Both the position numbers and the translations under genes were made by a program. The notes below the pieces were generated by a model, which had not been told where the DNA came from, searched no databases, and saw only the letters and a list, made by a program, of their open reading frames with translations. This document shows, piece after piece, positions 1 to 64,000 of a stretch of DNA of 64,000 nucleotides (position 1 is its first letter; each line of letters opens with the position of its first letter). This DNA is from Scleropages formosus. Taxonomy: Eukaryota. The stretch covers positions 31,928,960 through 31,992,959 of the forward strand of contig NC_041813.1 in the NCBI RefSeq assembly GCF_900964775.1, given 5' to 3'.

Positions 1-118
1 CAATCTGTCACACAGGACAGGTAACAGGTATTGTCTATATTGATCACATGACTGCGATTCGCTTTGGAGTGAAGTGTCAGCTAAAAGAAAGATAGAAAGA
101 ATGAATGAATGAATGTAG

Positions 119-316
119 AATATCCTGAGGAAAGTCCACTTGAATCAAGATCCAGCTGCTTTTGAGGTGCCTGTGTTGAAAGAGCACTGTAACATCCTGC
201 TTTCAGATTGTGTGGTGATACAAGAGGAGGTGGAAAAAGGAGGGAAGAGGGACATGATCACTGTGCGACTACAGGGTAAAGAGAAGGGCTCCTCGCAGGA
301 CTACTCCCTTCACAAG
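119..316 (+). CDS. nfatc2ip: nfatc2ip penultimate coding exon (gene starts upstream of the window)
   Basis: Frame NILRKVHLNQ...ITVRLQGKEKGSSQDYSLHK ends at CACAAG|gtgagc. In-frame stop at 116-118 limits the 5' extent. The proposed acceptor tgtag|AA is weak. The sequence matches SUMO-like domain 2 of NFATC2IP. Confidence 0.55.
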
Positions 317-477
317 GTGAGCGTTGAACACTCTTTGTCCCTTTTGCACCATGAACATTGTGGCCTTTGGGATGTCAAAGAGACTAAAATGTGCTGTGCC
401 TCTCACAGCGGTAGACAATGAAATCCCCATCTGTGGTTAAGTGAGGAAGCCTCACCAGGTCTCCGTTTGCTCCCCAG

Positions 478-639
478 GATGCCCCTCTCGGCTCGGTCCT
501 CTCTCAGTATCTCTCTCGGATGACCACGGGCTCCAAAAGCAAAGTGCGCTTTCTGTTTGATGGGTCAAAGGTTGCTGAGAGCCAGACCCCATCACAACTG
601 GACATGGAGGATGGCGACGTCATTGAAGTGTGGGCCTGA
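478..639 (+). CDS. nfatc2ip: nfatc2ip terminal coding exon (C-terminal ubiquitin/SUMO-like domain), stop TGA 637-639
   Basis: Acceptor tccccag|GAT. Translation DAPLGSVLSQYLSRMTTGSKSKVRFLFDGSKVAESQTPSQLDMEDGDVIEVWA* aligns to the human NFATC2IP C-terminus (...LSFFFDGTKL...GDLIEVWG). Phase 0 is continuous with the exon ending at 316. Confidence 0.75.
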   Translation, partial: DAPLGSVLSQYLSRMTTGSKSKVRFLFDGSKVAESQTPSQLDMEDGDVIEVWA

Positions 640-1740
640 CGGAGCCGAAGCCCTGAACGGGATTTCGTTTCACGCACCGGTTGCAGCAGATCGTTCTCAA
701 CAGATTTCAAGTAACGTTCTGCGCTCGGCAGCGCAGGACGTGTTGTTAGCGTGTTGTTTCTTCATACAATACACATACCCGTTTAATACATTTTAAACGA
801 TTTGTTCTGTTGCAAGAATTTTTTTGTATTTTCTCTTTGTATCTGTCCAGTATTAAAATGCGTTGGAGCCAACAAGCTTCACCAAGTAACACAACTTTGT
901 GCTGGTAAATACAGTAGGTGACGCATCTGAAGGTTCTTCACGTCTTCTAGGCCTCGGACACCTTGAAGAATCCAGCTTGAGCGAAGCACCCCCTCCTCGA
1001 AAATGGAGGAAATACTGCAGTGAAAGGCCGTTCGTTACCTTTGCTCGGAATGACACCGTAGGCAGTTGCCCGTAGGCGGCGGGCGATGTGGTGCCTTTGG
1101 AGACGCACTTTATTTAAAGAAACTAGCAGCGCTGACGGACGCGTTCGCAGCGATTTAGACCGCGTGGTTGCCCGTCAGCGCCGAACACATACTGTACCCT
1201 GTGGTACTGTACTGCAGCCTCCATTTCCTGTCAGCAAATTAATAACATAAACATATTAGGAAAGAGAAACTTTGAAAAGCCGAAGAAGAGCTGTTACATC
1301 GTGGTACAGTCACGGTAAATTCACTGTTCGCGCTTTCTTTGCGCTCCCAAATAGTTCTAGTTCAACCTCTACTTATTACGTCATCGGACTGCTAATGGAC
1401 AGGAGCGCGCGACTCGCCCTGTTCCTCTCCTAAGAAACACAGCGAGTTACTGTTGTACCGGTGTCGGTACTGTACTGTACTGCACTCTACTCCTGGATTA
1501 TCCTGTCCTTCACTGAAGCGATTTGTGCGGTAAAGGTGTCAGAGACTCTTTCCAGGGCCGCACTCTGCTCTCTTTCTTTCCCCCCTCGGCCTTAAGTGCT
1601 TTAATCTGTTCTTTGATCATTTATTGTGTTTTCCGGGGCAGGAAAAAATTCCACATACTGCACCTGTCGCACTAACAACACTTTTCTCACAACAAATGAA
1701 AACGGAGCACCGCTCAGTCCAATAGGAGTGGAATTTAATT

Positions 1741-1856
1741 AGTTTTAAGTTAAGCTGCGATGGACTGGCGTCCCGCCCGGGGTGTAACGCCAAACCCTCC
1801 TGGATGGGCTCCGGACTGCCGCGACCCTGTCCGGGACAAGCGCTTTGAGAAAATGA
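1741..1856 (+). mobile_element. SINE family 1 fragment (3' core GGACTGGCGTCCCGCCC...GGGACAAGCG)
   Basis: Shares the conserved core with the 3256-3440 copy. Confidence 0.5.
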
Positions 1857-2761
1857 CAGAAGGTGAGTTTTAATTTAATTTAATTTAAACCCTGAGGTGC
1901 AACAAAACTTTTCAACTGTAGTTCCCAGGGGTGTGTCGTGTCGTGGTGAAGGTGCTGTGCTCTGGAGGTTCAGAGGTTTTAATTAAAAAATTTGAATTTT
2001 AAATTGGGCGGGGGGTCCATATTCACTTATGAATCATAACTCGCAGCGAAGGCAGCATGTTTGATGAAGCCACTGATGGATTATGCGTCGTTTAAATTTG
2101 TTTACATCCAGGTTGTTGAAGAACACCGCAAAATGAAATAAGTAAAAAAATAAGACAAGAAACTATAATTGAGGCATGTTTTAACTATTCCACATTTTGA
2201 GAAAAATATTGTTTTTAAACATAGTTAATTCATAACTTTTCACCCACAGGATTCATACAATATATTTTCGTTTAATTTCTCTACACTGTTCTCAATATTG
2301 CAGTATAACTGCGGACCAGAATCTGTTCATAACTCGATTTGTTTGTAAATCCAAACACTGCATCACAGTGAATGGAAACCTACAGAAATCTCTCCATAGC
2401 CACAAACCAGGGTCTGGAGAAAACCTCAGATAAAGTTAATGACAATGTTGAGATGATGTTACATTTTCATCAGCTAGCTGTCTAGAACCTGTCCTGGAAA
2501 CATACGGCACGAGGCAGGAGACACCATGGACAGCAGGCATGCATGGGAAGCCAGACTGTAGAAGGACCTTCATTCTTCTGTATTGTCTCATATTAACCTT
2601 AAATAAATGTAAATGTAACTTGGAAACAACGCGTGCAACTTCTGTCAGCACGTGGCCGCTTTCAGTTTGCTTTATTAGCTACACAATCAAGAAAAGCAGG
2701 AGAGTAAATTGCTGGGAATTTTCTATGCAAGTCTTAGATATTATGATGCTTTTAAAAGCGG

Positions 2762-2875
2762 GGGTGCGGTGGCGCAGCGGGTTGGGCGGTGCCTGCCGCG
2801 GGGCGGGTCCGGGGTTCGAGTCCTGCCTTGCGATGAACTGCCTGAATCCCGGACCCCCCACACACACCGCCAATC
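2762..2875 (+). mobile_element. SINE family 1 fragment (tRNA-like head GGTGGCGCAGCGGGTTGG...GGGGTTCGAGTCC)
   Basis: tRNA A-box and B-box motifs are present and the head matches the other family-1 copies. Confidence 0.5.
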
Positions 2876-3255
2876 ATTATTGTATGCGAATTATTGGTTT
2901 CGTATTTATCTGCATTATTTCACTCCTAATATACATTTCGGTATTTCTCCTCACTCACTGCTGCAGTTCTTCGTAACGGGTGTGAGGTCCTGCAGCTCAG
3001 GTTCTAATCTCGTAGCAGCAACTGGTCAGCAGTGAAACCCAAAAGTCACTCAGTTTAAGCCCCGGATGGCAAATTGGGGTCATCAGTCGTAGTAGCAGTG
3101 GTTGTAGCAGTAGTGGTGGTGGTCATCATGGGGATATGTAGTGTGTACAACTGTGTACAGCTAACCAAACTAGTCCTTTTCCGAGTTATGAGCCTAGAAT
3201 TAAGTTTCATGTTAATATTTTGTTTCTCGAGCCAGTATTTTATAAAGCGATTCTT

Positions 3256-3438
3256 TACTGCCTGGGTTAAACTGCAGTCCTGCTCTCCGGTGGGTCTGGG
3301 GTTCGAGTCCCGCTTGGGGTGCCTTGCGACGGACTGGCGTCCCGTCCTGGGTGTGTCCCTTCCCCCTCCGGCCTTACGCCCTGTGTTGCCGGGTAGGCTC
3401 CGGTTCCCCGTGACCCTGTATGGGACAAGCGGTTCTGA

Positions 3439-3440
<2 letters not shown>
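3256..3440 (+). mobile_element. tRNA-derived SINE, family 1 (A/B-box head GGTTCGAGTCC, core GGACTGGCGTCCCGTCC, 3' (GT)n tail)
   Basis: About 180 bp closely similar to copies at 13738-13935 and 19011-19212 (reverse). It is followed directly by a (GT)n tail at 3440-3508. Confidence 0.7.
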
Positions 3441-3499
<59 letters not shown>

Positions 3500-3508
3500 T
3501 GTGTGTGA
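3440..3508. repeat. (GT)n microsatellite, about 34 units, forming the tail of the adjacent SINE
   Basis: Perfect GT dinucleotide run. Confidence 0.9.
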
Positions 3509-3552
3509 GAGATTCTTTACTGCCATCTTGCGGTAAAAGGAGTGAACGGCAA

Positions 3553-3555
<3 letters not shown>

Positions 3556-3589
<34 letters not shown>
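3556..3589. repeat. poly(A) homopolymer, 34 nt
   Basis: Uninterrupted run of A. Confidence 0.9.
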
Positions 3590-3593
<4 letters not shown>

Positions 3594-4878
3594 ATTAAAG
3601 AAAGTTATTATTAAATAAAATACACGACCTACACAATTTAAAAAAAAGTTCTCAACAAATTTGCAACCAGACACATTTAAAACTACATTTCCTACAGCTG
3701 GTCAACAAGGCTTACTAAAAAGCCATTACATAAAATACATTGTGAAGACAGTGACAAAGTCTTTCCCATAACAATCCCCCCTCCTGGCTTCAAAATATAT
3801 AAGTGACCCACGTCTTCCCCACACCAACATACCCACGCAAGGACTGTCCCCCAATAGCAGCTTAACCCGAGTCATCGTATCATATACATGCATCTTCCAA
3901 AACACATAAACTACTGCTAAATTACAGTATAAAACTTTACCATCATACCCCCTAAAACGTAAAATCAGACTAAAAAAAAGCAGACATACACACATAATAA
4001 GTGAGTGATCGATATAAAAAACAGTTAAAAGTGCACAAACCTAATAAAACAAGACTACTAAAATCATGTGTGAATAAAATACTATACAGATAAAATCCAC
4101 ACAAATTCAAAGAAGAAATATAAAAATGAACGACAACTTTTTAAAGTGGACCAACTGAGTTGCGTTCATCGCGCGCACATGGATGGTTTATGTATTTTTG
4201 CCCATCATGTTTATGTACTTTTCCTCTTATCTTGGCCCTCCGGTAAGTTGTTACGACACTCCTTTCTGTGCACGATTGTTACATTTTACATCAGCCAAAA
4301 ATTGTGTTCTTCACTCACATTTCATACAGAAGAGTGTTGTGTCTGAGAGAAGCGATGTCAGTGCCGTGAAGTACTGTGAGGTAAATCACAGTATATTAAT
4401 AATTAAGTGTAGACAAGTCCTCGGCCTTCTACCACCGACTCATTTCAGCTGTTTCAGCTCTTGGGCAATTTACTGCGGTACATTGGAAGATGTGGAATGG
4501 AGAAGGAGAAGAGAACGTGTGATCATGTGTGAAATGTGCCGTTTCGGAGCGCCGAAGAAGGTCTCAGGTCAACGTGAGAAGATGTGGGGGGACACGGCCG
4601 TGAAGCTCAAGAAGATCTTCTGGGAAATACTAGACAAGAAGGGGTCAAGTGTGTGTGTCCGGATTCCGCGTGTCCTACTCATTTACCTTTGTATCGTTTC
4701 ACTTACGTGGCTTTTTTGCGTGTGTCACTGTGTGTGAGGTGCAGCTCAAGGATCGGGAAACAAACAGGGTCAACAGATGGAAGAGTTCAAACCGAGGAAG
4801 GAGACGTTGTCGTCTCCCTCCCTCTGTGAACTTCGTGTTTTGTCTCCGCACTGCGGTGTATGAAAAAACAAAGCAAAA

Positions 4879-4921
<43 letters not shown>

Positions 4922-6899
4922 GTTCTTCTCTCAGTGACTTTAGAATCCGACCCTGCCCCACCGTGATACCTTCCACTGGCGATACAAGTACCTCTTTTTT
5001 GTCCTTTTCCTTTATTAACGTCATCAACTAAAAAGGAAAAGATTACATAAATACATAGTTCATGGCCAACATACAACTCAATATACTCAAAAAACGAGCA
5101 TGAAACACCAGCTGTGACATACAGATTAAAAAAAAAGTACCTGGGCACACCTCGCCAGTTTTCGAAACTCAGCGATGCGATGCGATGCGATGCGACGCCA
5201 CGCGACGCGACTTTTGACTGAGAAAGAAGTTCCGACACACGCAGAGTCACGGTGCATCACACCGCAGTACCATCCCCCTCCGCTATTTCAGTGACCACGA
5301 TCTATAGCTGCTCTTTGGTCCTTCCCTCACTGAGCCGGTTACGGTCCTTGACGTTCGGTAGTGATCGGGCTTGTGTCCCAGCAGCCAATCGGCGTACGAC
5401 GTCGCGATACTTCAGTGTCAGTCATCCTAATGCATGACGTGTCAGAGATACGTCAAACTTAATATTCCGATACCAGGATACTTTGCGAAACACTTATTGG
5501 GTTAGTAAAAGCCACCATGAACGGGACAACTAGATGCAAACTATAAAGGAGTCCCCATGAGGCTGGGATGTCTGCCTCCCAGAGAATTTTGGAGACCTTT
5601 GGAGGTTTTAGGGGAGGTGAGACTTCCCCTGGTGCTCCAGAGGGAGGTGGCTCTTGTTAAAAGAGTCGTGGGAGAGGAACGCAAGTCAAGGGAGAAGGGG
5701 AGCAGCAAGGACCCCCCCCCCCAGAAGGGAGGGCACCAACTAGAGGAGCATCTACAGCGCTCCTATAAATACTCAAAAAAAATTTAGCTCTTGCTCTTCA
5801 CTGCTTGAGCCCAGATTCCCCTCCCCCCCAGCACATGGTAGTTTCCCCCCTCCGGAGGGAGATTCCACCTCCAACCCTTTTTCCTCTCACCACCTTCACA
5901 AGTCTTTCTTTATCACCATTCTTAGGAGATGCCAACCAACACCGCACTCATTGTGGAGAACACAACCAAGCGCGCCGCTGTATAGTGTCTCCACAGGAGA
6001 CTCCACTAACATCTCTCACATTCGGAGTAGGCTGCAGCTTCTTATTTATGTCCCTTCCAACGTATATATATTGTACTCATGGTAACCATGAAGAGCAGCT
6101 GCTAGCGCAAAGGTTTCTGGGATACACAATCTGTAACAACATAATTAGATGAATAGAAAAAGGGAGGAGTTAAACTGCGTGCTTTTTGTTCTTTGTATCC
6201 ATCCGCGACAGTAAGAGCGCTTCTTCGCAAACTTGTGCTACCGAGTAGTATAGCGCGTCGGAGCCCCATCAGCGTGGTCCGCGTTGCCGTGTGTTTGAGC
6301 GGGAAAACGCAATAATTGTAATTGGTTAGATTTGAGTGACGTACGGGGAATTGTTTTTTTTTTTTCTCCCACGGATCAGAATGGATCACCAGCCCACCAA
6401 ACGGTGTCTGGTTTCACATACTGTCCAAGTCGACAGGAAAAAATTTCTCCATTCAGCATTTACGACAATTAAAATCTTTATTCAAAAAATAGATTAATCC
6501 ACGCTTGTACGCAATGACCGGGCTGCCGCACCTCTTATCGCCCGTTGGCCCGAACCGAGCTACGGACCGTTCGAGAGCCGTCGGAGGCGCGATTCTCCTC
6601 AAGTGCAGCGAGGCCCGAGGGCCCAAAATCTTGGTCAAAGTGGGAGAGTTTTTTTTCCCAGAAATATATAAACACAGAAAAGAAAAAATCTTGCACCGAA
6701 AGACATACATATGGTGGAGTTTTACATGTTGCTCATAATGATTTTTCAACGTACTGTGTTACGAAGAGAAAAACCGGTGATTTTAAAACACATGAGAAAG
6801 AAACAAATCGATGAATTAAAGCACAGCTACGTCACATTGTTTTCTTCAAACATATTTGTGTGGTGTAACAGGCAGCCACAGAAAGTTTCCTTCCTTCGT

Positions 6900-6905
<6 letters not shown>

Positions 6906-6960
<55 letters not shown>
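6906..6960. repeat. (TG)n microsatellite, about 27 units
   Basis: Perfect dinucleotide run. Confidence 0.9.
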
Positions 6961-6965
<5 letters not shown>

Positions 6966-7164
6966 CTATGCAGGTAAATGCGGAGGCATCAACCAGAGGC
7001 TGCTACTGGGGGGCATCACATCACTTCTCCAAACGACGCTTAGACCGCCTCTGCAGTGCCAGCTCATGTACCGTGTGGACAGAAGGTTGGGTGCAGGTGA
7101 ACAAAGCCAAGGTGAAGCAGCAAAGCCTGGATGTGGTGCCAGTACATAAAGGCTCAGGGAGCTG

Positions 7165-7542
7165 TCAAGGCATCCAGGCTGACATCAGCATGAGGGACAG
7201 GAGTGGTGAGGACACAGTAAGCAAGAGAGCTAGAGAGGGGGATTTGTTCGCTCCACCGGTGGTTCCGGAAGTAGCGGAGGGGGTCACTGACACCGAGGAT
7301 CCAGGAACAGTAGAAGGAGCCGCTGAAGTTGAGGTGGATGTCGAAGGAGGGAGATCTGCCACGTTCTGTGCGATGAAGCTGTAGAAGTGGTATACTCTGT
7401 AGAAGACCTCCACCGAGGATGAGCTGGCCCTGCTGCTGTTGGAGATACCGATGGTGGTGCCGTTGATGTTCTCCATCATTACCACTGCAACCTGGAGCCA
7501 GGAACCGGCCTGCTGGCAAACCAAGGGGCCTCCTGCGAAGCC
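7165..7542 (-). CDS. Paralogue B terminal exon: GFAGGPLVCQQAGSW... (Ala at the catalytic Ser position), then a Ser/Thr-rich stretch and a hydrophobic tail (GPI-signal-like); stop 7165-7167
   Basis: Acceptor cacag|GGC at 7543. This is ORF 7165..7524 extended upstream in frame. The C-terminus is ...SPSLALLLTVSSPLLSLMLMSAWMP*. Confidence 0.5.
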   Translation of the reverse strand, partial: GFAGGPLVCQQAGSWLQVAVVMMENINGTTIGISNSSRASSSSVEVFYRVYHFYSFIAQNVADLPPSTSTSTSAAPSTVPGSSVSVTPSATSGTTGGANKSPSLALLLTVSSPLLSLMLMSAWMP

Positions 7543-7666
7543 CTGTGTTGAGTGGGGAGAGCGAGGAGCAGGTTGAGAAGCTCCACTTGGGCAGCAGGAA
7601 AGACACCGAAACCTGAAACAAACACAGGAGCGAACAGAGTGCCAACCCTGCCGCTGGTGAACCTAC

Positions 7667-7764
7667 CTGCCGGAGGTCCACAGCTGAGGTGCAGATGTTG
7701 TCCGCGGACGAGATGTTTCCGCAGGACACCGCGGTCGTCTGGATCTGCCGAAGAACCTGCCCCG
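7667..7764 (-). CDS. Paralogue B exon, equivalent to paralogue A exon 4 (...AGQVLRQIQTTAVSCGNISSADNICTSAVDLRQ)
   Basis: Acceptor ccgcag|CG and donor CAG|gtaggt. The same frame stays open upstream to about 7858, giving a GWG-like ...HVSGSSWTE... Confidence 0.4.
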
Positions 7765-7927
7765 CTGCGGGGGGTTCCAGGGGAAAGAGGTTTTGTTCAG
7801 TCCAGCTTGAACCCGAAACATGGGTACGTACAGTGTGTACGTTGTAAATGACATGATGAAGTCAATCAATCACTGTGTCTTTAGTAGTGCGACACGTTTC
7901 CATACTGTTAACATGTAATGTCTGACT

Positions 7928-7960
<33 letters not shown>

Positions 7961-8021
7961 TGGGGCACCTCTTCTTGTTGGTTCAGGAAACGGGGGTGGG
8001 GGGGGTCCTGCAGGTGCTCAC

Positions 8022-8190
8022 CTGTCGAAGCAGTTGGCGGTGCTCATGACGACACTCCGCGAGATGAGGGAGCCCCCGCAGACGTGGACCCCGCCTCTCT
8101 GCAGGCTCACCTGCCATGGCCACGCCCCCTCAGTTGCCAGGTCACTGCTGCTGCTGTTGTTGTTCAGGGGGGCGTGGCCACAGACATACG
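8022..8190 (-). CDS. Paralogue B exon: protease-domain N-terminus ...[33 protein letters not shown](R)
   Basis: Acceptor ttcag|CG at 8191 and donor AG|gtgagc at 8021. The exon is 169 nt, the same length and phases as paralogue A exon 2. The catalytic His position is Asn. Confidence 0.55.
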
Positions 8191-8579
8191 CTGAAGGAGT
8201 GACGAAAACAGGAGAAACATTAATCAGCGCCCGAACATGCAACTCCCTGAGGATCCATTACTGTTCTGTAGTTCATCCTACACGCAGCAGTTTCAAAATC
8301 CAAGAATGATGAGAAAATATGCGTAACACTTAACAGTATAAATAGAAGAACATCGTATCTTATTACCCCTGAAAAAGAGAAAATCTCAACAGCCTGTGAG
8401 GCACCAGCGCTACTTACTGTTCCACCCACCAACAACAGAATCAAATGAGAAAATTCAAAGAGGAAAGAAGATGAACGATGAGAGAGAAGGAGAGAAATCA
8501 TACATGAAAAAGGAGCACACGAAGGGGTCATGTGGAAGCAACTTTGAACGTGCGGCACTCACTGGAAGGTGGGGTGGTG

Positions 8580-10000
8580 GTAGACGCTTCGGGCTGAATG
8601 GTAGTCACTGGAGATGGTGTGTTTGTGGTGAGTGAGGTCAAGTGTGGTGTGGATGAGGTGGGGGATGGTGCAGTTGGGATGGAGGGTGGTGTAGTTGAGG
8701 AGGTTGAAATGGGGGATGAGGTGGTGGAGGATGGTGTTGATGAGGTGGTCGAGGTGGAGGGTGGTGTAGTTGAGGAGGTTGAAGTAGGGGATGAGGTGGT
8801 GGAGGATGGTGTTGATGAGGTGGTCGAGGTGGAGGGTGGTGTAGTTGAGGAAGCTGATGCAGTTGGGGTGGGGGGTGGTGCGGATGAGGAGGCTGGGGTG
8901 GGGTGGAAGAGGTTACTGGGGTGGTGGACGGTGCGGTTGAGGGGGATGGAGTGGTGGATAGTGCGGTTGGGGTGGAGGACGGTGTGGATGGGGAGGAAGG
9001 GGTGGAGGACGGTGCAGTAGAGGTGGATGAGGTGGGGGATGGTGTGGTGGAGGATGGTGTTGATGAGGTGGTTGAGGAAGAGGATGGTGCAGTTGAGGTG
9101 GAGGGTGGTGTAGTTGAGGAGGTTGGTGTAGTTGAGGAGGTTGAAGTGGGGGATGGTGCAGTCGGGGTGGGGGGTGGTGCGGATGAGGAGGCTGGGGTGG
9201 GGGGTGGGGTGGAAGAGGTTACTGGGGTGGTGGACGGTGCGGTTGAGGGGGATGGGGTGGAGGACGGTGTGGAAGACGGTGCGGATGGGGTGGAGGACAG
9301 TGTGGAGGACGGTGCGGTTGAGGGGGGTGGGGTGGAGGACGGTGTGGAGGACGGTGCGGATGGGGTGGAGGACGGTGCGGAGGCTGGGGTGGGGCGGAAG
9401 AGGTGGCTGAGGTGGAGGACGGTGCGGTGGAGGATGGTGTGGTTGTGGTGGGTGAGGTGGGGGAAGGTGAGGATGAGGTAGAGGATGTTGCAGTTGAGGT
9501 GGGGGATGGTGTGGATGAGGTGGGGGATGGTGTGGATGAGGTGGCTGAGGTGGGGGAGGGTGAGGATGAGGTGGCTGAGGGTGTGGATGACCTGAAGGAT
9601 GTTGCAGCTGGGGTGGTTGAGGTGGAGGAGGGTGTGGTTGAGGTGGCGGAGGTGGGGGAGGGTGTGGTTGAGGTGGCGGAGGTGGAGGAGGGTGTGGTTG
9701 AGGTGGCTGAGGTGGGGGAGGGTGTGGTTGAGGTGGAGGATGTTGCAATTGGAGTGGTGGAGGTGGGGGATGGTGTGGATGAGGTGGAGGATGTTGCAGT
9801 TGAGGTGGCGGAGGTGGGGGAGGGTGTGGTTGAGGTGGAGGATGTTGCAATTGGAGTGGTGGAGGTGGGGGAGGGTGTGGTTGAGGTGGGGGAGGGTGAG
9901 GATGAGGTGGAGGATGTTGCAGTTGAGGTGGCGGAGGTGGGGGATGATGTGGTTGAGGTGGCTGAGGTGGGGGAGGGTGTGGATGATGTGGTTGAGCTAA
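8580..10000. repeat. Coding minisatellite: imperfect tandem repeats of about 78 bp encoding Ser/Thr/Pro (mucin-like PTS) and Pro/His/Gln-rich peptide on the minus strand
   Basis: Repeated units such as GGTGGTCGAGGTGGAGGGTGGTGTAGTTGAGGAGGTTGAAG. All six frames are open across about 1.5 kb. The ORF track shows PTS repeats in two minus-strand frames. Confidence 0.75.
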
Positions 10001-10178
10001 CTGGTAGTGTGGTTGAGGGGAAGGGTGGTGTGGGTGTGTTGGAGTTGATCCAGTCTCGATACGAGGACACCGCGGTGTACACTCCTGGCTGTTCCTGGGT
10101 GTTGCATCCACCGAACATAATCCCAGTTTGGACCCAGACCGAACCCTGTTTGACCACCAGCGGAGCTCCTTGTAACCC
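9219..10178 (-). CDS. Paralogue A exon 5 (terminal): [45 protein letters not shown], then about 270 aa of mucin-like S/T/P repeat and a PPHPHRPP-type Pro/His tail; stop 9219-9221
   Basis: Acceptor tgtgcag|GGG at 10179. ORF 9219..10196 gives the frame. The Ser-position motif GDSGGP reads GLQGAP (Ser to Gln). The end of the tail is uncertain because the repeat continues in another frame down to about 8528. Confidence 0.6.
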
Positions 10179-10206
10179 CTGCACATATGGAGACACATTT
10201 TCATCA

Positions 10207-10440
10207 TGAGTAGGAAGAGTCAGACTGGAATTGAGCTCATGCGATCAATTTGGGTTACTCTCATTTTATACTGCTCCCTTTGGACTAAGGTTCCAGGTTC
10301 AAATCCAACATCTGAGTGTACAACTCTCGAAGAAGGTATTTATCCTAAATTACAGAGCTGTGTAAATGGGTGAAGAATTTTAAGTAGAAAAACATGATGC
10401 TTTGGAGAAAAGGTTCAGATAAATGAATAAATGTAAAGGT
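10207..10440 (+). mobile_element. SINE family 2 (tail ...GCTTTGGAGAAAAGGTTCAGATAAATGAATAAATGTAAAG)
   Basis: The tail consensus is shared with copies at 26770-26975, 34452-34615 and 47295-47425. It lies in an intron of paralogue A. Confidence 0.6.
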
Positions 10441-10442
10441 AC

Positions 10443-10579
10443 CCTGCATGAGGTGTTGTTCCCTGGCAGCTGAGTGGTACAGAACTTGTTGTTCATGTTG
10501 AGATTAAAATTTTTATAGATGGAGAGACACACTTCGTTTCCCACCGCAGACATCTGAAACTGCAGCAGGTCGACGACGT
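10443..10579 (-). CDS. Paralogue A exon 4 (DVVDLLQFQMSAVGNEVCLSIYKNFNLNMNNKFCTTQLPGNNTSCR)
   Basis: Acceptor ttcttcag|AC and donor AGG|gtacc. Phase 1 in and phase 0 out, consistent with exons 3 and 5. Low coordinates are +/-1 because no ORF-track anchor exists for this short exon. Confidence 0.55.
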
Positions 10580-10755
10580 CTGAAGAAGAGAGCAGCGAGG
10601 ATTAACACGCTAAGATACGAGTGAGACGGAGATATAAAACGGTTCCACGTGATCCCATGTTGTCCGTATCCAGAGTCGAACCTCTATCCTTCCGTCATGA
10701 TCCACGTTCCGTTCCCCCCTCGGCACCCGCACGTCTCTTTGCGCTAATTTCTTAC

Positions 10756-11024
10756 CTTGGGAATCGATGGCCCCCCACCCGGTGACCCACATGTCGGTGC
10801 TGTTGTAGAAGGTGCTGCCGTTGGGCGCCAGACAGACGGGCTGGATGTAGTCGTTGAAGTTGACCGGGGAGGAGAGCTGGACCAGAGCTATAATGTTCTC
10901 ATATGAATTGGTACGGAAATCCGGATGAAGGATGATCCTACTGAGGGTTCTGGACACCTCGTTTGGGTTGTTACCGCTCTGATTCTGTCGACCCAGATAA
11001 AAAAGCCAGTCGCCGGGGTTCGAG
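10756..11024 (-). CDS. Paralogue A exon 3 ([16 protein letters not shown]...[61 protein letters not shown])
   Basis: ORF 10610..10957 extended in frame to acceptor ctcctgcag|C. Donor CAAG|gtaaga at 10755. The Asp-position motif (prostasin HDIALLQLS) reads [10 protein letters not shown], so Asp is Ile. Confidence 0.7.
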
Positions 11025-11139
11025 CTGCAGGAGACGGAAGGAGAGAGTGTCAGCGGGAGAAAACCAGCGTGTGTCTATGTTCCTGAGATCCGGCACTCTG
11101 GGAACACGTGTCACGCCGCACTCAAAGTTCATACAGTAC

Positions 11140-11308
11140 CTGCCAAATACGAAGCAGTAGGCAGAAGTCAGGACCCACTGGTTGTTGATGAGGGACCCTT
11201 GACACGCGAAGTATCCCGTATCTGACATACTGACCACCCAGGGCCAGCTCCCCGGGGCGGCAACCGGCCCCGAGACCTTGCCAGTGTTCAGGGGGGCTTG
11301 ACCGCATG
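11140..11308 (-). CDS. Paralogue A exon 2 ([55 protein letters not shown])
   Basis: Anchored to ORF 10971..11447. Acceptor ctctcag|CA and donor GGCAG|gtactg. The His-position motif TAAHC reads TSAYC (His to Tyr). Confidence 0.7.
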
Positions 11309-11634
11309 CTGAGAGGGACGAGATGTGAGCAGGTGAACATGTGACTGACTGAAGAAGTGCAGAAGAAAAAGAAGAGAGCCGTGAACACGCTGACGCGCAC
11401 GCACACACACGTTGGAGAAAATGCCGCTGCGCATAACCAAACTCCACTGCATAATTTCTAACTTTGCAGTTGGCTCTGATTTTTAATGCACTTTACAACA
11501 ACGAGAAATATCATCCAGATGTAATAAAGGCGACACAGCTGGACACGTGCTCAGGATGACCTTTTCAGAATAATAAGTGTCACGCAAGTGTCGCCGATCC
11601 ATTCCAAGTTATTAATGGAGAAAGTAAGACTCAC

Positions 11635-11689
11635 CCTCAGCCAGAGCAGCCAGCAGAACCAGGGAGCAAAGACACTTGAGCAGAGCCAT
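11635..11689 (-). CDS. Paralogue A exon 1: start codon and signal peptide MALLKCLCSLVLLAALAE(G)
   Basis: ATG at 11689 followed by a hydrophobic leader. Donor GAGG|gtgagt at 11634. The phase-1 carry matches exon 2. Confidence 0.65.
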
Positions 11690-11959
11690 GGTGCGAGAGC
11701 TCCTGCCAGTGCGCGAGAGGTTCGTGCTACTTATACCTGGAGGCGCTTTCGGTTTCAGAAAACACCCATCACCCATTTATTACGAGGTTCGACACTAATA
11801 ATGACAGCAAAGAATGTCCTTGTTGATGAGCTGCCACTCAAGTGACAAATCAGTTGTTGATCCACACCTTTTCTCCAAAGTAACTTCCAGTGTTAAACTA
11901 CATACAGTTTTTGCCCATTCAAACAAAAAGGCATCACTCACTCACTCACTCACTCACTC

Positions 11960-12075
11960 ACTCACTGGTTTAGGGTAAGTACCTTCCTCAAGGTGGGATT
12001 CAAACCCATGACCTTCTTGTGCCAGGGAAGCAGTTCCAAGCACTGCGCTACCAGAGCTCTCTACAGTTGTACCTG
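11960..12075 (-). mobile_element. SINE head fragment (tRNA-like GCTCTGGTAGCGCAGTGCTTGG...GGTCATGGGTTTGAATCCC), reverse orientation
   Basis: A-box and B-box motifs are present. It is flanked by a (CACT)n run at 11936-11967. Confidence 0.5.
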
Positions 12076-13737
12076 TGGTCACTAGACCACCGTTCTGTGT
12101 CCTTCTTGGGTCATCGTCGTCTCCTCTTATTTGGCCTTTTGACTATTTAATCAGAGGAGAAACAAGTTTCACAGAAAACTCTGGAAAAGGTCCTAATTCT
12201 CAAAAGTTCTGCTGTGTCGACAGGAATCCCGCCACACGACATTCATCAGTCACCTGCTATTGTCAGGAGTGCCGCTCAACAGCAGAACCTGTTTCTTCTG
12301 TGGAAAGAAGTGCGTCAAGACAGTAGAGCATCTCATCACTTGAGAACAATTACTATGTGACCCACATTTCTCACGGTGACGCCCGAGGGCCGCAGTTAAG
12401 TCCCGTAAGTTCCACACCTATTATCGCGTGAGAGAGACTGCTTCTTATTAAATTAAAATAAATGAAGACAAATAAAAACTTGCAGTCTGAATTATTGTGT
12501 GGTAAAGCTACAGGTCACAAGGACTTCACACACTTTGAAGCAGCACTACGGACACGTCACAGTTTCACACGGCAACCGGTAGCCACACATCTCGCAGGTG
12601 TCATGGCAAACAGGAGAGGTGGAGGAGGCTGGACCCAAGCGCAGGATCGTTTATTCACGATCGAAGGACGAGACGTGTTCTCCCGGTCGGGCGAACGCGA
12701 CGCGGACGAGGGTCCGAAGTCGTGCAGGCGGTCGTTTACCGAAGAGCCGTGGAGCAGGACCGGGGAACCGCAAAGCAAGCTGCGTTCGAGACCACGGAAG
12801 GACCGCTTGTCTCCGGCAAGTGGGAAGAAGCTGAGAAGGGTTTTTACGGCCGAGGGCTCCGATCGAAAGCGGGTTCTGAATCGGAGCCAGGTGCTGCCGC
12901 TTGAGGTGCGGGCGCGGTCAAGACAGCGGCACGAGGCCAGAACACGCACCTTGGATAATTCTGGTAACTTCTAGAGTACGAGGGGCACAGTACGCAGGTC
13001 AAACCAGAAGAGACCTGTGTGTGGGTGTGTATGTGGTGTCAGTGCCCCTGCGATGCTGCCCTGGCTGTTGATGGTGCATCCACCCATCGGCTGGAAACCG
13101 TGAACGCACACGTAGTTTGGTGCTGCTCGGACAACCGGTGGGTGTAAACCGCACGTCTCCAACCCCCGCAGCCAGTGCCTCAGCCCTCAGCACCAGGCAG
13201 TCATGTCAACTGTGTTCTTAAGCGCTCTCCTGTGGCTGCTGCTCATCCTGGCTATCTGCCTGTACCTGCAGGCCCACCGCTGGATTTTTGAGCAACAGGA
13301 GACAATGTCCCTCACCGCTAGAGTCTCAGCAATGTGAGCTTCCCTCGTTATATTGCACTGCATAATCTGCACTTGTCAATGAATTTTTAATGGCACTCGT
13401 GAGGTTCCCCGCATTCTATTCCTGTAGTGACAGCTGCCCAGCCCTCCTGGGCATTCTAGATTAAAAAAGACTTTTAAATCAGTTTACAACTAATAATAAC
13501 ATGGTACATAGCAGTTAACTTGATGTCCCAGTTCACATAGATACATCTTGTTCATCATGAAACGTGGTCATCAGCGTCATTAGCACGGGGTGCTGGTTTC
13601 ACAGCCGGCCGGCCACCTTATCATAAGGAAACAATACTCAGCAGGAAAGAAAGCTAGGAACTGATGACTTAATGAGATGATAAAGTTTTATACAGATAGA
13701 AAAAGCACAGTCAACAAGAATTTCACTTGTTATTGAT

Positions 13738-13935
13738 ATGTCTGGGGGGGCGCGGCAATGCAGCAGGGTTGGCCGGTGCCTGTTGCGTGGCAGGTCTGGG
13801 GTTCGAGTCCTGCTTGGGGTGCCTTGTGATGGACTGGCATCCCGTCCAAGGTGTTTCCCCTCCCCCTTCATCCTCGTGCCGTGTTTCTGGGATAGCTCCG
13901 GCTCACTGCGACCCCGCAAGGGACAAGCGGTTGTT
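13738..13935 (+). mobile_element. tRNA-derived SINE family 1, near full-length copy
   Basis: Core GGGGTTCGAGTCC...GGACTGGCATCCCGTCC...GGGACAAGCGGTT, similar to the 3256-3440 copy. Confidence 0.7.
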
Positions 13936-13976
13936 GACATTGGTTGGTATTGATATGCCCAAGTGAACATGTAAGT

Positions 13977-14339
13977 CTAAAGCCTGGATTTAAAGGCTGA
14001 GACAGACGAGACATTCCTCACAGTAACTGGTAGACAATTCCACAGTTTAGGTGCTCTGTAACTAAAGCGGCACTCTCCTCTTGAGGTCTTATCGATCACA
14101 GGTACTTTAAGGTAACCCGCATCCAACGAACGAAGATTTCGTCCAGGGATATAAGAATCAACGATCTCACAAAGGTAAACCGGATCAATGCCATGTACTG
14201 CCTTATAGGTCAGAAGTAGGAGTTTACAAAAAACTCTAAATGTAACCACGAGCCAATGCAGAGATTGAAGTACCGGTGTTATATGGTCAAACTTGCTAGT
14301 TCTACTAGTGACAATTCTCGCAGCAGCATTTTGTACCAA
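13977..14339 (-). mobile_element. Non-LTR retrotransposon ORF2 C-terminal fragment (...AARIVTSRTSKFDHITPVLQSLHWL...)
   Basis: This peptide motif recurs widely across teleost genomes as a non-LTR retrotransposon ORF2 tail and is unrelated to the flanking genes. Confidence 0.55.
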
Positions 14340-15545
14340 CTGTAGTGTGGATACAGTCTGGCATGGGCAACCCCGTAATAAAGCATAATAGTCCAGCCTG
14401 CTTGAAACAAAAACATGAACCAGTATTTCGGCATTCCGTCTACACGCAGGAATCGCAGTAATTTAGCTATGTTTCTTAACTGAAGAAAACACAGTCAGTT
14501 TTTTTTTCAAACTTTATCGAATAAAGTTATCAATAATACAGAACTAAAAGCTGCAGTTACTGCGCCATTGCGACATTGCTCTTCGCGCGGACTTCATTTT
14601 CGCTGTCCTTCGAAGTAACATTCCAGAGTGTCAAAAATGTATCTTTTTTCTGTCTCAGGGTTGAAAATTGTATAATTAAGACATGCTTCTTTTGGCATCT
14701 CAGGGGGACTCGTGGTAAACTGTCTGTCCTTTATAAAATATGCACTTTATTTTCAGTAGTAGTAGCTTGTAAGATTTTTCATGGGTCTTGTCCTTGACCA
14801 AGGTGTGTGTGTGTGTGTGTGTGTGTGGAGGTCTGGATCTTCCAACAAAATTTTATTTATATAATATAGGCCAGCTCTCTCTTTGCTGTCCTCTTCACTG
14901 TATTGCACTCATTGGCGCTGTTCTCAGGGTTTCGCAACTTTTCTCATTGCGAAGTGCAAGGAAAGCAAACAATTATGGCCTTTTTTTTTTTACTTTGATA
15001 TGATTGTAATAGGCGTTTTTCTACAAGATAAATTATATTCAAAACTGTAAAAAAATTAATGAATTAATCCTAAAAACTGCCATGCCAATAATAAAATTTA
15101 AAATAAAACAAATTCAATACGACCAGCTAATGTAAAGACCGCACTGCAGAACCTTTAAAACGCTAAAGACAAACCCCACGTACGGGGAATATAAGGGGGT
15201 AATTGTGGCTCCCGGAGAGGAAAAAGAGGAGAAGCGCAGGGGCGCTAAGGAGGCTGGGAAGGCGGGTTTGAGGGGCATGGGCGTGAGGATAAGGGCTCCT
15301 CGGACCCGGAGCATTATTTCCCGTGTGTCGGTGCTCTAAAACACGTTCATTATGAACATTGTGTGTGTCTTTCTTCGTCCCACATATCCGAACCCAGATA
15401 TGTATTTTGTGGAGGGGGCAATAAGACACAATATTTGTGCTTAAGGGGTGTGTGTGAGGAATTCCCTCACCTCATTCTACGAGTGCGGGATCTTTTTTTG
15501 AGACTAATAGCAGCATCAAGGCGAATGAGGGGGGAGAGAGAAGTG

Positions 15546-15571
15546 CCCCCGCCCCGCCCCGCCCCGCCCCG
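15546..15571. promoter_or_regulatory. (CCCCG)5 GC-box array (candidate Sp1-site cluster)
   Basis: gccccgccccgccccgccccgcccc. No assignable gene lies nearby. Confidence 0.3.
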
Positions 15572-18125
15572 GAGCGTAACGCAATACTCCAACCGACTTT
15601 CACACCGAATACAGACTAAGCGCGAGAGGGTTTATTAATAAGCGCCGCAAAAGGCGACGTCGCGGTTTAAGTTGTGCTCTCAGCGTCACGTCGTTTCCTC
15701 GTTCGGGAAACAAATCGCTTGGAAATAATCGGATGATATTGAGGAGGCTTCGTATCATGTATGACTCCGACGAAGGAACCCAGTAAAGAGTGCAGATGGT
15801 AACTGTGCTTTTTGGAACAGAAGCCCGAGTTATTTTCACGACTATGTCCCGTGGTCCACACTTTTGAGATTGAACAAGTTAGAATACCTTAACAAGCAAA
15901 ATGCAGAGATTTTCTCCCCAACACACTTTATTTCATGCCATAAGAATTAAAATACATTCAAAATGACAAAGACACACGAGTTTGTCATTGTAGCACCACT
16001 CCCTGCGTCACTAAATACTTTTGGTCAATAAGAACGAAAAACAAGTACTTTAAGAACCAAACCTCGAACGTTAAACTCCTTAATTTTCAAAGAAAAGGAG
16101 CGCAAGCCCCTAAAACACTGTACTCCACCCCAGCACTTAATACTGACAAAAAAAACACCCCGCGCCAGAAGTTCTTTAAACCACAGGACCGAAAAACTGA
16201 ATAAAGCACCCACTATAATTCAGCACAAAACGCTGATACCCCCTAGCGGACCACCAGTGCGTTGTAAGCCGCACTAAATTCAATTTTTAGAGAGCAAAAA
16301 TTAGGAGAAAGTGCGAAATTACTACTACAAGAAATTATGCAGTCGAGATTCCCACGTTTGGGGAATTCGCAGAGAACAACACAGCCAAAGTGCAATAGCT
16401 GAGCCTCCCCCTAAGGAAACTCCCTTTCTGATCATAGTATCTTCTCTGCCCGGTAAGTATAACTTGTCCGCGGTTCCCAGCGACACCTCCCTACAGGCCA
16501 CATACACTCAAGTGACGGTGGGCCCGTCGGAGCCACGCCGCTGTGGACTGTTGTTCGCCCCCATTTCTTTCCAGTCACTCTTCGCTTTTTGCCGAACCTC
16601 CCGTTCGAGGTGCTGCGATAATTTCTATTCACAATCGTGTCGCTCCCATTTCCCGTGATGCCTCGGAGCTGCCACACCGATGGTGCTCATCGGACACGAG
16701 CACGTGCGCTGCGTGACGCGCACACACGTACCCCCGGTGAGCAGTAAACTGGCGTCAGAGTCAAAATGGGCGAGTAACGACGATAAGAAGAGGTTGCGGA
16801 GGCAAGTCCGCATGAACTGTGTGGCGTTTGAAGCGGACGGGAAAGGTGTCAAAACGGGCAAGACGCGGGTCGCACGAGTTTGTGAAAGGGCGCCCCCTGG
16901 TGCGGGCAGATGCGGGCCCTTTGCTCACGATATTATTGTCTTAAAACAAGTGTTCCCCTACCCTTTGAAACTTTTTAACGCAAAAGTATATAAGGAAGAA
17001 CTCCCTCTTTCGCTTTCTGTTCTGCAGTATTGAAAAATGTCAAATAAAAAGCATAAAGACAAACCTGTGGCGGAGCTTCTCTTCCAAAGAAACTTACAGA
17101 ACCACAGACTGAACAAAGGGAGCAGGAGCAATGAGGCACACGGTGGGAAGAGCCCTATGCACAGTGCTCCCATAATGCTTTGCATGTCTCTACACTTTTA
17201 CTATATCTGCTACCGTATTACCACATGAGCCACGCAGCAGGCGGAGGCCCATTTGACCGCACAGGGACAATAACGAGCGATCATACACAGCTCACCTGGG
17301 CCCTTGCAGTTACCACAGGAATACCCTACAGCGCACACCGGTAAACCGTGCTCAAAAGCCTCGTGCTGTGGGATGAGGGACGGAACAAAGCCTGCAGAGC
17401 TCAGCAAACCGGTCATGTTTAAAATCTGCACTCAACTTCCCTTTCTAACGGAACGAGTGTGCGTGTGCGCACACCCACTTGGGTAGCATGTCAGTCTTAC
17501 CTTTATTTATGTTCCTTACCACAGGTGCAGCATTGCAGTGTCAGTACTTGCGCCTTGTTTTACCCTTTGACAATGTATGAAAAGGCTCGGTGATTTACTC
17601 CTCTCAGAATGAGCTTGAGTATAAAATAAAATTTAAAAACAAAAAGTGACTCTCCCCCACCTCAGAATATTGAAGCTTGAAAACTTTATCTACACCAATT
17701 TGCAACCCTTCCGATATTTTGTTCGGGACAGCAAATTTGTTTCACAATAGCCAATATGGGGACAGCAGGTTTCTGTTGGTTACCAGTGCAGTTCATCTTC
17801 CCATGCTTGCTGAAGTTCAGAGTTTGTCCTAAAAATAAAGCTACCACCTTTGGTCAAACGTGAATTGTCATTTGAAACCATCCACACAGCCCAGAGTACA
17901 TGGTTCAAAATGTAAAGGAAGCGATTTTATTCAACACTGGAGCATCTCCCGCTACTGGCATATGTACACATGAACTGAAGAAATAAATACACAAGAAAAC
18001 TCAAGTAACATCCATTGTAAAAACACAGTTTCATCTCAGATGAGCAAGATGAAGAACAGGGCATTAATAAAATGGTTAAAATGTTGGAACAGTTCAGTAT
18101 TAAGAAAGGGCACACATTGTCTCAT

Positions 18126-18173
<48 letters not shown>
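18126..18173. repeat. (CA)n microsatellite, about 24 units
   Basis: Perfect run. Confidence 0.9.
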
Positions 18174-18175
<2 letters not shown>

Positions 18176-18358
18176 CTATCTTCCAATTGTGGAGAGTACA
18201 TTGGCCTGTGAAGGAGAGAATGAGATTTAGAATTATGAAGTAAACTTTTTTCCAAATAAAGTATTCAAGACTGCGTGTTCCGACTGCGTACAGTAGAAAG
18301 TGGCTGCACACTGCTTTTGTGTAAAAACACTAAGTTTCACTGATGGAACCACACCTAC

Positions 18359-18418
18359 CTTGAGGAAGGAGGAAAAACGCTTCACTGTAATTCCCTCTAT
18401 GTTTTTCAAGTCTTCCAC
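18359..18418 (-). CDS. kif22: kif22 exon 11 (VEDLKNIEGITVKRFSSFLK)
   Basis: Acceptor cag|GTG and donor AAG|gtaggt. Aligns to human [20 protein letters not shown]. The terminal exon downstream (about 18250-18310) is unresolved. Confidence 0.65.
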
Positions 18419-18510
18419 CTGGAGGATAGAGGAGTACAGTGAAGTGCTAAGTCACACCAGTTGTTTAGCAAAACACTGGCAGTTTCTCCTTCATCCACCG
18501 GACAGCGTAC

Positions 18511-18729
18511 CTGAGAGAAGCTGCCGTGAACCTCCCTCCAGCCCATGATCAGCTTGGCCTTCTTGTCTCCGATGAGCTGCAGGGCTTTGAGCTCCTTCAG
18601 AGAACCACTGTTAAGCACCTCCAGGATGTGCTGTCGAGACTTTTCCAGGACCGCTGGTTCCAGCCGGGACTCCCAGTCGCGACCCAAAGCGCACTCATCC
18701 CCAGCCACGTTCTCCTTGCCACCCAAGGC
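18511..18729 (-). CDS. kif22: kif22 exon 10 (ALGGKENVAGDECALGRDWESRLEPAVLEKSRQHILEVLNSGSLKELKALQLIGDKKAKLIMGWREVHGSFSQ)
   Basis: From ORF 18406..18783. Acceptor ctctcag|GCC and donor CAG|gtacgc. Matches the human KIF22 C-terminal HhH region. Confidence 0.75.
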
Positions 18730-18949
18730 CTGAGAGAGGAAAAACAAAGAGGAACAAAGACTACACAGAAGGTTCACACTCAAATGTCTGGCACTTTTCC
18801 ATGTGAGCTACTGAAACACGGTACATTTAAAATTGACATTTTGACACAAAATGATAAGTCAATGATGTATTTTTAAGATATCTGTTTATGTAATGTACTC
18901 CATTGTTCTCTGATATGTACATCACTTTGGAGAAAAGCATCTGAAACAC

Positions 18950-19010
<61 letters not shown>

Positions 19011-19013
<3 letters not shown>

Positions 19014-19212
19014 TCAGAACCGCTTGTCCCATACGGGGTCACGGGAAACCGGAGCCTACCCGGTAACACAGGGCATGAGGCCGGAAGGGGAGGGGGACAC
19101 ACCCAGGACGGGACGCCAGTCCACCGCAAGGCACCCCAAACGGGACTCGAACCCCAGACCCACCAGAGAGCAGGACTGCGGCCCAACCCACTGCGCCACC
19201 GCGCCCCCCCAT
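19011..19212 (-). mobile_element. tRNA-derived SINE family 1, reverse orientation, in a kif22 intron
   Basis: Reverse complement of the GGGGTTCGAGTCC...GGACTGGCGTCCCGTCC core. Its (GT)n tail appears as plus-strand (CA)n at 18945-19011. Confidence 0.7.
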
Positions 19213-19312
19213 CTGAAAACAAATAACTGTAAATGAGTGGTATGGAGTCATGACAAAGCCATTTGATGACCCTTAGTTTTTGGACTACGAACATACACAC
19301 AAATATGCTGAC

Positions 19313-19383
19313 CTCGCCATTCTGTTTACTCTTGACAGTCGAGCAGAGTACCGGCTTCTTCACCGCAGCAAGCTCCTGGGACA
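19313..19383 (-). CDS. kif22: kif22 exon 9 (VSQELAAVKKPVLCSTVKSKQNGE)
   Basis: Phase-consistent acceptor tgtcag|TG and donor GAG|gtcagc. Homology here is weak and the exon is placed by reading-frame phase. Confidence 0.45.
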
Positions 19384-19548
19384 CTGACACAGAAAGACAG
19401 CATGAGCATTAACTGTCCACTGTAAGTCTTAACACACACAACTTCAGATTGTCCCAGATGCTGCTTTCAGAGGGCGTGCATCACAACATGACAATTGCTC
19501 AGATTTCTGATGTTCTGGTATAGAGGGGAAAGCAGTTTTACCATGAGT

Positions 19549-19612
<64 letters not shown>
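19549..19612. repeat. (GA)n microsatellite, about 32 units
   Basis: Perfect GA run in a kif22 intron. Confidence 0.9.
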
Positions 19613-19615
<3 letters not shown>

Positions 19616-19724
19616 GGGGTTGCATTTTGCCCTCCTGATGTGCAAATGTAGTGCTTCATGGCAGAGGCTCTGCAGTGGTGTCAGCATGAAGACGAGGCCC
19701 CCCCACCAGGGCACATCCACTGAC

Positions 19725-19905
19725 CCAGCAGGGGGGACACCACAGCCTGTTGTTTCTTGGGCCTGGCTGCAGTAGACTGCTTCCTGTGGAGTTGGGGGAG
19801 GCTGTTCTTGAGCGCTGGGTCCTGTGGCTGTGGCCCTGCAATGCTGTTGGCCTCCCTCACCTGCAGTGCCCTGGATTCCAGCTCCTTTTGCTTCTCCTTC
19901 AGCTC
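19725..19905 (-). CDS. kif22: kif22 exon 8 (ELKEKQKELESRALQVREANSIAGPQPQDPALKNSLPQLHRKQSTAARPKKQQAVVSPLLG)
   Basis: Acceptor cctcatcag|GAG and donor CTGG|gtcagt. The KKQQAVV segment matches human KKAVVMPL. Confidence 0.55.
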
Positions 19906-20099
19906 CTGATGAGGGGGGAGAACAAACCAAAGACAGTGTGGTCACCAACCAGCACATAGTGCTCATTCCATTTCAGCCATGTCTACTAGTGCTACATGGT
20001 ACTCATGCAGCTGTCATCCTGATGGAATCCACTGTGCGAGAGACAGAGCCTGGTCTTGGAGCAGACAACATTCCAGACTTGCTCCTTGATGGTTCTCAC

Positions 20100-20220
20100 C
20101 TGGATCTCTTTGCGGGACTCAGCAACCGTCTTAAGGAGGTTGAGTCTTTCCCGCTCAGGAGTGCCCATCATTAGCTTCTCCAAGGCCAGCAGGCGATCCA
20201 GCACCGAAGACACAGGGGGG
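20100..20220 (-). CDS. kif22: kif22 exon 7 (SPPVSSVLDRLLALEKLMMGTPERERLNLLKTVAESRKEIQ)
   Basis: From ORF 19992..20510. Acceptor ctctcag|C and donor CAG|gtgaga. Confidence 0.65.
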
Positions 20221-20292
20221 CTGAGAGCAAGAGGGTTACCACCAAAATAAGCACTACCACAGTGGGTCACAGGGCATTGGAGACACACAAAC

Positions 20293-20404
20293 CTGCTTGG
20301 ACGACTTCCCTCCTGTCCCTCTTTGTGTCCACCCTTCACTTTCTTATGGTGGGGCTCAGCTGTGCCTACAGATCCCTGCTCATCTCTGGGCCTCTTCCCT
20401 GGGA
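20293..20404 (-). CDS. kif22: kif22 exon 6 (VPGKRPRDEQGSVGTAEPHHKKVKGGHKEGQEGSRPS(R)), basic NLS-like segment
   Basis: Acceptor ctctag|TC and donor AGCAG|gtttgt. Phase-consistent. Confidence 0.55.
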
Positions 20405-20517
20405 CTAGAGGCAGGAGAGAGCAGGACACAAGTTTGCACGCATTGCCTGCTGAAATTGCACACAAGTAGCATGACAAGTGTGATGTCATGTTAGGAGGAG
20501 GCCTTTTCATTACTCAC

Positions 20518-20908
20518 CACTACTGGACACTGTCTCCCTGACAAAGGGTCGGTTCACTATGAGTTTTGACTTGGCAGCAAAGTTGAGCGCCGTGAATGTG
20601 TCAAAGTAGTATTTGTACTCAGGTGCAATGTTCGTGATCATGACAGAGTGGGCGGAGCCCCCCAGGGAGTCCTGCAGCAGGCGAGTGAGCTTGCTGTCCC
20701 GGTAGGGGACACGGCAACCCCCGCCAGCATTCAGTGCGTCCACCACCTTGCTCAGTGTGAAGAGCGACAGGTTGATGGCTCCACTCTCTTTCAAACGCAG
20801 GCCCTGGTTGCCAGTACGCCGGTTGTCCTCTGAGCCAGCTAGGTCCACCAGGTACAGCTTGCCTGTCTGCTGTCGATGAGGAGGACTTTGCTGGGACCTC
20901 ACCACCTG
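20518..20908 (-). CDS. kif22: kif22 exon 5 (motor-domain C-terminus: [45 protein letters not shown]...[22 protein letters not shown])
   Basis: ORF 20510..20905. Contains the kinesin switch-II motif [10 protein letters not shown]. Acceptor ccacag|GTG and donor AGTG|gtgagt. Confidence 0.8.
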
Positions 20909-21812
20909 TGGGGAAGGGGGTTACAGGGTCCATTGAATATGGTAGTGCTGCAATACTTACTTTTATAGACACCCCTCGACTTGTGCAAATAGACTGTTCT
21001 TCAACCCCTTACATAAGTCAAAAGTTACATGTGTCAGATTCCCCCCTCCTCCGCAACCATTCAACACAGGCTAAGCTACCCTAAGCATTTGTTGCAAACA
21101 CGGTATAAAAAAAATTACACAACAACTCTAGTAAATGTAAGACACATTAAGTATGGTAAGACATATCCTTCACCATTGTATTCGCAGTCAATACGGCTAT
21201 ACCAAGTTCCTATGCTAGAGAGCATAATCTGCCCACCTTCATACTTCCTTATTATTTTAAATTTCATCTCCAAATCGATTACTGTACACCTGCAAGATGG
21301 TTCTCGTTTTCCTTCAAGGGCACGTTTACCACCAGGCATTGTAAATATTGAAATAGGTTTTTAAAAAAAAAGTGCAAAAAAGCACAAGACTAACAAGAGG
21401 AGATGTGTTCACAGTTGAAATCACACAGGAACTGGCAAGATGCAGCTTCCTGCCTTGTCTGGCTACACCGACGTGCGCTTAACGTATTTCAGATGTCTTG
21501 GATAAAATAAAAGCGATATCCAAAAATGTGCGCCAGGAATTTTTTACGTAAATTCGGATTTAATAAATACATGGGAACGTAATCGTAAATACATGGGAAC
21601 ACGTCAGCAGGAGGAGAGGTTGGACGGTCTAAGCTATCACCACGGCCTGGATCAGGTGCTGCGTACAGTTTGTTGTGAGATAAGGGCAGATTTTGCAGGT
21701 GTATCTGCAAGACTGGGTTGCGGGTTCCGTATGTTGAGGACGACAGACTTGCGTCAATCATTACACCAAGCTTTTAATCAATGAAGTAGATGAAATGAAG
21801 GTTTGATAGACT

Positions 21813-22202
21813 TCAATAAGAGGAAGGACCAGCTGAGACATGAAGGATCTGGATGTTTTGGAGATGCCGAGTTGTAGGTGGTAGGCGATGACACATCCGG
21901 GCAGAGATGTCCGAGAGGCAAGCGGCAATGCGTGAGGAAATGTCTGTCACTCTGGGCGGAAAGAAGAGGAAGACCTGGGCATCATCAGCATGGCAGTGGT
22001 ATAAGAAACCATGGGAGGCGATGACAGGGCCAAGTGAGGAAATGTAGATTGAGAACACCTCCCAGTTCTGAACTCTGCGGGTAATCGGGAGGCAGCCCCA
22101 GATCACTTCAGAGGACTTACACGATAAGTGGGACTCACACCATTTCAGTGCAGTTCCACTAATGCTAAGCTGTTCAAGAAGCAGCACCATGAGTGTAGTC
22201 AC
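21813..22202 (-). mobile_element. Non-LTR retrotransposon ORF2 (reverse-transcriptase) fragment inside kif22 intron 4
   Basis: Peptide ...FLYHCHADDAQVFLFFPPRVTDISSRIAACLSDISARM... matches an ORF2 motif seen in many teleost retrotransposons. Both flanks are confirmed kif22 exons. Confidence 0.55.
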
Positions 22203-23027
22203 AGGCAGTGATAAACAGAATGGAAGTCAAAGCAGGACAGGACAGGTCAGGCAGGTATCTGGAAGGGGGAGCAGATCTGTACCTCCACCTCTGCCAGAGG
22301 GACAAGTGGTATGGGAGGAGCAGTAGTTTGTGGAGAGGGCTGCAGGTGTGCCTGTATTTCCTGTAGCTTCTGTCAGGGCCAAGAGGTACAGGGAGAAGTG
22401 GGACATGTAGGCCCAGAAGTAGTCAGCCTTCCTCACAGCAGACTGGCAGTTTCAGAGTCCCATGGAGAAGTTCAAACAGGATGGAGGGCTTAATGGATGA
22501 GGATACACCAGGTTGTTTTTGAGCACGAGCGCTTGGGTCTCTGATGAACATTTTGGTGCACGATCCCTCATACAACACGATGTGGACGGCTGAGCTCTAG
22601 TAGCAGCGGTGGCCTGCCTCGGTGGACTCTTACAGGTAGATTCTTGTCTTTGCACCCTGAGACTTCGCACCACAAGGCTGCTGCTATGCATCATCTGCTG
22701 TAATTGAAGCTGACCAGTTTATATCAGCTGAGAGCCAAAGCCAAAACTACCCTGTGATTTGAAGGAGAAAAAAAAAAAAGGGTACGATTATTCTAAACAC
22801 CTGAATGACATGCAGTCTACAATACTATCGCAACACCCTGGTCTTTGCCATCCTGCTGTACCAATGAAAAAGGTGCAGTAAAAACGGCAACATCCTGGAA
22901 GTTATATTTGAGCAGAAATGTTTGTTTTATCATAATAATCATCAGACAGGGTGTGTTCAATATATGCAAGGAGCCATTACAGCTAATCTATACTCTCTAC
23001 GAAGCTATGTTAGCCAGTGGGAGGCAC

Positions 23028-23237
23028 CTTGATGAGCAGGATGGCGTGACTGCGGCTCGACCTCTGGTTGAGCTTGGTGGAGGCTGTAGTGCGGTTCAGG
23101 CTGGCTGGGAGGAACACCGTGTGGAAGTGGGAGAAGGATGTCAGTGGGGTGTGGGTCAGACCCGGAATGAAGATGTTCCTGTCCTTGTCCTCTCGGATGG
23201 GCAGGTCCTGCGAGCCAGGTGACAGTAGGTCCAGCAC
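23028..23237 (-). CDS. kif22: kif22 exon 4 ([70 protein letters not shown])
   Basis: ORF 23010..23288. Acceptor ccccag|GTG and donor AAG|gtgcct. Aligns to the human KIF22 motor domain. Confidence 0.8.
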
Positions 23238-23593
23238 CTGGGGATGTTTGGGTAAAGAACGTGAAACACGACTGCGGCACCAAACCATTTCGACTTCTAA
23301 CCGCTTTAAACCTAATGTAACAACTTGTCCCTAAAGTACTTTTAAATATTCTATTTCAGTTCTTGTGAAATTCTCTTGGTGGGCTACACACTTCAGCCGA
23401 TGACAGAAACATTCTCAACCCAAGAGCGCACAGGGCAGGTAGAATACCTGGGATACTTTGGTATGGATGGCAGATGCGGAACCTAGCATAAACTCAAAAA
23501 ACTGAGTACAAATAAGTAAAAAAATGTGAATTCTAACTCATATTTAACTCATAACTGGGTGTAATTATAAAACCTGCACTCTTGTCCAGGTAC

Positions 23594-23748
23594 CTTCTCA
23601 TTGTAGATCTCCAGGTAGGACATTCCTACACTGTACTCCCAGTCTTGTGACTCCTCCTCTCGCTCTCTCACCAGATGGAACACCTCTCTCACAGCCCGGG
23701 GAATGACCCCTGGCTGCTCTGAGCTGCCCAGCATTGTGTGCGTCTTCC
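23594..23748 (-). CDS. kif22: kif22 exon 3 ((G)[51 protein letters not shown])
   Basis: ORF 23549..23734. Carries the P-loop end GKTHTMLG. Acceptor ttcacag|GG and donor AAG|gtacct. Confidence 0.8.
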
Positions 23749-23907
23749 CTGTGAATTAAGGGAACTTATTGATGGCTGCAGCCACTGACCCTCTGTAGGA
23801 CATAACCTTCCAGCTGTTATTTTAAGAAACTTGAAAAATTACTCTCCATTGGACACCATCATTCCCTGTGCTGGGACAGACAAGGGATGCCAGGCCTGCT
23901 GCCGTAC

Positions 23908-24035
23908 CTGCTCCGGTGGGCCCATAAGCAAATATGCTAGCGTTCTGTCCATTTAGCAGATGAGGGAGGACGGGCTTCACAGAGGAAAGGAATACCTCCT
24001 GCTGACTCGTCTGCTCTCCGTAAAACACATCAAAC
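23908..24035 (-). CDS. kif22: kif22 exon 2 ([43 protein letters not shown])
   Basis: ORF 23822..24067. The P-loop start GPTGAG is split across the intron, as in other kinesins. Confidence 0.8.
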
Positions 24036-24358
24036 CTGGCACCGCAAAACACAAAACAACCCAACACATGCCATCACACACAGCCGGAAGCGAACTCACA
24101 AAAGTGCGCACACACGCAACCCAAATCATCAGAATTGTGAGGAGGATGAAAGAAAGAGCGAGGAACCAAGAGTGTGGTCTCTGCGCAGGTTCCAGCTGAA
24201 ACACAGATCCAACCCGAAGTTGCAGAGACACGTTTACTTTCAGCATCCGCTACCAAATCCTCACCTACCTCACTGAGGCAAGGACCTGTTATGATGCTTT
24301 TGGCAGGAAAGAGCAAGAGGGGGCACAGAGTTTAAAACAGCAGCGCGGTTACACTGAC

Positions 24359-24558
24359 TGGTAATGCAGGGTCTCCATGGCGTTCCTCCAATTGGTGATC
24401 TCCAGGCTCTGCGGTCCCAGGCCCCGGACGCACGGCCCCTCAGCCTTGTCATCGTGCGCCTCCATGTAGGGCCGCAGTCGCACGGCCACCCGCACCCGAG
24501 ACACTCGTCTTGATGCGCCTCCTGTAGCTGCGTCGTTCACAGCCACACGCTGGGCCAT
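24359..24558 (-). CDS. kif22: kif22 exon 1 ([67 protein letters not shown])
   Basis: ATG at 24558, from ORF 24349..24609. Donor TACCA|gtcagt. Aligns to human ...[11 protein letters not shown]...CVRG...LEIANWRN..ETLKYQ. Confidence 0.8.
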
Positions 24559-25842
24559 GTCTGGGGAAAGCAGAGGCACAAATGCACCGACTCTTTGTGA
24601 AACGAACAACTTCTAACTTAAGAAGTGTCCCCAACCTCTCGAACCCACAACCCATAGGCTGGGGTCCCGACTTGTGCTGTTTAAAAAATGGGCTTTATTC
24701 ATAATCTGTGAAGATATCATGTAAACCGCACGTCAATGAATGACGTCATTTAGTAAAGTAACAGCTTACTTAGTCTTCCAAGTACTTATAACATCAGTGA
24801 TAGAACTAAAATATAACCTGACGCGGCGATGCGCAAAACAAGTCAAACCGTGCAGTTAGTTAACACACACAGCTGAGCTAGCAAAAATAATATAATAATA
24901 ATTTACATAAGTAATATTTTTGCATAATAACACAGAAATGTCACACGCTTCCATTATTATTATAAGGAAAAAAAAAACTGAAAAGAGTCGTTTGAATATG
25001 AGTAGAGATACAAACATGCTTAACTTTTAGTTTTAATAACTCCGCGGAAGCCGCCGTGTGTGAAGCTCAGCTCAGCTGCTGGCGTTAAATCGCCTCCAAC
25101 GAGTCCGAGCTTCACGAAACGAGTCTCGAGTCGAGGAACGAAAAGAAGAGTACACTGCAGCTTTCACCTGCGGACGAAACACTTACCTCTCAATGATATT
25201 CACACTAACACAGTCAAAATTTTAAACGAATTTCATGGGGATTTATCCGCAGTATCTTCCACACGTATAACTTTTGCGGCAGAGAGCTCCGCGAGCGTAC
25301 GAACCGTTATCCAGGCGTCGCGCGACCACTTTCAAATGGCGGTATGAGAAACCGACCAATCAGAGCGCCTGACGTATATACGTCGCGACTGGACTTCCGG
25401 TGCCGACGCGACGCGACGCGTATGTCCGTGTCCATTCTTTTCGTGCTAAATGTGGAACAAGTAGAAACTTTAGTGTGAAGGGGAGCATTCGAGCGCTCGT
25501 TAGTATTCACAACAGTACTCTTTAAAGTATTGCTATGACTTAGGAATTGTAAACACAGGACGTTTGGCTGTATTGAAAATGGCGGGTTTCGGAACATGAA
25601 GCAGCCAGCTGTGTGTGTTGGGGGATCATGGGGGTGATTCTCTCTATAATTTAATTACAGCTGAACTACGTCTAGAAGAAAGAACTTCTCGTGAGAAGAA
25701 CGCTTAGTTTTCCGCTTGTTTTGCGTTCAGACTGGTCACCTGATTTCGTAACGTTTATTTAAGTACTTGTTTCTGTGCATCCCAGGTGAATGCCTCCACG
25801 AGTCTGTGTCTGACTGTTTGCTCTCTGTCTGGTCTCCAGGTG
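24559..25842. promoter_or_regulatory. Head-to-head bidirectional promoter region shared by kif22 (-) and pagr1 (+)
   Basis: 1.3 kb separates the two divergent start codons. A CCAAT box (gaccaatcag, about 25352-25361) sits next to CRE-like tgacgtat and a GC-rich segment at 25300-25440. Confidence 0.5.
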
Positions 25843-26032
25843 ATGCAGTTCGCAGAGGTCATCGACTCGTCCCTCAGAGAGGGCTTGGAGTCTCTGGGCA
25901 CTGGAGACAAAGAGGCATCGGATACTGTGACCGAAAGCAAGGAGGACACGGTAGAGAAAGACAGAGGAGATCTGTGTGAAGAAGAGGCCAAAGCCAAGGA
26001 GGAGGAAGCAGAGGCTGAGGACGACGAGAAAG
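25843..26032 (+). CDS. pagr1: pagr1 exon 1 (MQFAEVIDSSLREGLESLGTGDKEASDTVTESKEDTVEKDRGDLCEEEAKAKEEEAEAEDDEK)
   Basis: ORF 25786..26052. ATG at 25843. Donor AAAG|gtggtg. Acidic N-terminus as in PA1. An untranslated upstream exon is possible because ctccag| occurs at 25839. Confidence 0.65.
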
Positions 26033-26185
26033 GTGGTGTGTTTGTGAAATAGTGGACAAATGGGAATAAAAGAAGAGCTTTAAATCCCATTTGTCCACTA
26101 TTTCACTTGTAATACTCAGGATAGACTCATCCATGCTGTAGCAGATTTTTCCTCATACTGCTTTATTTCCCTTACTCTGATTTAG

Positions 26186-26486
26186 GCGTGGACAAGGAAG
26201 GCAGGGTGGCGGAGGACAGGCACGATGAAGAAATTAAGGAGGAAGGTACCAAGCAAGAGGAGCAAGAGTGGGAGGTTCCATACAGTGATGAAGAGATGGA
26301 GGATCCCAAAAACTGGACTCCACCACCAGCTGAGATCAAGCGCCTGTATGAGATCCTGGCAAAAGGGGAGACCCTGCAGCTTAACTGGGTCCCTCTTCCC
26401 CGCAGACCCCCCACCCCACAGTACACCCCCTCACCCGAGAGGGATGGGGCGGATTCCGAGGAGGAGCGAGAGGAGGAAAAGCACAA
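26186..26486 (+). CDS. pagr1: pagr1 exon 2 (...[70 protein letters not shown])
   Basis: ORF 26188..26490. Acceptor tttag|GC and donor CACAA|gtgagt. Aligns to human PAGR1 WCVPCSDEEVELP...[34 protein letters not shown]. Confidence 0.8.
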
Positions 26487-26769
26487 GTGAGTATCGGGTT
26501 TGGTTTGCCACATACTGCTGACACGTGCTCGTTTGGATATGGAAACTGTGGTGAATACACAGGGCCATTTGCCTCCGTGATGGAAGGCTTGTGCAGGACA
26601 GCAGCGTGACACCACAGCTCAGCTTTGATTCAAATGTCCACTGTGCAGAGGCCCGCTTTTGCATTGCACAAACCCGACGTATTCAAATGTCTTGATTTGC
26701 CTGGGGACTTGAGAGCGATGAAGGGAGACTGGGTGGTATGAGGGTAAAGGGTCAGAGAGGATGTTGGGA

Positions 26770-26975
26770 CAACACATCTAGTAGGGTAGTGATTAGAGCT
26801 ACTGCCTTTGGACCCAAAGGCTGCAGGTTTAACCCCCACCTCCAGTTGTAGTAACCTAGAGCAAGGTACTTACCCAAAATTTGCTCCAGTGAAATCACCC
26901 AGTTGTATAAATGGGTAAATAACTAAGTACCTTAATACTGTGAGTCGCTTTGGAGAAGAGTGTCAGCTAAGTGAA
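26770..26975 (+). mobile_element. SINE family 2 copy in pagr1 intron 2
   Basis: AGTAGGGTAGTGATTAGAGCTACTGCCTTTGGACCCAAAGG...GTCGCTTTGGAGAAGAGTGTCAGCTAAGTGAATATGTAA, similar to the 34452-34615 copy. Confidence 0.6.
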
Positions 26976-27048
26976 TATGTAAGCAGCTTATTTCAAACTG
27001 TTTCTCTGGCTTTTTGGCTTCTCACTGCCACTCTGCTGTGTTGTGCAG

Positions 27049-27137
27049 TACCCCCACCCCTACGGAGTTCGACTTTGATGACGAGCCCGTGCTTGCTGCA
27101 CCCAAAAACACGTACATTAATCGCCGTAGGACACCAG
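27049..27137 (+). CDS. pagr1: pagr1 exon 3 ((N)[29 protein letters not shown](G))
   Basis: Acceptor ttgtgcag|T and donor CCAG|gtatgc. Matches human [26 protein letters not shown]. Confidence 0.8.
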
Positions 27138-27245
27138 GTATGCTTTTGACACCACAACTGGTCCTATTTTTGTCCAGTGCAGTTCATTTTCAGACCAGTG
27201 CTCACATACAGACCACATGTTCACCTGCTCTCCCTTGTGGCCCAG

Positions 27246-27487
27246 GGTCCTCGGGCCGGCCTGCCGTGCGCAGGGAGGCCAGACTGGACAAGGTGCTCTC
27301 AGACATGAAGCGGCACCGCAAGATTGAAGAACAAATCCTGAGGACCGGCCGCGACCTCTTCAAGAGCGAAAGGCCCAGAGATGGAGAGGAGGTGCTCTCT
27401 CCCACGTCCCAGAAGGAGCGCGAGAAGGAAAGGGAGAGGGACAGTGACCCCAGCACCATCTTCTCCCCCAGACAAAGGCGCTACTGA
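27246..27487 (+). CDS. pagr1: pagr1 exon 4 ([43 protein letters not shown]...IFSPRQRRY*), stop 27485-27487
   Basis: ORF 27014..27487 frame. Matches human ...[30 protein letters not shown]...FPRQRKY. The four exons total 822 nt, which is in frame. Confidence 0.85.
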
Positions 27488-28478
27488 GCGCTGTGTGAGG
27501 CCGCTGGTCTGACCTGACGTCTTTGCGAGGGCGCTGCAGCTGAGAAGTGAAATGGACCCAAAACTCTGCAGGAAGGGGTGCCCCCACCTTCACCCATAGC
27601 AGATGTTATGAGGCGGCTACAAGAGTTTATCTTGCAAATGGTTCGTCCCTGCAGCAGACACATATGCAAACATCAGCACATTAATTTGTATGGCTCAGAA
27701 TCAGCTGCTTACTCTAGTCTGGAGGTAAATAAAATCTGATTCTGCCTCATTGTTTTTCAGCATGTAATCTGTGTAAGAAAGCGTCAACAGCCGAGTGTTG
27801 TTTTCTGCTGTTTCAGCCACCTCAGCTTGTACTTTTATACTTGTGAATAATTTATTTTTGTACAACTGTTTTCCTTTATTGTTGCTGTAATAAATTTATT
27901 TTGACATCACACAGCTGTTGGCAGACCTTTCAGCCTCTACATTGTGGGTGTTGCTTGATTTGGGTGTACAATGTACCTTAAGTATGAAATGTTAAAATGG
28001 AGCAGTAAGGCTGTGCAGATCATGCGATTTACTGAAAAGTCAAATCCTTGAACTAAAAGCACACATCTTTCTATGTAAATGAGAAAGATACAAATGCGAA
28101 GAGTACTGTGAGAGAGTGGGAATGTCGCTCCAGTGATCAGAGCTGTGACTTTCCACACACTCGGTGTGTTTAACATTTCACCTTGAGCGCAGGGTAGAAT
28201 TACAGGACAGTACGCTCGCCCACCCACACACACACACAGGAAATCCGACCAAGGTCATTTAATTAGACACAGCAGAACACACATGGACTGTGCTCCCCTC
28301 CTCCCCGCTGTCTCCCTATTCCGACTGCTGCGCTGCAATGTCATGTACGGTTTTTAGGAGTGCACAATGGTAAACAATCACTTAAAGGCATGGTTTGCAT
28401 TTGTTTTCCTTTGATCTCCCCCCCAACACATTCTTTCAGCAGGGAGTCTGAACATCATTCACACATTATACTGCCCGC

Positions 28479-28598
28479 TCAGTCTGCTTTGCCCTGCAGG
28501 TTACCCAGCAGCCCGTTGGCTGTGTTGAAAAGGTTGATGGGAGATGTCCCATCCGTGATCAGGGTGCACTTGAGACCCAGGGACTGCAGGAGCTTCAC
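28479..28598 (-). CDS. mvp: mvp exon 16 ([39 protein letters not shown]), stop 28479-28481
   Basis: Acceptor cccacag|GTG. Matches human [32 protein letters not shown]. Confidence 0.8.
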
Positions 28599-29069
28599 CT
28601 GTGGGAGAACACACATTTATTTACATTTACATTTGTTTAGCAGACCAAAGCTACTTCCAATGAATCCTATGTAGTGTTATCAGCCCACACACCTTATTCA
28701 CCACGGTGACTTACACTGCTAGAGACCCTACTTACACTGGGTCACTCATCCATACATCACTGGAACACACACACACTCTTTGTTACTCACATACTATGGG
28801 TGAACGTGAACAGCAGGTCTTTAGACTGTGGGAAGAAACGGGAGGACCCAGAGGAAACCCACGCAGAGACAGGGAGAACATGCGAACTCCACAAAAACTG
28901 AGCGGTGATGGAACCCATGTCCTTTCGCACCACCCAGGCGCTGTGAGACAGCAGTGCTACTCGCTGTGCCACTGTGCCACCCCACACTCGGAGAAAGTTT
29001 AAACAGCAGACACACGGGTGTGCCGAGAGACATAGTGACAAGTGTGTTGTCCCTGCCTGTCCCTGTTAC

Positions 29070-29258
29070 CTGCAGCTCGGGCCCCGCCCTCGCCATCTCC
29101 TTCAGGGTCTCGGCCCCCAGGCTCGCCACCATCTCCTTGAAGCGTTGCACCTCGATCTGCGCCAACTTCTGCTGTTTCTCCACCTCGAGCCGGTTCATCT
29201 CCTGCTTGTAGCCGACCTCCTGCTCCCGTGCCTTGGCCAAACGTGTGAGTTCTGCTTC
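29070..29258 (-). CDS. mvp: mvp exon 15 (EAELTRLAKAREQEVGYKQEMNRLEVEKQQKLAQIEVQRFKEMVASLGAETLKEMARAGPELQ)
   Basis: ORF 28821..29240 extended to acceptor ccccag|GAA. Donor CAG|gtaaca. Confidence 0.75.
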
Positions 29259-29370
29259 CTGGGGAGGGATGGGGGAGAACGGGTGTCAAGCCATCTTTGC
29301 AGGCCCCTCAAAAGGCAGGGAGTGTACATTACATGGAAATACTCCAAGGAGTAGTGGGGGGGCAACACAC

Positions 29371-29497
29371 CGCGTCTATCCGCAGAGCCTCGGCTTTCAG
29401 CTTAGCCTCGTTTACAGCCGCCTCGCCCTGGATGCGGGCTGCCTCGGCCCGGGACTGTGCCTCCGCCTTGGCTGCTCCGGTGCTCTCCACAGCAGCG
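29371..29497 (-). CDS. mvp: mvp exon 14 ((S)[42 protein letters not shown])
   Basis: ORF 29329..29532. Acceptor gctag|C and donor GCG|gtgtgt. Matches human [40 protein letters not shown]. Confidence 0.75.
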
Positions 29498-29599
29498 CTA
29501 GCACACACACACACACACACACAGTAGGACACAGCTCCCCCAGCTGCTCATAGACTGAATTGGGTCCGAAAATGCTAAGCTGTGCTAACCCTGCACTAC

Positions 29600-29716
29600 C
29601 TGAGGGCCTCCAGCTCCAGCAGCTCTTTGCGGGCTTTCTCTGCCTCAGCCTGGTCCATGATCCTCTGTCTCTCCAGGCGGCCCTTGGCCTCCTGTTCCAG
29701 CCGCTCAGCCTCGTGG
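29600..29716 (-). CDS. mvp: mvp exon 13 ((R)[38 protein letters not shown])
   Basis: Acceptor ctctgcag|C and donor CTCAG|gtagtg. Coordinates come from the antisense ORF 29560..29976 as anchor. Confidence 0.65.
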
Positions 29717-30075
29717 CTGCAGAGAGGGAGTACGTGAGTGCGGATCATAAACCCCCAGTCCTGTTCAAGCATCTGAGGAAGGGTACAGGACAGGGGAAGG
29801 AGGGGAGCGAGAGGGCAAGAGAGAGAGCAACACAGAGCACTCTGTGGTTTCCCTGTCTCTCACCCCAAGCAGAGGGGTGGCCAGTGGTGAGCAGCAGCCT
29901 AGCAGAAGCCAGGACACCAATGTTAGGTTTGCAGGGAATTATTTTGCGCACGCAGCTGAAGCAGTTAGGGGGCTGATGGAAGGAGGTAAGGAAATGAGTC
30001 ATGGGTGACACTGGGGGTCTTTGAAGGCCACAGGAAGCGAGTTTGTCAGCCATAGGACAAGAAGGAAGGTCTCAC

Positions 30076-30287
30076 CGAGCAGCTGCCTCCTGCGAGTTGG
30101 TGGTGATCTCGATGGCCAGCTGCACGCTCTTCTGCAGCGCGTCACGTGTCCTCTGGTCCACGGGCTCCACGGACTGGATGTCCACACTACTGATGACCAG
30201 GCCGTTCTGGTCGAAGCGCAGGTTGGACCGCACAGCCAGCTTCTCGTCGAACCCGAACACGGCCGAGCAGATTATCCGGTTTGAGTT
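30076..30287 (-). CDS. mvp: mvp exon 12 ([70 protein letters not shown](R))
   Basis: ORF 30072..30260 extended to acceptor cccccag|AAC. Donor CTCG|gtgaga. Confidence 0.75.
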
Positions 30288-30478
30288 CTGGGGGAGAAGG
30301 GGTCAAACAGAGCACACACATCAAGCTTCAAAAAGTATCCAGCTGCCTAAGTGGGCAAACACAACAGCAGGCATCGCTTCACAACCCAGAGCATTTCAAT
30401 ATCATCCAGAACCCCGTTTCGTCACACACAGAGGGAGCGATTGAGGAGAGCGAGCACGACAAGCTGATGGGGAGGCAC

Positions 30479-30623
30479 CTTGTGGAAGTCGTCAAACTGC
30501 ACGGATGCCACGGCACCGCGGATCCTGGAGGCGATGGCCTTGCAGGCGTCGCCCACAAAGTCCGGCACAGAGAAGAGCGCGGCCGCCTGGATCGGGTCCG
30601 AGCGGGACTTCATGTCAAAGTGC
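30479..30623 (-). CDS. mvp: mvp exon 11 ((W)[48 protein letters not shown])
   Basis: Acceptor ccgcccag|G and donor AAG|gtgcct. Matches human [48 protein letters not shown]. Confidence 0.75.
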
Positions 30624-30713
30624 CTGGGCGGGTGGGGGTGGACACCAACAGTCATTACAGGGTGCCAGGAGGCAGCCACATGATTTGAATTTGAGCCCAT
30701 GGGACGATTGTAC

Positions 30714-30911
30714 CAGTTGTAAGAGAGCTGCAGCTGTAGGCGGGCGTGATCAGCCGTCTCGATGGTGATGATGTCGGTGCAGAAGTCGGGCCCCAGCAGC
30801 AGGCAAATGGTCTTGATGATGTTGGCGCGTTTTGGCTTGTCCCCGGACAGCGAGAGGATGGTGAACTGCTCGTCCGGACCCAGCATGACGAGCTCAGGGC
30901 CAAAGAGCACC
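30714..30911 (-). CDS. mvp: mvp exon 10 ((R)[65 protein letters not shown](W))
   Basis: ORF 30422..30949. Acceptor ccttcag|G and donor AACTG|gtacaa. The next intron (90 nt) is open in frame; see findings. Confidence 0.7.
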
Positions 30912-31025
30912 CTGAAGGGGTCACAGACAGATGTTTCATGGTGGGCCATGAACTGCAGCTAAGGTGGGGTGTTAAAGACGAGGTGCTGAGATGCACCACA
31001 AAGACGGAGGGAGACAGTGCATCAC

Positions 31026-31270
31026 CTGGCCTTCTTCTCTCGGTAGTCGTACACCTGCACTGCAGCGTTGTGGGGGACCCTGTAGGTCACCACCTGCGTC
31101 TTGTCCCTCTCCCTCCTCTCCTGCTCGTCCCTGTCCCTGTCCCTTTGCGAGCGGTCAGCCAGGGGGTCTCGCATGGACGCCAGGAGCTTTTCCACATTGG
31201 GGGGTAGCTCCTTTTCCCACAGTTCCTCGTCTTGCGTCAGCATGTAGGTGTGGCCAATGACAGCGCGTAC
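31026..31270 (-). CDS. mvp: mvp exon 9 ([81 protein letters not shown](R))
   Basis: ORF 31022..31243 extended to acceptor ttttccag|GTA. Donor GCCAG|gtgatg. Confidence 0.75.
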
Positions 31271-31352
31271 CTGGAAAACGCTCGATCAGCTGCATGCAGT
31301 CACGTTTTCTTTGTACTTCCTGCCACTCTGTCTGGTTTCCCTCCCATCTTAC

Positions 31353-31583
31353 CTTCCCTGTCCTCATGTCTCTCACGTAGATTCCTTCATTTTCATCAAG
31401 CGGGATGGCATTTCGTCGCACCAACACCTCCACCGTAACTGGGGGCACGTATTCAACCGGTCCACGCAGCATCCAGCGGTCGCCTGGGTGACGGAGCACC
31501 CCTCCCCTTTTTCTGCTGTACCTCCTCTGCAGTCCCTCAGTGTCTTCCTCAGTGTCATCGTCACAGTCATCCTTAGGGTCATG
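31353..31583 (-). CDS. mvp: mvp exon 8 ([77 protein letters not shown])
   Basis: ORF 31155..31499 plus an upstream frame. Acceptor cttag|C and donor AAG|gtaaga. 231 nt, 77 codons. Matches human ...[42 protein letters not shown]. Confidence 0.75.
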
Positions 31584-31770
31584 CTAAGACGGAGAGTGAG
31601 GAAACACACTGAACGGGCAACCAGGACAAGTCACAACAAGGAACACCTTTTCTCCATTTTCTCCATTTTCTTCCCCTCACTGCCCTGTCACACCAACTCC
31701 CTCCTCGACTTGGTCTGACCTTTATTTCCCTTTCCAAGTAATCTCCTTCCTCCCCTCCTCTTCCTCTTAC

Positions 31771-31896
31771 CACATCGGTGTCGATGAAAGCCTCCACAGC
31801 TCGGAGCACCAGCCCCTCCTCCTCAGAGAGGACGTACACATCCTGGATGCCCTGCTCCAGATGCTCTCCAGGTTGCAGGAAGAAGGACTTCTCGCC
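31771..31896 (-). CDS. mvp: mvp exon 7 ([42 protein letters not shown])
   Basis: ORF 31579..31965. Acceptor ccctttcag|GGC and donor GTG|gtaaga. Confidence 0.75.
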
Positions 31897-31979
31897 CTGA
31901 AAGGGACATGGGTTGGGATCGATCACAAGACAACACTGTATTGGTGAAGTGGGAAAGAGGCACAAGGTGACTGCCGTAC

Positions 31980-32216
31980 CTTCACCACCCTCCTCTGGCC
32001 CAGCTGAGGCTTGCCGTCGGGGCCGACCGGGTCCAGGATCACGCAGTACTGGCGGCTGCTCAGTGTGGTCACGTCCACGACGCCCACCACCTCCTCAGCC
32101 ACTGAGGGAATGTGAGCTTCGCGATCAGCCAAAGTCACGAGCCACTCCTCACCCGTGCGCCGGTCTCGGCTGCCCGCATCACGGAAGGGACACAGGGCAC
32201 GCACGTGCAGGGCTTT
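31980..32216 (-). CDS. mvp: mvp exon 6 ([79 protein letters not shown])
   Basis: ORF 31923..32204 extended. Acceptor ttttgcacag|AAA and donor AAG|gtacgg. Confidence 0.8.
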
Positions 32217-32332
32217 CTGTGCAAAAGTACGAGCGCAAGTTCACACAACGAGCACACAGTTTGTCCCCTCAGCAGGTCCGCCTGCAAGCGGACGATACGA
32301 ACACAAGGCAGAGGCGGCAGGGGCAGCGCTAC

Positions 32333-32427
32333 CTTGTCGGTGAGAATGAAGGCGTTGACTATGTCGACGACCTCCTCGTAGACCCCGGGCAGGTAGGCGC
32401 CCACCTTGCTCACCAGCCATTCTTCCC
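32333..32427 (-). CDS. mvp: mvp exon 5 ((G)[31 protein letters not shown])
   Basis: ORF 32135..32446. Acceptor ctcgcag|GG and donor AAG|gtagcg. Confidence 0.8.
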
Positions 32428-32514
32428 CTGCGAGACACAGCAGCACAAGACGTTATTCAGCGCACGCACTCTCCGAGAAGAGCAGCTAAAACTGTGGCTC
32501 GGTCGCCCTCGCAC

Positions 32515-32646
32515 CGGTGACCCTGCGAACTGCACTCCTGTCCAGCCCCTCCTTGCGGGCACGCAGGCGAATGGCCTGGTTCTCCTGGATCACCGTGGCT
32601 TTCACTGTCTCCAGCACCACCACCTCCTTCCTGGGGATGTAAGTCC
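32515..32646 (-). CDS. mvp: mvp exon 4 ((G)[43 protein letters not shown](G))
   Basis: Acceptor tccag|GG and donor ACCG|gtgcga, anchored through the offset ORF 32457..32762. Confidence 0.7.
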
Positions 32647-32845
32647 CTGGAAGATGTTTTTACAGCACAACACTGATATTTAATGGCAAGTGATTCTTCC
32701 ACAGACACATAATAATAATGACCCCCCCCCCACAAAATCACACACACACACTGCTCCGCCATAACACTACAGGCAAATCACACACTTACCCTCAGATGCC
32801 AACCGCTCTTTTACCGCAACATGTCATCCTGGCAACCCAACTCAC

Positions 32846-32969
32846 CTGGGCCTTCAAAGAGCCACTCGTCCCCGGCCAGTCTCTTCTCCCCCCCCTCCTC
32901 CTCAAAGTCCAGCAGAGCCTGGAGCCGCAGGGCCGTGTTGGGGTACACGATCTGCAGGGTCGCCACGTC
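32846..32969 (-). CDS. mvp: mvp exon 3 ([41 protein letters not shown](G))
   Basis: ORF 32811..33008. Acceptor ctgcag|GAC and donor CCAG|gtgagt. Matches human [34 protein letters not shown]. Confidence 0.8.
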
Positions 32970-33061
32970 CTGCAGGCCACGCACAGTACAGAGGTTACAC
33001 GCGTTCACACGGGGGCTACGGGAACCCTGAGCAACGCCGGAAGAGGCCGAGCAGGACCAAC

Positions 33062-33257
33062 CTGCTGGATCTCCTCCCCCGGGTACAGGGGGAAAGGGTC
33101 CTGTGTGAGCCGGATCTCCAGGTCAGCGTGCCGCAGCTTGTACTGGCCCAGCTGGTCAAACTGTACCCGGCCCTCGTCGTCACGGCACACGGGGTTCAGC
33201 ACCACGCAGTAGTGACGTGGCGGCACCATGATCATGCGCACAGGGGCAAACAGCACT
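33062..33257 (-). CDS. mvp: mvp exon 2 ((R)[65 protein letters not shown])
   Basis: ORF 33005..33295. Acceptor cgtcag|A and donor CAG|gttggt. Confidence 0.8.
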
Positions 33258-33378
33258 CTGACGTGCGGATGTGAGGATGGGTCAAACACAAGCATTACAC
33301 CTCACGGGACATTCTGAATACCACACAGCACTGTGAATACACTCGGTGACAACAGATGAGTGGCTTGTGCCCTCTGAC

Positions 33379-33548
33379 CTCTCGTTGTCCTGACGGATGT
33401 AGGTGCGAGGACCGAGCTCCACTCTGGTGATATTGGTGTTCTGGTCCAGGACGTGAATGTAGTGATGCGGGGGGATGCGAATGATGGACTCCTCCACAAC
33501 GGCACCCCCTCCGGGCATCCGTCGACCTCCGTGGTTCTGCGCTGACAT
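33379..33548 (-). CDS. mvp: mvp exon 1 ([56 protein letters not shown](R))
   Basis: ORF 33282..33728. First ATG at 33548 and a second in-frame ATG at 33518. Donor GAGAG|gtcaga. The 16 exons sum to 2664 nt (887 aa, against 893 aa in human MVP). Confidence 0.8.
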
Positions 33549-34451
33549 GGCTGCCGGGGGCAGGAGGAGTAGCGGAGGGTCAATGCGGAGCGTGGAGGCC
33601 CAGTACCACCAGTGCACCTCGGGACGACTCGCAGAGGTGAAATTTAACTGCACCACACGAACACGGAGGGACTGCAATCGCCCAGTGGGCAGTACTGACC
33701 AGGGGCACAACGAGCGCAGCAAGACCACAGAAAGACCGTCGGCTCTTGTTTAACACTCGCAGGTGTGTCTCTCTCCTGGAACTGCTTTCTCGGCATCGTG
33801 TCTCATCTTTAACAGCAAGAGCCTCCGAGCACAAAGACATCTGTTCAATTTGCATTGGAGGAGTGTGGAAACACACATAGACACACACACACGCACGCAC
33901 AGCACACATGTCCAGCAGCAGCGCAGGAATGGCTGGTCCAGACTCAACGATGTCTGAATAAGAGACGGAGAGTCACACACAGCACTGCAGTGTGACGGTG
34001 GACTAATCTCTGAACACACACTCACGTGAATGTATTTGACACACAGCGACCAACAGCCAGTCGCTTCCGAAGATAAAGGAGTGCAAATCCGCCTCCTGCA
34101 AACTAGTTTTTCTACTGTAAGTTCTTTCACAACAGCTGCAGGTAAACACAGGGGCACACGGACACACACATACACACTCTACAAACAGGGCTGGGTCCAT
34201 GTGTCTCACACCCGTCACAGGCATCCAACCCTGTGAAGCGTTACAAACCAAACACTGTGTACACACACACACACAAAAATTTTCCATTTACAGCTACAAA
34301 CACTTATTTTATTTAATCAAAATTTTTTACTTTCTGCAGTAGCAAAAACCACATTTTGCTTTTATTCATTTAGCAGTAATACGTCACAAGCGGTGCTGGC
34401 TCCACTACGTTACAGTATTTCAGGGCACACACTTTGGTTCGTACAACGCAA

Positions 34452-34615
34452 ACAACTAGCACCATAGCGGTTAGAGTAACTGCCTTTGGACCCAAAGGTT
34501 GTGGGTTCAAGCCTTACCTCTGGCCAAGGACCCGTGAGCAAGGTACTAAATAATTATAACCTTAACATTGTAAGTTGCTTTGGAAAAAAGCATCAGCTAA
34601 ATGTACCACCCTGGC
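34452..34615 (+). mobile_element. SINE family 2 copy
   Basis: GCACCATAGCGGTTAGAGTAACTGCCTTTGGACCCAAAGG...GTTGCTTTGGAAAAAAGCATCAGCTAAATGTACC. Confidence 0.6.
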
Positions 34616-35429
34616 AGCATAAATAAAAACACATTCAGAGGCAGTGTGTGACAGCCAGAGCAGCATGGGACCAATGTGAGGACACAAAGGCAGGGACAGT
34701 GCATTGTTCCCTGTATCAACTCCACCAGTGGGATGTGTACACCAGGCTTTTGGTGTGGTGCTCCTCACACCACTGACAGCTCTCACACAACAGCAAACAC
34801 GCAGGCTGTTGTACGAATGGCTAATTTAATTAGGAGGTCATGTGGCCCATCTGGGCCCGCGGCCATGGCGGGGGGCAGTCAGTGCTGCGCTATCTGACGG
34901 AGTCCATCGACTCAGACGAAAGCAGAGTGGAGTAGCTGCTGGAAATCAATGAGCTACTGGGAGTGCCGCGATAAGGCCATGGACTCGCTCACTTTGAAAC
35001 AGAACCTGGCACAAAGTGCAGCTGAGACAGCAGATTGCTGTCCAAGAGTCCAAGAGCGGGACAGACAGAGGATCTGTCAAGCCCCGCCCCCCAAGAGCTC
35101 CGCTAAGCCCCGCCCCCAAGAGCTCGCTCAGCCACGCCCCCAGCAAAACCATTCAACCACACACTGAGCGCTGTGTCATCACGCAATTTTACCGTGAAAG
35201 GTATGCGGTGTCTCTGAGGAACCGTGTGTTGTTAAGCTGCACTGTTTAATGTTTCCTGTTCAGTTCGAGCACTCTGAACGAGAAAGTCGGAACCGCTCGC
35301 TCGCTCACACACACTGACGAAGTGCGCGTCCGAAGGAAGTTGCCAGAAAGACTAAGAGCAGCTCTTCAGGAAGTGCTCGGCTGCCCTAACCGATGAGGCA
35401 AAAAGCCACTTTTGCGCGCACACTCACAG

Positions 35430-35830
35430 CTCAATTTGAGACGTGAATTCATGAGAAGAAGAAGAGAAGTAAGAAGTGCCCGCGAGGAGCACTACCTGCC
35501 TGGGCTCGAGTTGTAGCGCGCGCTGCCGCCGCTGTCCGTCTCTAACTTCCGCCTGAGGAAAAGAGGAGCAGCTGGTTCGTGAGGAAAAGACTTTCCGCTG
35601 AGAAACGCCTCCTCCTCGGTCCCCACTCCCACTCCCGCTCCCACTGCCACTCCATCGGCGCCACAGCTCTAGATCCGGATCAGTTCTCCGCACATTCAGT
35701 TTCCTTAGGAAACCGATACTGCAGCGAAACGACACCGATCCGGGATCGGCTCACCGTAGCGGTGCGCTGACTGCCGTGACGTCATGGTCACGTCATCAAC
35801 CGGAACTAACCGAGAACCGCTCGTCAATCT
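35430..35830. promoter_or_regulatory. Orphan CpG-rich promoter-like element with a palindromic CRE (TGACGTCA at about 35776-35783, then a second CACGTCA) and ETS-like CCGGAA sites
   Basis: Lies between mvp and tlcd3b with no coding gene assignable. It continues into a CpG island covering about 36.4-37.8 kb. Confidence 0.35.
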
Positions 35831-38448
35831 CTTCAGTTTGCTTTATATTTGGATGAAATGTACCACGTTAACGCAGATCCGTGGTTTAAAGAGTGCCCTT
35901 ACTTTCAGTGCTAAGTAGGGCGTGTTTAATGTCGACGAAGTGCTCAGACACGGTGCCAGTTCCCCCACACACGTTTATTCATGTCGCTGATACTTGTGAA
36001 GTTGTGTCTAGACCAAACTGCCTTTGCCGAAGGGAGCTATAATAAAGTTATAAGTCCCCACATTCACAGTGAGTGAGGTAACTGGGACCCATTTACGTTG
36101 CGTACGTTGGTCGACAGGAGGTGGGATTCAAGCCTGCAAGCTTCCTGGCCAAAGGCAGCGGCTCAGAAGGGGAGCGTGCGAATGAGAGCGACACAAAGCA
36201 GCGCAGCACCGCGTTTCTGAAAAATCATGAGCTGTGAGCTGCCCCAGGTGTACGGCGTTCCGACATTCTCTTACGTAAAGTCCCATTCGTCATCAGGAAC
36301 GCGTTGAATAAATAAGCGGTGCGGGAGGGGGCCTCCTCTCCTGGGTCAGCGGTGCTGAGGCCTCCGGCTTCGTCGTCTCAAATATTAATAATTCCCTTTG
36401 CTTAACAGCCTAAATAAGGAAAACAGCCAAAAAGAAATCGGTGCGCAATACAGCTGAGCCCTCGCATAATGACCAGAACAAGTGCGAGGCCTTTCTCTGT
36501 GCTCCCCCCGCGGTCAGTGTGCGGGCCTCTGTGCTCGAGCGCTGCCGCATTGCCCCGTGGGAACTAACTCTCCTAGCGGCGTGCCTCGTGCGTGCAGAAG
36601 GAGCGCTCAGCACCGACGCGCACTTCTGTCCGTTACGCCGGAGCGCGTCGTTGCTCACTTGGTCATTGCTGTCAGAGACGGGGCAGCACAGGGGGTCGCC
36701 GCGTCGGCCCACCGGCACCTCTCGCTTCGGCTTACTTACGGTTGAGCTCCTTTCAGAAGGGCCCCTGCGCTCGGGTTCGAGCTACCAACAACATCCGCAT
36801 TAAATATTGACCACCTTGGCAGATGCAGAGAAAACATTTTGGTGGGGTAGCCGCAGTGAGATTGCATGCAGTGTGTATTTGCACATTGTGCAGTGTGTGT
36901 GTGCGCGAGCACAGCTGGGACCTCCGCAAGGGCAGGACACTGGACAGGAGCTGGGTTCTGCTGGCCTGCAGCACAACGGAACCCATCGGGGGCTATGTGG
37001 ACGGCACCAGTGGCCTACTGTGTGCGTGTGTGTGTTCGTGTGTCCAAAACGCTCCGAACGGGGCTCCTGCACCGAATAATGAGTTCACACAAGCAAGGAA
37101 AGAGAGGGCATCCGAGTATATTTTAGCCAAGAGAATATGATACGGTACAGCCTTTAGATAGCAGTCAACAGGGACAGAAGCCAAAACAGTATATATATCA
37201 TTTATATATGTATAAATATGTACATTCTAAACCTCGAAAATAAATAGATAAATAACAAAAGAAAAGAGGTTATGGAAGATAACAGTACGCTTGTTTAAAT
37301 ACTTTTAATGACAACTGCCGGTACCATAGCATGTGCTAGAAGTGGGAAGATTTCTTCCCCTCAAATGAAAGGTACAATGCTCTCGTTGCTATCGTGCAGG
37401 AGTTACAATGTCAGTGGAGCGGGTACCGTGCGGCGGAGAGGGGCACGCGGCAGCACGTCGCTCCGCTCTCCTCGCTCGAGTCCCACAGAGCACGTGTCCG
37501 TCGACACGCCAGTGTTTCCCGCGGTACGGTATCGGAAGTACCGCTGCAGGCGTGTGGCCGCGAACGTGCTGCTGGACCGAGACACCGGGACCCCCGGACC
37601 CCGGAGACGCGGAACCGGGTAGGACACTTCCACACGGAAACAGGCCGGGAATCCAAGGGCCCGGACGGAGGGCGCGTGCTTGTCGAGTGAGTCGCTGCTG
37701 GACACACTCCGGCCTTTAAAGTATCTCGGTAGTTCTTGACCGTGCCGCCAGGCACTCGTGTCCGCACATTACGTACCGCACCTATTCACATCTCCTAAGC
37801 TACATAATACTGCGTCACGGCAGGGCGTGCGTGTCCCGACACTGGAGAGAAAAGGGGCGAAACACTCGCAACCACACCTGCGGTCGGCCGTCTGCCCCGT
37901 AGCTCATGCACGTCTAAGGAAGGAAGCCTAGTGGACATGCGCGGGGTGCTGGGAAGGACGGCGCTGGGTCTCGTGTGTCATTCTGCCTTATTTGTGGCAT
38001 CCTGCGATGCCCTCTGCTCCCTCCCGCTCCCCCCGCACCCCCGCCACCGACGCACGCTAGCAGAAAACATCTGCGTCTAAAATTAAAAGAGACGACCTGT
38101 ACTAAGAAAACGGAAATCACAGCTCATGAATAAATAAAAACAAATAAATACACTATGTCTACACTAAATGAGGTAATAAATTGTATCATTACATAAATGA
38201 GAACTAACACATGACTGACACTATTAAATAAAAGTACTTTTTGCTATTTACACTGGTCACACTGCGGCTCTGGAGAAACACTCCGTTGCCGTCCCCCATG
38301 CCTGTCTCTGTCCCTCTTCTGTTCCCAGTCCCTGTCCCCGCCAATCACTGTCCCTGCTGGAGGTGCACAAGGAGCACAGGTGAGGAGGCATAAGGCAGCA
38401 TGACACAGTCCCAGGAAAACGCGGGCATCTTTTTCCTGAAGCAAACTC

Positions 38449-38488
<40 letters not shown>

Positions 38489-39209
38489 CGTGTGTGTGTG
38501 CGCGTGTGCGAGTGAGTGCACACGATACTCCTACAGCGCTACGGAGTCAGTGAAAGTCGCCACTCTGGAGTAAGAGCGCCAACAGCAGATCGACATCATG
38601 TCAAAAACAGCATGTTTTTCCTCTTCCTCTTCACTAACCCCGTACAGTATGGTACATTCTCACTCAGCGCTGCGCCACCTGTAACGGGGCCCAGTGAGAA
38701 GCTCTGCTCCTTTTGCCTGCACCACATCAGTGTGATCCCTCCAAGTGGCCCATGTCTCTCCGTCACTCGAAGGACGGGTTCCTTCCTGGTGGGAGGCGCC
38801 CTCATCCTGCGCATCTCGTCTCGCGTCGGCGCTCGCCCGCTCTAAAGCCGTGCGATGGGTCAGCGCTCAGCCGCCCAGAACCCCCGACAACCCCTCCCCC
38901 GAAACCCAGTCTCACGTGGTCTATCGTAACGGGCTGGTGAGAGACAGAGAGGAATCCAGCCCATCCCACGGTTCCCAAAGTTCAGCACATCTGCACGTCT
39001 CGTTTGTGGCGAGCTGAGAAACCGTCCTCCGCTGGTTCGGTATCAACTCAAAATAAATAAACATAAATAAACATAAATAAACAGACAAATGAACCAATAA
39101 ATAAGATGAATTAAAAACAGTTTGGTACATTCCCCTGACTTCCTGTAGGTTCCTCCACAAACATCCAACCCCATCCCCCCAACCGCACCCCATCCCACCC
39201 ATCCCCCCC

Positions 39210-39468
39210 TCAGTGTGTGTCCGTCTCTCTCTCCGATTCGCGGGGGCTGTAGCCGTTGGCGGGCGGGGACAGCGGGGCGTGGCCGGCGGACCCGGCTTTG
39301 ACGGCGGGGGGTGCGGCGCGGCTCCGCGAGGATCCGGCGAAGAGGCGGAAGGCCCCGCGACAGATGAGGGAGAACCAGTAGACCTGGGGGGCCATGAGGA
39401 GGGCGGCGCCCAGGTTGCACTGCCAGGGCACTGAGAATGGCACCATGTAGAGCGGGATGGAGGCGTAC
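39210..39468 (-). CDS. tlcd3b: tlcd3b exon 6 ((R)YASIPLYMVPFSVPWQCNLGAALLMAPQVYWFSLICRGAFRLFAGSSRSRAAPPAVKAGSAGHAPLSPPANGYSPRESERETDTH*)
   Basis: ORF 39210..39497. Acceptor tgttgcag|G. Matches the human FAM57B C-terminus ...AHVNLGAALLLAPQLYWFFLICRGACRLF. Confidence 0.8.
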
Positions 39469-39692
39469 CTGCAACACACGCAAAACACACCTCGCACACA
39501 CGTGGGCCGAGATTCAACCTCGCATGAGCGCCGACGTACGGAGCAGAGCTCGTAGGTGCGCGCGCGTGTGTGTGTGTGAGCATGCTGAACTGCTGACGTG
39601 CAGAATTAAGTACAGTGCATTAGGGAAGTTCTGCAGCGTGCGATCAATGGGTCTCAGCAGGCCCAGTGCGGTGGGGGTGGAGCCTGCCCTCA

Positions 39693-40055
<363 letters not shown>

Positions 40056-40653
40056 TCAGAAACTGGGGATCGGGGCACAAGGAAGGCTGCTCATCATTAG
40101 TGGTGATTAACAGGAGGCGGAAACAGGACCAGAGTGTGAGAGCGCTGTGTCGGTGACAGGAAGTGTGATGGAGCTCCAACGACACCCAGATGTCAAGAAG
40201 AAAGGAAGCGACACTTAATAGACAATGACAGTGACAAATAGAAAGTGACACATTCCAGCTCCTGTTTTTAAAACACTGCTCTGTGCGTGTGTATGTGCGT
40301 GTGGCACAGAGAGGGCCACTCGTACCCAGAGCCCGGTAGCTCAGACTCACCCGAGGAACAGCCGCTCGCGTGCGGGTAAGAGGACGAGCGAAAGCCGAGA
40401 GCCGAGCGAGAACGACCCCCCCGCCCCAAAGCACAGCGTAACACAAGTGAGCTTCGGCCCGGGTGGGAGGGGGGTGGGGGGTAGCAGAGGGTCCCCAGGG
40501 AGCAGGGCTCCGCGACAGAGCGTTTACCGAGCTGTGACGCACCTGGGCAAACATGGTGTGCCCTTCTGAAGGCACGCAAGCACACAGACAGGTGTATGCG
40601 CGCACACACACTGGGGTGAACACGTGTTTACCGTGAGCAGAGTCAGTGATTAC

Positions 40654-40749
40654 CTGGATGAGGATTTTTCCCAGGCAGACGGATGGAGTGCTGACTTCCG
40701 CCAGAAACATGACGCCCTGAAAGTAGTCGCCCCTCCCCTGCCGCCAGAA
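40654..40749 (-). CDS. tlcd3b: tlcd3b exon 4 ([32 protein letters not shown])
   Basis: ORF 39967..40710 extended. Acceptor ccccccag|TTC and donor CAG|gtaatc. Matches human [32 protein letters not shown]. Confidence 0.8.
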
Positions 40750-41367
40750 CTGGGGGGAGAGGAGAGCGCAGTATTAGGACACACATAGACACATGCAGAC
40801 ACACAGAGACACACACACACACACACAGGGTACGAGGTACAAACACTGTATGGTGAGCAAAGGCCTGACTCCTGGAAAATGCCGTCTGTCCGCTACACGT
40901 GCCTTTCCCCTCCAGCTGGGGTGGGGGACGGGGACGGGGACGGGGACTGGGGGGGGTCAAAGGCCCTGTCCTAAGAGCAGCGAAATGTGGGAATCTGGGA
41001 ATCACCAACCCTCTACTGTCTCTTCTCCATTTCTCCTCCTCCTCTCAATCCACATCAACACATGGAAACTGAGGAGATGCTGAAGCTGTGTTGCTAAGCA
41101 GCTCCTAACAGCGGCTGTTTCCATGGAGACGGGGAAGCAGGTGGTGGAAAAGCATTCCGCGACACGGCAGAAGGGGCAGCTGAAGGCCTTGTGGTGACGG
41201 CCGCTCGTGTAGGAGCCTGGGGGAGCCGCAGAGTGTGCGTTCGGTCGCCTAAAAAGTGACCAGCACCACCCCCACAACGTGACCCCCCCTCATTCCGACA
41301 GTCCACACACAGCTCTGTTAACCGACTCGTTTCAAGTGAACTCGTAAAACGCCATGGCGACAGTTAC

Positions 41368-41590
41368 CACAGAGACAGGGAAGCAGACGGTGACCATGAC
41401 AACGTGGTGCAGCACCATGAGGAACTCCCGGCGCAGGTAGCTGGTGAAGGCCACGCTCAGCGCCCTGGGGTTCGACTTGTCCTCGTGACCTTTGACCTGC
41501 AGCTTGTACCAGTAGCACATGAACATGGCGTAGATGTCGTAGACGAAGTACGGCACGGCGAAGAGGATGTAGGAGCTCGTGAGCCAGTGT
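41368..41590 (-). CDS. tlcd3b: tlcd3b exon 3 ((Q)HWLTSSYILFAVPYFVYDIYAMFMCYWYKLQVKGHEDKSNPRALSVAFTSYLRREFLMVLHHVVMVTVCFPVSV), TLC-domain core
   Basis: ORF 41332..42114. Acceptor ctgcag|A and donor GTG|gtaact. Near-identical to human QHWLSSAYTQFAVPYFIYDIYAMFLCHWHKHQVKGH. Confidence 0.85.
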
Positions 41591-42215
41591 CTGCAGGAGG
41601 GAGAGAGAGGGAGGAGAGCAGGTGATGGTCCGGGTCCCACGTGGATGCGGCAGAGATGTGAGACACGCCGTCTCACGCGAGGACTCCCTCTGCGCGGGGG
41701 GTGTGTCGAGCACGTGCCGCGGCACCCTGGGACCGCGTGTGTCAACCATCCCCGGGGGAATGAATTGGCCTGCAGTTGTGCGAAACGCTCCCCAACGCAC
41801 AGCCCATGCCGGCTGCACGCACACACACACGCACACACACACGCACACACACATCCTGCCCTTGGACCCTTTTCGGGTGCAGCACAGTGTCCGGGTTCGA
41901 GTGTTTGCTTCCACAGCATCCTTAGAGCGACCGAGGAGTTCCCACAATGAATCCTTCGGAGGACTTTCCTGTGCTTCCTGCTAACACACTTCTGTCCACA
42001 TGTCTCGTCGTCACCGTGACAGAAACCCTGGCATCCTGTTGGGTGTGTGTGTGTGTGTGTGTTCAGGTCTCCATTTCCAAAGTGAAACGCGAAGCAGAGA
42101 ACCCCGAAGGTCATCGCTCCTCATGGGACACCTGCAAGGTTTCCACACCTATTTTGAGCTCTTCCTGCTAGGACTGAACGGCTGACCCTGCACCTTGGCG
42201 TGAGCCCTGGGACGA

Positions 42216-42260
<45 letters not shown>

Positions 42261-42530
42261 TCCCGCTCCCCCTCCACATGCCCTCTTAGGAACTGTGACA
42301 ACACTTCCTGGATTTCCTGGATAGAAACTAATTAGGTTGAGATTTTAATTAGATTAACAAGGACGCGAGGTGAGCAAAGTGAGAAGACGGTGTCCTTTCA
42401 TACAGGACACACACACACACACACACACAACAATCCAGCCTAAATCACATGGCCACATTCTGCTGCAGTATAACAGGAACATGTGAGTGTTTCATGAAAG
42501 TGAACCTTTCTGCATAGAAGGAAGCAAGGA

Positions 42531-42600
42531 CTGACTGACTGACTGATTGACTGACTGATTGACTGATGGACAGACTGACACACAAACTGATGGACGGACT
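42531..42600. repeat. (CTGA)n / (GACTGA)n tetranucleotide minisatellite
   Basis: ctgactgactgactgattgactgactgattgactgatgg... in tlcd3b intron 2. Confidence 0.85.
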
Positions 42601-43356
42601 GACTCGCTGACCGACAGACGGACGGACCGACAGATGGGCCGTGACGCTCTAAACTGCTCGATCAACACAAACAGCCGAGTCCCTCTTCACCAGGCTCGGT
42701 GTGTGTCAGCGCTGGGACCTCCCTAGTGGCACATGGCCCCTTGCTGAGGGAATCTGGCTGTCCAACTGTCCCCTGGGGGAGGGGGGGTGACTGCGGTTCC
42801 CTGTCTCTGCCTACATCTCTACAGCCACACATGTGCTCTGCTTAGAGTGAGAGGCATAAAAACTCTCAAGGGTCCAGAATTGAAAGCCTGGATGTTCTCA
42901 CTTTTCCCCCTAATATTGCATAACAAGCTCCCCGTGTCCCTCAGCTGAGCCCCTCCCACACTGGAGAAGGGTCTCAAACCGACATCTTTGAGGGTCACTT
43001 CTCTCCTGATCTCCTGAAAGCTCCATGAATGAGTCCAGCACCCTCTGCTACGATTATCTAGGGTTTTGCTATTTCAATGACACCCCTATAGGAGCTACTG
43101 GAGGGATGTGAACCAGCAACGTGGTGGTGTGAGACATACAAGCTGTGTGTCCACAGTCCTGTGACTGAGTGTAAAGCTCTTCGTCTGCGGCTGACGGCCT
43201 TCTCTTTACACTGAGCAAAAGAGTGTCTGTTCGCGGAATAAATGGAAATGTAACGAAAGGGGAAATAAAGGGGTAAAATGCAAAAACACCTGGTCTGCAC
43301 ACAGCGACATCGGACACGTCCATAACGGGTCTCGATCCTTCCTCCCCTCCACTTAC

Positions 43357-43440
43357 TGGTCCTCAATGATGTCCTCACAGGAGGTGGCGATGATGTACCC
43401 GGCCGTAGAGGCCATGATGGCCTGGATGGACGAGACGAGC
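43357..43440 (-). CDS. tlcd3b: tlcd3b exon 2 ((R)LVSSIQAIMASTAGYIIATSCEDIIED(Q))
   Basis: Acceptor ctctcag|G and donor CCA|gtaagt, anchored through ORF 43058..43657 (+1 frame). Matches human LVSSVQAIMASTAGYIVSTSCKHIIDDQ. Confidence 0.75.
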
Positions 43441-43661
43441 CTGAGAGGGCGAGAGACAGAGAAGCACGAGTTAGCAGAACTGTAAGTCCGAGAGCTTCGA
43501 CCTTTGACCTCTGAACGCACTGAACCAATACAGATCCAACGTACGATGGGAGGGGAAAAACTGGAACGTGGTGAAGAATCATTTCACTCTTCAGGGCTGA
43601 CAGAAGGTCCACCTCCCTTCCTTCCCCTGCTCTGCTTTTGCTAGGCAGCGATCCCACTCAC

Positions 43662-43786
43662 CTGGCGGACACGATAACGGCGTCACCTTCGCTCCATCTC
43701 AGTCCGGGCGCGTGTTTCAGGCACCGCTTGGACAGCAGGAAGAGGCCCGGGAAGAAGATGGATCCGGCGACCAGAATCGTCAGCAT
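43662..43786 (-). CDS. tlcd3b: tlcd3b exon 1 (MLTILVAGSIFFPGLFLLSKRCLKHAPGLRWSEGDAVIVSA(R))
   Basis: ORF 43658..43909. ATG at 43786. Donor CCAG|gtgagt. Matches human MLTPMVAGGVVFPGLFLLSKNTLQRLPQLRWEEADAVIVSAR. The six exons total 897 nt. Confidence 0.8.
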
Positions 43787-43789
43787 GGT

Positions 43790-44154
43790 CCCTCGGGTTG
43801 GGTCTCGGCAGCGAAGAGGAGGAGCGGCGCGGCGGAGCCACGCTATAGAGCCGTCCCGCCCCGGCCCGAGCGGCGCAGAGCCCTGCGCTCGTCTCCTCCT
43901 CCGAGCCACCGAAGCTGCCTCGAGGGTGTGGGACTGGAACCCCCCGAGAACTGCCGCGCCTTCCTCAAATGACGAGACGACAGGCGGAAGGAGCGACGGG
44001 CCTATTGACGGACCGTCGGCATCGTCCTTCAGAGGGAGTCCAGCCGTCCTGGCGCGTCTCTAAATTACAGTGCTCTTGCACTGCGAGTCCACAGCGGAGG
44101 ACACATTGTTGCACACGGCCGTGTGGCTTCAAGCGCGCCGTCTATTTGCCCGAA

Positions 44155-44219
<65 letters not shown>

Positions 44220-46700
44220 GGAAGGGCGAGCGAGCCGTGCGTCCCTGGTGACCCTCCCACCCCCCACCCCGGCTCAGGAGCTCGTAATCCTGGCGATGAT
44301 GTCCAAGAGCCTCGGTCTGCAGGATCTGCGGGAGACGGACAGGAGGAGAGAAGAGGAAGCGGAGGGTGAGACACATAGACTACACAGCCACCCCCCCGGG
44401 ACCCCAGGTCTCCTGGAATTTGGGAAGCTCTCGACGAAGGCGGCCCCCCGCGGCGTTCGGACGCTCCCCGAGACTCCGTCCCGCTCTGTCCGCGGGAAGC
44501 CCTGCTGTCCAGCCGCTGGATTTGTGTGGGATTAGAGCGCCAGAGATTTCGGGAGATTACAGAGGGATGTCGGGAGCGCGCCGCACCGCACCGCCACGGA
44601 CACAAAGTACAGGAGAGGACGAGCGGGAGCGCGCACGGCACGGCGACGGGTCGACAGCGAAGGGGTCCCGTTTCTAAGGGCGACACGGGCGTGCGAGCGT
44701 GTTGGCGAGGGGCGCGTGACCCGTCATAGGCCCACAGGTAGCTACAGTGACTGGAAATTTCTCTGGAAACATCAAACGTGTGCTATGTGTCATTGATAAA
44801 ATCCTACAAATCATGGAGTATCAATATTCGCGTGAATGTGCTGCTGTGCCTGTAGCCCAGCTGACACACACACACGCGCACACAGGCACACGCAGGCGGG
44901 CGCGCGCATGAAAGGACGGACAATAGAGACTGTATATAATATTCATAGTGCGCCGTTCACGCCGCGGTCAATGAGCGCGCGGCGGCCCGGTTCTGACCCG
45001 GTTCTGACCCGCTTCCGGGGCTCCGCCGGGGGAAAATGCGCAGTGCGCTGCCCCGCTGGCGGCGAACAACGGAGAGGGAGACGGAGCGGAGCGCGAGCCG
45101 GAGTCTCCGTCCGTCCGTCCGTCCGTCCGTCGAGTGAGAATCGTCATGACATGATCATCATCAGCCCCAAATTATAACCCAGGCATGGCATGGTCATCAC
45201 GGGCGAGCGCGCGCGCCCGTATTAATTAATATATATGGACACATCATGATCATGATATTACTAGTCAGTGACAGAGAGAGAGGCTGCACACCGAAGAGCG
45301 CGGGGCTCGTGCGCCTCCGCTGCCCGGGATTTCCTCCATTGTGACGATGACGATGATGACAACGCTGCTCGCGGCGATGATGCTGATGCTGCTCATGATG
45401 CTGGCGGTGTGATGAAGCCTGCTGGTGTCGACAGGACGGAGACAATGGACGCGGGTCCGGCGCTGCGCTATCATGTATGTGTCACCATGAGCCTGGGCCG
45501 CCAGCACCGCGAACGCGCACAAACACACGCACACCACCCCGTCCCCAGCGCTCTGCCGCGGTTCCGTTAATCGGGCTGCCGGCTCGCCCCCCTCGAGCCG
45601 CGTGGACGCGCAAATCCACACCGCACTGGCCGGGGGTTCGCCGTAGCCGTCCGCGGCCCGGCTCCCAGAGCGCGCTTCCGGAGGGGCATCGCGCCCCCCG
45701 GGATACGATGCACGTGTCTTATGACCGTCAGCATCGTTCTCGTGTCGCTCATCAGCGCTGTTGTCGCTCGCCTCTTATTATCGTTGCGGTTACCTTTGTT
45801 TGGGATCGACGCCTCCTGGTGCGCGCGCGCGCGCGCGGGCTGCTTCGCTCCTGCGCGTCCGCGATGCGCCTCTGTAGCACGGCGGTCCTCGCGCTGCTGC
45901 CTCCTCTCCCCTCCTCTCCTCTCCTCTCCTCTCCTCTCCCCTCCCCTCCCTTCTCTTCCTTTCCCTCCCCTGCCCTGCTGCCCCCCGGTCGGTCGTCCGT
46001 CGCGTGCTTATTCTGCGCTCAGGCTGCCGCCATCACCCCCCGCGGTGCGCGTGGCCCGGACTCCGCAGCCCTCCGCGGACACACTCATCTCAGCTGGCCG
46101 CCGACGGAGACATCTGCATAATCCCCCCCGCAGCCCGCCGTCGTGTGTGGAGCCGCTCGTGTGCGCGAGAACGAATGAATGACAGCAGCGGGTCCCGGCG
46201 CCTATCTCCGCCCCCCCCCGAGCGACAACACCGCCCCGCTCGCAAGTGAGGCGAGAGGCGGGGGGTGCGGGGGGTGCGGACGGAGGGAGGAGGGAAGAAA
46301 GAGGCGGGGAGACCGGAGGAACCGAGGGAGGGGGGGATAGCTGTCAGATTTGGCGCGAGCAGCGGGACCTTCAATGACACACATGATCTGCGCGCTTCTC
46401 CACATGTGATGTCACTCCTGGCCGCCGGTTCCTTTTCCCGGCTCCGCGCCAGAGCCGATCCAGAGAGCCTGAGCGGGAACGAGCGCCGCGTCCGTGGCCT
46501 CGTGGCCGAACGGCTTTTCCTCTCAACTGGACCGTTCGGGACTGGAACGCGTGGCCGCGCCGCGCCGCGCCACCCGAGTCATTCACACGCTTCTGTACCG
46601 GACGTGCACGTGGTGGACGCCGAATATAAAAAAAGACGCTTATGTTATTAAATGCCCCCAGCTTAGCGCCGCCTTACCCACATTTTCGGTCTCACTGTTA
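43790..46700. promoter_or_regulatory. Large CpG island upstream of tlcd3b (its 5'UTR/promoter). It includes a (GT)29 run at 44160-44217, a (GCGC)n run at about 45826-45840 and a polypyrimidine (CCTCT)n mirror tract at 45895-45990
   Basis: Very high GC and CpG density. The ORFs inside it (for example 45477..46121, Pro/Arg-rich) look like composition artefacts. Confidence 0.5.
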
Positions 46701-46794
46701 TCTTATAAATTGGATTTATTTCGCGGTCAAAACTGCGCCGGCCCTCCTAGCAACCAGCCCCTGACAGGCTGCGCGTGACAGCCGCCGTGCACCG

Positions 46795-46900
46795 CTTTTT
46801 CCGATTGGCTTTCGCCATGGCTTTCAGAGGAGCCGTCCAATCAGAAGTGAACATGGGGTGACCTGATGTAGGTGGCCCTTCGGTGATTGGCTAACCGTGG
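46795..46900. promoter_or_regulatory. Cluster of three CCAAT/ATTGG boxes (NF-Y-type) within about 80 bp: ccgATTGGct, gtCCAATcag, gtgATTGGct
   Basis: Read directly from the sequence. It is about 3 kb from the tlcd3b ATG. A possible non-coding first exon with donor gagcag|gtacgtgc follows at about 46985. Confidence 0.4.
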
Positions 46901-47294
46901 ACAGGCGGGGGAGGGACGTTGAGAACAATGTGGGGGAGCCCCGCCCTCGTGGAGGTTAATACGGTGTTTCGGAGGGGTAAAAGTGAGCAGGTACGTGCTC
47001 ATGCAGAGGTTACCGTCAAATGAGAAATAAATGCGAAGATATTCGAAAACAGCTGAAATGAGACCCTCGTTGCAGGAGCAAGCCGTGTACACGTCTGTCA
47101 CGAAGGACCAAGTGATCCGTTATTTGAAGTGGTGCCCAGAGAGGCTTCACAGAGACGAGTCTTGTCTTGTATTCTATGTAAATGTTCGTGTACCTTTTAA
47201 AAATTAAAAAAAAAAAAAAAATGTAAGAAGGTGATCAAAAATCGTCCACGCTGAGTTTTGTGCACCTACTCGTACGATGAACATCGGTGCATGA

Positions 47295-47425
47295 AGTGGA
47301 AAGAAACAAACTAGGTTTACTTAAGAAGCTCATGTCTGCACCCCTTTCTCTTTCTCCTAATGTAATGAACACATTTTATTTTCACCGAGATGTACGTCGC
47401 TTTGGAATAAAGCATCTGATAAATA
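47295..47425 (+). mobile_element. SINE family 2, 3' fragment (...GTCGCTTTGGAATAAAGCATCTGATAAATAAGTACATGTAAATATAAG)
   Basis: Carries the shared tail consensus. Confidence 0.5.
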
Positions 47426-50251
47426 AGTACATGTAAATATAAGTGACACATCCCCTCCTTCCTTTAAAATCTGCAAAATAAAAAGGCTCCTTCCTACAGT
47501 TGAGCATTTCCACTGGGTCGTAACACATTAAGCTTTAAGAAGTGCACTGGGTTCCAGCTCAAGTTTTGCTTCTCAACCTGCTGCAGTTTCACAGAAGTGT
47601 AATAAATGTAAATGTAAAGCGGGCCCAAAGAGCTAAGAGAAGAAAAAGGACGACGAGACGGAATCAAAAACGGGACAAAGGGACACTGAGCAACGTGGCA
47701 GGCGGCAAACAAGTTCAAAGTCAAGAGTTCCTGTAAAATATTTCAGTCTCACTCCCAGAGAAAGGTTCCTCAAACACTTGTCCAAATGGGAAAATTTCCA
47801 ATTAAGTGCTTTAAAAACATTACATCCATACCAATTAATTGCCAGATGTTAAAACTACAGAGCAACTAGCAACAGTAAATAAATGTTCCCCTTCTTCCAA
47901 AGGGCATATACTGAATCTTGTCATTATGCAACATTACAGGTTTTGGTGTGTGTGTGGGGGTGTGTGAGAGCGCGCGCACGCACGCACACACAGACAGTAA
48001 AAAGGCAAAAGCACCAAACAGATCAATTAAGAAAGTGACACTGAAAAGCTCCACTCATTTACTTACCACTTCACTGCATTTTTTTTTTTTAAAGAAATTC
48101 AAGTATTCATTGATAAAACAGAAATAAATCATTGTTTACAATGGCAAGAACAAAAATTCCAAGAACAATAAAAACCAACAGTGCTCATTATCAGAATCTT
48201 AACACAACAATATCAGGAAACTGCTATAGGACAGAGAAGTAAGTGACATGTAGATTTTTTTCCATTCTATGCTTCACTTTATCACATCATTCCCTCATAC
48301 TCTCTCTCATACACACAACATTACTAGAGGAAACAATAATAAACCACTTTCTCCCATCTAACACAACTAATATCAAAGCAGTAGAACCATTAAACTAAAA
48401 GCAGTCACATGTCCCACAAATACAAAATCTAAAAGCTCTACAAAAGGAAACAGTTTAAAAAAAAATGGTCAGAAATAATTAAAATCAAATCACATTCCAT
48501 ACACTGTTTCCCCAGAATCCACCTGTTTCGATCCCTTTCTGAGGAAGGCTGGCTGGCGTCAGGGTTGTGCATCTCTCTCTCTCTCTCTCTCTCACCTTAG
48601 CTGCAGCCCCCTCTGGTGGGCAGTGAAGGTCAGTGCGTGCCTTGGATGTACAACCAATTCATAGTGCCACAATTAAGTGTAGCCCTGCAGGCTTCGGTGC
48701 ATTTAGAGTGGAGATTTCGGACCCGTGACAGTTAAGTTAGTCCGGCAGAGGCATGCGCGCACACACACATGTGTGTAAGCGGTGCCATGTGTGCAAAGGT
48801 GGGCCTGAGCCCTGCAGCAAGCCCTGAAGCCCACCTTAGAAAGGAGGAGGGGGTGGGGGAAAAAAAAAAAAAAAAAATCAGCAGCAATTACAGTACTCCC
48901 AGCTCCCCCCCATCACTCTGAACATGTGAGACAGAGGGGTTCTCAATGGAGAGTTACATTAGGGGAGAAAAGTGTTACAGTACAGAGTAAAACAGTGTCA
49001 AACAGTGCTACAGTACAATAGAGAGCAGTAGCGTGTAAACAAGCCAGTCTTGTGGAGGTCTGTCTTTCAATCCTGTCTTTGAGGTAACGAGAACATTGAC
49101 AGCGGTTTTGCATTGTACACCCTTCAAGGTGCTCCCCCCACGCGCACGCACGCACACACGCACGCACACAGGGCATGACGGACACTTCAGCTCAGTAAAA
49201 CGGGATATAGTGCCACAGGCACACCAGCAGTGCTTCTTCACGGTTTCTTTCGTCGATGTATAGATTTAATTGAACACAAACACCTGGCTGCTATCAAATG
49301 CTAATCAATCATATTTACCAACTACCCAACCAAATGGACTGTCTCAGGAGAAACATACTGTACACAACAGAGAGCATATTTAAAATTAAAATAAAATTAA
49401 AAAAAAAAAAAAAAAAATTAAGAAAGGGTGGAGGTGTCCCAGTTGACAAAGTGTGGTGAAGTGCGACAAAGCTGGTTCCGCAGCGCTGCTTGGACCCCAG
49501 TGGTCCACATGGCCTCTCTGGCAGGAACCCAATCCTCAGTGGCAATGGGGTCACTCTCAGGTTACCTATCCATTTATTCGCTCACTTAGATAAATACAGG
49601 TCTCGGTAAGCCAGAGGTCAGAGAGGGACAGGGGGCTGAGCGTCGGGGCAGCAAAAGCAGGGCCGTGTGTGAACAGAGGTATGACGGTGAACGGCGCGGC
49701 GTTGGGACACGGCAGCACATGAGGAACAGGGAGTCGTGCTCTCAACTCACACTGCAGGGGCTTCAGATCTATATCTAAAACAAAGCATTGGAATTTGTTC
49801 ACGCGCTAACATGGAGCACCTCACCGTTCACAGTCTGTGTGCGTGTCTGTGTTTTCCTGCTCTTCCCTTGTTTGAAAAACACACTCAAGTTTACTGGTTC
49901 CAGCAGCGCTATGGGATGTGTCACTGCAATGTCTCATCGCAGTGCAGTCACTAAAGTTCTCCATCAGGAGGTTTTTTGCATCTCACTCCATTCACATCCG
50001 TTTCCTTGGAACGAACATGACCTCCTGCTGCGAAGGCTGAGACTCCGCCCACCTTCCTCATGTCTGCAGCGATGCTCTTCATCTCTCCTCTTTCCTGGAC
50101 ACTTTGGACGAATGCCAAGCCGTGGACCTGGGGGTCGTGGATAAGACACAGGGGTGAACGGGTACGAACCACAAGAGTCGATGGTCAAGTCAACAGTCGA
50201 CGCGCAACAAGTGGGCCATGTTCTGGAACGTTCTCGCATAAAGCCGCTCAC

Positions 50252-50345
50252 CTGATGAAGGTTTTGAAGGCAGCGCTCTGAGGGTTGATGCACAGTGGCA
50301 CTCGTTTGCCCTGCTGGTGCTCCGTGATGAAGCGGTGGATGAGCT
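50252..50345 (-). CDS. nlk: nlk exon 10 ((E)LIHRFITEHQQGKRVPLCINPQSAAFKTFI(R/S))
   Basis: Acceptor ctctgcag|AG and donor ATCAG|gtgagc. Matches human EIIHQFILEQQKGNRVPLCINPQSAAFKSFI. The terminal exon lies further downstream and is unresolved. Confidence 0.7.
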
Positions 50346-50543
50346 CTGCAGAGGGACATCAAGACAACCTGTTAGGTGGCGCTTCACGATACGTTATGCT
50401 GCGTTGCAGCGAATCTCAGCTTATCCGCAACTGGTTTCTTCTCTCCCTGCCACACAGAAGCCCATCTTAAGCTAAAACAGACACAAGGTGCACGAATCCC
50501 ACAATGCCATGCGGCTCCCAGCAAGACGGCTGGCTACCTTTCC

Positions 50544-50736
50544 CCTGCCACACAGACAGCAGGCTCTGCTCGTAGCTGTGGCTGAAGGGTCGCTCGGCCT
50601 CAGGTTCAAAGTCCCGCGTGTACACCCTGCCACTGGGGACAGAGTAGCAGCACTGGCACATACACGTGTGGTAACGCAGGCGGCCCTCGTCCAGGTACGG
50701 GTGCAAGAGGGCGTCGCTGCCGGAGATGCGTTTGTT
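50544..50736 (-). CDS. nlk: nlk exon 9 (NKRISGSDALLHPYLDEGRLRYHTCMCQCCYSVPSGRVYTRDFEPEAERPFSHSYEQSLLSVWQ(G))
   Basis: ORF 50467..50706 extended. Acceptor ccgcag|AAC and donor CAGG|gtaaag. Matches human SKRISAKDALAHPYLDEGRLRYHTCMCKCCFSTSTGRVYTSDFEP. Confidence 0.8.
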
Positions 50737-50844
50737 CTGCGGGCGGCAGCAAGGCAGTCAGTGCTCAGGGCTCTCAGGGTCCACGCCTCTCAAACCGGAC
50801 AGGGCTGCACTACGGTACCAACGGCCACATCTTGCTTTACTCAC

Positions 50845-50931
50845 AGGGTCGAAAACAAGCATTCGGCACAGCAGGTGAACGGCCTCGTGAGTCGCGCCTT
50901 CCGACAGCATGTACAACACCGACAGCGAAGG
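50845..50931 (-). CDS. nlk: nlk exon 8 (PSLSVLYMLSEGATHEAVHLLCRMLVFDP)
   Basis: ORF 50758..50964. Acceptor ccccccag|CCT and donor CCT|gtgagt. Confidence 0.8.
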
Positions 50932-51155
50932 CTGGGGGGAACACAGGCACTGCTCTTGGCACACACGCCATCATTTCAACACGCACACTTGACTGAGCGC
51001 ACACACGTGTAGCAGCTGTGCTGTAACTGAAGTTCAAGCCCAATTTGGGACTTGAGCCCACAGCTGTCAGGCCACAAGACCTTTCCCTTTACAATACACA
51101 CAAGGGATGGCGTGAGACACAGCACATGTGGGAGGTGTGCAAAAGCGAAGTGTAC

Positions 51156-51257
51156 CGGTTTGTGGGGTCCCCTCAGGATGTGGGCTCTTGCCCCCTCGCA
51201 GGCCGACACCATGGCTGACAGGGGCGGTGTACCCAGCAGGTCTGTGATCAGGTCCAG
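51156..51257 (-). CDS. nlk: nlk exon 7 (LDLITDLLGTPPLSAMVSACEGARAHILRGPHKP)
   Basis: ORF 50976..51617 frame. Acceptor ctcctgcag|CTG and donor CCG|gtacac. Confidence 0.8.
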
Positions 51258-51330
51258 CTGCAGGAGGGAAGCGTCACAGAACCGGTTAGCCAGGTCACCG
51301 GGGTCACCTTCCCGCCAGCTCCGGCTGTCA

Positions 51331-51927
<597 letters not shown>

Positions 51928-52352
51928 TCAGCCCAAGCGCACATCTGAACAGGCGTTCACTTCCCACTGGTTGGTCCAGCTCCTTAAGTGTCACCTAGTA
52001 CACATCTTTACACTTAAGACTGTTGTTTTTTTCTACTTCTATGCTCAAATTATTTACATATGCCAAAGTACAGTCTTAACTGTACTATTAGCAATATCAC
52101 TATTTACTGTTGCTCATTTCCTTACTTTAATGATGTTGTCTTATGTGAAATGCATCTGCATGAGCATCAATCAAGTCCAACTCCCAAAAGTACTTGGCCA
52201 GTAAGCGTTACATTATGCATAGATGTTCGGAAGATGAGCTGAAGGTGACTTCACATGTGCCTATTCCCAGAAACAGTACAAAACGAGCATCCTTCCCACA
52301 AACAAGCACTTTTTACTGCCTGTCTGCTAAGGTCGGAAAACCATTTAGACAC

Positions 52353-52377
52353 GGGGGGGGGGGGGGGGGGGGGGGGG
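52353..52377 (+). repeat. poly(G) homopolymer of about 25 nt (poly-C on the nlk sense strand) in an nlk intron
   Basis: Uninterrupted G run. A second run of about 23 nt lies at 52940-52962. Confidence 0.85.
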
Positions 52378-52414
52378 TGTAATCTTTTTTTGACCTACTT
52401 TAGATTTATTTTTA

Positions 52415-52864
<450 letters not shown>

Positions 52865-52881
52865 TTATCGACGAAGGATAC

Positions 52882-52937
52882 ATCTCTTCGAAGCAGTCGA
52901 TCTGAGGAGGCTGAAGAATGTCCAGAGCCGACAAGAC
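52882..52937 (-). CDS. nlk: nlk exon 3 (VLSALDILQPPQIDCFEE(M/I))
   Basis: ORF 52671..53000. Acceptor cccag|GTC and donor GAT|gtatcc. Confidence 0.75.
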
Positions 52938-53161
52938 CTGGGGGGGGGGGGGGGGGGGGGGGCATGGGTCAGTGTCATACACCTCTCTGACAGCTACCAC
53001 GCCACTTCCGATTGCCGCAGGAAGGCGTTACATGGACTTAAGTGGGAATGCGATCTTTCCCTCTTCATCCTCACACCCCTTTAATGTTACTACACTGTGA
53101 CCATGTTCGGGGCTCCCCACGACCTCGAGCGTGGCTGTTCCACGGCCAAAGAGATACCCAC

Positions 53162-53291
53162 GTTGTCATGCTTGAAGAAGCACAGCATCCGGAGCTCCCT
53201 GAAGACCCTCTTGCAGGACACCAGGTTCTGGAAGACATTGGGCATCTTCTTGAGAGCCACCTTCCTCCCATCGCGGGGGTCTGTCACAGAC
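53162..53291 (-). CDS. nlk: nlk exon 2 ((W)SVTDPRDGRKVALKKMPNVFQNLVSCKRVFRELRMLCFFKHDN)
   Basis: ORF 53090..53452. Carries the VALKK ATP-binding Lys motif. Acceptor ccccag|G and donor AAC|gtgggt. Confidence 0.8.
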
Positions 53292-53313
53292 CTGGGGAGA
53301 GTCACTGTCACGT

Positions 53314-53350
53314 CACTGATGGATGGATGGATGGATGGATGGACGGACGG
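53314..53350. repeat. (GGAT)n / (GGAC)n tetranucleotide repeat
   Basis: gatggatggatggatggatggatggacggacggatgg, in nlk intron 1. Confidence 0.85.
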
Positions 53351-53507
53351 ATGGAGGGTCCGGAGAGACACCCCTCCCCTCCCCTCCCCTCCGGGGCATT
53401 CATCTCCCGGCGGTGCTGCGTCCCACCCACAGCCGCGGAGCCCCTGGCTCACAATAACACTCAGCTGTTTAATTTTTTATGCCCAGCAAAGCACACGCAG
53501 CACTCAC

Positions 53508-53815
53508 CAGACCACTCCGAAGGCCCCGTATCCGATCGGCCGGTCCGGTTCCATCTCCGCGGGGCTCGGCACCTCGCTGGCCGCGTTGCTGTGCGGCTGC
53601 GGAACGGCAGCTCCTCCGCCGGTGCCTCCGCCGAGCGCAGCCGGGTGACGCGGCGTCCCGGCCGGCGCAGCGGGTCCACTCGAGGTCGGGGCGGCGCTGA
53701 GGCCCGCGGGAGCCGCGCCAGTGGGCTCGGCGCAGAAGTACTTGTGGCCCAAGTCGGAGCCCGGGAAGAGACCGCCGCACACCGGCTGCCGCCCGGTACC
53801 GGCGTGATACGCCAT
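53508..53815 (-). CDS. nlk: nlk exon 1 (MAYHAGTGRQPVCGGLFPGSDLGHKYFCAEPTGAAPAGLSAAPTSSGPAAPAGTPRHPAALGGGTGGGAAVPQPHSNAASEVPSPAEMEPDRPIGYGAFGVV(W))
   Basis: ORF 53504..53845, whose first ATG is at 53815. Gly-rich loop GYGAFGVVW. Donor TG|gtgagt. Low-complexity Ala/Pro/Gly N-terminal extension, as in NLK. Confidence 0.75.
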
Positions 53816-54450
53816 TTCGTCCCAGGAGTTAACAACAGACGACACGCATGATACTGAGGCAGCAGCTCACTCTGCAGCTGCAGCAATCGTCATTACTGAC
53901 GACGAATGAAATGCGCCTGTTTCGCCGTAGACGTGTAAAAGTAACCGTGGAGCGGAGGCTCGAGACAATAGCGCTGAGACTGAGGCTGAGGCGCTAACGA
54001 CACAGCAGAGTTAGTCCCTGAGCCGAGGTAGCTAAACACCGGGTTCTCGAATCGTCCCACTATCTCCCACAAGCGCTGTCATTTCCAGCAACACGAAATG
54101 GCTAAAACGGCGTCCTCTGTCCGTATGTTCCCCACAGTCGGCTTGGCACAGCACCGGGCGCCGGCCGGCATCGCTACTAGCGGCGTAGTTGGCGAGCGGC
54201 GCCGGGGCGCAGCGAACAAAGCGCCCCAGGAGGAGCCGCTCGAGCGGCGGAGGGATACGAAGCGCACGCGCAGAGCCCTTAAATGGCGCTTTACGGCACG
54301 GTACCGCTACAACCGGTCAGAGGCAGTCCGGGAAGGGCTCACGCGGGCAGCCCGCGGCGGAGCGAGACGCTCAGCAGAGGAGCCCTTCGCCCGCTCGGGG
54401 TTTCAGTGTAAGAAGGGCGACCTGCGAGAGCAGTGAGGTTGAGGAGGTTT
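53816..54450. promoter_or_regulatory. CpG-island promoter / 5'UTR region of nlk
   Basis: CpG-rich and GC-rich sequence immediately 5' of the nlk ATG on the minus strand. A (GTCT)n/(GT)n/(GA)n compound repeat follows at 54491-54545. Confidence 0.4.
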
Positions 54451-56290
54451 CGAGGACACGGTCATGTTGAGAGGAGCGCGTTTTACTCCGGTGTCTGTCT
54501 GTCTGTCTGTCTGTCTGTGTGTGTGTGTGTGTGAGAGAGAGAGTGAGTGAGTGAGTAAGTAAGAGAGCGACAGGACTCGGAGATGGATGGATGATGACGG
54601 ACGAAAGCCGGGGGGGGTCTCTCTCTGGGAACAATGGAGGATCGCGGCTGAGCGCTGCCTCTTCACACACTTCCCTCCACTCACGTGCAACTGCCCGTGG
54701 CTCCTTACGGTGCGCTCCCTCCCTGGCCTCGAACCAACAACCTGCAGGTGAAGAGCGCCCGTCCGCTGGTCACAGTGTACAGATGCAGCGGGACACCGAG
54801 AGCAGTGGAAATCCAGTTATTATTGGTGCCGGGTGCATATACAGGGATTAATATAATATTACAGGAACACAAACACGGGGCTGCCATTAAACAAGCTTTA
54901 ACACCTACAAGTGAACAGTGAAGGTCTCACACTCACACACACATCCTGACACACGTTCACAATTAATGTCACTTTTCCACTCTTTTAAACTTCTTCAAAG
55001 GAACAAGTGAACACCCAGTGGACAGGAATCGCAGGAGGAGTTCTGACTTTGAACAGTCCCAGTGTGAGTGAACACAGAAGCGTGGGGCCCGCTCTCCTTC
55101 CGGAACGTTCCAGTGGCTCCCCAGGACACACTGGAACCTTTGGGTCAGTAAGGCCTGGAGCGGCCGAAACGCTCCAGTTGCAGAGTCGCGCTCGCTCGCT
55201 CGCTCTCTCTCGCTCTCTCTCTCTCTCATCACACGCAGTTATTCAAACGAAAACTCGTTCCCAGTCGCGGGGTTAAAACCACTTGTTTTTTGCAGTTGGC
55301 ATCAACTGCACCCTTTACAGAAATCAGTTCTTCCCAGTCCCCCCCCCCCCGACCCCAAATTAATTCATTGTACATTATCATGTTGAGGCAGTAAAACTCA
55401 GGCATCCACCCACTTCCCAGAACATAATTAGTGCAAGAATTTAAATAAATCCTGACACTACATTAAAATGTACACATTTTATATATGTATCTATATATAA
55501 ATAAAATCAAAGCAACGACACTGAAATAACCACAGCTCAGTCCCTGCTGTCCAGCGGTTGGCGTTGCTCCCTTTCGGCGAGATGAGGACCAAGCGTATCT
55601 CCGATTACCAAAGTATCGTGAGCCCAGCAACCTTTAGTCCTTTCCGTTCGTGGCTGAAGCGGAAGAGCCGAGAAGACCTACATTACTTACCAAACGTGGG
55701 CAAAAAAGAAAGAAAAAGAGGAAACGCTCTAATGATCCCGCACCCCATGAGTCTCGCACCCGTTTGGAGCATGTGGCCTTTGAAGCCGCGTCGTCCTTCG
55801 CAGTGTCCCGGCGAGCGGCGCTCGTACGCTCGGTCCTCTGCGAGGGTTCGTCGCCCCGGTCCCCTCAGACCCCGGACGCGTCGCTGCTAACCCCCCCTTC
55901 CCTCGCTGCAGTTGGTCAGCACAGCCCACCGAGGGCCGCTGGTGCATCGAACCCTGGTTCTCGCCCTCGCCAATGGAAGGGCCGCCCCGCTGTGCCCAAC
56001 GCGCCATTTTCACCTTCATTTTCCACCTGCGCGGCTCTACAGCGACCGAGTGCACAGCGAGAAACGAAACAGCACGGTAAATAACATCGACTTGCAGTCA
56101 TCATCACAAGCGCTTCCACGCCGGCCAAACTGCCGCTCTGAGCCTTTCCTTTTGGCACTGTCAGGTCCTGCGCGCACACACAGACATGCTCACACACAGT
56201 ACCGACTACCCGATGTCTCCCTCGCTCCCCCGCTGTGCTGCCCACCCCGTGACTCAAACCCTCACGCCGCTTCCCCCACCGCCCCTCCTG

Positions 56291-56625
56291 CTAGCTGTGG
56301 GACTGGGGTGCGATGCCCGAGCAGTCCGAAACGAGCAGTCCGACTGCCCCGGCGCCGCCACCACTGCCACCACCGCCGCATGTGCTGCTGGACACGGAGG
56401 TGGTGGGGCTGGGGCTGGGGCTGGGGCTACCCTGGGGAGCACTGTGTGTGCCCATGTGGCCCTGCAGCTGGGTTGGGGTCTTGCACTGCACGCCGCACAG
56501 CTGGCACAGCAGGACCCCCCCGGCGCCAGTGCCCCCGAAGCCGCCCCTCTGGCCCTCGCTCTCCTTCCACTCCTGGCCGTGGTGCTTCTGGGCGTGAACC
56601 CGCAGGTACGTGAGCGTGGTGAAGG
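56291..56625 (-). CDS. maz: maz exon 7 ((T)FTTLTYLRVHAQKHHGQEWKESEGQRGGFGGTGAGGVLLCQLCGVQCKTPTQLQGHMGTHSAPQGSPSPSPSPTTSVSSSTCGGGGSGGGAGAVGLLVSDCSGIAPQSHS*)
   Basis: ORF 56291..56980. Acceptor cccgcag|CC. Last C2H2 finger CxxC...HxxxH. Matches human GFTTAAYLRIHAVKDHG...CKLCSVHCKTPAQLAGHMQTH. Confidence 0.8.
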
Positions 56626-56718
56626 CTGCGGGGCGACAGCGGGCAGCACGCCGTGAGCGAACAAAAATGCACACGCGTGTGCGTGCGTATTTGGGGAGGG
56701 GCACGAGGGAAGACTCAC

Positions 56719-56890
56719 TGCGGTTGCAGAGGTGGCAGGCGTGATGCTGAGACTGGTTGTGCACCCTCATGTGGTCCGTGATGTACGCAGCTGACAGCAG
56801 CTTCCCACAGATGTGACACGGCACCTTCTCCTCGTGCCGGATCATGTGAGCACGCAGCCGGTCCCGGGTGGCGAACGCCGACTCGCAAGT
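56719..56890 (-). CDS. maz: maz exon 6 (TCESAFATRDRLRAHMIRHEEKVPCHICGKLLSAAYITDHMRVHNQSQHHACHLCNR(S))
   Basis: Same ORF. Acceptor ggtgcag|ACT and donor CGCA|gtgagt. Matches human KCEAAFATKDRLRAHTVRHEEKVPCHVCGKMLSSAYISDHMKVH. Confidence 0.8.
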
Positions 56891-57018
56891 CTGCACCGGG
56901 GCCGTGTTCAAACAGCACAAACTCACACACTTGCTCAGAGATGCTCCAACGGCCACATCCCAGCTTACGGGCATCGCCACTAGTGACCGTTAGCGACACG
57001 CGTTCCCCGCAACCGTAC

Positions 57019-57082
57019 CTCGCACTTGAAGGGCCTCTCGGTCGAGTGCACCTGCCTCACGTGGCTGTTGAGGTGGTCCGGC
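57019..57082 (-). CDS. maz: maz exon 5 ((R)PDHLNSHVRQVHSTERPFKCE)
   Basis: Acceptor gccgcag|G and donor GAG|gtacgg. Identical to human PDHLNSHVRQVHSTERPFKCE. Confidence 0.75.
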
Positions 57083-57165
57083 CTGCGGCACAACACAAAA
57101 GCGCGTTAGAAAGCAACGGTGGAAACGCGGTCCCCTCCCCACGTGCACACTGCGCTCCACCGTAC

Positions 57166-57407
57166 CGTGAAAAGCCCTTGGCGCAGTGGGGGCACACGTA
57201 GGGCTTCTCCACGCCGCCCTGGTGCGAGCGCACGTGGTAGCTCATGCGGTCCTTGCGCTTGAAGCGCTGCTGGCAGATGGGGCACGAGTAGGGCTTCTCA
57301 TCAGAGTGGGAGAGCCGGTGCCGGTTCAGGTGGTACACGTCTCGGAAGGCCTTGCCACAGGCCTCGCACGCGTGGTTCTTGCGCACTGGGTTCGGGTTCG
57401 GCAGGCG
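57166..57407 (-). CDS. maz: maz exon 4 (RLPNPNPVRKNHACEACGKAFRDVYHLNRHRLSHSDEKPYSCPICQQRFKRKDRMSYHVRSHQGGVEKPYVCPHCAKGFS(R))
   Basis: ORF 57057..57425. Acceptor tctcag|CGC and donor TCACG|gtacgg. Near-identical to human NHACEMCGKAFRDVYHLNRHKLSHSDEKPYQCPVCQQRFKRKDRMSYHVRSH. Confidence 0.85.
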
Positions 57408-57554
57408 CTGAGAGACACAAAGCACAGTGACTGATGCTACAGTAAGAGAGGTTGGCTGAGCATCGGCACAGCACTATCGCTACGGTAACTGAGCTCCGGA
57501 GGAAGACCGCGTGCGTGACGCTCACCAGGACTGTGGTCAAGGTGCTAGACAAAC

Positions 57555-57934
57555 CTGTGCCATGGCCCCCGCAACCATGACCGCAGAGGAAAGAGCAGCA
57601 GGGGCAGTCATGGTTACTGTCGCTGTGCCCATGGAGACGGGAACGGACGCGACATCCTGGTTTCCGAGAGCGGGCGGGTGAGGAGCAGGCTCCGTGGCGG
57701 GATGGGGGACCGACAGATGCAGCGGGGAAAGAGGGACCGTTGTCCTGTCCACGGTCACTCCGGTGGCTGCTGCTGCGTCTTTCACACCTTCCTCCCTCTC
57801 CCTCATCGCCCGGTCCTTCATGCGGATCCCAGTGTGGACCGACTGGTGGCGCCGCAGGTTGTAGCTGTTCTTGAACTGCTTGTTGCACAGGGGGCAGATA
57901 TGGGATGCTCGGTTTGGCCGAGACATGGGTTTCA
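57555..57934 (-). CDS. maz: maz exon 3 ((V)KPMSRPNRASHICPLCNKQFKNSYNLRRHQSVHTGIRMKDRAMREREEG...TATVTMTAPAALSSAVMVAGAMAQ)
   Basis: ORF 57537..58277. Acceptor ctctcag|TG and donor CAG|gtttgt. First C2H2 finger YICALCAKEFKNGYNLRRHEAIHTG is conserved. Confidence 0.8.
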
Positions 57935-58018
57935 CTGAGAGTGAGCGAGAGAAACGGGGAGGGGTTACCACACAGTGGGAGACGGGCACACTCCCCTTCC
58001 CTCCCCACTTCTGCTCAC

Positions 58019-58169
58019 CGGGTACAGGCTCCTCATTCAGAGCAGCAGTGTCCACCGTGGATGGGGGAGTGGCTATGTGCTCTGTGGGCGGGGCTTCCAC
58101 AGAGCCCGTGAGGTCTGGGAGGAGATCTGATTGGAGAGTTGCCTCTGCTTGGGTCTGGGTGGGCGGAGT
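58019..58169 (-). CDS. maz: maz exon 2 (TPPTQTQAEATLQSDLLPDLTGSVEAPPTEHIATPPSTVDTAALNEEPVP(G))
   Basis: Acceptor cccccccag|ACT and donor CCCG|gtgagc. STVDTAAL and DLLP.L segments match human MAZ. Confidence 0.7.
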
Positions 58170-58267
58170 CTGGGGGGGGAAAAGAAGGGGACAAACAAAC
58201 GTGTGACGACGAAAGGACGGCGGGCACCTGGCGAGGTGCGCGACAAGTCGTGGGGTCGCGCGGGCGG

Positions 58268-58313
<46 letters not shown>

Positions 58314-58442
58314 TCCTTGTCTCTCCGGCCACTGGGCGGTCGCTCTGCGAGACCACGGTCACACTACTGACCTGTCCCGCCAAGGTGAGGGCCACTTGGC
58401 CTGTGCAACACCAACACCTGCAGCTGCACCTGCACCACTCAC

Positions 58443-58475
58443 CTGAAACAGGAAGTTGCTCCAGGCAGCATCCAT
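58443..58475 (-). CDS. maz: maz exon 1 candidate (MDAAWSNFLFQ), a 33-nt micro first coding exon
   Basis: ATG at 58475 and donor CAG|gtgagtgg, phase 0 into exon 2. The N-terminus differs from human MFPVFPCTLL, so this needs transcript evidence. The seven exons sum to 1377 nt. Confidence 0.45.
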
Positions 58476-59350
58476 GGCGGCGCGAGAGGGACCCCCCGGG
58501 GTGCGCTAGCTGCACATACAGGGCGGCCTGTGGGCCCAGCACGTCCCCCGCCGTCTCGCTCCTCGCCGATCACTCGTCTCGCATTAAAAACACATGCTCA
58601 TTACACGGTAGCACAGGAGTAAAAGCGAGGGAAACGGACAGTCAGCAGCTCCTTCGTGCTCTTCTTTCATTATTAAGGCCGCGAGAAGAGCGCGCACCCC
58701 CCGCACACACGTTTATGTCCTTCTTTCATGTTGCCGCGGCTCGAGCCGAGACACAAACAGCGGGCGGCGACACTCGAGTCGAGTGTCAGTGACTCCGCCG
58801 GCGCTCAGTTAGCTTAGCAGCAACACAGTACGGAGCCGTGCAGTCGGCCGCCCTGCTGCAGTGCACAAAGCCGCAGAACTGCGCGAGAGCTGTCCGCCGC
58901 CGATGCTGCCGCGACAAGAACGTCGCCTGCTTTATTCGGCTCGATCTGTATTTGGCCGCAGGGCCCAGCGCGGCTCTCGGAGCCTCGGTCTCTCCTTGTG
59001 TGGCGGCCCCGGCTAAAGCGCTCCCCTCCGGCCGCCACCCGTCACTCCGCCTGGGGCGCGCGGCTGCGAAGATGACATCTTTCTTTTTTTTTTTTTTTCC
59101 CTATCTCTCTCTCTCGCTCCCTCCCTCCCTTTTTTTGCTTTTCTTTTTTTATCGCTTCTTCTCTCCCCCCTCGGTGTCTCCCCGGCCGCGATGGCCCCCG
59201 TCTTTTTAAAGGCGAGTATCTTCTCGGCGCACCCCTTCCCGCTTAAAGGGAACGCGTGTCTTCAGCCCTCCTCCTTAAAGGGAAAGCGCCCCCTTTGGGC
59301 CTCTTTTCCCCACGAGGCCCCGCCCCTTTTCCACTGTCATTTTGTCCGAC
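58476..59350. promoter_or_regulatory. maz promoter / 5'UTR CpG island with a T-tract and CT-rich element (59085-59170)
   Basis: GC-rich sequence upstream of the maz ATG on the minus strand. A (CA)(GA)n repeat at 58274-58310 lies inside intron 1. Confidence 0.35.
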
Positions 59351-59997
59351 GGAAATTTTCGAAATGGAGCAGCGCATGAGCTGGAGAAACAAACCATTTC
59401 TTTTCTCCTTGTCACGCACCGTAACATATGCCGTTTTTCTGTTTTACTCATTAAACCTGAGCTACATTATCGCCCCCCTGTGAAGAAGAAATGGAGCATC
59501 CTGTATGAAGACCTCGGAACAGGTGACATGATTGTCACAGGGTTCCGCAGCGCCAGCGGCCGCGCGCTAAAGAGAAAGAGGCGAACAGTGGAAACACGTG
59601 GACACCGTTTATTTCAACTGCAGGGGGTACAGAAAGAAACAGACATCATGTATACAACAGGCACTGCAAACACTCAGCACACGTGCAAGTCACCTTCGCA
59701 CCAGTGCCGATATTAATGTAAGAGCAGAAGTTGGACTGCAGGGTACAGCAGGGTACAGCAGGGTACAGCGGAGCGCAGCCCCATCTGACCATCAAGAGAA
59801 GACTGCCGGAGAAAACTTGACACGGGCCTCAATGGCACCTTTGCTGCAGGATGAAAGCAACGCCATGGACTGTCCTGCTCCCGCTGAAATGTGTTTCAGG
59901 GAAAGAAACTGAACCAAACACCACAGCATCACGACCCTGTGCATTAAGGACGTGTGCTGCAGGAAAATCAAACAAGGGCAGCAATGCAACAGGTGCA

Positions 59998-60000
<3 letters not shown>

Positions 60001-60030
<30 letters not shown>
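60001..60030. repeat. (GT)n microsatellite, about 15 units
   Basis: Perfect run. Confidence 0.9.
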
Positions 60031-60032
<2 letters not shown>

Positions 60033-60515
60033 TAGAGAGATCCTGAAATAAGAATTCATGTTTCACAAGAAACATCTCAGAACATCACACTACTATGAAG
60101 AAATATGAGCATACATATGTATACACTGTACAAGCTAATATATACCTATCCTCTGTTGAAAACTCATTTAAATAAATACAAACATGATAAAATTGACTGT
60201 ACTTATAGCCAAGACAAAAATATACAAATTCACACACATCTCGCTGACATTTGTTCCTCTTTTCCGGAAAGACCCCCGGGCATTTACTCTGCACCCCCCA
60301 CCTGTACATGGACTGATCAACAGCTGCTTGTGCACCCATTCAATTCCCCCCGCTTTCTCCCTGTCCATGAGCTCCACATCTAGATAAGTGTAATATACAG
60401 CCTGACAGCTACTCACTCACTCACTCACTCTCTCTCACACACACACACCCACCCACCCTTTTTCTTGCTGTCTGAGAAAACCACAGGTAAACAGGTTATA
60501 GACTCTCTCACTAAC

Positions 60516-60661
60516 TCACTCACTCTTCCCCCTCTGCTTCTCCCTGTCTGCGAGATCCACAGCTGCCATGTTGTTGGCAGCAGTGACCAGGTGAAGAACG
60601 CTGATCCCAGACTTGAGCACGCAGACCACCCCGCAGACTCCCAGCAGGCACTGCAGCAGGA
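60516..60661 (-). CDS. cdipt: cdipt exon 6 ((L)LLQCLLGVCGVVCVLKSGISVLHLVTAANNMAAVDLADREKQRGKSE*), stop 60516-60518
   Basis: ORF 60516..60800. Acceptor gccgcag|TC. Matches human ...ALLKSLISVIHLITAARNMAALDAADRAKKK*. An alternative donor GAAGA|gtgagtgag lies 8 nt before the stop. Confidence 0.7.
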
Positions 60662-60804
60662 CTGCGGCATCCAGGACATTGTGTTTCAATATGAAGTGGA
60701 GAACGAGAGAGGAGGGAGGGACAAATAAGAACGGAGCGGGGCGTGCGGGGTTACAGACGCACAACGAGCACAGAAGCGTCGGGAACGCGGAGGAAAACAC
60801 TCAC

Positions 60805-60886
60805 GGTGCGGCTCCTCGACGAAGTGCAGCATGTAGAGGAGGCAGAAGAAGAGCTCGTTGCCCATGCACATGAAGAAGAGCACCGG
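60805..60886 (-). CDS. cdipt: cdipt exon 5 (PVLFFMCMGNELFFCLLYMLHFVEEPH)
   Basis: ORF 60686..60883. Acceptor ccccag|CCG and donor CACC|gtgagt. Matches human LCAGNELFYCLLYLFHFSEGP. Confidence 0.75.
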
Positions 60887-61003
60887 CTGGGGCAGCAGGA
60901 GACATCAGTGAGCACTGTGGCGATGACCACAGGGTCGCAGCCCTCGCTCTCACATCCCCGAGTGACCTCAGGCTCAGTGTGTATGTGCGTGTGCCACACG
61001 TAC

Positions 61004-61085
61004 CCGAGAGGTGTAGTACAGCCGCAGGATGGGGTTTCCCGAAAGGTCGATGGTCTTGTGACTGGACGCTCCCTTCATCATGGAG
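61004..61085 (-). CDS. cdipt: cdipt exon 4 ((S)SMMKGASSHKTIDLSGNPILRLYYTSR)
   Basis: ORF 60974..61174. Acceptor ctctcag|C and donor CGG|gtacgt. Matches human SVVRGSESHKMIDLSGNPVLRIYYTSR. Confidence 0.8.
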
Positions 61086-61195
61086 CTGAGAGGGAGCAGG
61101 ACAGACACGAGCCGCGGCCCCTGACACAAGAGTGTGGCCCAGCGCTGAGAGCGCAGCACGACCCCCACCGCCACCCCCCACCCCTACCTACCTAC

Positions 61196-61349
61196 CTGTG
61201 CAGGTGCAGCCAGTGGCTGGCGATGTCTAGGCTCATGCTGAGCTGGAAGAAGAACACGTACGAGGGGTAGAGCAGCGCCAGGTTCACCAGCAGGCACATG
61301 GTGGCGCAGCGGTCAGTCAGCATGTCCAGCATGGCTCCGAACTTGGTCC
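61196..61349 (-). CDS. cdipt: cdipt exon 3 ((G)TKFGAMLDMLTDRCATMCLLVNLALLYPSYVFFFQLSMSLDIASHWLHLH(S))
   Basis: Acceptor ccacag|GG and donor CACAG|gtaggt. The low end is anchored to the antisense ORF 60743..61270. Near-identical to human GTRFGAMLDMLTDRCSTMCLLVNLALLYP...QISMSLDVASHWLHLHS. The high-end coordinate is +/-1. Confidence 0.75.
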
Positions 61350-61643
61350 CTGTGGCATCGGGGGAACGGACGAACGTACGCTTTTGTTGCTATTACTACT
61401 AGTTAGGGTTATTACTCACATTTACTTGCATATCATTCATACTTACTGTACCTTTGCCCAAAGCCTCTTACAGTTACTGCCCCATTTTCCAGAGGCCCGG
61501 GGCCCTGACTTTGACTGCAGCCACTGAGGAGTAAGTACAGGAGGAGCAGGTACCCCGCTACTGCAGAGTTTCCACACCTGGAGGTGGGACTCGAACCTGC
61601 GACCGTTGACTCCAAACGCAGTGAAGCTGACTGTAAGCGTTAC

Positions 61644-61778
61644 CTTGGTTGAGCGCGCGGGCCGCGTGTCCGTCGAAGGCGTCCAGGAGCGCGCTGAGCA
61701 GGTAGAGCAGCAGGGCGGCCGCGGGGCAGCAGGGCATCAGGTAGAAGGCGAGCAGCGCCAGGACGATGCGGCTGTAGC
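61644..61778 (-). CDS. cdipt: cdipt exon 2 ((G)YSRIVLALLAFYLMPCCPAAALLLYLLSALLDAFDGHAARALNQ(G))
   Basis: Acceptor ccccag|GC and donor CAAG|gtaacg, anchored to the antisense ORF 61606..61842. Matches human GYARIVFAIISFYFMPCCPLTASSFYLLSGLLDAFDGHAARALNQG. Confidence 0.8.
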
Positions 61779-61866
61779 CTGGGGGCGGTGGGAAGCGCAG
61801 CAGCTCATCATTGTCCGCGTAGTCACGTCGCGGAGCTCGTGAACGGCCGCCCTAACTCGTACTCAC

Positions 61867-61909
61867 CGATCAGATTGGGAACAAACAGGAAAATGTTCTC
61901 CTCCGCCAT
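61867..61909 (-). CDS. cdipt: cdipt exon 1 (MAEENIFLFVPNLI(G))
   Basis: ORF 61823..62029. ATG at 61909 and donor ATCG|gtgagt. Matches human MPDENIFLFVPNLIG. The six exons sum to 642 nt (213 aa), the same length as human CDIPT. Confidence 0.85.
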
Positions 61910-62160
61910 GATAGCAGCACGCGAAGCTCCGTCCGCTTTCCGGTCGTCTCCGCTCTTGCTCCCCTTCGCGCGCTCCCCCTTCCGCCTCAGCCGAAAGGTC
62001 CACGCACTTCCGCTCGCGCGATGACGCAAGCGACCCTCCCCTTTAATTATGCCGACAGGTAGCGGGCGGGCGGGTCTCCATTTTGACGCGCTGAGGAACG
62101 AGCGGCCGCTGTTCGTCGCAGCCCCTTCGAGACCCGGTTACTTGTTTTTTTGTTTTGGAA
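61910..62160. promoter_or_regulatory. cdipt proximal promoter / 5'UTR (GC-rich)
   Basis: GC-rich sequence immediately 5' of the cdipt ATG on the minus strand. Confidence 0.35.
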
Positions 62161-63010
62161 TGCAAAAGTAAGAAGGAATTGTGTTTTAAACGGGTAAAAG
62201 AACAGCGGTGGCAGTAGGACTTGGGACACGCGGCTCTCTCTCACACTGGCCAGCAACAGCCGCGTGTCCATCAATGAATTATGTTCCATTTCAGCATGAT
62301 GTTTTCCTATTAATAATGCACTTACTTTCTACTCTGCTCCCTTGGTAAGGCGTACATTCCTGCTTCGTCATAAGCACAGTGAACCTGTGGGTTTACTCCA
62401 GTTTCCTTCCCTGCCACCAGTGTGAATAAACACTAAACACACGTCTGTTCACTTTTTTTAATTTGTTAATTATGCTTCTGTACAATGAACTCCATGTGGA
62501 GCCCTCTCCTCAATCCTGAGGCCAAACAGCCTGGCTTCCCGCTTTCTGCACGGCCCCCTTCCCAGCGGTCCCGTCGGGCTGCCCTCTTTGTTGAACAAGT
62601 ACGGACAGCTTCGGCCCCACGGCAGGCCCGCTCCCGCAGAGCTCCAGTGCCCATGCTTCGCTGGGACTGGTGCAAGGCTCTCCTCCGTCTCCGTCCCCAG
62701 GTCCACAGCACTCCCAACTTGAGCACGTTTAAATTTACTCCAGTCCGCAGGACTTGCGCCAGCAGCTTCGAAGACCTGGATCAAGGACCGCGGGTTCCCA
62801 GCTTGGACGGTTGAGGCCGGGGACCGGAGCACAGAGACAAGGTCCTCCTTTCAACTGCTCACAAAACAAAAATCTCAACTTGTTCAGAATTCCCCAATCC
62901 CCTTTATTTTAGCGTTAAACAAAAATGCCATTACATGTAGGAGAATGAGAAAATACGACTCAAAACTTGCCCAATTGTAGGTGTGCCACTGAGGATACTG
63001 TACTGTACTC

Positions 63011-63015
63011 TATAA

Positions 63016-63086
<71 letters not shown>
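63011..63086. repeat. Compound (TA)n(TG)n(TA)n(CA)n microsatellite
   Basis: atatatatatgtgtgtgtgtgtgtgtgtatatatatatatacacacacacacacacacacacaca. Confidence 0.9.
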
Positions 63087-63088
<2 letters not shown>

Positions 63089-64000
63089 GCTAAGATTCAA
63101 ACTGTCCTGTACACAATTAATACTTTCTCTAATATACTACAGCCCTGAACATTCACTGCCCATAGACTCCTACCTTAGGGCTTCATGGGGAATTCTGGGT
63201 TAGGTAGTCCTATTTAAAAAAAAAAAATAATAATAATAATTACAGTATTATAATTATTATTATTTCAGAAGTCTCTGTCACAGTAACATTTCTCAAACTC
63301 CCCACCTAGTGGTCAGTATCGGCAAAAACTTTAAAAAAAGAAACGGTAAAAATAACAATTAGTGCACAAAGGTTTCAACAACTGCAGTAGTAGTAATAAT
63401 AATAATAGTAATACTTAATGAAAAACTTCCAACTTGGCTTTTCTCAATACTATTATCAACATATCAAAATTATTATTATTATTATTATTACTGTATAAAA
63501 GTGTTTACAGTTAGTGCCTTATATACACATATTTAAGTACAATATAGATCAAAAGTGTGGGACAGTGAACAATCTTTCCTGTCAATAAACCTTTGACTAA
63601 CAAGTATTATTTATATTTTATATATATATATAAATGTACTGTTACGTATACAAATGCTGTCTGTACATTAATTCCATGCACTGAAAGGTAACAATGTAAC
63701 TGCCATACACGCACCGTATTTACATACTCAGTATGCCTGTTATGGAATGCAGGAAGCGATCCTTTCCATATTCACACACACGCACGACTTCTGTCCTGTC
63801 AGAACACCAGATCGTGTGTGTGCGCGCGCGAGCAGAAACGGAATAGATCACCTTGCAGGCAGTCTAGTATTGTAACACCAGTAAGTAACACAGGCCATTT
63901 TTTGTCGGCCCGTATAAATTAGCGCCATGGTATCCCTTTAAGTGGTCTTAAAGGCAGTGGGGCCGATTGCAGTAGACGTCCTGGGCCACTGGATGGCAGT

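Follow-up and report, generated by a model that had tools for sequence, protein, structure and literature searches.

A probable, partly decayed duplicate of a two-domain trypsin-like protease gene with a mucin-like repeat array in Scleropages formosus

Haptoglobin, HGF/MSP, azurocidin and protein Z are chymotrypsin-fold proteins with a substituted catalytic triad that act by binding rather than catalysis, and all are old, conserved and under clear purifying selection. Polyserase-2 (PRSS36) and polyserase-3 (PRSS53), whose genes lie next to that of prostasin on human 16p11.2, carry tandem S1 domains within a single secreted chain whose domains stay joined; only the first domain of polyserase-2 is active, and some domains of the two proteins lack a consensus activation motif (PMC1435904). 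Further, a process termed 'mucinization' has been described, in which non-mucin genes gain exonic PTS tandem repeats (Pajic et al. 2022, PMC9417175).

The 64-kb window (the whole stretch of Scleropages formosus DNA that was analysed) contains two protease-like units, A and B, both on the minus strand at 7165-11689 (Table 1), and no trypsin exons beyond them. A sequence-only reading had taken the two for a tandem pair of paralogues from a family that could not be named. Neither description was supported. Judged by homology, A and B are best regarded as domains 1 and 2 of one ancestral gene and the interval as one gene-derived unit; the locus is probably a Scleropages-specific duplicate of a teleost two-domain prostasin/tryptase-like gene, which sources call zgc:100868, serine protease 27/33-like or TMPRSS9-like. 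The family has a polyserase-type architecture in which dead members and S/T/P stalks are recurrent, and the locus represents gene-family turnover and no new protein family. The kinesin-motor and C2H2 zinc-finger exons nearby are compatible with the 16p11.2-type synteny suggested earlier.

Table 1. Features of the locus, with positions in the window.
Feature	Position	Strand	Description
A exon 1	11635..11689	-	ATG and signal peptide MALLKCLCSLVLLAALAE; ends in phase 1; splice model
A exon 2	11140..11308	-	169 nt; degenerate activation site K-VSGP for R-IVGG; His57->Tyr (TSAYCF)
A exon 3	10756..11024	-	269 nt; Asp102->Ile position (ENIIALVQL)
A exon 4	10443..10579	-	137 nt; strongly diverged; S1-pocket Asp189->Thr
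A exon 5, whole	9219..10178	-	protease part, repeats, stop
A exon 5, protease part	10038..10178	-	GLQGAP (Asp194->Leu, Ser195->Gln) to end of chymotrypsin fold
Repeat array segment 1	9393..10037	-	S/T/P (mucin-like PTS) in A's frame, residues 258-472
Frame-switch motif 1	9384..9402	-	CTCTTCCGCCCCACCCCAG; lacks 7 nt found in the middle copy
P/H-rich 57-aa C-terminus of A, with stop	9219..9392	-	array read one base off the S/T/P frame
Repeat array segment 2	8912..9383	-	S/T/P coding potential, frame one base off A's
Frame-switch motif 2	8893..8911	-	CTCTTCCACCCCACCCCAG; same 7 nt absent
Repeat array segment 3	8563..8892	-	S/T/P potential, third frame
B exon 2	8022..8190	-	169 nt; first exon of domain 2; STANCF (His57->Asn); no activation site
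B shortened intron with (CA)n	7873..8021	-	site of the missing 269-nt domain-2 'Asp102' exon
B exon 4	7667..7764	-	98 nt; phase-1 acceptor; in frame after exon 2 only given exon 3
B exon 5	7165..7542	-	GFAGGP, S/T-rich stalk, hydrophobic GPI-signal-like tail, stop at 7167-7165

The arowana paralogue XP_029110177.1 (P0122; 608 aa; 'transmembrane protease serine 9-like', zgc:100868 in Ensembl/UniProt) runs from a signal peptide through an active domain 1, a short S/T/P linker and a dead domain 2 to a hydrophobic tail. Proteins of Oryzias, Dallia, Tetraodon, Sphaeramia and Paralichthys have the same two-domain architecture, and short S/T/P stalks occur family-wide. Across the teleosts compared domain 2 is catalytically dead, with N, D, G or Q at position 57 and mostly N at position 102; two-domain homologues show (S/D)ANCF and no activation site there.

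The splice model of A has five exons, encodes exactly 529 aa and has AG/GT at every junction, in line with the five exons and roughly 529 aa predicted before. Exon 1 matches that of the active paralogue in every amino acid and in 96% of its DNA, and the signal peptide has a hydrophobic core with a Kyte-Doolittle mean of 2.7. DNA identity is 85% in exon 3, while exon 4 is 18 nt shorter than its counterpart; the donors of exons 2 (GTACTG) and 4 (GTACCT) are weak. Residues 30-254 match Pfam Trypsin over profile positions 2-220 of 220 (E=1.8e-42). The triad was read off a residue-level alignment to plasma kallikrein, where LTSAYCF gives His57->Tyr, the position of NHDIALIKL gives Asp102->Ile, and CRGLQGAPL against CKGDSGGPL gives Ser195->Gln with Asp194->Leu; the alignment also places Asp189->Thr and the loss of R-IVGG. 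The reported loss of the whole triad from A is thus borne out by the alignment. Without these residues and the activation site, neither activation nor catalysis is possible. All 10 Cys are kept, as are the open frame and the GT/AG splice dinucleotides, and the indels are in frame.

B follows domain 2 of the paralogue closely, with 50/55 identical amino acids in exon 2, 32/33 in exon 4 and, where exon 5 begins, 30/30, and this match was counted toward a one-gene origin. GFAGGP in exon 5 represents Asp194->Phe and Ser195->Ala, and the last 24 residues, after GGANKS, are hydrophobic (Kyte-Doolittle mean 1.4), so the GPI-signal-like ending noted earlier was recovered. Alignments also agree that A and B are both chymotrypsin-fold homologues lacking catalytic residues. 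H57N and S195A are indeed seen in B, but triad loss does not stand as a feature of this locus: the dead triad was inherited, since domain 2 is ancestrally dead in two-domain relatives. The 269-nt 'Asp102' exon (exon 3) of domain 2, present in the paralogue, is absent from the entire window. Because this whole exon is missing, Pfam Trypsin matches B in two fragments only, and the canonical join of exon 2 to exon 4 is out of frame.

It is very improbable that A and B are two independent tandem genes, the one secreted with a mucin and Pro/His tail and the other GPI-anchored. Trypsin homology and an exon 2 measured at 169 nt, as previously stated, are common to both units, and the sequence upstream of B offers ATG-to-GT combinations in phase. 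However, B corresponds to the second domain of single-chain homologues rather than to a stand-alone gene, and it is out of frame under canonical splicing. Further, no in-phase start or signal exon with homology support was found for B, the upstream candidates having poor donors with scores of -0.8 or lower, and the Pro/His module of A arises from reading the repeat in the wrong frame. Lacking both an in-phase start exon and the 269-nt middle exon, B is therefore a relic.

The long mucin-like tail attributed to A is present as 215 aa of S/T/P sequence (residues 258-472; 37% S, 34% T, 17% P) followed by 57 P/H-rich residues (473-529; 56% P, 21% H) and a TAA stop at 9221-9219. The PPHPHRPP repeats had been described as a distinct module; they are S/T/P repeat DNA translated in a wrong frame, past one of two deletions that each remove the same 7 nt. 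Downstream of the first frame-switch motif A's frame gives P/H-rich sequence, and at 9217, inside segment 2, the frame is kept by a middle copy that retains the 7 nt. An independent older assembly also has one of the two deletions, as its model P0121 shows the frame switch at 8911 (motif 2) at its C-terminal end. Repeat periods are 21, 30 and 51 nt in segment 1 and 21-75 nt over the array, each divisible by 3, and identity between units reaches 97%. In total, the linker comprises ~490 codons of repeat, against ~10-45 aa in two-domain relatives. Segment 3 ends at a phase-1 donor, GTGAGT (8562-8557), that matches B exon 2, and this too was counted toward a one-gene origin.

S/T/P potential through all three segments up to that donor, together with the near identity of B to the paralogue's domain 2, invites the idea that A, B and the array between them make up a single functional, unbroken protein, a double pseudoprotease with a GPI anchor and a mucin linker of ~300-500 aa. 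This would need a cryptic intron or assembly errors, plus an alternative acceptor for B exon 4. Indeed, 46 single-intron solutions restore the frame of the array (e.g. donor 9591 CAG|GTCATC to acceptor 8915), and an in-frame acceptor for exon 4 can be read near 7809. However, the donors are weak and an array so poor in stop codons should yield such rescues by chance, the 8911 switch recurs in the independent assembly's model, and the acceptor near 7809 maps to intron sequence in the paralogue. Domain 2 without exon 3 is short of ~90 fold residues and therefore cannot form a double barrel. An intact double pseudoprotease is accordingly improbable.

The preferred explanation, likely on the sequence as it stands, is a duplicate in partial decay; its 5' half may still specify a pseudoprotease that is secreted and bears a mucin-like tail. 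The teleost gene encodes a signal peptide, an active S1 domain, a short S/T/P linker, an ancestrally inactive S1 domain 2, an S/T stalk and a hydrophobic GPI-like tail. In this copy domain 1 has lost its triad, Asp194, Asp189 and R-IVGG while frame, splice dinucleotides and cysteines stayed, and the inter-domain linker of ~10 aa has grown into a coding minisatellite of ~1.5 kb of mucin-like PTS repeats. Two identical 7-nt deletions at the same motif, by slippage, shift the S/T/P frame twice; the ATG ORF therefore holds 215 aa of PTS sequence and 57 aa of out-of-frame P/H-rich sequence before the stop at 9219. Domain 2 is severed from the ORF of A. The surviving product is inferred to be a chymotrypsin-fold module that is secreted, lacks catalytic activity and sits on a mucin-type tail with heavy O-glycosylation; any function would lie in binding, as a decoy or an adhesive/lubricating surface glycoprotein, and not in cleavage.

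Whether A is still maintained was judged from its rate of change. Amino-acid changes are split 40:8 between the A branch and that of the active paralogue, ~5 times more in A, and pairwise dN/dS is 0.56; together these put omega on the A branch at roughly 0.7-0.9, close to neutral. In exons 2, 4 and 5 similarity to the paralogue is no higher than in introns. The RefSeq model is truncated at 234 aa, splicing the first three exons of A onto DNA immediately 3' of the B stop (a join also counted toward a one-gene origin) and leaving out exons 4 and 5. These observations and the two weak donors speak against the partly decayed duplicate, as do the candidate frame-restoring cryptic introns.

All but the last also count for the whole locus, A included, being a non-functional unprocessed pseudogene of a two-domain gene duplication, possibly transcribed, with the open frame a recent survivor. 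The joint loss of catalytic, activation and S1 residues, the frameshifted array and the missing domain-2 exon fit as well, and the protein collection searched yielded no transcript-derived product of A, which weighs against the partly decayed duplicate too. The chance of the 262-codon frame of A lacking a stop is 0.23 for decay that set in no more than ~0.05 substitutions per site ago, and 0.06 for a neutral branch of 0.10. Neutrality over the whole branch (0.245 substitutions per site), however, gives only 0.004 for the frame and ~0.02 for the splice dinucleotides, of which 16/16 bases are intact. Further, exon length differences from the paralogue are all multiples of 3, and every one of at least 3, probably 6-7, indels in A is in frame. 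Besides all its cysteines, A keeps 74% of the family-invariant residues; the 26% replaced, against ~40% expected neutrally at d=0.245 (p=0.005, a significance that disappears for a true neutral branch of only ~0.15), are clustered at activation, catalytic and S1 positions. This suggests, from sequence comparison, that A is not long dead, and a wholly dead locus is possible but unlikely. The architecture, homology, substitutions, frames, exon loss and rate asymmetry are observed, and we favour one gene, duplicated and partly decayed.

Compared with haptoglobin, HGF/MSP, azurocidin and protein Z, A is a young, fast-evolving duplicate, and searches gave no known orthologue outside arowana. The likeness to mucinization lies in a short S/T/P stretch of a non-mucin secreted protein amplified into a copy-number-dynamic exonic repeat, so that PTS gain in A's linker follows a known route (PMC9417175). 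Mucinization was reported for mammalian genes, proline-rich ones and those of the SCPP locus (PMC9417175), whereas the present case is a fish S1 protease homologue, whose array carries frameshifts and whose glycosylation and function are putative. Polyserase-2 and -3 resemble the locus in their tandem S1 domains, and polyserase-3 has GLSGA in its domain 2 against GLQGA in A (PMC1435904). However, in both polyserases one or more domains remain active and a mucin-type repeat linker is absent, whereas here domain 1 is dead and the chain interrupted as assembled. The relatives (XP_029110177.1, Oryzias A0A3P9L3B4, Tetraodon H3D158 and Dallia DPEC_G00110870) differ in that the locus has lost the whole triad and activation site of domain 1, has its repeat frameshifted twice and has the middle exon of domain 2 deleted. 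Locus and paralogue or relatives nevertheless have in common an identical signal peptide, the exon phases, the 169/269-nt exon sizes, the order of domain 1, S/T/P linker, domain 2 and hydrophobic tail, and a domain 2 that lacks an activation site and has a residue other than His at position 57; B and the arowana paralogue also share GFAGGP.

The trypsin-like exons of the arowana window belong to a single unit that derives from a known two-domain protease-like gene, is specific to this lineage and has partly decayed. The sequence-only reading had described them as a tandem pair of protease homologues, A (upstream, five exons) and B (downstream), in a family that could not be named. Its sequence observations as a whole were borne out and its interpretation was supported in part; both the gene pair and the unnamed family are rejected. 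Apart from these, the 64-kb window contains no trypsin-like exons.

Among database proteins the closest are partial Scleropages formosus models of 100% identity, namely XP_029109764 and two older UniParc models. The next matches are teleost proteins of 45-58% identity named serine protease 27/33-like, tryptase-like or zgc:100868. Two S1 domains in a single chain are found in Oryzias (460 aa), Dallia (457 aa), Tetraodon (452 aa), Sphaeramia and Paralichthys. In these two-domain relatives an active domain 1 is followed by a short S/T/P linker, and domain 2 lacks the R-IVGG site; its residue 57 is N, D, G or Q, and its residue 102 is mostly N. The arowana paralogue XP_029110177 (608 aa), encoded on the same chromosome as the window, has A's signal peptide, an active domain 1, the linker TITGPPPSP and a domain 2 reading AADCF, SNIALL and GFAGGP, followed by an S/T stalk and a hydrophobic tail. 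B is identical to this domain 2 at 50 of 55 residues in exon 2, 32 of 33 in exon 4 and all 30 at the start of exon 5. A and B are thus the two domains of one ancestral gene. The order known from zgc:100868 or 'TMPRSS9-like' proteins (signal peptide, domain 1, linker, domain 2, hydrophobic C-terminus) is found on the minus strand between 11689 and 7165, with the exon phases of the paralogue. No uninterrupted frame spans both domains, owing to two 7-nt switches, a stop at 9219 and the deletion of domain-2 exon 3, which puts the exon 2 to exon 4 join out of frame. The locus is a derivative of the zgc:100868-type family, known in teleosts, and not an intact member of it. A literature search on zgc 100868 found no paper.

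Features of the locus and its surroundings, in window positions
Feature	Position	Strand	Remarks
(CACT)n	11935-11965		upstream of promoter; adjoins SINE-like fragment
Start of public models	11747-11776	-	in-frame ATG, MGDGCFLKPK...
TATA-like GTATAAG	11730-11736		~45 nt upstream of ATG 11689
A exon 1	11689-11635	-
A exon 2	11308-11140	-
A exon 2 donor	11134-11139	-	GTACTG, score about 0
A exon 3	11024-10756	-
A exon 4	10579-10443	-
A exon 4 donor	10437-10442	-	GTACCT, score about -1
A exon 5	10178-9219	-
S/T/P repeat array	10040-8563		1478 nt
Frame switches	9402; 8911		7-nt gap in motif
Third motif copy	9217		frame maintained
A stop codon	9221-9219		TAA
Linker donor	8562		GTGAGT, phase 1
ATGs upstream of B	8531; 8501		sole ones pairing with a good donor
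Donor paired with them	8417		GTAAGT, phase 0
B exon 2	8190-8022	-	169 nt
B read out of frame	7157-8190	-	open ~170 codons
(CA)n	7932-7960		exactly at B's exon-3 deletion site
B exon 4-5 region	7872-7462		identical to 5479-5889 of L001
Sequence just 3' of B stop	7024-7146	-	joined to A exon 3 in XP_029109764
(GT)n	6908-6962		downstream of gene
Kinesin motor-domain exon	20513-20920	-	Pfam E=5e-37
Multi-C2H2 zinc-finger exon	57060-57473	-

Splicing the five exons of A, with AG/GT at all junctions, reproduced the 529-aa protein that had been proposed from the sequence. Residues 30-254 cover profile positions 2-220 of 220 in Pfam PF00089 Trypsin (E=1.8e-42; 146 bits against a gathering cutoff of 20.6), as expected of a full-length S1 fold, and A keeps every cysteine of the active paralogue's domain 1, including the prostasin/tryptase disulfides. 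Aligned with the solved structures of plasma kallikrein, factor XI, TMPRSS2 and prostasin (E ~1e-36 to 1e-41), A bears out the reported loss of the whole catalytic triad, with His57 replaced by Tyr, Asp102 by Ile and Ser195 by Gln, which leaves A without catalytic competence. Further, Asp189 is replaced by Thr, K-VSGP stands in place of the R-IVGG activation site and Asp194, the residue of the activation salt bridge, is Leu, so zymogen activation is lost as well. At the triad, 105 of 120 homologues carry HDS against YIQ in A. At least one triad position is substituted in 13 of 118 non-arowana homologues, all three in none, and none of them is an orthologue of A. These variants carry one or two substitutions each, and dead members therefore arise repeatedly in the expanded teleost prostasin/tryptase-like family. 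Among the variants are QDG (Micropterus and Monopterus) and, elsewhere, TDS, HDA, HDG, FDS, NDS and YD-.

The second domain is a remnant. B exon 2, of the 169 nt noted previously, reads STANCF, and a later exon reads GFAGGP ahead of the hydrophobic end. B matches the Trypsin profile at 51.6 bits as two fragments only (profile 7-46 and a C-terminal piece). It has no activation site, carries Phe for Asp194 and has the triad Asn, none (exon absent) and Ala, and so is not catalytically competent. The dead triad ascribed to B was seen at its Asn and Ala positions; as an event of this locus it does not stand, since domain 2 is dead across the relatives and the loss is an old family trait. The missing exon is the 269-nt one for the Asp102 region, which is carried by L001, an old scaffold of the paralogue (exon 68% identical to Oryzias domain 2), and its cysteines are missing with it. 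The intron at this site is just 257 nt long and contains a (CA)n tract. B exon 2 ends in phase 2 and the conserved acceptor of exon 4 is in phase 1, so canonical splicing runs out of frame; only an acceptor that falls within an intron of the paralogue could keep the frame. Lacking the ~90 residues of exon 3, B cannot form the chymotrypsin double barrel. Its frame ends ...TSGTTGGANKS followed by PSLALLLTVSSPLLSLMLMSAWMP, a hydrophobic tail (Kyte-Doolittle mean 1.4) that may be a GPI signal, similar to that of the paralogue and out of reach of A's open reading frame as assembled.

Several starts for B were considered, none of which makes it a gene in its own right. The two ATGs that pair with a good donor end in phase 0, and exon 2 needs phase 1. 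In-phase start exons have donors of -0.8 or lower, against +6 to +7 for accepted donors, and have no homology support, and a splice from within A exon 5 straight to B exon 2 finds no phase-1 donor better than -1.6. Among the cluster representatives listed in the homology search with B, no public protein has B's own C-terminus. Read out of frame, from canonical exon 2 into exon 4, B stays open and ends 8 nt past the in-frame stop; an open frame in this region is thus no evidence of coding.

Between the two domains lies a coding-type minisatellite. Its periods range from 9 to 75 nt, nearly all multiples of three (21, 30, 51 and 75 nt among them), and some units are 93-97% identical. The mucin-like tract claimed for A's tail is present as a long tandem repeat of 215 aa (residues 258-472) with 88% S+T+P, followed by residues 473-529 with 56% P and 21% H. 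S/T-rich coding potential continues along the whole array (S+T 0.5-0.8 per 30-codon window) in three successive frames, that of A to ~9400, one shifted by one base to ~8905 and one shifted again to 8563. Both switches lie at one motif, CTCTTCC[A/G]CCCCACCCCAGCC, of which the third copy has seven additional bases (CCCCACCCCCCACCCC) and maintains the frame; A's TAA falls inside the motif's CCAGTAACC. A 7-nt slippage deletion has shifted the frame, and the PPHPHRPP repeats, earlier taken for a module of their own, are therefore the mucin-type repeat translated out of frame. An older-assembly model, P0121, ends with the switch seen at 8911, which shows that this lesion, at least, is not confined to the present assembly. 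The third frame runs to a donor whose phase is the one required by B exon 2 and that of the paralogue's linker donor, which identifies the array as an expanded inter-domain linker; S/T/P stretches of 20-60 aa are common at this position in the homologue family. Like B's dead triad, the S/T/P stalk is an ancestral family trait. A frame-restoring cryptic intron in the array has 46 formal solutions, but such solutions are expected by chance and hence are no evidence for it.

The divergence of A from the paralogue is mosaic, with dS of 0.14 in exon 1, 0.27 in exon 3 and 0.55-1.1 in exons 2, 4 and 5, and in exons 4-5 B hardly differs from the paralogue. The simplest explanation would be patchy gene conversion between neighbouring paralogues, a candidate suggested by the sequence pattern. 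In L001, 411 nt identical to the B exon 4-5 region are flanked by runs of N, and the remainder is 65-88% identical to the window. The reading of L001 as this very locus was rejected; L001 carries the paralogue, on an older short-read scaffold with gaps. The 411-nt identity stems either from collapse or chimerism of that scaffold or from a tract of very recent gene conversion between the paralogues.

Public gene models at this locus are unreliable. RefSeq XP_029109764 is a 234-aa 'TMPRSS6-like' product that joins A exon 3 to sequence beyond B, and the older models have 258 and 368 aa. Its junction residues 'VP' and the last 19 aa of an older model, P0001, have no coding source anywhere in the window; another assembly, another haplotype or editing of the models could account for this. 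The public ATG lies 5' of the TATA-like element. As the start homologous to that of the paralogue is at 11689, the 28-aa N-terminal extension of XP_029109764 is probably an annotation artefact. The weak exon 2 and exon 4 donors of A, where the paralogue has GTAAGT and GTAGAG and other donors at the locus score +6 to +7, may account for annotation pipelines skipping A exons 4 and 5.

For A, evidence of decay or relaxed constraint stands beside evidence against long-term neutrality. The Nei-Gojobori dN/dS between A and the active paralogue domain 1 is 0.56 (dN 0.275, dS 0.489). Polarisation with 12 outgroup proteins placed ~40-52 unique replacements on A's branch and 5-14 on that of the paralogue, giving a branch omega of ~0.7-0.9 on A's side and about 0.2 on the other, values that combine amino-acid polarisation with an assumption of equal dS on both branches. 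Exons 2, 4 and 5 are no better conserved than the introns (65-74% against 67-75% DNA identity to the paralogue), the two donors have weakened and exons 4 and 5 are left out of the RefSeq model. However, 262 stop-free codons on a neutral branch have P=0.004 at 0.245 substitutions per site (0.06 at 0.10 and 0.23 at 0.05), none of the 16 splice-dinucleotide bases is changed (P about 0.02 at 0.245), exon length differences to the paralogue are all multiples of three (+6, 0, -18 and -9 nt) and all cysteines are kept. Further, replacement has reached only 21 of 81 family-invariant residues where ~40% would be expected (p=0.005 at d=0.245, not significant at d ~0.15), and the invariant residues lost are grouped at the activation, catalytic and S1 sites (I16K, G18S, H57Y, D102I, Q192R, D194L, S195Q and G197A). 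A protein freed from catalytic constraint while its fold stayed constrained would show this pattern, and we read A as having been maintained as a protein through most of its past, a claim that does not extend to the present day.

The lesions of an unprocessed pseudogene (two frameshifts, loss of exon 3 and a stop earlier than that of the parent gene) are found in the 3' half, and A exons 1-5 are open with GT/AG intact. As the lesions are confined to the 3' half, the locus is at most partly pseudogenised. A tentative and rather unlikely proposal, drawn from sequence, sees in the 5' half a live gene for a secreted 'mucinized' S1 pseudoprotease, a new soluble mucin-like glycoprotein of the arowana. 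The new protein would then be the joint product of the lost triad and activation site, the explosive expansion of the linker into the PTS (S/T/P) array and the truncation from the putatively GPI-anchored domain 2. As a mucin-like protein it would be predicted to be densely O-glycosylated and secreted at epithelial surfaces.

The suggested human 16p11.2-like neighbourhood fits the kinesin motor-domain and C2H2 exons of the window, the gene identities being putative; these exons presumably belong to KIF22- and MAZ-type genes. Rfam and tRNA scans of 5-14 kb of the window were both empty, and neither ARAGORN nor Rfam matched the (CACT)n and SINE-like stretch.

The chief outcome is an annotation correction, in which one derivative locus replaces a supposed gene pair and new family. 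This one locus records several steps in the fate of a duplicate gene: catalytic death with the fold retained, a minisatellite-driven mucin-like domain, slippage frameshifts and exon loss. It has a polyserase-type architecture. In human polyserase-2 the first of three tandem S1 domains is the only active one, and polyserase-3 contains two such domains; each protein is secreted as a chain that is not processed, and their genes lie beside prostasin at 16p11.2 (PMC1435904). The gain of mucin character by amplified exonic PTS repeats is a route described in mammals (PMC9417175). If the 5' half is expressed, the arowana locus would add one more S1 pseudoenzyme for study and, outside mammals, a clean case of a non-mucin gene gaining mucin character, with mucin function arising from a protease-family gene.
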